A stretch of DNA of 26,835 nucleotides, taken from the IMG/VR virus record IMGVR_UViG_3300044636_000037, positions 1-26,835 of that record. One strand, 5' to 3'. The notes under the pieces are model-generated. The model saw only the letters and a list, made by a program, of their open reading frames with translations, was not told the origin of the DNA and did no database searches. Positions 1-26,835 of this stretch are shown here, piece after piece. This DNA is from a virus (Duplodnaviria; Caudoviricetes). The position numbers and the translations under genes are program-made. Numbering within the stretch: the stretch's first letter is position 1; the number at the start of each line of letters is the position of its first letter.

Positions 1-36
1 GCCCGTGTGGCGCAACTTGAAACCAAAGGAGCCTGA
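1..36 (+). CDS. 3' end of an upstream gene (ARVAQLETKGA*), probably a tail fibre with a C-terminal chaperone coiled coil; partial
   Basis: Frame 1 is open from base 1 to TGA at 34-36; the 'ARVAQLE' ending is typical of intramolecular-chaperone tail fibre C-termini; only 11 codons are visible. Confidence 0.45.
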   Translation, partial: ARVAQLETKGA

Positions 37-38
37 AA

Positions 39-278
39 ATGACGGAAGTCGAAACCCCCGTTACCCCCATCGAAACCCCGACCGCTGAAGAAATTGCCCG
101 TCATTACAGCGCGGCGATGGATTCGGTAAACCTGTTGAACGCCGGTAAGCCGGAAGGCATGAAGGACGAGGACTGGGCGGATTGCGTGAAGCGCAACAAG
201 GAACACCTCAGCATCATGCTTGCCAAGGACTACTGGACGAACGAAGACTTGAAGCCGCTACAGGATGCTGCCAAGTGA
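39..278 (+). CDS. Hypothetical phage protein (79 aa), possibly tail-fibre associated
   Basis: ATG preceded by AAGGAG; protein-like composition; stop overlaps the next start (GTGA). Confidence 0.8.
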   Translation: MTEVETPVTPIETPTAEEIARHYSAAMDSVNLLNAGKPEGMKDEDWADCVKRNKEHLSIMLAKDYWTNEDLKPLQDAAK

Positions 279-427
279 TCAAACTAGACCTCGACATCAA
301 CGAAGTGAACTTCATCCTCTCGCTGCTCGGTGACTTGCCAAGCAAGACGGGGGCGTGGCCGCTGATGGTCAAGATCAAGGAACAGGCTGACCCGCAGGTG
401 CCTGTGCCGGATGAAGTGAAGCAATGA
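275..427 (+). CDS. Hypothetical phage protein (50 aa, MIKLDLDINEVNFILSLLGDLP...)
   Basis: The ORF track gives 182..427, but GTG at 275 forms a GTGA overlap with the upstream stop and avoids a 97 nt overlap; its stop forms an ATGA overlap with the next gene. Confidence 0.75.
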   Translation: MIKLDLDINEVNFILSLLGDLPSKTGAWPLMVKIKEQADPQVPVPDEVKQ

Positions 428-618
428 CCACCGTGCAAGAACTGGAAGTGACCGTAACCAGCCACATTGATGTCTGTTCGGTACGGTACGAAGCGATCCA
501 TGCGCGTTTAAAGCGTCTGGAGAGACTCGTGATCTCAGTCGGAGGCACGGTCATTCTGGTGCTGGTCGGTGCGTTGGGTTCCATGGCAATGATGCTGGTG
601 GAGGCATTGCAAAAGTGA
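424..618 (+). CDS. Small membrane protein (coiled coil + C-terminal TM; XhlA/holin-like)
   Basis: Amphipathic 'RLKRLERL' followed by hydrophobic 'LVISVGGTVILVLVGALGSMAMMLV'; coupled at both ends; start of the lysis cluster. Confidence 0.7.
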   Translation: MTTVQELEVTVTSHIDVCSVRYEAIHARLKRLERLVISVGGTVILVLVGALGSMAMMLVEALQK

Positions 619-1028
619 CTGAGACGACCGACATCGAAATGTTCAAGGCGCAGGTGCGAGCCGAGTTGAACCGGCTTGAGGCGCAGTCTTCGGCAAAAGA
701 AGTCGCAGGCAAAGCCATTGGCAAAGATGGCCTCAAGTACATCACGGTCATCGTGGTCATCGGTGTCGTTTCCAGTCTTGCTTTGGAAGGCGAGAAGATT
801 GCGGCGGTAATGGGCCTATTGGGCGCGTCACTGACCGCGCTGATCTCCATGCTCAACAACATTGCCGGGGCTAACGAAAAGGAAGACAAGCCCGAGTTTG
901 GCGTAATCAAAGAACTGATTAACAAACTGGATCGACTTGACCGCAAGGAAATGCCGATGCGTGTCGATGTCGAGGGCGACCATGTGACTGTCACGAAGGG
1001 CGATGATGTGGTGAGGGCAAGCAAATGA
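615..1028 (+). CDS. Two-TM membrane protein, putative lysis-associated
   Basis: Two hydrophobic segments (YITVIVVIGVVSSLAL; IAAVMGLLGASLTALISML); GTGA/ATGA overlaps with neighbours. Confidence 0.75.
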   Translation: MTETTDIEMFKAQVRAELNRLEAQSSAKEVAGKAIGKDGLKYITVIVVIGVVSSLALEGEKIAAVMGLLGASLTALISMLNNIAGANEKEDKPEFGVIKELINKLDRLDRKEMPMRVDVEGDHVTVTKGDDVVRASK

Positions 1029-1510
1029 TGACCATGATTAGCACCTTTCTCTCGTTCCTTGCGGGTGGACTGCCCAAAATTCTGCAAATCTTCCAAGACC
1101 GGCAGGACAAGAAGCATGAACTTGCTCTTGTCGCAGCCCAGAAAGAGCGTGAATTGGCCCTTGCAGAGCGTGGGTTTATCGCGCAGGCACGGGTTGAGGA
1201 AATCAAACTGGAGCAAATCCAGACGCAGACGGCTGCTGAGGAACGCCAAGCCCTGTACAACCACGACATTGAGATTGGCAAGGGCGCGAGTCAGTGGATG
1301 ATTAACCTGCGAGCCAGCGTCCGTCCTGTTGTGACCTACATTTTCGTGCTGGAGTTGGTCGCGCTGAACATTGCCGGGGTGTGGTACGCATGGCATCAAG
1401 GGGTGCCGTTTGCGGCTGCAATGGCCGAAGTGTTTTCGGATGACGAAATGCTGATCCTAAGCAGCATTATTGCGTTTTGGTTTGGTACGCAGGCTTTTGG
1501 CAAGAAATGA
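1025..1510 (+). CDS. Putative holin (3TM/GTA-holin-like)
   Basis: N-terminal hydrophobic helix, coiled coil, 'W..NLRASVRPVVTY' and 'IIAFWFG' motifs, basic C-terminus, upstream of the endolysin. Confidence 0.75.
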   Translation: MMTMISTFLSFLAGGLPKILQIFQDRQDKKHELALVAAQKERELALAERGFIAQARVEEIKLEQIQTQTAAEERQALYNHDIEIGKGASQWMINLRASVRPVVTYIFVLELVALNIAGVWYAWHQGVPFAAAMAEVFSDDEMLILSSIIAFWFGTQAFGKK

Positions 1511-1587
1511 TTCACTTGTACATCGTTCTTATATGGGCGCTTGTAACCGGGAACGAGTCAAACATCGATGAGGCAGATTGGCAGTGA
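1507..1587 (+). CDS. Micro-ORF, 26 aa (MIHLYIVLIWALVTGNESNIDEADWQ)
   Basis: Exactly fills the holin-endolysin gap with ATGA (1507-1510) and GTGA (1584-1587) overlaps; below the ORF-track length cut-off. Confidence 0.55.
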   Translation: MIHLYIVLIWALVTGNESNIDEADWQ

Positions 1588-2072
1588 AAGTCAGCGCCGC
1601 AGCCATCGACATGATCAAGCACCACGAAGGGGTGAGGACTAAGCCTTACCGTTGTCCGGCGCTGTTGTGGACGGTGGGCGTGGGCCATGTGATTGATCCG
1701 ACTCACGCGGCGGTGAAGTATGAGGAGCGCAAGAGTTTACCGGTACCCGCAGGCTGGGATCGCACCCTCACGATGGACGAGGTGGATCGGATTCTTTCTC
1801 AAGACCTTGGTCGGTTTGAGCGTGGTGTGGTTCGACTTTGCCCTGCTGCTGTTGGTCGTCAGGGAGTCTTCGATTCTCTCGTCAGTTTTGCCTTCAACGT
1901 GGGTCTTGGCAATCTCCAGCGTTCTTCCCTTCGGATGAAGACCAACCGGGGTGATTTTGAAGAAGCGGCAGAAGAATTCATGAAGTGGACGAAGGCGGCT
2001 GGGCGTGTATTGCCCGGTCTTGTCAAACGCCGTAAAGATGAGCAGGCTTTATATTTGTCGGGAGTTGCCTAG
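1584..2072 (+). CDS. Endolysin, GH24 phage lysozyme
   Basis: HEG...PYRCPALLWTVGVGH gives an E-x8-C-x5-T catalytic triad; 'FDSLVSFAFNVG' and 'GLVKRRKDE' motifs. GTG 1584 preferred over TTG 1578 because of the GTGA overlap. Confidence 0.93.
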   Translation: MKVSAAAIDMIKHHEGVRTKPYRCPALLWTVGVGHVIDPTHAAVKYEERKSLPVPAGWDRTLTMDEVDRILSQDLGRFERGVVRLCPAAVGRQGVFDSLVSFAFNVGLGNLQRSSLRMKTNRGDFEEAAEEFMKWTKAAGRVLPGLVKRRKDEQALYLSGVA

Positions 2073-4364
2073 ATGCCCCTACAAAAAGTTGAACTACGCC
2101 CCGGCGTCAACCGCGAGTCTACTTCGTACGCTAATGAGGGCGGGTTCTTCGCTGGCGACAAAGTTAGGTTCCGTTCGGGCTATGCCGAGAAGATCGGCGG
2201 CTGGCAGAGCATCAACATCAACGGCAGTACGTTCTTCGGCGTGTGCCGGATGCTGTGGAACTGGATCAGCAAACTCAATCAGAACCTTGTTGGCATGGGT
2301 ACGAGCCAGAAGGTCTACGTGGAGCAGGGCGGCACGTACTACGACATCACTCCGCTTGGTAACTCGCTGACGCTATCGTCAAATCCGTTTTCTACTACAT
2401 CAGGTAGTCGCCTTGTCACGGTTACGGCTTCTGGGCATCTCACGGCTATCGGCACGTACGTTAATTTCTCCGGTGCCACGGCAGTAGCCAGCCTGACTCT
2501 GAACGGCCAGTACGAGATTCAGTCCGTACCTAACGCCAACGAGTTCACGATTTATGCTTCGGTTACGGCTTCATCCACAACGACTGGCGGCGGCTCGCTG
2601 GTCATTGCCAAGTTTGATATTGATGCAGGCAACGCTGTCTACAGTTCGGGCGTAGGCTGGGGTGGCCCTCCTTGGGGATCAGGCGGGTGGGGCTCTTCCA
2701 CGGGTGCAGGCGTCGAGATGCGCCTCTGGTCGATGTTCAACTACGGCGACGATTTGATGTTTGCCGAGCGCGGTGGTGAGATTTACTTCTGGACGATAGA
2801 CACGACTTCGTGGTCTCGTGCTGTTACGTTGGAAGAAAAAGCCAACACGGCGATCAAAGGTACGACGCTTGGCGCGTTTGCCTCGGGCGTTACCACTATC
2901 GTTCTGGATGATACGACTGGGCTTGATACGGGCGCGGTGCTATCGGGTAGTGGAATCGTTAGCGGTACGTACGTCACGACTGCATGGGACTTCAGCAACT
3001 CAGTCACGATTTCGCAGGCAACGAATGCCTCGGCTACGCTTTCGGCTATCTCGTTCAGTTACTCCGGTCGGCACGTGCCGAACGAGGTCAATTACATTAT
3101 TGACTCGCCAGTTAATGACTTTGTGATTTCTTGCGGCTCGACCCCGTACGACCCGACAAGTTTTGCCACGACGTTTGATCCGCTGCTTGTACGCTGGTCA
3201 GATCAAGGCAACGCTTACGAGTGGGTGCCAGCAACGACAAACCAGTCAGGCGAGCAGGGTCTGTCGCATGGCTCGTACATTGTCACAGCCAACAACACCC
3301 GTCAGGAAATCTTGATCTGGACGGACACGGCGCTCTTCTCCATGCAGTACGTCGGGCCTCCGTTCGTGTGGTCATTTACGCTGCTGGATCAAGATATTTC
3401 TATTGCATCGCAGAACGCCGTGCTGACGGTGAACAACGTGGTCTATTGGATGGGCCGCGACAAATTCTTCATGTACTCGGGTCGCGTTGAGACGCTGCCT
3501 TGCACCCTTCGCCAGTTCGTCTATAACGACATCAACTATGACCAATTAAGTCAGGTTGCGGCAGGAGCCAACGAGGGCTACAACGAGATTTGGTGGTTCT
3601 ACCCATCGCAGAACAGCACGATCAATGACCGCTATGTCATTTATAACTATCTTGAGCGTATCTGGTACTACGGCAATTTGAACCGTACATTCTGGGCGCA
3701 GCATACGCAGCGCATCTATCCGTTCGCTACGTTCAACGTGCAGCAGGCATACCTTGCCACGAGCATCAATTCGTCGGTAACAACGATTGCCTTGACCGAC
3801 ACTTCGACCTTCCCGATGAGTGGCACTATCTCCATAAACTCGGAGAAGATTTCTTACGCTGCCAAGGACGGTAATACGCTCACCGGGTGCGTTCGTGGCA
3901 TTGAGGGTACAACGGCGGGATCGCACGAACAGTATGCCTACGTCACGTTCAACGTCGCAAACCAAATTATGTTGCACGAAGTGGGTAACGATGATGCGTC
4001 GGTGTCTCCCGCACTACCCATTGAGGCATTTATTGAGTCGTCGGACTTTGACATTCAAGATGGGCAGAGTTTTGGTTACGTCTGGCGCATGTTGCCCGAC
4101 CTCAACTTCACAGGGTCTACGGGATCAAGCCCGAGTGTGACGCTGACGGTACGGCCTCGGCAGAACTCTGGTTCTAACTATACGAACGCCGACAGCCCGA
4201 CTGTCACGCGCACAGCGACCATACCGGTTCAGCAGTACACCGGGCAGGTCTATACCCGTGTCCGTGGTCGCCAGATGGCGTTCCGTGTGGACTCCAACGA
4301 TCTTGGCGTTGCTTGGCAGATGGGCGTGATGCGTATTGACGTTCGACCGGATGGACGCCGATGA
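2073..4364 (+). CDS. Virion structural protein, probable tail nozzle/stabilisation protein with inserted beta-rich modules
   Basis: 763 aa, beta/aromatic-rich propeller-like segments ('LLVRWSDQ', 'EILIWTD', 'VYWMG', 'EIWWFYPS'), C-terminal 'RGRQMAFRV...DVRPDGRR'; lies just before the ejection-protein block. Confidence 0.7.
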   Translation: MPLQKVELRPGVNRESTSYANEGGFFAGDKVRFRSGYAEKIGGWQSININGSTFFGVCRMLWNWISKLNQNLVGMGTSQKVYVEQGGTYYDITPLGNSLTLSSNPFSTTSGSRLVTVTASGHLTAIGTYVNFSGATAVASLTLNGQYEIQSVPNANEFTIYASVTASSTTTGGGSLVIAKFDIDAGNAVYSSGVGWGGPPWGSGGWGSSTGAGVEMRLWSMFNYGDDLMFAERGGEIYFWTIDTTSWSRAVTLEEKANTAIKGTTLGAFASGVTTIVLDDTTGLDTGAVLSGSGIVSGTYVTTAWDFSNSVTISQATNASATLSAISFSYSGRHVPNEVNYIIDSPVNDFVISCGSTPYDPTSFATTFDPLLVRWSDQGNAYEWVPATTNQSGEQGLSHGSYIVTANNTRQEILIWTDTALFSMQYVGPPFVWSFTLLDQDISIASQNAVLTVNNVVYWMGRDKFFMYSGRVETLPCTLRQFVYNDINYDQLSQVAAGANEGYNEIWWFYPSQNSTINDRYVIYNYLERIWYYGNLNRTFWAQHTQRIYPFATFNVQQAYLATSINSSVTTIALTDTSTFPMSGTISINSEKISYAAKDGNTLTGCVRGIEGTTAGSHEQYAYVTFNVANQIMLHEVGNDDASVSPALPIEAFIESSDFDIQDGQSFGYVWRMLPDLNFTGSTGSSPSVTLTVRPRQNSGSNYTNADSPTVTRTATIPVQQYTGQVYTRVRGRQMAFRVDSNDLGVAWQMGVMRIDVRPDGRR

Positions 4365-4957
4365 CCGTTGCACGTGGCATATCTACGCCGAACTTGCCGG
4401 TTGCTCCGATTCAATACGAGCAGCGGTTTCAAGATCAATTTAGTAACGTCCTGCGGCTTTTCTTTAGACAGGTAGCCAATCGGGTTAATTCACCGACCGC
4501 ACATGCTTCGTATTTTGATACGACGACGCAGCCGAATCCGGTTGCGGATGCCGTTAATTTGTTTACTTACAATTCAGTCGTTACTCAGCAGGCTGTTACA
4601 CGCGGCAACCCGACATCCAAAGTCTACGTTGCTCAGACGGGGATTTATAACTTTCAGTTTTCTGCCCAGTTAGATAAAGCCGGTGGGTCGGCAAGTGCTG
4701 TTTATATTTGGCCTCGTATTAACGGGGAAAACCTGCCGGACTCGGCTACTAAGATCGTTATCGACGGCCCCAACAACGAGATTGTGGCGGCGTGGAACTT
4801 TGTGCTTGTGCTGCAGGCAAACGACTATTTTGAGTTGGCTTGGCAGTCTTCGGACACCGACGTAGTTATCCCGTATGTAGCCGCAACCGGCAACATCCCA
4901 GCGATCCCCTCCATCATCCTGACGGTGGTTTGGGTATCAAATTACGAGGCTAACTAA
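4361..4957 (+). CDS. Virion structural protein (N-terminal helix + C-terminal beta-sandwich, C1q/TNF-like)
   Basis: ATGA overlap; 'TGIYNFQFSAQL' and 'ANDYFELAW' are strand patterns typical of C1q-like folds. Confidence 0.6.
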   Translation: MTVARGISTPNLPVAPIQYEQRFQDQFSNVLRLFFRQVANRVNSPTAHASYFDTTTQPNPVADAVNLFTYNSVVTQQAVTRGNPTSKVYVAQTGIYNFQFSAQLDKAGGSASAVYIWPRINGENLPDSATKIVIDGPNNEIVAAWNFVLVLQANDYFELAWQSSDTDVVIPYVAATGNIPAIPSIILTVVWVSNYEAN

Positions 4958-4994
4958 TGATACTATCCATCAAACTTGCCCCCGTGAGGGAGTT
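4958..4994 (+). promoter_or_regulatory. Candidate extended -10 promoter (TGaTACTAT) and RBS in a small hairpin
   Basis: TG-n-TACTAT at 4958-4966; CCC-GTGA-GGG at 4981-4990 overlaps the GAGGGAG RBS; no clear -35. Confidence 0.4.
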
Positions 4995-7949
4995 ATGAAT
5001 CAAAGTCAATCCATGGCGGGTCTTGCCTCCCTCGTGCAGTCACGGGGTCGAAACGGCGATTCCATGCTCGTCCACATGACCCCCGGCGAAGTTAAGGGGC
5101 TGCAGGCTCTGGCCTTTGCTCACGGTGGACAACTAAGCATCAATCCCGATACGGGGCTTTACGAGGCTAACTTCCTCAAGAAACTGCTGCCAACCATTAT
5201 TGGCGCGGTACTGACCCCGCTGACGGGTGGCTTGATCAACCCGCTGACGGCTGGGTTCCTTGTGGGCGGTGTTGAAGCGGCACGTACGGGCGACCTTGGC
5301 AAGGGCTTGATGGCTGGCCTTGGCGCGTATGGTGGTGCGGGGCTTAGCAGTGCGTTGGCGGGTACTGGGGCTGCAGCCGCCGCTGGAGCGGGTGAAGTTG
5401 CTAAAACGGCTGGCGCAGAAGCCGCCGCTGCCGCTGCTAAAGAAGGTGCCACTCAGGCTGCCCAAGAGGCTGCTAAGCAGGCGGCTATGAAAGAAGCGGC
5501 ACAGGCACAGATTCAGAAACAGATCGCTACCAAGGGTATGTTTGGTCGCTTGCCCGAAGGCGTGGCAAGTTTCAAAAACATCGGCGCTGGTGCTGGGGAA
5601 ATCTTTAAGACCGGTGGCGCTGGCCTTGGCGGTATTGGCGGCATGGGCGCAGCCGGGTCTGCGTTCGGTACGCTTGGTATGCCTGCTAAAGCGGGTCTTA
5701 CTATGACTGCCGCTAACGCACTTAGCCCCGACATGGAAATGCCGGAAGGCGGTGGCTATCAGATTGACGACTCCTATTACGAGTCTATGGGGTACAGCCC
5801 CGAGCAAGGCCGCTTCCTTGGCGGTCAGTGGCGTAAGGGCTATCCCGGCTTTCCCCCGCCGGGCATGGCAGGGGGCGGCGTAATCCCAGCCCCGAACGGC
5901 AATTATCCGTTGGCTAGACCGTCAGAGAGTGTTGGCGGGTACGAGATGGATATTGATCCGTACACTGGCGAGGAGCGGTTTGCTGATGGCGGCAGCGTCG
6001 GTAATCAGAGTCTTGAACAGTATTATCAGAGTCTCCTTGCGCCTCCGACGCAGCAGGGTGGCGGCAACCCAGCCTTCTCAAACTATCTACAGAACTTTAA
6101 TCAGTTCGTGACTTCTCCAATTGCCGCTCCGCAGCAAGGTGGTGGCGGTGGACAACCCGGCGGCGGTCAGCCCGGTGGAGGACAACCCGGTGGTCAGCCG
6201 GGTGGTGGAGCAGGACAGCCCGGTGGTGGGAGACCCGGTGGTGGGAGACCCGGTGGCCCCCGTGGCGGTACAGCCCCCGGTGAACCCGGCGGCGTTGAGT
6301 ACGGTGATTTCTCCGATATGGGAAATACCGGCGGCATGCAATGGGACGCCAATCAAGGGCGTTTTGTTTCGACTGGGCCGCAGAACCCGTTTGCTGGTGG
6401 AATGCCCACAGGTAACCCGTTCGCAGGGTTTGGCAACATAGATTTCTCTGCGATCCAAGACTATTTTAGAAACGCTGGCGCAGGGGGCGGTGCTGGGCGC
6501 GGTGCGGGTGCGGGTGCGGGTGCGGGTGCGGGTGCGGGTGCCGGTGCTGGTGCTGGTTCCGGTGGTATGCCGGGAGGCCAGAATCAATATAGCGGTGATG
6601 AATTTACCGGCCCGACTGACAATCAATTCGGTGGAGACATGGGCGGCGACGGCGGGATGATGTACGCCGGAGGCTCAAAAGACTTCGACGAAACCACTGG
6701 AATGTACCGTGGTGATACGGGTCAAGGATTTGGTACGGCACAGCCTGACCAAAGTGGCGCTGGAACGCCTGATTTTAGTGGCATGGATTTCAGTAATTTG
6801 GATTTGTCCGGCCTACAGAATCTTAATCTCTCGGGTATGGGCGGCGCAGGTAGTTACATGCCTGATATGTCTGCGTTCGGTGGTGGGCAGCAGGCAAACC
6901 CGAATCCGTTTGCCGATAACTATTCCCCGCCTGCTGATACGGGCATGGGTGAAGTTGCTTATCGCGGGGGTTCGCCTAGTTTTGATATGACGGGTGGCGG
7001 TAGGGAATATACGCCCCCTCCTGAATTCTCTAGCGGCCCGATATCACCCATGCAACCGCAGGTTGAGCCAGAAGTGCCTACTGGTGGCGGTAGACCGTCT
7101 AATGATTTTTTTGGTGGGGCTATGGCTCCGACTTCGCAAACGTTTGAACCAGAAGTACCGACTGGCGGCGGTAGACCGTCTAATGATTTTTTTGGCGAAA
7201 TCATGGCTCCGACTTCGCAGACGTTTGACATGCAGCCTTACATGCCTCAACCCCAGCCTGCTCCGCAACCGGCTCCACAACCGGCTCCGCAACAACCTGC
7301 GCCTAATATGGGTGGATTTGGCGGCTTCGGTGGCATGGGCGGTATTGCTGGTCTTGCGGGTCTTGGAGGTATGGGTGGTATGTCACAACCCGCGCCTCAA
7401 CCGGCTCCTCAACCCGCGCCCCAACCGGCTCCTCAACCCACACCACAACCTGCCTTTGACTACGGCGCAATGATGGCTCAACAGCCTGCTCCGTCGTTTG
7501 ATATGGGTAGTTTTGGCGGTGGTATGGACTTTGGCGCTATGCAGCAGCCTGCCTTTGACTACGGCGCAATGATGGCTCAACAGCCTGCTCCGTCGTTTGA
7601 TATGGGTAGTTTTGGCGGTGGTATGGACTTTGGTGGTATGGATTTCGGTAGCATGGGCGGCTTTGCCGCAGGTGGCCCGATTCAATACGCCGCTGGCGGT
7701 AAGTTCTTGCGTGGCCCCGGCGATGGCATGTCGGATGACATCAAGGCGAACATCAATGGTGAGCAGGAAGCCCGGTTGGCTGATGGCGAGTTTGTCATCC
7801 CCGCCGATGTGGTTTCCCATATCGGTAATGGCTCAAGCGAAGCCGGTGCTGATAGGCTCTACAAGATGATGGCTAACATCCGCAAGGCGCGTACCGGAAA
7901 GACCCGGCAAGCCCCGCAAATTAACCCGAAGAAGTACCTACCCTCATGA
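4995..7949 (+). CDS. Gly/Pro/Met-rich internal virion (ejection-type) protein with a tape-measure-like C-terminal module
   Basis: 984 aa; globular-looking termini ('GRNGDSMLVHMTPGEV...INPDTGLYEA'; 'GPGDGMSDDI...RLADGEFVIPADVV'), Gly/Ala-rich hydrophobic segment, long low-complexity centre. Confidence 0.7.
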   Translation: MNQSQSMAGLASLVQSRGRNGDSMLVHMTPGEVKGLQALAFAHGGQLSINPDTGLYEANFLKKLLPTIIGAVLTPLTGGLINPLTAGFLVGGVEAARTGDLGKGLMAGLGAYGGAGLSSALAGTGAAAAAGAGEVAKTAGAEAAAAAAKEGATQAAQEAAKQAAMKEAAQAQIQKQIATKGMFGRLPEGVASFKNIGAGAGEIFKTGGAGLGGIGGMGAAGSAFGTLGMPAKAGLTMTAANALSPDMEMPEGGGYQIDDSYYESMGYSPEQGRFLGGQWRKGYPGFPPPGMAGGGVIPAPNGNYPLARPSESVGGYEMDIDPYTGEERFADGGSVGNQSLEQYYQSLLAPPTQQGGGNPAFSNYLQNFNQFVTSPIAAPQQGGGGGQPGGGQPGGGQPGGQPGGGAGQPGGGRPGGGRPGGPRGGTAPGEPGGVEYGDFSDMGNTGGMQWDANQGRFVSTGPQNPFAGGMPTGNPFAGFGNIDFSAIQDYFRNAGAGGGAGRGAGAGAGAGAGAGAGAGAGSGGMPGGQNQYSGDEFTGPTDNQFGGDMGGDGGMMYAGGSKDFDETTGMYRGDTGQGFGTAQPDQSGAGTPDFSGMDFSNLDLSGLQNLNLSGMGGAGSYMPDMSAFGGGQQANPNPFADNYSPPADTGMGEVAYRGGSPSFDMTGGGREYTPPPEFSSGPISPMQPQVEPEVPTGGGRPSNDFFGGAMAPTSQTFEPEVPTGGGRPSNDFFGEIMAPTSQTFDMQPYMPQPQPAPQPAPQPAPQQPAPNMGGFGGFGGMGGIAGLAGLGGMGGMSQPAPQPAPQPAPQPAPQPTPQPAFDYGAMMAQQPAPSFDMGSFGGGMDFGAMQQPAFDYGAMMAQQPAPSFDMGSFGGGMDFGGMDFGSMGGFAAGGPIQYAAGGKFLRGPGDGMSDDIKANINGEQEARLADGEFVIPADVVSHIGNGSSEAGADRLYKMMANIRKARTGKTRQAPQINPKKYLPS
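6501..6554 (+). repeat. In-frame hexamer microsatellite (GGTGCG)x6 plus 3 degenerate units, encoding (GA)n
   Basis: Read directly from the sequence. Confidence 0.95.
7065..7226 (+). repeat. Tandem 81 nt imperfect duplication (EPEVPTGGGRPSNDFFG..MAPTSQTF x2)
   Basis: Copies start at 7065 and 7146. Confidence 0.95.
7449..7633 (+). repeat. 86 nt exact direct repeat, 99 nt period (PAFDYGAMMAQQPAPSFDMGSFGGGMDFG x2)
   Basis: 7449-7534 is identical to 7548-7633. Confidence 0.95.
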
Positions 7950-8404
7950 AAGTAACCAAACTAGAAGTCAACGAACGAGACATTGACCGGATTTTTCTGG
8001 TCATTACTCGTGACTTCGCCAACGAGCACAGCATGGGCAAACTGAGTGCCTCAAACCATAACGCAGAGAAAGGTCTGCTCTGGGGCATCAAGAACATTGA
8101 GTGCGGTGCTTGGGTAGTAGAAGACGATGCCGGTAAAGTTCTTGGCACTATCGGCATTCACCGTACTTCTCCATGGTACTCGGACGAAGAGTATCTTGCT
8201 GACGGATGGTTCTACGTACTTCCTGAGTATCGTAAGACCGGCGTAGGTAAGATGTTGTTGGATGCGGCTACTAATTTTGCCAAGGAACAGGAACTGCCCT
8301 TAATTGTCGGCGTGTTCAATATGGATGACACCGGCAAGAAGATTGAAATCATGAATCGTATGGGGCTTAAACTTATTGGCGGCTTGTTCGCCACAGGAGT
8401 TTAA
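7946..8404 (+). CDS. GNAT-family acyl/acetyltransferase
   Basis: Motif A 'FYVLPEYRKTGVGKMLL' and GNAT-like size and pattern; ATGA overlap with the upstream gene. Confidence 0.88.
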   Translation: MKVTKLEVNERDIDRIFLVITRDFANEHSMGKLSASNHNAEKGLLWGIKNIECGAWVVEDDAGKVLGTIGIHRTSPWYSDEEYLADGWFYVLPEYRKTGVGKMLLDAATNFAKEQELPLIVGVFNMDDTGKKIEIMNRMGLKLIGGLFATGV

Positions 8405-8406
8405 CT

Positions 8407-10488
8407 ATGTGTGGCGGCGGCGGTGGTGGTAGTTCAGCACCTACTCAACAAACAGTTACTCAGGTAACGATACCTCCTGAGTTGATGCCGTATGCCAAGA
8501 AGGTTCTTGGCACGGCAGAAAATCTTACATACAACCAGCCCTACCAGACTTATGGTGGGCAGCGCATCGCAGGGCTTAACCCGCTCCAGCAACAGGCGAT
8601 GCAGCAGATTCAGCAGCAACAGACTGCTTCTCAAATTGGTCAAGCCACCGGTATGGCTGGGCTTGCTGGGCTTCAAGCCCAAAAGTTAGGGCAATACAGT
8701 CCAGCCCAATATCAAGGGTTAGACGTTAGTTACCTTGGCGCACAGGCTCCCAGTCTACAGCAGTACCAGATGGGGCCAGCAGAGCGTGTATCTGCCGACA
8801 AAGTAAAAGCCCAGAAACTACAGCAGTTTCAGATGGAAGGGCCAGAAAGCGTTGCGGCTCAAACTGATTTTGGTTCTGTCTCTGCACCCGGCCTTCGCGA
8901 CATTCAGATGGGTGGGCCGCAACAGGTTCAAGCCTCTCAAGTTGCTGGCGCTCAAATGGCTGGGCCGCAGCAGGTTCAAGCACCGTCTGATCTTGAGCGA
9001 TTGCAGATGGGGCCAGCCGAGCGTGTCGGCACTCAAGCCCTTGAGCAGTATCAGATGGGGCCAGCCCAGCAGGTTCAGGCTGAACGGTTTGGCCTTTCTT
9101 CACTTCAGCCATACATGTCTCCGTACATGCAGGACGTTGTGGAGACCCAGAAGCGTGAAGCGATGCGCGATGCAGCCCGTCAGATGCCGGGTGTGGGTGC
9201 TGCCGCTGCACGTGCGGGAGGTCGTGGCGGTAGCCGCGAGGCGCTTCTTCGGTCTGAGTCGCAGCGCAATTTGTCTAATCAGTTGCAGGGCATACAGGCT
9301 ACCGGTACGCAACAGGCGTTCCAGCAGGCTCAGCAGCAGTATGGCGTTGACCGTGCCCAAGCGTTGCAGGCCGCGCTGGCTAACCAACAAGCGGGTCTTA
9401 CCACGGGCCAGCAGAATCTGGCTGCACGACTTGGCGTCCAGCAGTTAGGCGCACAACAGGGACTGCAGGCTGCTCTTGCCAATCAGGCAGCGGGTATGCA
9501 GGTCGGTCAACAGAATCTGGCTGCAGCACAGAATCGCCAGCAGTTGATGGCTCAGCAGGGGCTGGAGGCTCAGCGGCTTAACCAAGCAGCGGGTTTGACT
9601 GCTGGTCAAACTAACCTTCAAGCACGTATGCAAGCCCAGTTGGCTAACCAACAGGCTCAGCAGCAAGCAGCGTTGGCTAATCAGCAAGCAGGACTTACTG
9701 CCGGTCAAGCCAATCTTCAGGCTGCGCTTCAGACGCAGGGGCTTGGCGCACAGCAAGGGCTGCAGGCTCAGTTGGCTAACCAACAGGCCCGTATACAGGG
9801 AGGCCAGATGGGTCTCCAAGCGTCGTTGGCTAACCAGCAGGCTCGACAGAGAGCGGCTGAGCAGAACCTTCAGGCTAGGCTCGGCGTTCAGCAATTGGGC
9901 GCACAGCAAGGGTTGCAGGCTGGACTTGCTAATCAACAGGCTAGGATGCAGGCAGCACTTGCCAACCAGCAGGCTGGTCTGACCACCGGTCAGCAGAACC
10001 TTGCCGCACAACTCGGTGTTCAGCAGTTGGGAGCGCAGCAGGGTCTACAGGCTCAGTTGGCTAACCAGCAGTCTCAACTTCAGGCGCAACAACAAGCCCT
10101 TGCTCAACGTCAGTTTGGGGCGCAGTTTGGTGAGCAGTCTCGGCAGTTTGGACAGAACCTTGGTCTCCAAGGTATCCAGCAGCAGTTGGCTGCGGCGGGC
10201 ATGCTCGGCAATCTGGGTCAGCAGCAGTTTGCTCAACAGCAAGGTATCAACCAAGCCCAGATGGCGGCAGGCCAGCAGATGCAAGGTCTGGAGCAGCAGA
10301 GGCTTCAGGCTGCGTACGAGGACTTCCTCAACCGGCAGCGTTACCCGTACCAGCAACTTGGCTTCATGTCAGACTTGATTCGCGGTACGCCGACCGCTGG
10401 CGGGGTTCAAAGTCTTTACGGCGCACAAGCCAGCCCACTTGGAGCCTTAGCAGGACTCGGTGGTCTATACATGGCTGGTAGAGGCTAA
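8407..10488 (+). CDS. Gln-rich DNA ejection/pilot-like protein with hendecad repeats
   Basis: 693 aa; AGGAG RBS; starts MCGGGGGGSS; central 'YMSPYMQDVV...GGSREAL'; long Q/A/L/G/N 11-residue repeats; hydrophobic Gly-rich C-terminus. Confidence 0.75.
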   Translation: MCGGGGGGSSAPTQQTVTQVTIPPELMPYAKKVLGTAENLTYNQPYQTYGGQRIAGLNPLQQQAMQQIQQQQTASQIGQATGMAGLAGLQAQKLGQYSPAQYQGLDVSYLGAQAPSLQQYQMGPAERVSADKVKAQKLQQFQMEGPESVAAQTDFGSVSAPGLRDIQMGGPQQVQASQVAGAQMAGPQQVQAPSDLERLQMGPAERVGTQALEQYQMGPAQQVQAERFGLSSLQPYMSPYMQDVVETQKREAMRDAARQMPGVGAAAARAGGRGGSREALLRSESQRNLSNQLQGIQATGTQQAFQQAQQQYGVDRAQALQAALANQQAGLTTGQQNLAARLGVQQLGAQQGLQAALANQAAGMQVGQQNLAAAQNRQQLMAQQGLEAQRLNQAAGLTAGQTNLQARMQAQLANQQAQQQAALANQQAGLTAGQANLQAALQTQGLGAQQGLQAQLANQQARIQGGQMGLQASLANQQARQRAAEQNLQARLGVQQLGAQQGLQAGLANQQARMQAALANQQAGLTTGQQNLAAQLGVQQLGAQQGLQAQLANQQSQLQAQQQALAQRQFGAQFGEQSRQFGQNLGLQGIQQQLAAAGMLGNLGQQQFAQQQGINQAQMAAGQQMQGLEQQRLQAAYEDFLNRQRYPYQQLGFMSDLIRGTPTAGGVQSLYGAQASPLGALAGLGGLYMAGRG
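9367..10146 (+). repeat. Protein-level 11-aa repeat array (23 hendecads + one 7-aa unit)
   Basis: Parses as QAALANQQAGL/TTGQQNLAARL/GVQQLGAQQGL etc., with a 33-aa super-repeat; DNA copies are synonymously diverged. Confidence 0.85.
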
Positions 10489-10511
10489 AGGCCCGTAAGT
10501 AGGAGATGTAA

Positions 10512-12005
10512 ATGGCACAGTCACTTCAGGGCATATCTGCGCTTGATCCGCGAGTTGCGGCGACCGATAAGTTCATCCAAGAGAAGCAGATTCCTCCCGA
10601 TCAGGTTGAGGACTTCTTGCTTGGCATGGGGGCTGACCCGCGTCTGGCTTCTCTGGTATTCAAATACCGCAAAGTGAAAGAGGCGGCAGAAAAACAGCAG
10701 AATGAGAAACCCTCGACTAGCAACGTCGCTGATGAAGTTTCTAACCAATACGCTCAATTAAAGCAACAGGAGCGTATGCGTCAAGGCGTGGCTGGTATGC
10801 CGACGCCGAATCTTGCACGTGCAGCGATGCGTGGTGGTATTACAGGTGAACCTGCACCGCAGGCGCAAATGGCTGGTGGCGGCATCGTTGCGTTTGATGA
10901 TGGTGGGTCTATACCGCGCAACCGCTCTCTAGTGCCATACAAAGCGCCGTTTTATAAGCGTGCGGCAGGTGCGGCCTTGGGGCTTGCTCGTAGACATCCG
11001 CTTGGCTTGGCAGCAAGTTTGCTCGGCCTTGGCGCTTTGGTTGGCGGAGACGAAGAGGAAGCCCAGCAGGCTCAAGAAGCAAGTGTTGAGCAGATTCCTG
11101 AAGGTCTCTCGGCAGAAGACTACCGTACGCTTGCTTCTATGAATATGGGTCAAGACCAAACCGGTGCTGGTGCTGCAAGACCTCTTTCTGCGCCGCCGAA
11201 ATCTGCGGCAATAGACCTCTCGCCGTTAGAGAAACGACTGGCTGAAGCAAAGGCTAGGTTGCCCAAGGACGAGCAGGCAGCGATTGATGCTGAACTTGCC
11301 AGAGAGAAGCCGTACCTTGAGTCGCTGGCAGCGCGGCGTTCCAAGATTGAAGAGCAGGAAAAGAAAGGCACGACTTCAGCAGAAAAGAAGTTCTGGCTGG
11401 CGTTTGCACAGGCTGGGTTTGCGGCATCTGCCAAGGGTGCGCGTAACCTTTGGGAGACTTTGTCTATTGGCGGTGCCGAAGGCATGAAAGCCTATGAGGC
11501 AATCAAGGATAAAGAACAGCAACTTCTTGAGAGACTGCAGGACAAGAAGTTACAACTTGACGATCTGGAAGCACAAGTCAAACGTGGCGCGACCAAGTCT
11601 GGTATCGACCGGCTTGATAAACTTCGTTCTGAAGTTACATCGGCTCAGAGTGAACTTACCAAGACTCAAGTCGCTGTTGGTCTGGCTGACAGAACCGAAG
11701 CCGGTGCTAACTATCGCGCTAGACTTGCTCAGGAAGGTGCTGACCGTCGTGCTTCTACGGCGAGCAAAGCCCTCAGACTTGATCAGGCAATCGACAACGC
11801 TATCCTAAAATCGACCGATCCGAACCTGACCGAACAACAACGGCAGGCTGCGGCGAAGTTGGCTAAAGAACTTATTGCTCAACGTGCGCGTAAAGAGGCG
11901 ACGGAGTCTGGGGCGCAGTCGCAGGCAGCAAGACTTTCTATGCAGCGTGAGTTGTTAGGACTCGGTGGAGAAGGCGACGGATTTGGCGGTCTTGCTGTAG
12001 AGTAA
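10512..12005 (+). CDS. Alpha-helical internal virion/ejection protein
   Basis: 497 aa; AGGAG RBS; 'MAGGGIVAFDDGG' motif, a hydrophobic segment and extensive coiled-coil character; position in the ejection block. Confidence 0.7.
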   Translation: MAQSLQGISALDPRVAATDKFIQEKQIPPDQVEDFLLGMGADPRLASLVFKYRKVKEAAEKQQNEKPSTSNVADEVSNQYAQLKQQERMRQGVAGMPTPNLARAAMRGGITGEPAPQAQMAGGGIVAFDDGGSIPRNRSLVPYKAPFYKRAAGAALGLARRHPLGLAASLLGLGALVGGDEEEAQQAQEASVEQIPEGLSAEDYRTLASMNMGQDQTGAGAARPLSAPPKSAAIDLSPLEKRLAEAKARLPKDEQAAIDAELAREKPYLESLAARRSKIEEQEKKGTTSAEKKFWLAFAQAGFAASAKGARNLWETLSIGGAEGMKAYEAIKDKEQQLLERLQDKKLQLDDLEAQVKRGATKSGIDRLDKLRSEVTSAQSELTKTQVAVGLADRTEAGANYRARLAQEGADRRASTASKALRLDQAIDNAILKSTDPNLTEQQRQAAAKLAKELIAQRARKEATESGAQSQAARLSMQRELLGLGGEGDGFGGLAVE

Positions 12006-12009
12006 TCTC

Positions 12010-15000
12010 ATGCCTCGCTACAAAGTCACAATGCCCGATGGGAAAACGTACTCCATCGAAGGGCCAGCGGGGGCTAGTAAAGAACAGGTGATCGCCGCCG
12101 TTCAGCGACGTATTGGTGCCGCTGAAGAAGAAACCACGCTAGGTGGCGAAGTAAAAGAAGCCTTCAAGGGCGTGATTCCCGGTGCTGCTGGGCTGCTTGA
12201 GACGGCGGCTACAGGTGCCGCTGCGTTACTGCCCGAAAAGGCAGAGATGGCTGTTCGTGGTAAAGCCGCTGAATTGGCTGGTGCTGCACGTGAAGCCTTC
12301 AAGGCTACTCCCGGTTACGAAGAATCTACGGGCCGTAAGTTCGGTGAGGCTCTCGGCTCGACCGCCCCGTTCTTTGCGCTTGGCCCACTTGGTGCGGCTG
12401 GACGGGCTGGTGCAGTTGGTCTTGGTGTCGGGGCTGGCGCAGGCGAGGCACGGCAACGTGCCGAGATGGAAGGTGGTGAAGAAGATAAAGGTCTCGCTAC
12501 AGCGGCGGGTGCCGTTATCGGCGCAAGCGAAGCCATACCGGTATTCAACTTTGTAAAGCGTTTACCACGTGACGCACAACTAACCATACTAGATCGCATC
12601 AAGCGAGGCTTTCAAGCAGCCGGTGAAGAAGGCGCACAGGAAGCGGCATCGCAGATCGCCCAGAACATTGTGGCTAAAGGTTTGTATAAGCCTAGCCAAG
12701 AACTGATTGAGAGTGCTGGCGAAGAAGGTGCTTACGGCGCAGGTGTCGGTGCCTTCATTCAGGTTCTTACAGACATGGCGCTGGGGCGTCGTGTTCGCGG
12801 TGTTCAGCCGCCTCAAAGTGCTGAAGAGAGATTGACTGAGGAAGAACCTCCTCCGACTGCTCCTCCCGGTACGCAGGCTTCTGTAAAGGAAGAAGTAGCC
12901 CGGCAAACTCGGGAAGAAGAAAAGATTAGGGCGGTTATTGACGAAGAGAAAGATGCAGCCGATGAAGAGGCGCGGCTTGAGCGCGAAGCCGTTCAAGCCT
13001 ATGAACGTGAGCAAGAAGAACTTACAGCGAGACGCGGTTATGACGAGCAGACTCTGCGTGAAGCGGCAGAGGCTGAAGCACTTGCACCCGTAGAAGACGA
13101 GGGTGTGCCGTACACGCCGCCTGAGCGTAAGGAAGAAGTCGCTCCGGTGGAGGAGGAACCTACTGTTGAAGAGCCAACGGTAGAAGCCCCAACTGTAGAA
13201 GAACCTGAATACACGATGCGGGATGCCGCCCTTGAGGTGTTCAAGGAGACGGGCAAGACCAACGTAGATACGTTACGTAATCGGTTGGCTATTCCGCTAC
13301 AGGAAGCCAAAGAACTTAGGCAGTCTTTAATTGACGAGGGCGTACTTGTAAGGCGTGGCAACACCTATATATTGCAGGAAGTAGAGACGGCTCCGGCTGC
13401 TAAAGCAGAGGAGGTTAAAGATGCAGACATACGCGCCAGAGATATTGAAGAAGTTGACGTTGGAGCAGTTGGAGGAAGCGATGTACTGCCTCCATCACGA
13501 CCTGTATCCGCAGGACAAGTTACTGCAGAGCCTGCAGTTGCCTCAATGGAACGAGTTGGCGAACCTGCTGCAGTTGCTCCTGCGGGAGCGGAGATCGTCG
13601 AACCTGCACTAGAAGATATTGACGTTGCCCAAGAAGAACTTGAGGCAGCACAGACTCCATCTCGCGCTACAAGCATACGCACGGCTGCATTGGATTTCGT
13701 CCGTGCTACTGGCAAAGCAGACCCAATTAGTCTTCAACAGACACTTGGTATAGAACTTTCTGAAGCCAGAGCGTTACGTGAGGCGCTGGTTGGCAGTGGC
13801 GCTATTGTTCCCGTACCGGGTAAGAAAAACCTGTACACGGTGTTTGAGGAACTCAAGACCACGCCAGTAACTCCAGCGCGTGAAGGCCGTATTGAAGGTG
13901 AGTCGCTTACCGCTGCCAGACCTGAAGTGCTTCAAGGTGCGCCACGGCCTGCTGTGCGTGAAGTATTGCCAGAGGTTTCTGAAGAAAAGCCCGGTGTTAC
14001 GGCGGTCGGGAAACGTACACAAGTTAGTCCAGAGTTTCAGTCTACGTTAGACGATTTGCGTCAATTAGCCGCTGCACCTGATATGGAAGGTAGGCAGTAC
14101 GGGCTTGATCTTGTAGGCGGCGAAGCGCGTGGTGTTACACGCAAGAAACTAAGTCCTGCCGAAGTTAACAATGCTAAGACTTTGGGACTTACTAAAGAAG
14201 CCACGGCATACGCTGCCAATCCTGCCGGTGTTGCTGAGCGTAGAACGCTGATTGAGGCTACCAAAGCCAAGCACAAGGGGCTTGTAGAACGAGCAGTCGC
14301 TCTGCAGAAACAAGAGTCAGATAACCGTAAGATTGGTAAAGAAAAAATATTAAGCGACGGATTTTTCCGTAGCCTATACGGCACTCTGTCAGACCCACAA
14401 ATAACTATGGGTCAACTTGTTGAGGCTGAGAACAGGTTAAAGAAAAGCGAAGCCAAGTACGGTGAAGTTGTCGCTCCGCAGGTGGCGGCTGAACAGGCTA
14501 CGTTTGAGGAAGACACAGAATTCCGCGAAGCAATTAAGGCCCAAAAGGCCCGTGCCGAAGAACGTGAAGAAGCGGAGAAAGCCGCTCGTGAAGAACGCCG
14601 TCGTACTCGTAAGAGAGACATCGGGCTACGTTTTGAACGCGGTAAAGGCGCAGGCATGGACGCTGATCGCGTTTACGAAATTGCCACCAAGACCGCTGCC
14701 AACTGGAAGAACAAGCCGCGTATCTTCGTTGTGCAGTCTATTGATGAACTGCCAGAGACTTTGCGTGCCAGAACTCCAGATGACGTTAGCGGTTTCTACA
14801 TCAACGGCGATGTGTTCCTGATCGCTGACAACGCTACCACAGAGGCTAACGTACGCGCCACGATGTTCCATGAGTCTTTAGGCCACTTCGGGCTTAAAAA
14901 CTTGTTTGGTCGTCGTTTACGCGAAGTGATGTTAGACATCTATCGCACTAACCCTGCGATGCGTAAAGCCGCTGATGGGTATTTTAAGAGGTTTCCAGAC

Positions 15001-17991
15001 GCGTATAAGTACATGAATGACGCTGATCGTCGTTCTATGGCTATTGAAGAAGTCCTTGCCGAGGCTTCTTCTAAGGGAGTAATCAAAGACGCAGGTATAC
15101 GTGCGGCGTTCAATCGTGTTGCTGCCATGATCCGCAAGTTCATTCGCGGTATGGGCATACAAATCAACTACAGCAACAACGATGTTCGTCAGATTCTTAT
15201 TGAGGCGCACGATACGGTTACCACTCGTGAACGCGAGGCTAGACTTAGCCCGTCTGGCGAACCGATGTTTCAGCGCAGGCAGGCTAAAGAACGTCTTAGC
15301 AACGTCTTCGATGTAAACACTACCGCACCTCGTTACGACAACAAGATTGGCGACGGCGTACGCAGTTCGCTGGGCAACGTGTACGACAATTTGCGTGACG
15401 GGGCCATCTCGTTCCTGTCAATACCGCAGATTGCCGAGGTGTGGGCTAAGGAACTTCCGTCTGTTGCTAAGTTAGACACGCTACTTGGTAATCGTGGCGC
15501 GACCGAAATGCGTCGGCGTGAGGAAGTTAGCACCAACGTAACCAAGTGGTTTGAACTGTCTAACAACTACAAAGACAAACCTGAGACGCTTGAAAGGTTC
15601 TTCAAGGTAGCGAACCTGACCACGGTTTATCAGGTTGACCCGCTTAAGGACTCGGTGCAGGCAGTCCTCAAGAAACCGAAGGACAAGATGACGCCCTTCG
15701 ATAAAGTTTCTTATGACATTGTCAGAGAGTACAACAGTCTGCCTGCCGATCTCCGTAAAGCGTACAAAGACCTGCGCGAAGATTACGAGAACAAGTCGCA
15801 ACAACTCTTCAAGTTGATGGAGCAGCGGCTTGGTAAGGATGTTGTAGACAAACTCAAAGCCAAGTATGACGCGAAGCGTTTGCAGGTGTACCTGCCGCTC
15901 TGGCGCGATGGCAATTATTGGTTGTCCTACACAGACAAGAACGGCGAGACGATTGTTGCCGCATACGCGAGTGATCTTGACCGTCAGCGTGGTGAGGACG
16001 CTGCCCGAGCAGAGGGCGGCAAAGAGTTTTCTACGTTCTCAAGACTGCGCGATGCCCGTCGCAGCGGCCCCCCGCCGACTGGGTTCTTGGGCGATGTAGT
16101 CCGTGAGATGGAGAACAAAGGTGCGCCGCAGGACATGATTGATGCGGTGTATGAGACTTTCTTGAACTATCTCCCGGCAGAATCCATCCGGCAGATGTAC
16201 CGTCCTCGTGAAGCCTCGTTTGATATAGCCACGGGCGTTGATCGTTACGGCGTGTTCGGCTTTGAGCCTGATGTGTTTCAGGCTTACTCCAACGTGGCTA
16301 CCCGCATGGCGAACCAACTCACGAACCTTGAGTACGCCATCCCGCTTGAAGAGACGATGAATGAAATCTACAAGCAGGCAGGTGGTGAGCGAGTCAGAGA
16401 CAGGACGCTTGGTGCCGTATACAGCAATCTGAAGAAGCAAGTTGACTTCATCCGCAACCCAGAAAAGAACTGGCTGGTGGACGGAGCAAGTTACTTTAGT
16501 TACCTGTGGTTCATAGCCGGTAACATTTCTTCGGCACTAATCAACACGACCCAGTTGCCTATGGTTGTGGCTCCGCTGCTGATGGGTAAGTACGGCGTGG
16601 CTAAGACTACCGCTGCCATGGACAAGGCCATGAGCACGTATTTCAACGGTGGTTGGGATACGAACAATGCTGGTAAAGGCGCTTTCCCGTCTGACTTCAC
16701 GTTTGGCGAAGCCGCCAATTTAGACCGTAAGTACAAAAAGTTATACCAGACAGCCGTTGCTCGTTCAGTCATCCGTCGTTCAACCGGATACGAAATCACT
16801 GAAGCACAAAAGGCTGGCGTGAAAGACTACGTTGGCATCAAGGCACGTGTAACTCATGGCCTTGGCTGGCTGTTCCAAAACTCCGAGCGTTTCAACCGCG
16901 AAGTTACTTTGCTTGCTGCGTTTGACCTTGCTTACGAGAGAACTAAGAACGTAGACAAGGCTATCGAAGAAGCCTTGAAAGTAGTCAGTGACGCACACGG
17001 TTCTGCTCTTGCCGAGACTGGGCCGCGCTTGTTCCAGCAAGGGTTTGGTAAGGTGATGTTCACCTTCAAGCGGTTTGCTCAAGCGCAAATCTACTTGCTC
17101 AGCAGATTGTTCAAGCAAGCATTTGGCGATGCTGACGCTCAGACGCGGGAAGTTGCACGCAGCCAGTTGATAGGTATTTTTGGTTCGTCTTTCCTCATTG
17201 CCGGTCTGCAAGGCATGCCGATGTATGGCGCAGTAGAGTTCTTAGCGAACCTGCTTATGGGCGACGATGACGAGCCGTACGACTTCAATGCTTACGTAAA
17301 CGATAAGTTCGGTGAGACGGGTCGCAAGGGGCTGCTCAACCAGATGATCGGCGTGGACGTTGCATCTCGTACCGGCTTCAACGGGCTGATCTGGCGCGAT
17401 GACCCGAGGCGCATGGCCGAAGTCGGGCCATTCTTGTACACGCTAGAGCAGGCGATGGGGCCAGCCTACGGCGCGTTCCTTAGCGCACAGCGTGGCGTAG
17501 AACTGTTTGGTGAAGGCGAGTACATGCGGTCTATTGAGGCTATCACTCCGTCCTTCATACGTAACGGCTTCAAAACTCTGCGTATGGCAGAAGAAGGCGT
17601 AAGAAACAAAGATGGTACGCCTGTCGTTGAAGACATCGGCGGCTACAACTTGATGATGCAAGCGGTTGGCTTCAATCCTGCCGAAGTTGCAGAAGCCCGT
17701 GAACGTGCCGGTGTTGATGCCAAGTTTGATTCCAAGTTAAAGAAGCGTCGTGCGGCTTTGATCGACCAGTACAACGCTGCGTGGCAGGAAAAGGATCGTC
17801 AGGGCATGCAGGAAGTTCTGGCTGACATAAAGAAGTTCAACCAGAAGAACCCGCGACAAGGGCTTATCATCACACCGGAAACGCTGATGAAGTCACTTAG
17901 CGGCAGACGTTCGCGTCAGTTGCAGTCAGTAGATGGCCTATACCTGCCATACGGTGTACGTAGTCGCGTGGAAGAATTGGCTGGCAACTAG
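12010..17991 (+). CDS. Large polyvalent-type virion protein (zincin-like metallopeptidase motif, PLxRFG-like region, two wHTH-like domains)
   Basis: 1993 aa; HESLGH (14869-14886) with downstream EEVLAE; 'YLPLWRDGNY' (~15889-15918) resembles the PLxRFG motif; last and largest late gene, as expected for major ejection proteins. Confidence 0.75.
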   Translation: MPRYKVTMPDGKTYSIEGPAGASKEQVIAAVQRRIGAAEEETTLGGEVKEAFKGVIPGAAGLLETAATGAAALLPEKAEMAVRGKAAELAGAAREAFKATPGYEESTGRKFGEALGSTAPFFALGPLGAAGRAGAVGLGVGAGAGEARQRAEMEGGEEDKGLATAAGAVIGASEAIPVFNFVKRLPRDAQLTILDRIKRGFQAAGEEGAQEAASQIAQNIVAKGLYKPSQELIESAGEEGAYGAGVGAFIQVLTDMALGRRVRGVQPPQSAEERLTEEEPPPTAPPGTQASVKEEVARQTREEEKIRAVIDEEKDAADEEARLEREAVQAYEREQEELTARRGYDEQTLREAAEAEALAPVEDEGVPYTPPERKEEVAPVEEEPTVEEPTVEAPTVEEPEYTMRDAALEVFKETGKTNVDTLRNRLAIPLQEAKELRQSLIDEGVLVRRGNTYILQEVETAPAAKAEEVKDADIRARDIEEVDVGAVGGSDVLPPSRPVSAGQVTAEPAVASMERVGEPAAVAPAGAEIVEPALEDIDVAQEELEAAQTPSRATSIRTAALDFVRATGKADPISLQQTLGIELSEARALREALVGSGAIVPVPGKKNLYTVFEELKTTPVTPAREGRIEGESLTAARPEVLQGAPRPAVREVLPEVSEEKPGVTAVGKRTQVSPEFQSTLDDLRQLAAAPDMEGRQYGLDLVGGEARGVTRKKLSPAEVNNAKTLGLTKEATAYAANPAGVAERRTLIEATKAKHKGLVERAVALQKQESDNRKIGKEKILSDGFFRSLYGTLSDPQITMGQLVEAENRLKKSEAKYGEVVAPQVAAEQATFEEDTEFREAIKAQKARAEEREEAEKAAREERRRTRKRDIGLRFERGKGAGMDADRVYEIATKTAANWKNKPRIFVVQSIDELPETLRARTPDDVSGFYINGDVFLIADNATTEANVRATMFHESLGHFGLKNLFGRRLREVMLDIYRTNPAMRKAADGYFKRFPDAYKYMNDADRRSMAIEEVLAEASSKGVIKDAGIRAAFNRVAAMIRKFIRGMGIQINYSNNDVRQILIEAHDTVTTREREARLSPSGEPMFQRRQAKERLSNVFDVNTTAPRYDNKIGDGVRSSLGNVYDNLRDGAISFLSIPQIAEVWAKELPSVAKLDTLLGNRGATEMRRREEVSTNVTKWFELSNNYKDKPETLERFFKVANLTTVYQVDPLKDSVQAVLKKPKDKMTPFDKVSYDIVREYNSLPADLRKAYKDLREDYENKSQQLFKLMEQRLGKDVVDKLKAKYDAKRLQVYLPLWRDGNYWLSYTDKNGETIVAAYASDLDRQRGEDAARAEGGKEFSTFSRLRDARRSGPPPTGFLGDVVREMENKGAPQDMIDAVYETFLNYLPAESIRQMYRPREASFDIATGVDRYGVFGFEPDVFQAYSNVATRMANQLTNLEYAIPLEETMNEIYKQAGGERVRDRTLGAVYSNLKKQVDFIRNPEKNWLVDGASYFSYLWFIAGNISSALINTTQLPMVVAPLLMGKYGVAKTTAAMDKAMSTYFNGGWDTNNAGKGAFPSDFTFGEAANLDRKYKKLYQTAVARSVIRRSTGYEITEAQKAGVKDYVGIKARVTHGLGWLFQNSERFNREVTLLAAFDLAYERTKNVDKAIEEALKVVSDAHGSALAETGPRLFQQGFGKVMFTFKRFAQAQIYLLSRLFKQAFGDADAQTREVARSQLIGIFGSSFLIAGLQGMPMYGAVEFLANLLMGDDDEPYDFNAYVNDKFGETGRKGLLNQMIGVDVASRTGFNGLIWRDDPRRMAEVGPFLYTLEQAMGPAYGAFLSAQRGVELFGEGEYMRSIEAITPSFIRNGFKTLRMAEEGVRNKDGTPVVEDIGGYNLMMQAVGFNPAEVAEARERAGVDAKFDSKLKKRRAALIDQYNAAWQEKDRQGMQEVLADIKKFNQKNPRQGLIITPETLMKSLSGRRSRQLQSVDGLYLPYGVRSRVEELAGN
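13421..13612 (+). CDS. Candidate overprinted gene (63 aa) in the +1 frame of the 1993 aa gene
   Basis: AGGAGGT at 13409-13415, 5 nt before ATG; helical, Leu-rich, protein-like translation. Confidence 0.55.
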   Translation: MQTYAPEILKKLTLEQLEEAMYCLHHDLYPQDKLLQSLQLPQWNELANLLQLLLRERRSSNLH

Positions 17992-18194
17992 CCAATACGC
18001 CAGACCCTGACGCCAAGATGTCCGTCCTTGGACGAGGCATAAGCCTTCACCCTAACCTTGGCGATTTTGGCGCAGGTGTCTAACTTATACAGCATCTCTG
18101 CCGGTTTGACGGTAGGCACGAAGAAAGAATCCCCGACTTCCATACCGTCAAACGGAAAGACCCACTCAGGCTCCTGAAGCCTTGTCCCCGTCAT
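17988..18194 (-). CDS. Small conserved-type phage protein (68 aa), possibly DNA-binding
   Basis: 'FPFDGMEVGDSFFVP...GVRVWR' pattern familiar from small phage proteins; overlaps the end of the primase gene. Confidence 0.75.
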   Translation of the reverse strand: MTGTRLQEPEWVFPFDGMEVGDSFFVPTVKPAEMLYKLDTCAKIAKVRVKAYASSKDGHLGVRVWRIG

Positions 18195-20994
18195 CTTTGA
18201 ACTTCTCCAAGAATTCCCTAGTTACGGCAGGATCAGCACGGAAGGCATAAGTCCATATCGGTGAGGTCACGCCACCTTTCCACCCCGTTGAGAGCCGCAT
18301 CTTCTTGGCATCTACGAGGGTTCCCTTCGCCTTCAACACCGTCTCCATCTCTTCTGTGCTGACGTTGCACTCCGTGACTAAATACTTTCTTAACTCAGTC
18401 TTGGAGATGTACTGCATGTTAGTGTCTATTTCGATTCGCGCCACGATGGCACCGTAGGCATCTGCGATCTGCCTGCCTTCGTTGAACACGAGGATACCGT
18501 TCTGGTACTTGAGCAAGAACTCCGTGATCAGAGCCTCGTAGTCCACCTCGCCGTCTTTGATCGTTTTGTCTCTTACCATGATTGACTGCAGCAGTACGTA
18601 GTTGAACAACCTTTCTAGGTCGTAGTTGACGATGTCGGCTTGAATGGCTAACTCCAGCCCAGCGAACGTGGAAGCGATAGCGTTCTCATAGAACCGATAC
18701 GATGCGTCCGTGCCGAACCGCGACTGTCTGATCCGTTCGTGCCAACTGTTCAGCGTCTTGGTCGCGCCCTCGTCGCCCACGTGCATCAAGTGCTTGATGT
18801 ATTCAAACCCGGCCCACCCGTAGTTGGTGTTGAATGGGTCAAAAATTTCTTCACCCAGTCTGGGGTTGTCTGCCATGGCCGCAGGCCGATTGATGCGGAA
18901 CTCCATGTAACGAGCCATCTCGCCAGTTGGGTTGCGCTTGGCTGCGAAAATCTTATCCCGCATGGACTCGTTAGATGTCATCAAGCACAGTTGTGACGCA
19001 GTCAACTCCTGCTCACGCTCGGCATTAACGCTCGACTGCAACCGAATCTTGCCCTTGCCTTGTGCGACGGAGTGAATCAAGTTTGAAAGTTCTTTCGGGT
19101 CTTTGTCCTTGACCTCGTCCAAGCACAGGATAATGTTCTTCAAGTTGAGGGCGCGTTGCACCAGACCGTTATCGGTCGCCTTGTATACGCTGACGTTCTT
19201 GGGATTGGCGAACACGCTACTAGCCGCAAGCAGCGCACCAGTCTTACCGCCACCAGTGTTGCCGGTGTAGCAGAAGGTCATGCCGCTTGTGGTGCAATAG
19301 CGCATCAGCGGAGAGCCGAACGCCATGCCAAGAGCAAAGGCATGCATCTCAAATCCCGGCATGTTCAGTTTGTTGGCACACTCCTGCCACTTCTCGTAGG
19401 AGCCGTGTGGCTCAAGCATCTTGGCGATGCTCTTGACCATCGGGGACACCGGAGCATGCCGCTCCTTGCCGTCCCGTGTGATCTCTACATTACCAATAAC
19501 GAACGCATCGTTTTCTAGCGTCCATCCCATCTGACCACGTACCTGTTCGGCAGCGTCCTGCGACTGTAAGTAGTGCGCCCATTTCGTCATGTATTCCACC
19601 AATTTAGGCCATTGTGTTTGCGTGGGCGGGGAGATACCCGCCCTGCCAAGCGTTCGCTTGAATTCGTCCAGTGACTGCATCGACTCGTGAGTCAGTTCAA
19701 ACTCGCGAACCTCGTGCGGCAGCAACGCACGGATTGTGAATATCTCGCCCTCAGTACGGCTGTACATCCGCTTGATAGGAAAGAAATCATTAGTTGATAT
19801 TAGAGTCGGTTCTGGCTGGTATCGTGTTCCGTCTTCGTCAACTTCGGCGGGTGGTAGGAAATAAATTCCTCCGGTTCGTCCACGTACATAGGGACGGATC
19901 GCAGGTGGAAGTACCGGAACTTCTTTGGAATCCTCTTCGACCCGAACTGCGTTCTCCTTGGGGTCTTCCGTGGCTTCGACAAAGCGCCGTCCAACGGCAA
20001 GAGGGTTTGTGATACGGCCTCGGAAGGCGCAGCCGTCGCACTTGCCGGGGTTGAGATCGTTGAACTTGTCACACGAAAACGGTTTACCAAAAGACTGATT
20101 AGCCTTGCGAATTGTTGCTTCATAGTTGTACTCAGGGTGGTCTTCAGACATCAAGTGGATGGATGCTTCCCAGTCGGTGCAGTGCCGTGCGATTGACAGC
20201 CCTGCGTACCACAACGGTTCTTCCAACGTGGTAGCGTTAGTTAGAATATGCTTAATCTGAGCGCAGCCCTGATCGCTCAGACTTTTCTCTGCGATGTCTT
20301 GAAACGTGGTCTCGTAGTTGTCGAGCCGCGCTATCTTCTTCGTGTCCTCATCAAGCCCCTTCGGCAGGAGATCAAGAATTGATCCACCAGTGCTAACTTC
20401 GCCTAAGTAACTCTTAAACATGTCGAAGTCGTACTCGACGAACTCCGTGTCCAAGAACTTGGTCGGTGCCGGTGGGTCGGTCTTGTAGTTAAGTGTCTCG
20501 GGGCAACGCAGGATACGCGCTGCATCTGCCGTTACGGCAGGATCAATCTTGAGATAGTCCAAGCACATCTGCTTGAACTTGGTGGCGTAAGCCTTCCATT
20601 CGTCGGTCGGTACGTCACGGTCAAGAATCCAGTAAGCATGCACCCCACCACCCGAATCCACACGGACAGGAGGCGGCAGGTCGTACTGCTTGACGAAATC
20701 GTCCAACGCAGCAAGTGCTTCTTCTTTGCTGCGGTACTTCTTGTCGTTCTCGCCAACGTCAAGGTCAATAAAGAATGTCTTGCAGAACTGAGCGTAGTCA
20801 GTCTTGCGGCTGTGACCCTTAAAACTATTTAGTGCTACGAATACATTCTGGCCTCCATTTGCAAACTCGTTAATCACTACAACCAAGTCGTCGAGTGTTT
20901 CCACGAAGCGGTGAGTTGTTTTGTCATTCTTGATACCGGCAACACAGTAAACACCCTGCGACGGTAATGCTTTCTGGTAAAATTCTTTTTGCAT
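18166..20994 (-). CDS. Primase-helicase (AEP/RepB-like primase + Cys-rich domain + DUF927 P-loop helicase)
   Basis: 'FIDLD', 'DSGGGVHAYW', 'RILRCPET' AEP motifs; C...CxxC cluster; Walker A GNTGGGKT, Walker B LCLDE, 'GKGKIRL', 'TSN'. Confidence 0.85.
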   Translation of the reverse strand: MQKEFYQKALPSQGVYCVAGIKNDKTTHRFVETLDDLVVVINEFANGGQNVFVALNSFKGHSRKTDYAQFCKTFFIDLDVGENDKKYRSKEEALAALDDFVKQYDLPPPVRVDSGGGVHAYWILDRDVPTDEWKAYATKFKQMCLDYLKIDPAVTADAARILRCPETLNYKTDPPAPTKFLDTEFVEYDFDMFKSYLGEVSTGGSILDLLPKGLDEDTKKIARLDNYETTFQDIAEKSLSDQGCAQIKHILTNATTLEEPLWYAGLSIARHCTDWEASIHLMSEDHPEYNYEATIRKANQSFGKPFSCDKFNDLNPGKCDGCAFRGRITNPLAVGRRFVEATEDPKENAVRVEEDSKEVPVLPPAIRPYVRGRTGGIYFLPPAEVDEDGTRYQPEPTLISTNDFFPIKRMYSRTEGEIFTIRALLPHEVREFELTHESMQSLDEFKRTLGRAGISPPTQTQWPKLVEYMTKWAHYLQSQDAAEQVRGQMGWTLENDAFVIGNVEITRDGKERHAPVSPMVKSIAKMLEPHGSYEKWQECANKLNMPGFEMHAFALGMAFGSPLMRYCTTSGMTFCYTGNTGGGKTGALLAASSVFANPKNVSVYKATDNGLVQRALNLKNIILCLDEVKDKDPKELSNLIHSVAQGKGKIRLQSSVNAEREQELTASQLCLMTSNESMRDKIFAAKRNPTGEMARYMEFRINRPAAMADNPRLGEEIFDPFNTNYGWAGFEYIKHLMHVGDEGATKTLNSWHERIRQSRFGTDASYRFYENAIASTFAGLELAIQADIVNYDLERLFNYVLLQSIMVRDKTIKDGEVDYEALITEFLLKYQNGILVFNEGRQIADAYGAIVARIEIDTNMQYISKTELRKYLVTECNVSTEEMETVLKAKGTLVDAKKMRLSTGWKGGVTSPIWTYAFRADPAVTREFLEKFKDDGDKASGA

Positions 20995-21008
20995 ACACTG
21001 CCACAGAT

Positions 21009-21036
21009 AAAAAAAGCGGGGTCAGCAGTCCCCCGC
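21009..21036 (-). terminator. Intrinsic terminator-like hairpin
   Basis: Minus strand GCGGGG-gactgctga-CCCCGC followed by T7. Confidence 0.8.
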
Positions 21037-21061
21037 CAGAGAGGTGTCAAACAAACCTAAA

Positions 21062-21373
21062 TCAAAGATTCCCTCCCAGCATTTGAGAGATGTATATCTT
21101 CGCGTCGAGAGAGTTACGAGCGGGAAGTACACCCTGCTTCATGTCTTCCTCAATGAGGTAGATGAAGGCTTCGATACGAGTGCGCTTCTCTTCCCTTATA
21201 CCCTGTCCTCTGAACCACGCATAGACCGTAGTTCGTGACGTATCCAACGCTTTAGCCACGTAAGCCGCAGGGAGGTTAGCCTCGACACATACTCTGCCAA
21301 GTTTCACCCCCAAGCGGTTGGGGTCTCCGTCTTTTAGCGCGACTAAGAACTTGTCGCCGTATGAGCGAGGCAT
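21062..21373 (-). CDS. Cro/XRE-like HTH DNA-binding protein
   Basis: 'AAYVAKALDTSRTTVYAWFRG' HTH pattern; AAGGAG RBS. Confidence 0.8.
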   Translation of the reverse strand: MPRSYGDKFLVALKDGDPNRLGVKLGRVCVEANLPAAYVAKALDTSRTTVYAWFRGQGIREEKRTRIEAFIYLIEEDMKQGVLPARNSLDAKIYISQMLGGNL

Positions 21374-21382
21374 GGTAACTCC

Positions 21383-22237
21383 TTACTTCTTCGCCCACTT
21401 CTTGACAACGTCGGCAACGTCCCCGTTCGGAGCAGCCTCGGCTTTCTTAGTTGGCTCACGCAACTTCGGTTCCTGCAAAGCAGCAGGGCCAGTGACGATG
21501 GGGCCAGAAGTCTCACCTTCGTCTGCTTGATACACAGTCAACTTAACGGCTGCTTCTGCCGCTGCCGAGTTGCGCTGACGGGTAATAACTTCAATATCCG
21601 ATTCGTCCACCGCTGCAACGGGTGAGAACAGCACCTTCGGTACAGGCGACTTAGTGTCGAACTGCATCTTAGTTACAACACGCCCTGCCGAAATGTCGTT
21701 GCTAGCCAACATCTGAATGTAGGGACGGAACGGATACTTGCCGCCTTCTTCCTTGCCAAAGCAAGATGTTGCAGGAAGCACCAACTGCATGACATCACCG
21801 CCGGGGTTATTCGGCAGCACAACCGCAGTTCGCCAAGACAAACGGCATGCCGCGCCGCTGCCACCCTGACCCGATCCCTTGACCGACCACTGGCAAGAAT
21901 CGCAAGACTTGGCTTGAGGATTCTTTACCTCAACGTCAGGCGTCTTGGAGTCGGTTGACCAGCAGATAGGTGCGATCTTCTCGCCTTCCTTGTATGCACC
22001 AGAGTAGTAGGTGCGGCTAGCGGTGTGAGCCATCTTCACAAAGATGACGTTCATGTGCCGGTCTTCGATAGACGCGACTTCCTTGCCACCTGCCATCTTG
22101 CGGAATACGCCGCCCTTGATGCTGATGCGCTTGACCCCGCCAGTGCCGCCACCGGCTACGGCACGAGTGTCATCGTCGAGTCCAGTCTGCACCGTGGCGA
22201 TCTGGTTCTTCAAACTGACTATGATGTCGTTACTCAT
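21383..22237 (-). CDS. Putative single-stranded DNA-binding/annealing protein
   Basis: 'RISIKGGVFR', 'RTYYSG', four Cys (PICWS, CDSC, ACR), flexible C-terminal tail; position between helicase and primase. Confidence 0.6.
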   Translation of the reverse strand: MSNDIIVSLKNQIATVQTGLDDDTRAVAGGGTGGVKRISIKGGVFRKMAGGKEVASIEDRHMNVIFVKMAHTASRTYYSGAYKEGEKIAPICWSTDSKTPDVEVKNPQAKSCDSCQWSVKGSGQGGSGAACRLSWRTAVVLPNNPGGDVMQLVLPATSCFGKEEGGKYPFRPYIQMLASNDISAGRVVTKMQFDTKSPVPKVLFSPVAAVDESDIEVITRQRNSAAAEAAVKLTVYQADEGETSGPIVTGPAALQEPKLREPTKKAEAAPNGDVADVVKKWAKK

Positions 22238-22243
22238 AAATCC

Positions 22244-22645
22244 TCACTTACTGTTTTTGCGTACTGTTACACCGAACTCTCGCATCACGTTGATGCCGGG
22301 AGGTAGCCCGTCATCTTCATGACCGTTGAGAAACTCTCTGAAGTTGCTCTGATGTATACGCCGCTCAAGCAAGTGCGGAGCCTCGTTATCAAGAACAAAC
22401 TTGTAAAAGTTATCCCAGTCTTGGCAGAAGAAACGCTCGTTCAACTTCCGCATAACGGTGCCGTGACCAGTCTTGATACTGTCAGCGTTTACCGAGTTGC
22501 AGATGTCGAGTAGCGCGGCTTCGATCTGTGTGGCTTCGTCTTTGAGTGCTTTGTCAGCAGCCTCAAATTCACGTAGTAATCTTTCGCGTTGATCACGTAT
22601 GGCAATAAACGCTTCGACTAACTGTTCTGTATTCACCGTATTCAC
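22244..22645 (-). CDS. Hypothetical replication-module protein (N-terminal coiled coil, 'IKTGHGT', 'DWDNFYKFV', 'PPGIN')
   Basis: GTG start overlapping the helicase stop (TAGTG) with a GAGGAGG RBS. Confidence 0.8.
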   Translation of the reverse strand: MNTVNTEQLVEAFIAIRDQRERLLREFEAADKALKDEATQIEAALLDICNSVNADSIKTGHGTVMRKLNERFFCQDWDNFYKFVLDNEAPHLLERRIHQSNFREFLNGHEDDGLPPGINVMREFGVTVRKNSK

Positions 22646-24234
22646 TATGCCTCCTCACTGATTACGTTACTGTACAGGTCAACTATTTTTTGATGACTGT
22701 CTACCTTGCCTTGCAGCATGGCATACATCTTCTTCTCAACATCCGAGCCTTGCAGGTGAACAACAGTCATCTTGTTCTTCTGCCCGACTCGTTCAATACG
22801 TCCGATGCACTGCAGATAAGTCTCTACGCTCATCACTGGCGACCAGAACACAACGGTGTCAGCAGCAGTTAGCGTGATGCCGTGCGCTGCAGATTGCGGC
22901 TGAATCACAAGCACTCGCGGGTCGGTCAAAGATTGGAATCGTTTGATGATCTCTGCGCGTTCTTGTGCTGCAACTGAACCCTGTATGACCTCGCTCGTGA
23001 AACCTTCGCTAGTTAAGAACTTCGTGACTACATCAATAGTATGGATGTACGGAACAAATACTACAACCTTGTTTGACGTTTCATCAAGTACATCTTTCAG
23101 TTCGCGCAGTCGCGGAGAGATGTCGAACTCAATGACTTGCTGCTTGTCGGTATACACCGCACCGCCGCTGATCTGTAGAAGTTTATTCAACGATGCTGCT
23201 GCGTTTACGGCGGAGATTTGTTCCCCTGCTGCTTCAATCAGCATCTGCTGCTTTAGCGTTTTGTAATACTTTGCTACCTGCGAAGTAAGCGGCACATCGC
23301 GTGTCTGATAAGTAAGTTCTGGTAGATCAAGACACTCTTTCTTGGAGTACCTCACTGCGGGCTGTAACGCTCGGTGTACTTCTTCTTTGTGCGTCGGTCT
23401 AGGCAACCACTTAAAGCGGCTTACCTGCTGCATAACTTTATCTCGCCACGCCGTCGTGAACTTCGGCACGCGCTGGGGCGACACGAGTCTTGCAAGACCA
23501 AACGCATCAACAGGTGACTGTGAGGCGGGTGTGCCAGTCATCATCCATAGCCACGTGTCGGGCGTGAGTAGTTTGGCTAGGGTCTTCCATCGCTTCGTCG
23601 ATGCCGTTTTGTAAGCGTTTGCCTCGTCAACAATGATCAAGTCGAACTTGGCAGCGACGAGTTCATCGAACACCACGTGTGTGCCGTCGTAGTTGATGAT
23701 CGTGAAGTCGTACTCGCTCTCAATGATCTTCTTTCTTTTCTCGCTCGTGCCGTAGGCCACGGCGCACGTACGGTGCATGGCAGTCCTAAAGACATCTGCT
23801 TGCCACGCCGAATACATGATAGATAGAGGACAGACCACCAAGACTTTCTTGATGATCCCTAAGTTCATTAGATAGTCAGCGGCCCAGATAGCAGCGGATG
23901 TCTTGCCCGTACCTGCCTCGTTGAAACAGAACGCACGTTGTCTAACGGACAGGAACGAAGCCGTGTCTCGCTGATGTTCAAACGGCTTGTATACGCCGGG
24001 CCAGTTGTAGTCTCGCAATATGGGTGAAGGAAGTTTTGGAAGAGTTATGTTCGGCTGCGCCTGATCAATGATGGCGCTTGCTACAGATACTTCCTTGTGA
24101 TCCCAGAACAAAACTATTTCTTTACTGTTGCCTTGTGACTTAGTGATCTCGCACTTCTCTACATGACTGTAGATATCGTCAGCAAGGTTGTAAGGAATAC
24201 TGAACTGTAATGCTTGGTTTTCAACTATGTTCAT
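22645..24234 (-). CDS. SNF2-family (SF2) helicase/ATPase
   Basis: Q motif 'PFEHQ', Walker A 'GTGKT', 'VVCPLS', Walker B 'IVDEAN', 'MTGTP', 'HGITLTAA', motif VI 'QCIGRIERVGQ'. Confidence 0.92.
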   Translation of the reverse strand: MNIVENQALQFSIPYNLADDIYSHVEKCEITKSQGNSKEIVLFWDHKEVSVASAIIDQAQPNITLPKLPSPILRDYNWPGVYKPFEHQRDTASFLSVRQRAFCFNEAGTGKTSAAIWAADYLMNLGIIKKVLVVCPLSIMYSAWQADVFRTAMHRTCAVAYGTSEKRKKIIESEYDFTIINYDGTHVVFDELVAAKFDLIIVDEANAYKTASTKRWKTLAKLLTPDTWLWMMTGTPASQSPVDAFGLARLVSPQRVPKFTTAWRDKVMQQVSRFKWLPRPTHKEEVHRALQPAVRYSKKECLDLPELTYQTRDVPLTSQVAKYYKTLKQQMLIEAAGEQISAVNAAASLNKLLQISGGAVYTDKQQVIEFDISPRLRELKDVLDETSNKVVVFVPYIHTIDVVTKFLTSEGFTSEVIQGSVAAQERAEIIKRFQSLTDPRVLVIQPQSAAHGITLTAADTVVFWSPVMSVETYLQCIGRIERVGQKNKMTVVHLQGSDVEKKMYAMLQGKVDSHQKIVDLYSNVISEEA

Positions 24235-24249
24235 ACTGTACCTATTTGT

Positions 24250-24415
24250 AAAAGCCCGTCTCGTGGGCCAGACGGTTGACGCTTAAGGTGGAGGCTGTGC
24301 GGGGGGTGCCCAACACGCGGGTGCCTTACCGTCAACTGACGCGGTTTGCGGTATCACTCCCGCAGGGGAAGGGTGAAAGAAAACCCCATCCAACGCACTC
24401 ACGCCTTACGTTGAA
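24250..24415 (-). ncRNA. Candidate structured RNA (multi-stem, possible pseudoknot)
   Basis: Longest non-coding gap in the window, almost wholly covered by complementary segments; G-U pairs favour the minus strand. Confidence 0.55.
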
Positions 24416-24670
24416 TTACTTCATCGCTCCGCTCGACTTGCGACGGAACGAACGATTCTTAGATGGTGCCTGTAGACGAGTGCCGTCGCGGTTGGTGCCG
24501 CCTTTCGACAACGCCCTTACATGTGCCACATCTTTACCTTTTCGGTCAATGCCTTTTTTGTCGTACGACCGACGCGCACGTTGTCGCTCCATACGATCTT
24601 CATGTTCGTCACGCGCTACCTGCTTTTTGTACTCATGCTTGTAGGGGCGCGGCTTGTTTACATACGGCAT
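24416..24670 (-). CDS. Small basic HNH-like endonuclease
   Basis: 'KDVAHVRALSKGGTN...NRS' matches the D-x-x-H...GG.N...N beta-beta-alpha pattern; Arg-rich helix upstream; AGGTGAGG RBS. Confidence 0.7.
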   Translation of the reverse strand: MPYVNKPRPYKHEYKKQVARDEHEDRMERQRARRSYDKKGIDRKGKDVAHVRALSKGGTNRDGTRLQAPSKNRSFRRKSSGAMK

Positions 24671-24672
24671 AA

Positions 24673-25326
24673 CTACCTCACCTTGTAGAACTTACATTTC
24701 TCGACCGGACACCAACCGCACAAGCCAGTTGGTTTCTCAGGCCACATGTTGTTTTCGTACGATAACTCTAATCTATTCAAATCGGATGCAAACTCCATCC
24801 AGAGTTTGTTTATATCAGAACGCGAATACTCTTCCGGCACGAACGAGTTCCTAGTTATGAACAGCAGTCCCGCCTTGATGTTGACCACCTCTGGGAAGTG
24901 GCAGTAAGTCATCAACGCCATCAACTTCAACTGCTTCGGGTCAGGATACTTATTGCTGCCGGTCTTGTAGTCGATGATGTATGCATCCTCACCGTCCACG
25001 ATCAGCAAATCAACAATCCCACGAACCCAACGGTTCTCGTCGTCAAACTCACACGGCGTCTTGTCCAGTCGCAGCCCCATCTGATATTCGGGGTATCGGT
25101 TTCCCGGTATCTTCAAGAGTTCATCAAGCACAGGCTTGTAGTGTGCGTAGTGCTTGGCAAGCGGCTTGCCTTCGCGAACGTAGTCTTCGACAGCCTTGTG
25201 AACCTCCGTTCCATACAACATCTGCTCTGTAACTTTCTTAGTTACAGACTTGGCAACCTTAACTTCGTAATACTGCCGAGGGCAGTTCACAAAGTCTTTA
25301 AGGCTACTGTACGACCATTGAATCAT
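24673..25326 (-). CDS. Cas4-like / PD-(D/E)xK exonuclease
   Basis: 'SYSSL...CPRQY', 'GTEVH', 'GIVDLL...IIDYKTG', 'QLKLMA', C-terminal CxxC...C (four-Cys Fe-S arrangement). Confidence 0.9.
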   Translation of the reverse strand: MIQWSYSSLKDFVNCPRQYYEVKVAKSVTKKVTEQMLYGTEVHKAVEDYVREGKPLAKHYAHYKPVLDELLKIPGNRYPEYQMGLRLDKTPCEFDDENRWVRGIVDLLIVDGEDAYIIDYKTGSNKYPDPKQLKLMALMTYCHFPEVVNIKAGLLFITRNSFVPEEYSRSDINKLWMEFASDLNRLELSYENNMWPEKPTGLCGWCPVEKCKFYKVR

Positions 25327-25508
25327 TCGTTGTCACCCTTAACGTGGACACCCAAGTCAGCCAGTTGTTTGCGCTGCTTAACTATGGTCTTCCAGTAACT
25401 ATTGTTCAGTTCTCTCAAAGTCTTCATGTAGATTTCCTCCAACCGTATGTGCTCCTTCAGCAGAGTAACTTCTGCCTCAAGTTCCTTTATACGATCAGCA
25501 CTCTCCAT
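25323..25508 (-). CDS. Hypothetical coiled-coil protein (61 aa, MESADRIKELEAEV...)
   Basis: ATG at 25508 preferred over GTG 25532 because it shortens the overlap with pol; ATGA overlap with the nuclease start. Confidence 0.65.
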   Translation of the reverse strand: MESADRIKELEAEVTLLKEHIRLEEIYMKTLRELNNSYWKTIVKQRKQLADLGVHVKGDNE

Positions 25509-26835
25509 AAGACTGTCCGTGTTTAGTCTCACAGGCCACAGGCAGACCTTTAGCCCAGTCCGGTGGAGTAGACATTACTTGTGTTATGAACGCAAGGGCG
25601 TCTTGAAGTTCACTCGTGCGTACCACGATAACCGCAGCGTCATGCACCGTCAGCACGGGCCTGTATCGCTCACGTAGTTTAAGCATCTGCTCAGCCACGA
25701 TGATACGAGCAAGTGCCTGCACGACGTTCTCGACTACCGAACCTCCCCAGATAGATACAGCACCCTTGCGGGAGTCGTAGGTCATGCGTTCATCTTCGAT
25801 ACGCAAATTCGGGTATCGGATATACAACCCATTAGGCAGTCGTAGACCTGTGCTGTTTACTCTTACTGCATCGTGTTGCCCCAACGAATACTCATTCATC
25901 TCGCTAGTCCAACCTGCGATATGACTCAGCGCCATCTCTGAATCACGCCACAAGTCCACGATCTTGTCGTTGATGCTGCGATACAGGTTCACGATCTGCT
26001 TGCACTCGTCTTCTGGCAAGTCGGCTCCCGGCGGCTGCGTCTTCAGCGTGTGCCGTAACTTCGCTGCACCTGTGCCGTAGCCAAGTCCAAGGATGCAGGT
26101 CTTACCTACGAACCGTTCGACGGGATCGGCCTTGCTGATCGGTCGCTTGTAAATCTTGCTAGCGAACCTGCTGTATACGTCATCACCCTCGCGGAACTGC
26201 TCAACCAGAGCATGCTCTCCTGCAAGCCACGCCAGAACCCGTGCTTCGATCTGTGAACTGTCACAGTTAATAACGGTGTAGCCTTCGGGTGCAATCACCG
26301 AGTTCTTCAGTGTCTTCTTTTTCTTGTCGCGGCTAGGCAGGTTCTGGAAATTAACCGAGTCAGTCCCGGCCCAACGGCCTGTGTGAGCGCCGTAATACTT
26401 GAGCGGGATAGGTAGCCGACCGCGATTCCTAGCACCAATACCGATAAAGCGTTCAATGCGTGACTCCTCTATGGTTGACTTAGTACCCAAACGCACGGCG
26501 CACAGTTGCTGTACAAGCGGGTTATCGGATTCCAGTAATGCGATAAAGCCCTCGTCGTTCTTGGCGAGAGCGAAAGTTTCCTTGTTCGTTGTGACACTGA
26601 CTTTCTTGGGCGGCTCGACACCGTGTTCTTTTAAGACAGCAGCGAACTGCGGGTTGCTTGCCAACTTCTTGCGTACATCTTCTTCGGTAGCCGCGCCGAG
26701 TTTGTCCATCAGACCGCGCAGCAGTTCAGACTTCTCCTGTTTGATTTCTTCAAGACGCTGTAGCAACAAGGCGTCGTCAACATGCAGCACAGGTTGCGTA
26801 TACATACGCAGCGTCATGTCGATGAGGTCTAGTTC
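25495..26835 (-). CDS. Family A DNA polymerase, 5'-truncated by the window edge
   Basis: 'HTGRW...NFQNLP', motif A 'DSSQIEARVLA', motif B 'RFVGKTCILGLGYG', motif C 'TVHD'; frame stays open to 26835. Confidence 0.95.
   Translation of the reverse strand, partial: ELDLIDMTLRMYTQPVLHVDDALLLQRLEEIKQEKSELLRGLMDKLGAATEEDVRKKLASNPQFAAVLKEHGVEPPKKVSVTTNKETFALAKNDEGFIALLESDNPLVQQLCAVRLGTKSTIEESRIERFIGIGARNRGRLPIPLKYYGAHTGRWAGTDSVNFQNLPSRDKKKKTLKNSVIAPEGYTVINCDSSQIEARVLAWLAGEHALVEQFREGDDVYSRFASKIYKRPISKADPVERFVGKTCILGLGYGTGAAKLRHTLKTQPPGADLPEDECKQIVNLYRSINDKIVDLWRDSEMALSHIAGWTSEMNEYSLGQHDAVRVNSTGLRLPNGLYIRYPNLRIEDERMTYDSRKGAVSIWGGSVVENVVQALARIIVAEQMLKLRERYRPVLTVHDAAVIVVRTSELQDALAFITQVMSTPPDWAKGLPVACETKHGQSYGEC

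Follow-up and report, generated by a model that had tools for sequence, protein, structure and literature searches.

The late gene block and its last gene

The window, that is, the whole stretch of DNA analysed (26,835 nt), is a phage fragment whose virus record is 42% complete. Its + strand late block, which comprises endolysin, tail and GNAT genes and ORFs of 693, 497 and 1993 aa, converges on a replication block. The tail gene is nearest to those of DSL-LC04, MinM2, HTVC023P-type and CRP-901 phages, at 30-34% identity. The last gene of the block, inside which a second gene is nested, is called the host gene below. Its features are as follows.

12010..17991, + strand: host gene for a 1993-aa polyvalent, probably ejected, late protein; last of the GNAT/693/497/1993 aa block
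12010..12834, + strand: N-terminal Gly/Ala-rich module, aa 1-275, aligned across 45 host genes
13207..13407, + strand: first wHTH-like repeat, about aa 400-466, FtsK-gamma-like by alignment to relatives
13666..13845, + strand: second wHTH-like repeat, about aa 553-612, missing from L046, L049 and L069
14623..15279, + strand: zincin-like metallopeptidase (MPTase) region, with the HExxxH motif at about aa 954-959
15364..17940, + strand: LPD39 match (aa 1119-1277) and DarB-like C-terminal region (aa 1280-1977)

The two wHTH-like repeats are 34% identical to each other. Neither of them, nor the N-terminal module, matches Pfam; the aligned domains of two relatives (L033 and L028) match FtsK_gamma. 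An HExxH or HExxxH motif, of several types, lies downstream in all 50 host genes examined. The LPD39 match is to Pfam PF18858 (E 6e-7) and the DarB-like match to phrog_10089 (E 2e-79); in phage P1, Ulx is a helper for DarB packaging. Because of the LPD39 match, the DarB-like PHROG and the HExxxH region, we regard the product as a polyvalent protein in the sense of PMC5512222. The MPTase and LPD domains together with the late-gene context mark the host gene as that of a phage polyvalent protein, and in its late context, peptidase motif, LPD39 and DarB-like matches it resembles those treated in the available text of that paper.

At 4995-7949 lies a 984-aa Gly/Pro/Gln-rich ORF with several internal repeats, for which no match was found in Pfam or PHROG. 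At 7946-12005, a GNAT gene stands ahead of three large low-complexity genes. This order is like that of the ejection genes of T7 (genes 13-16) or P22 (genes 14, 7, 20 and 16), and it supports the view that the block is an ejection block. Judging from the gene order and the available text of PMC5512222, the host protein is probably packaged in the virion and ejected.

A nested ORF with its own initiation signals

The following features were located in the +1 frame of the host gene and immediately upstream.

13421..13612, + strand: nested +1-frame gene, 63 aa, inside ORF 12010-17991; predicted soluble helical protein
13409..13415, + strand: Shine-Dalgarno (SD) sequence AGGAGGT of the nested gene, 5 nt upstream of ATG 13421
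13610-13612, + strand: nested stop codon TAG, which closes the +1 frame
13382..13384, + strand: nearest upstream +1-frame stop, 12 codons ahead of the ATG; the open frame is 13385-13609
13346..13373, + strand: weak sigma-70-like site (9 of 12), 47 nt ahead of the nested ATG; chance level

The SD, the ATG and the 63-codon ORF from which an overprinted gene had originally been predicted are thus all present, with the expected peptide. The length of the ORF is not beyond chance, and the host gene also holds +1 ORFs of 124, 119 and 77 codons. Among the alternative-frame ORFs of at least 30 aa in the host gene, the nested ORF is the only one with an SD match of at least 5 nt. Across lineages the nested start is ATG, GTG or TTG, 56-67 codons upstream of the stop. 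An SD match of at least 5 nt precedes 31 of 37 lineage starts; for the remaining +1 start-like codons of these genes the figure is 132 of 6727. The contrast is inflated because starts were chosen partly by their SD, though each ORF offers few candidate starts; in three of the 37 the match is of 3 nt only. The original prediction carried the caveat that Glu-Glu-Val codons can create such an SD by chance. This caveat is answered by the persistence of the SD while the host residues over it vary by lineage. Initiation of the nested gene on the late mRNA, independently of the host start, is very likely on these data.

A promoter of its own was rejected for the nested gene, since the promoter scan stood at chance level, with two sigma-70-like sites found versus 1.2 expected. 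The first hexamer of the site at 13346-13373 is unchanged at synonymous positions in six of six close relatives, and the site is not evident in distant lineages. Two contigs from RNA libraries (X1 and X3) span part or all of the nested ORF; the libraries were covered in small shares, as assembled contigs only, and are uninformative on transcription or translation.

Selection on the nested frame

No stop interrupts the nested ORF in eight relatives (0/8), versus 6/8, 7/8 and 5/8 for the control +1 ORFs of 124, 119 and 77 codons, respectively. Only at the nested ORF does +1-frame identity exceed host-frame identity; over the three control ORFs the host frame is the better conserved one. Over the nested interval, for example, locus L069 and the window share 84% identity in the nested frame and 52% in the host frame. 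The pN/pS ratios, computed without correction over 55 gap-free codons, are 0.07-0.25 for the nested frame versus 1.2-5.6 for the host frame in seven close pairs, and 0.40-0.64 versus 1.1-1.9 in five distant pairs. Third positions of the nested codons vary most (29/55, versus 11/55 for second positions). Host third positions are variable in 11 of 55 overlap columns, versus 40-53 per 45-55 columns in well-aligned windows elsewhere, and just upstream of the overlap 30 of 46 are variable. Among the variants listed, the two that fall inside the ORF alter the residue of the host frame and are synonymous in the nested one.

These comparisons indicate that selection acts on the +1 frame and that the host frame is passive over the overlap. 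The comparison of the two frames proposed along with the original prediction therefore turned out in favour of a real nested gene, whose SD, start, open frame and stop are kept in homologues; the loss of the SD and ATG or the +1-frame stops that it had named as evidence against itself were not encountered. By comparative evidence the overprinted gene is real, and the pattern of substitution indicates that selection maintains it in dozens of uncultured phages that are only distantly related. As a case of overprinting it is unusually clean. Moreover, since the linker of a 2000-residue protein is shaped here by a gene in another frame, the host-frame pN/pS above 1 could be misread as positive selection.

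Nested genes are already known in phages, among them lambda Rz1 inside Rz and T7 18.7 inside 18.5. The available text of PMC8227390 gives phiX174 E inside D as an internal overprinted phage gene, and states that most overlaps, internal ones especially, are +1 and that disorder in one partner eases them. Like E/D, Rz1/Rz and 18.7/18.5, the present pair consists of a whole gene inside another on the same strand, in the +1 frame, with its own start and stop. Unlike E, Rz1 and 18.7, the nested product is no lysis or membrane protein and its host is a 2000-aa polyvalent gene; an o-spanin of the Rz1 type was rejected, as there is no hydrophobic signal or transmembrane segment and the host gene encodes a polyvalent protein. 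The present pair also differs from the three known ones in that the nested frame is the conserved one, with host-frame pN/pS above 1, and in that the cassette stays while the flanking host domains swap. Nested +1 genes in phages are therefore not new, but this family is conserved, unannotated and new. No nested gene in a polyvalent protein is described in the available text of PMC5512222, where the word 'overlapping' occurs 0 times.

Distribution among viral sequences

Twelve viral loci were matched directly with the nested peptide as query, and 46 cluster representatives of the family were found among 1.84 billion proteins. The homologue search suggested for the 63-aa peptide was extended with a profile, which matched 115 of 40,533 six-frame ORFs in 152 records (51 distinct peptides). 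Each of the 115 matches is on the + strand and nested, in the +1 frame, within an ORF of at least 800 aa. Many of these sequences had gone into the profile itself, so that its E-values are not independent; an earlier profile was largely independent of the distant loci that it found. The carriers, tallied by hand, are 66 IMG/VR contigs plus metagenome contigs, and the median pairwise identity among members is 33%.

An unbiased sample was obtained from loci fetched by the host C-terminus (70 distinct contigs, tallied by hand). The family is present in 36 of them; 23 are cut before or within the linker and have no match, and 11 are 5'-complete and do without the family, so that 33 of 44 5'-complete host genes carry it. 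The 11 non-carriers make similar giant proteins and are mostly the most distant, at 26-29% identity to their query; one of them (L062) is 40% identical to L056. Distant library members led to 18 further contigs, and the gene is nested in every case. In whole-record searches, each of 10 known carriers had a single copy, and 20 other records, including two with a completeness of at least 98%, had none. No copy standing free of a giant gene turned up in the 152 records or in 30 whole records, scans that were protein-seeded and covered the context of a minority of the 46 library representatives.

Among cultured phages, tblastn with two members gave nothing better than E>=0.5, and in nine cultured phages, those whose giant or tail proteins are closest, the profile had no match. 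Neither the nested peptide nor the host C-terminus matched prokaryote genomes, and these searches therefore give no hint of the host bacterium. Because gene callers overlook the nested gene in nearly every assembled genome, the family, which counts 46 or more clusters at 50% identity, is without a Pfam, PHROG or structural entry.

Predicted fold of the nested protein

AlphaFold2, run with 49 sequences, predicted the nested protein with a pLDDT of 82 and helices at residues 7-11, 14-26, 33-36 and 40-60. The best 19-residue hydropathy is 0.12-1.53 in 68 members, none of which has a transmembrane segment, and the net charge is acidic in 66 of the 68. The product is accordingly predicted to be a small, soluble, mildly acidic helical domain. 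The conserved positions are a Leu/Trp core together with E56, K/R57, L62 and H63; few surface residues beyond the tail are conserved.

The window peptide matched no Pfam or PHROG family; one PHROG appeared weakly (E 0.12-0.15), and a Pfam scan of 68 members gave scattered weak matches, each to at most 4/68 members. In PDB sequences the best match reached only E 0.23, and Tsi2 rows at E 0.56-1 were taken as chance. Foldseek found nothing at E<=0.001 in PDB and BFVD, the best match of a VIA fold search (Z 5.0) is within the range of common arrangements, and an Atlas search gave generic helical matches only and no feature match. These blank searches do not establish a new fold. Nested residues 12-30 (window 13454-13510) resemble the first helix and Y-P turn of a homeodomain, and homeodomains fill the weak VIA list (Z 3.6-4.5). 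In the comparison with Homeodomain/Myb/HTH three-helix domains the best Z was 5.0, with 66 of 68 members net acidic, and the likeness was taken as a common arrangement.

By its sequence, the nested product represents a protein family without earlier description. Neither the family nor nested genes in polyvalent proteins were described in the literature searched, in which PMC5512222 was represented without its supplements, which could hold alignments.

Linker setting and module exchange

Over the nested interval the host frame is, as anticipated, a featureless linker, of Pro/Ala/Glu/Val/Gly composition. The gene lies in this linker because it is the only late-operon stretch with nearly free main-frame sequence. 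The predicted position between two wHTH domains holds for the window lineage and fails elsewhere (L042, L046, L047, L049, L051-L061 and L069). Only the upstream repeat is present in L046, L049 and L069 and only the downstream one in L042 and L047, and in L051-L061 other domains or none flank the nested gene. A fixed tie to the wHTH domains was rejected, as the flanking domains differ among lineages.

The window and L042 are 86% identical in the N module and 78% in the C module, and 49% in the nested peptide; the corresponding values for L134 and L148 are 95%, 89% and 47%. Meanwhile, L027 and L137 keep the nested gene with C-termini only 15-17% like that of the window. The rank correlation between nested identity and the identity of either host module is 0.32 (45 host genes). 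Nested alleles thus reassort independently of the N- and C-terminal modules of the host gene. This reassortment fits a conserved outside target, in the bacterial host, better than a dedicated partner, and weighs somewhat against a dedicated partner of one host-gene module. The DNA similarity of close relatives often breaks at the nested stop (window 13610-13670; L043, L046, L049, L069 and L018), which suggests that the stop marks a module-exchange boundary.

The C-terminal tail and Lon

The most conserved stretch outside the core was seen in a 68-row alignment.

13586..13609, + strand: conserved tail E-[KR]-x4-[LVI]-H, residues 56-63, Lon-degron-like

In this alignment E56 is found in 66/68, K/R57 in 63/68 and H63 in 63/68 members. 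The search profiles include the tail, and the measured conservation is to that extent biased upward. Among the 51 distinct locus peptides, 48 end in His, 47 in [LVI]H and three in Asn; terminal His is also found in 41 of 46 library representatives. By comparison, terminal His occurs in three of 420 long ORFs of the same loci, and an [LVI]H end in about 1.4% of the remaining +1 fragments (18/1323, by subtraction). The host residues over the tail vary, so the host frame does not force it.

T4 PinA is a phage protein that acts on Lon. As described in the available text of PMC11986505, C-terminal Lon degrons end in an obligatory His after an aliphatic residue (examples are ...TLH, ...TVH and SulA), with the consensus x-L/I-L/I/V-H; tested degrons in its table also have Thr at -3. 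In the available text of PMC10665427, the small protein LarA regulates Lon via a His-bearing C-terminal tail, and HspQ is cited as a Lon regulator. The terminal His preceded by L/I/V of these degrons is thus present in 47 of 51 distinct peptides, but the L/I of the published consensus at -3 is Asn in the window and L/I/V in only 9 of 35 locus peptides. Like SulA-class degrons and LarA, the nested product is small, with a short non-helical C-terminus and a terminal His after an aliphatic residue. It has no Pfam family match to these, to HspQ or to PinA; it is usually polar at -3, is phage-encoded and overprinted, and has a role at Lon that is only putative. No consistent Pfam or PDB match links the family to the dedicated Lon regulators LarA, HspQ and PinA. 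Recognition of the tail by the host Lon is probable on this evidence.

Possible function of the nested protein

We tentatively prefer a reading in which the nested protein engages Lon late in infection, as a decoy or modulator, and thereby protects the ejection proteins; it is a possible reading, short of a probable one. The gene would be translated from its own ribosome-binding site on the late mRNA, and its [LVI]H tail would engage the host Lon protease. Acting as a decoy or modulator during the synthesis of the ejection proteins, it might shield these large, low-complexity or unfolded proteins from proteolysis until they are loaded into heads. This reading is preferred because it joins the constant tail, the co-expression with ejection proteins and the free exchange of alleles. 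Against it, residue -3 is in most members not that of the published consensus, the prokaryote-genome searches pointed to no host bacterium from which a Lon preference could be read, three of the 51 members end in Asn, and 11/44 5'-complete relatives do without the family; the degron may also only shorten the lifetime of the protein, without bearing on its job. The nested protein could instead be a short-lived chaperone or inhibitor of the giant protein (its N-terminal module or MPTase) or of a neighbouring ejection protein, cleared after packaging through its Lon tag. It is always nested in one gene (115/115) and on the same mRNA, an MPTase motif lies downstream in 50/50 host genes, its body is acidic and amphipathic, and MPTases have been proposed, in the available text of PMC5512222, to process polyvalent proteins at a set time. 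A dedicated partner of this kind is nevertheless somewhat unlikely, as alleles of about 50% identity pair with near-identical host modules, the rank correlation is so low, similar alleles occur in host genes of different MPTase clades, and non-carrier host genes have MPTases too.

Free allele exchange is compatible with any target in the bacterial host, and the folded body might instead inhibit another host machine late in infection, with the His tail as a timer only. SulA and the phage Kil proteins are such inhibitors of host machinery. In the available text of PMC11986505, SulA is an inhibitor that itself carries a terminal-His Lon degron. The Pfam, PDB, Foldseek and VIA searches gave no sequence or fold link to a known inhibitor, and with few conserved surface residues beyond the tail we consider this reading unlikely. 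The diversity of alleles among otherwise close phages, the linkage to an ejection gene and the weak promoter-like site upstream would suit a superinfection-exclusion factor that blocks incoming ejection proteins and changes specificity by allele swapping; but with no transmembrane segment in 68 members and a promoter-like site that does not rise above chance and does not recur in distant lineages, such a role is very unlikely. There remains the view that there is no separate gene: either the first 470 host residues would be extended at their C-terminus by a frameshift into the ORF, or the ORF would merely shadow an RNA or DNA element that is itself conserved. Independent initiation is indeed a reading of sequence, but the +1 stop at 13382..13384 restricts any frameshift entry, and the +1-frame stops immediately before the nested ATG in L052 and L061, and one codon away in L051, leave no room for a slip site. 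The SD and start recur though N-terminal lengths differ between lineages, and the nested third codon positions are the most variable, as protein selection, and not an RNA element, predicts. This view is hardly credible.

Returning to the Lon decoy or modulator, the broader proposal would be that an ancient gene for it, of de novo origin, is present in a large group of aquatic podophages not yet cultured, overprinted on the linker of the main ejection protein and moving from phage to phage as a dual-coded cassette; taken as a whole this is rather doubtful. If it were true, small unannotated genes directed at the host would generally be stored in the linkers of giant ejection genes, and where this family is missing other nested families would fill its linker slot. 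Should the prediction for the tail be right, phages would have a further means of acting on Lon, and the survival of large unfolded ejection proteins up to packaging could be tested directly. The nested gene is short and its product predicted to be soluble, and each hypothesis is therefore testable in laboratory strains of E. coli or Caulobacter, with no need of the phage.

Other nested ORFs in giant genes

A second short basic +1 ORF, with the core K-P-S-K-Q-K-R-K, was seen in three loci (L062:6025-6159, L051:5848-5934 and L054:5515-5628) and not in the window. In L051 and L054 it lies just downstream of the first nested gene; L062 lacks the first family, and there the second ORF has an SD, a GTG start and 44 aa. 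Non-carriers have other SD-led +1 ORFs in the same linker region, at L114:5977 and L115:5977 (51 aa), L116:5116 (60 aa) and L120:6331 (55 aa), of which those of L114-L116 are alike. A 71-aa SD-led +1 ORF of ordinary protein-like composition (L127:6474) lies downstream in a 2573-aa giant gene that also carries the first family. In addition, a 67-codon +1 ORF that is rich in Leu and has an SD-like site is found at host residue 127-129 in six loci (L110:4459, L111:3988, L112:3661, L114:4483, L116:3577 and L117:3586); it may be a mere shadow of the conserved Gly/Ala module.

Follow-up and report, generated by a model that had tools for sequence, protein, structure and literature searches.

The gap in front of the SNF2-family helicase gene of an uncultured phage was found to encode a real, conserved and pseudoknotted RNA, the fold of which is confirmed by covariation in homologous loci. 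Judged from its sequence, this RNA is a longer and distant relative (a variant) of the orphan motif Proteo-phage-1, RF03044. The window, i.e. the whole stretch of DNA analysed in this work, is a linear virus DNA of 26,835 bases with a completeness of about 42 %. Its minus-strand arm encodes, in order, DNA polymerase A, a 69-aa ORF, a PD-(D/E)XK exonuclease, an 84-aa ORF and, behind a gap of 181 nt, the SNF2 helicase, followed by two proteins without clear function, an HTH protein and a primase-like protein. The 84-aa ORF, which gave no Pfam match, is presumably HNH-like, as judged by a motif only. The preliminary description had singled out this gap as the largest, and among the 22 gaps between long ORFs listed the next one measured 67 nt. 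The elements of the RNA and the flanking genes, in the direction of transcription, are as follows.

24416 to 24670, minus strand: 84-aa ORF, phrog_4590 (unknown function), not required by the RNA
24407 to 24415, minus strand: P1 5' strand, which begins directly behind the 84-aa ORF's stop codon; two-sided changes in 6 of 8 P1 pairs
24400 to 24406, minus strand: loop A and pseudoknot 5' strand (PK1a), with covariation; aligns with the RF03044 loop
24396 to 24399, minus strand: conserved AGUG junction, its last two bases extending P1; GUG invariant in alignment A1, motif also in the RF03044 consensus
24389 to 24397, minus strand: P1 3' strand, pairing with 24415-24407, with covariation
24347 to 24388, minus strand: optional P2 insert, two hairpins here, only a few nt in L753 and L747
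24337 to 24346, minus strand: AAC, pseudoknot 3' strand (PK1b) and single linker A, with covariation; same order in RF03044
24275 to 24336, minus strand: long stem P3 with bulged G (24282) and pyrimidine-rich inner loop (CCUCC here); basal pairs covary (7 of 7); lies beyond the Rfam model
24253 to 24274, minus strand: 3' module, consisting of a CGUCU linker and the P4 hairpin (loop ACGAGAC); exchanged or missing in relatives
24235 to 24252, minus strand: short run of U, then an AU-rich stretch with the ribosome-binding site (AGGU) of the helicase gene, as read from the sequence
22645 to 24234, minus strand: SNF2-family helicase gene (Pfam PF00176/PF00271; phrog_62), the first gene behind the RNA

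The nearest homologues of the helicase in cultured phages are only about 40 % identical. Its N-terminal extension of about 70 aa (24234-24025, minus strand) is absent from many relatives, and its presence does not strictly track that of the RNA.

The main stems drawn in the preliminary description were recovered in this copy. On the minus strand P1 pairs 24415-24407 with 24397-24389 (9 bp, two of them G-U), the pseudoknot joins 24405-24400 to 24343-24338 with a duplex energy of -6.2 kcal/mol, P3 is formed by 24336-24324 and 24288-24275, and P4, formed by 24269-24265 and 24257-24253, is followed by four U. The hairpins of P2 are also present, but they are optional and not conserved in relatives; likewise the CGUCU/AGACG pairing exists here but is kept only in a sub-class of the family. 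The suggested competition between CGUCU/AGACG and a terminator is not conserved, at least five U in the 7 nt behind P4 occurring in only 15 of the 161 helicase copies.

Folding energy no better than that of shuffled sequences, together with stems that fail to covary in homologous loci, had been put forward as evidence against such an RNA. The energy of the single copy was indeed at chance level: the minus strand alone gave a z-score of -0.83, with 46 of 200 shuffles as good, and the plus strand gave -1.35. The conserved nested fold reached -55.7 kcal/mol in comparison to an MFE of -61.8 kcal/mol, with no pseudoknot bonus included. Stem covariation, by contrast, was found in the homologous loci, and the fold was accepted as real because covariation, not the energy of a single sequence, decides the matter.

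To collect relatives, the 84-aa protein was used in a search that yielded 80 viral loci. The same RNA lay directly behind the small ORF in 34 of them, 31 being recognized by a strict parser, L005 by alignment, and L021 and L022 by model R1. In the other protein-selected loci the helicase mostly abutted the ORF, the gap was filled with a bare promoter or a small gene, or a different gene came next. Three DNA-pattern scans raised the set to 386 loci, and the 315 that could be parsed represented 182 distinct copies, of which 166 precede the helicase, 12 have other locations and 4 were not long enough to place, the helicase share being biased upward because the patterns were derived from helicase-type copies. 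Covariation was analysed in two alignments, A1 comprising protein-selected copies and A2 comprising 104 non-redundant copies filtered for pairing.

The intergenic regions gathered in this way showed covariation in P1, in the 6-bp pseudoknot, in P3 and in P4. Over these four elements 89.4 % of the cells in A2 were paired, a value that is partly circular because A2 was filtered for pairing, in comparison to 70.3 % in shuffled alignments and 32-42 % when the strands were slid. Two-sided changes numbered 610 versus 204 after shuffling, and 22 of the 26 pairs displayed them. Two further results depend less on this filter. Patterns that did not force complementarity returned copies with all six pseudoknot pairs formed in 119 of 119 matches from metagenomes and in 113 of 120, 57 of 58 and 114 of 120 matches (we estimate the chance expectation at about one in four). 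In a tree built from 92 helicases, columns that pair in the pseudoknot and in P3 co-changed on the same branch at 0.73, whereas the unpaired combinations did so at 0.12 (maximum 0.55, n = 110). The commonest pair at the second pseudoknot position in A2 was G-U (69 of 104 copies). The covariation, and the G-U pairs that are functional on one strand only, support the earlier proposal of a structured, strand-specific, pseudoknotted RNA.

Scans with the core alone demonstrated that P2 and the entire 3' module are dispensable. The constant part consists of P1, G-UWA, the 6-nt pseudoknot strand, RGUG, AAC, the complement of the pseudoknot strand, one A and P3. Some of these bases were fixed by the search patterns, yet they are invariant or dominant in the protein-selected alignment A1 too. 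The bulged G located eight bases before the end of P3 was fixed by no pattern and is present in 97 % of 153 copies. Where AGUG begins with G and not with A, the partner strand tends to start with U, and this correlation may reflect a seventh, wobble pair in the pseudoknot.

Further contacts were also considered. A second pseudoknot between AGUG and C-ACU found no support: it was compatible with 94.7 % of sequences with no two-sided change, and its 3' partner is missing in many variants. For a CG/CG mini-pseudoknot in the 3' module the data are evidence neither way because the columns are nearly invariant. Positions 24272, 24264 and 24258 of the 3' module have two alternative states and switch jointly from one to the other 4-5 times along the helicase tree, which may point to a base triple or some other tertiary contact.

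A tie of the RNA to the small HNH-like ORF was rejected, most of the 80 protein-selected loci being without the RNA and the RNA occurring also without the ORF. In L110 and L201 it lies directly between the exonuclease and the helicase. Readthrough or frameshifting into the helicase was rejected as well, the distances between ORF and helicase keeping no frame on inspection.

Bacterial genomes yielded little. A pattern scan that was too loose gave both stems in 0 of 120 matches and served as a negative control, R1 matched 0 of 36 loci from a loose pattern scan of the genome collection, and the core pattern remained near chance in two samples of 401 genomes (6 versus 5 control matches, and 2 versus 6). 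L966 and L968, two copies in bacterial assemblies of the order to which G006 belongs (at about position 1500 or below), look genuine, and a clear terminator follows one of them. Coliphage N4 gave no copy with R1, with RF03044 or with a pattern that takes pairing into account, and phage LUZ7 gave none with RF03044 over its whole record or with R1 and the pattern over its first 40 kb.

The core-only scans gave 35 clusters that are not before the helicase, 12 still behind the small ORF and 23 elsewhere. The latter copies follow terminase, portal, primase-helicase, Fic or Cro genes, precede nuclease and DNA polymerase genes, or lie between SSB-like and primase genes. In L669, L752, L762, L796, L801 and L286 a terminator-like hairpin comes next, with no close same-strand gene and often with a convergent one. 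Copies from Pseudomonas are usually found shortly past a terminator and before a holin gene, sometimes beside tRNAs, and in the cultured phages phiAH14a and Solano the RNA is part of the late operon before holin/endolysin.

A sigma70-like promoter was present within about 60 nt of the RNA in 30 of 153 copies, in comparison to 0/151, 0/132, 4/148 and 1/131 in controls, and a terminator-like hairpin stood behind it in 27 of 153 copies, in comparison to 2 of 133 in the control. On sequence grounds this enrichment fits the production of a discrete RNA in some phages. The distance from P4 to the helicase start was 17-29 nt in 129 of 161 helicase copies; such tight spacing may be due to genome compaction alone. 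The constant 5'-UTR position before related genes and the expression platform typical of riboswitches were not found, since 21 of 126 copies lack an ORF in the next 130 nt, the neighbours are unrelated and the U tract is limited to the 15 helicase copies mentioned above. In L028, L037, L040, L168 and L797 a -35 hexamer is placed 17 nt before a -10-like hexamer; a transcript from this candidate promoter would lack the pseudoknot because the -10 hexamer overlaps its 5' strand.

The preliminary description did not recognize the family. In the comparison with Rfam the window indeed gave no match at gathering level and one chance match at E<=10, and the motif remained unmatched in 20 homologous loci; the core, however, corresponds to the 3' half of Proteo-phage-1. 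The only lead from Rfam was a terminase-adjacent copy, L742, with a weak RF03044 match of 29.3 bits (cut-off 42). Both RNAs share the order P1, loop A, G-started 6-nt pseudoknot strand, AGUG, P1 3' strand, AAC, complement and A. In the window the hairpin loop of P1 holds the A, the G-started 6-mer and AGUG; AAC, the complement of the loop 6-mer and CAG are found at 24346-24336, and the location is likewise phage or prophage. The window RNA differs in its pseudoknot sequence, in the 42-nt P2 insert and in preceding a helicase gene in an uncultured phage, whereas RF03044 members precede lysis genes. The RF03044 model ends where P3 begins.

Of 151 genomes sharing the genus of a Pseudomonas locus, 34 provided members of RF03044 (32 above the cut-off); of 151 that share their order with a Burkholderiales locus, 3 did so, and 120 members were obtained among about 500 viral pattern matches. 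On inspection true members run on into a P3 of the same type and similar 3' hairpins. Four of the 16 loci scanned (L850, L860, L881 and L890) act as bridges: they scored 55.9-71.7 bits on RF03044, above the cut-off of 42, and were matched by R1 over all 137 positions with rough E-values of 4e-10 to 1.4e-8. The window RNA was nevertheless filed as a variant and not as a member because RF03044 misses the window (below the 42-bit gathering cut-off and unmatched even at E<=10), because the extra 5' hairpin next to P1 in RF03044 was not seen on inspection of the upstream part of the window, where P1 starts right after the stop codon, and because R1 matches only one of 31 genome loci with Pseudomonas/Burkholderiales members, that one partially.

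Rfam types RF03044 as 'Gene; sRNA'. Proteo-phage-1 reportedly originates from a 2017 survey of 224 motifs. A full-text literature search found no match for 'Proteo-phage-1' or 'RF03044', nor for SNF2 and pseudoknot combined, and the main text of PMC5737381, the part compared here as distinct from its supplement, does not name the motif. In the part of PMC10690425 (Fremin et al. 2023) available for comparison nine unnamed candidates are placed before SNF2 genes, e.g. DNAVirus_1070, _1473, _1549 and _1587. Like the window RNA they come from IMG/VR and lie within 25 bp of SNF2-type genes, the comparison being one of position and not of alignment, and a part of the window RNA may already be listed among them.

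Four options for function had been offered initially, and a non-coding RNA or a cis-regulatory element fits the data best. A structured single-stranded DNA signal such as an origin, or a chance fold, is highly improbable in spite of the adjacent replication genes and the chance-level folding energy, given the strong compensatory changes, the G-U-rich pairing that works on one strand only, the promoters just upstream and the copies in late and packaging regions.

The explanation that we favour, tentatively and by analogy, is that the RNA acts in cis or in trans by offering an anti-Shine-Dalgarno-like loop to ribosome-binding sites and in this way dampens translation. The RNA would be transcribed from a nearby promoter or within the operon, the pseudoknot would stabilize and present the P3 loop, and the loop, like those of CyaR and RNAIII, would pair with the ribosome-binding site of the helicase gene (in cis), with other mRNAs (in trans) or with both. 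A precedent is given by the C-rich loops of these two RNAs, as far as they are described in the consulted part of PMC2837412. In CyaR of E. coli and RNAIII of S. aureus a conserved, pyrimidine-rich loop is likewise left unpaired and complements ribosome-binding sites, but there is no sequence or family relation, and the window RNA differs in being phage-encoded, pseudoknotted and mostly operon-embedded.

The P3 loop is biased beyond its own base composition, and no pattern fixed this bias: in 153 non-redundant copies CUCC was found 88 times, in comparison to 28.0±4.6 after shuffling, and CUUUC 57 times in comparison to 11.9±3.0. The motif is kept in 16 of 21 copies without an ORF within 130 nt and in 87 of 105 copies with one, and in the Pseudomonas members ACCUC/CUCC can be seen by eye at the corresponding place. 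Outside the structural core this anti-SD-like loop is the only signal in the sequence that is left unexplained.

Covariation between the loop and the copy's own ribosome-binding site was not convincing (p 0.14-0.76; a value of 0.018 was obtained at 90 % redundancy and 0.29 at stricter thresholds), and the predicted duplex between loop and ribosome-binding site in this copy is weak, at -4.3 kcal/mol. Preferential kissing between the P3 and P4 loops was not found (p 0.82), and the pairing of ACU-R with Y-AGU before the ribosome-binding site gave mixed counts. Further points against pairing with ribosome-binding sites are that the near-invariant junction bases exceed the needs of a base-pairing RNA and that the pyrimidine-rich loop could equally be a candidate protein site.

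Doubtful, though well suited to the genomic position, is action of the nascent RNA in cis on transcription, as an attenuator or a put-like antiterminator for the long series of genes downstream. The RNA stands at the head of a long operon in most cases (the block from helicase to primase, or in phiAH14a and Solano the late operon), many copies are promoter-proximal, the shape is that of two helical domains joined by one base, and in the window a terminator-like hairpin with U7 (21037-21009, minus strand) precedes the primase gene. The ends of several copies at a terminator-like hairpin with no close same-strand gene behind, the rarity of a U tract behind P4 (15/161) and the Q-like gene already present in L826, one scanned Pseudomonas locus, all argue against such a role, which also leaves the loop bias unexplained. 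HK022 put suppresses pausing and termination through the beta' zinc-binding domain. As it appears in the consulted part of PMC9378689, put is a V-shaped two-stem RNA with a triplex, a G35-A9 pair and a conserved AGACG/UCUGC duplex. The window RNA resembles it in being a phage RNA of two helical domains, often promoter-proximal and heading long operons, but its sequence and fold are unlike put: on inspection it forms an H-type pseudoknot, its conserved bases are different and some of its copies end at terminators, and of the put features described there the 5' duplex/triplex, the AGACG/UCUGC duplex and the G35-A9 pair were not found in it.

In a broader reading, equally doubtful, the pseudoknot and P3 core would constitute a new biochemical class of phage RNA, either a self-cleaving ribozyme or a direct modifier of RNA polymerase or the ribosome, present in hundreds of phages and missed by an Rfam model of half its length.

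The 5', intercistronic and 3' positions of the copies would alike suit a protein-binding or stabilizing module, in which the pseudoknot blocks ribonucleases or binds a host or phage protein (as a decoy or an autoregulatory operator), with the loop as the protein site. The bulged G and the junction bases could be protein contacts, and the consulted part of PMC10690425 describes regulation of T4 gene 32 via an upstream pseudoknot. This role is rather unlikely, as no one neighbour is common to the contexts, which comprise helicase, terminase, portal, primase-helicase, Fic, Cro and holin genes.

Less probable still is a new class of small self-cleaving ribozyme that processes phage polycistronic transcripts. 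The compact pseudoknotted core of about 35 nt with P3 tolerates inserts in peripheral loops, and the RNA need not be present at a given site (it was seen right behind the small ORF in 34 of the 80 protein-selected loci), and its phage contexts are many and unrelated. According to the consulted part of PMC6765202, self-cleaving ribozymes of bacteria are found close to phage genes, with a proposed function in the processing of polycistronic RNA. Against a ribozyme stand the variability of loop A before the pseudoknot among Pseudomonas members and the second pseudoknot considered above, which shows no compensatory change. For other motifs, the main text of PMC5737381 takes downstream terminators as an argument against self-cleavage. 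The HDV-like, twister, twister-sister, pistol, hatchet and hammerhead models matched neither the window nor 40 homologous loci.

With the data presented here an orphan Rfam motif of 82 nt grows into a larger RNA in which a minimal core is defined, a second domain is conserved and deletion variants occur naturally, and the family, previously one of proteobacterial prophages, now also includes hundreds of uncultured phage contigs. Its function is directly testable, with minimal copies of about 80-100 nt and with true members carried by the cultured phages phiAH14a and Solano. A self-cleaving or antiterminating activity would make it a new functional RNA class, and pairing with ribosome-binding sites would make it a widespread regulator of phage translation.

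Several minor observations were made in the window and the related loci. The structural arm at 4995-10488 (plus strand) encodes two long low-complexity proteins with internal repeats, one Gly/Pro/Gln-rich and one Gln/Ala-rich, the second of which gave no PHROG match. The GC-rich hairpin with U7 at 21037-21009 (minus strand), between the HTH gene and the primase-like gene, resembles an intrinsic terminator within the replication operon and is absent from the list of the consensus scan. A small hairpin with the same 15-nt core occurs behind P4 in L267, L314 and L370 and in the tRNA region of coliphage N4 (L971, about 32845-32860), and similar small hairpins are found behind the RNA in many other helicase leaders. 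In N4 a non-coding stretch behind the tRNA genes (L971, about 33320-33335) contains a 10-base match to the 3' end of 16S rRNA. Finally, the RNA copy in L654 adjoins a gene for an intein-bearing terminase large subunit (1669-3036, minus strand).
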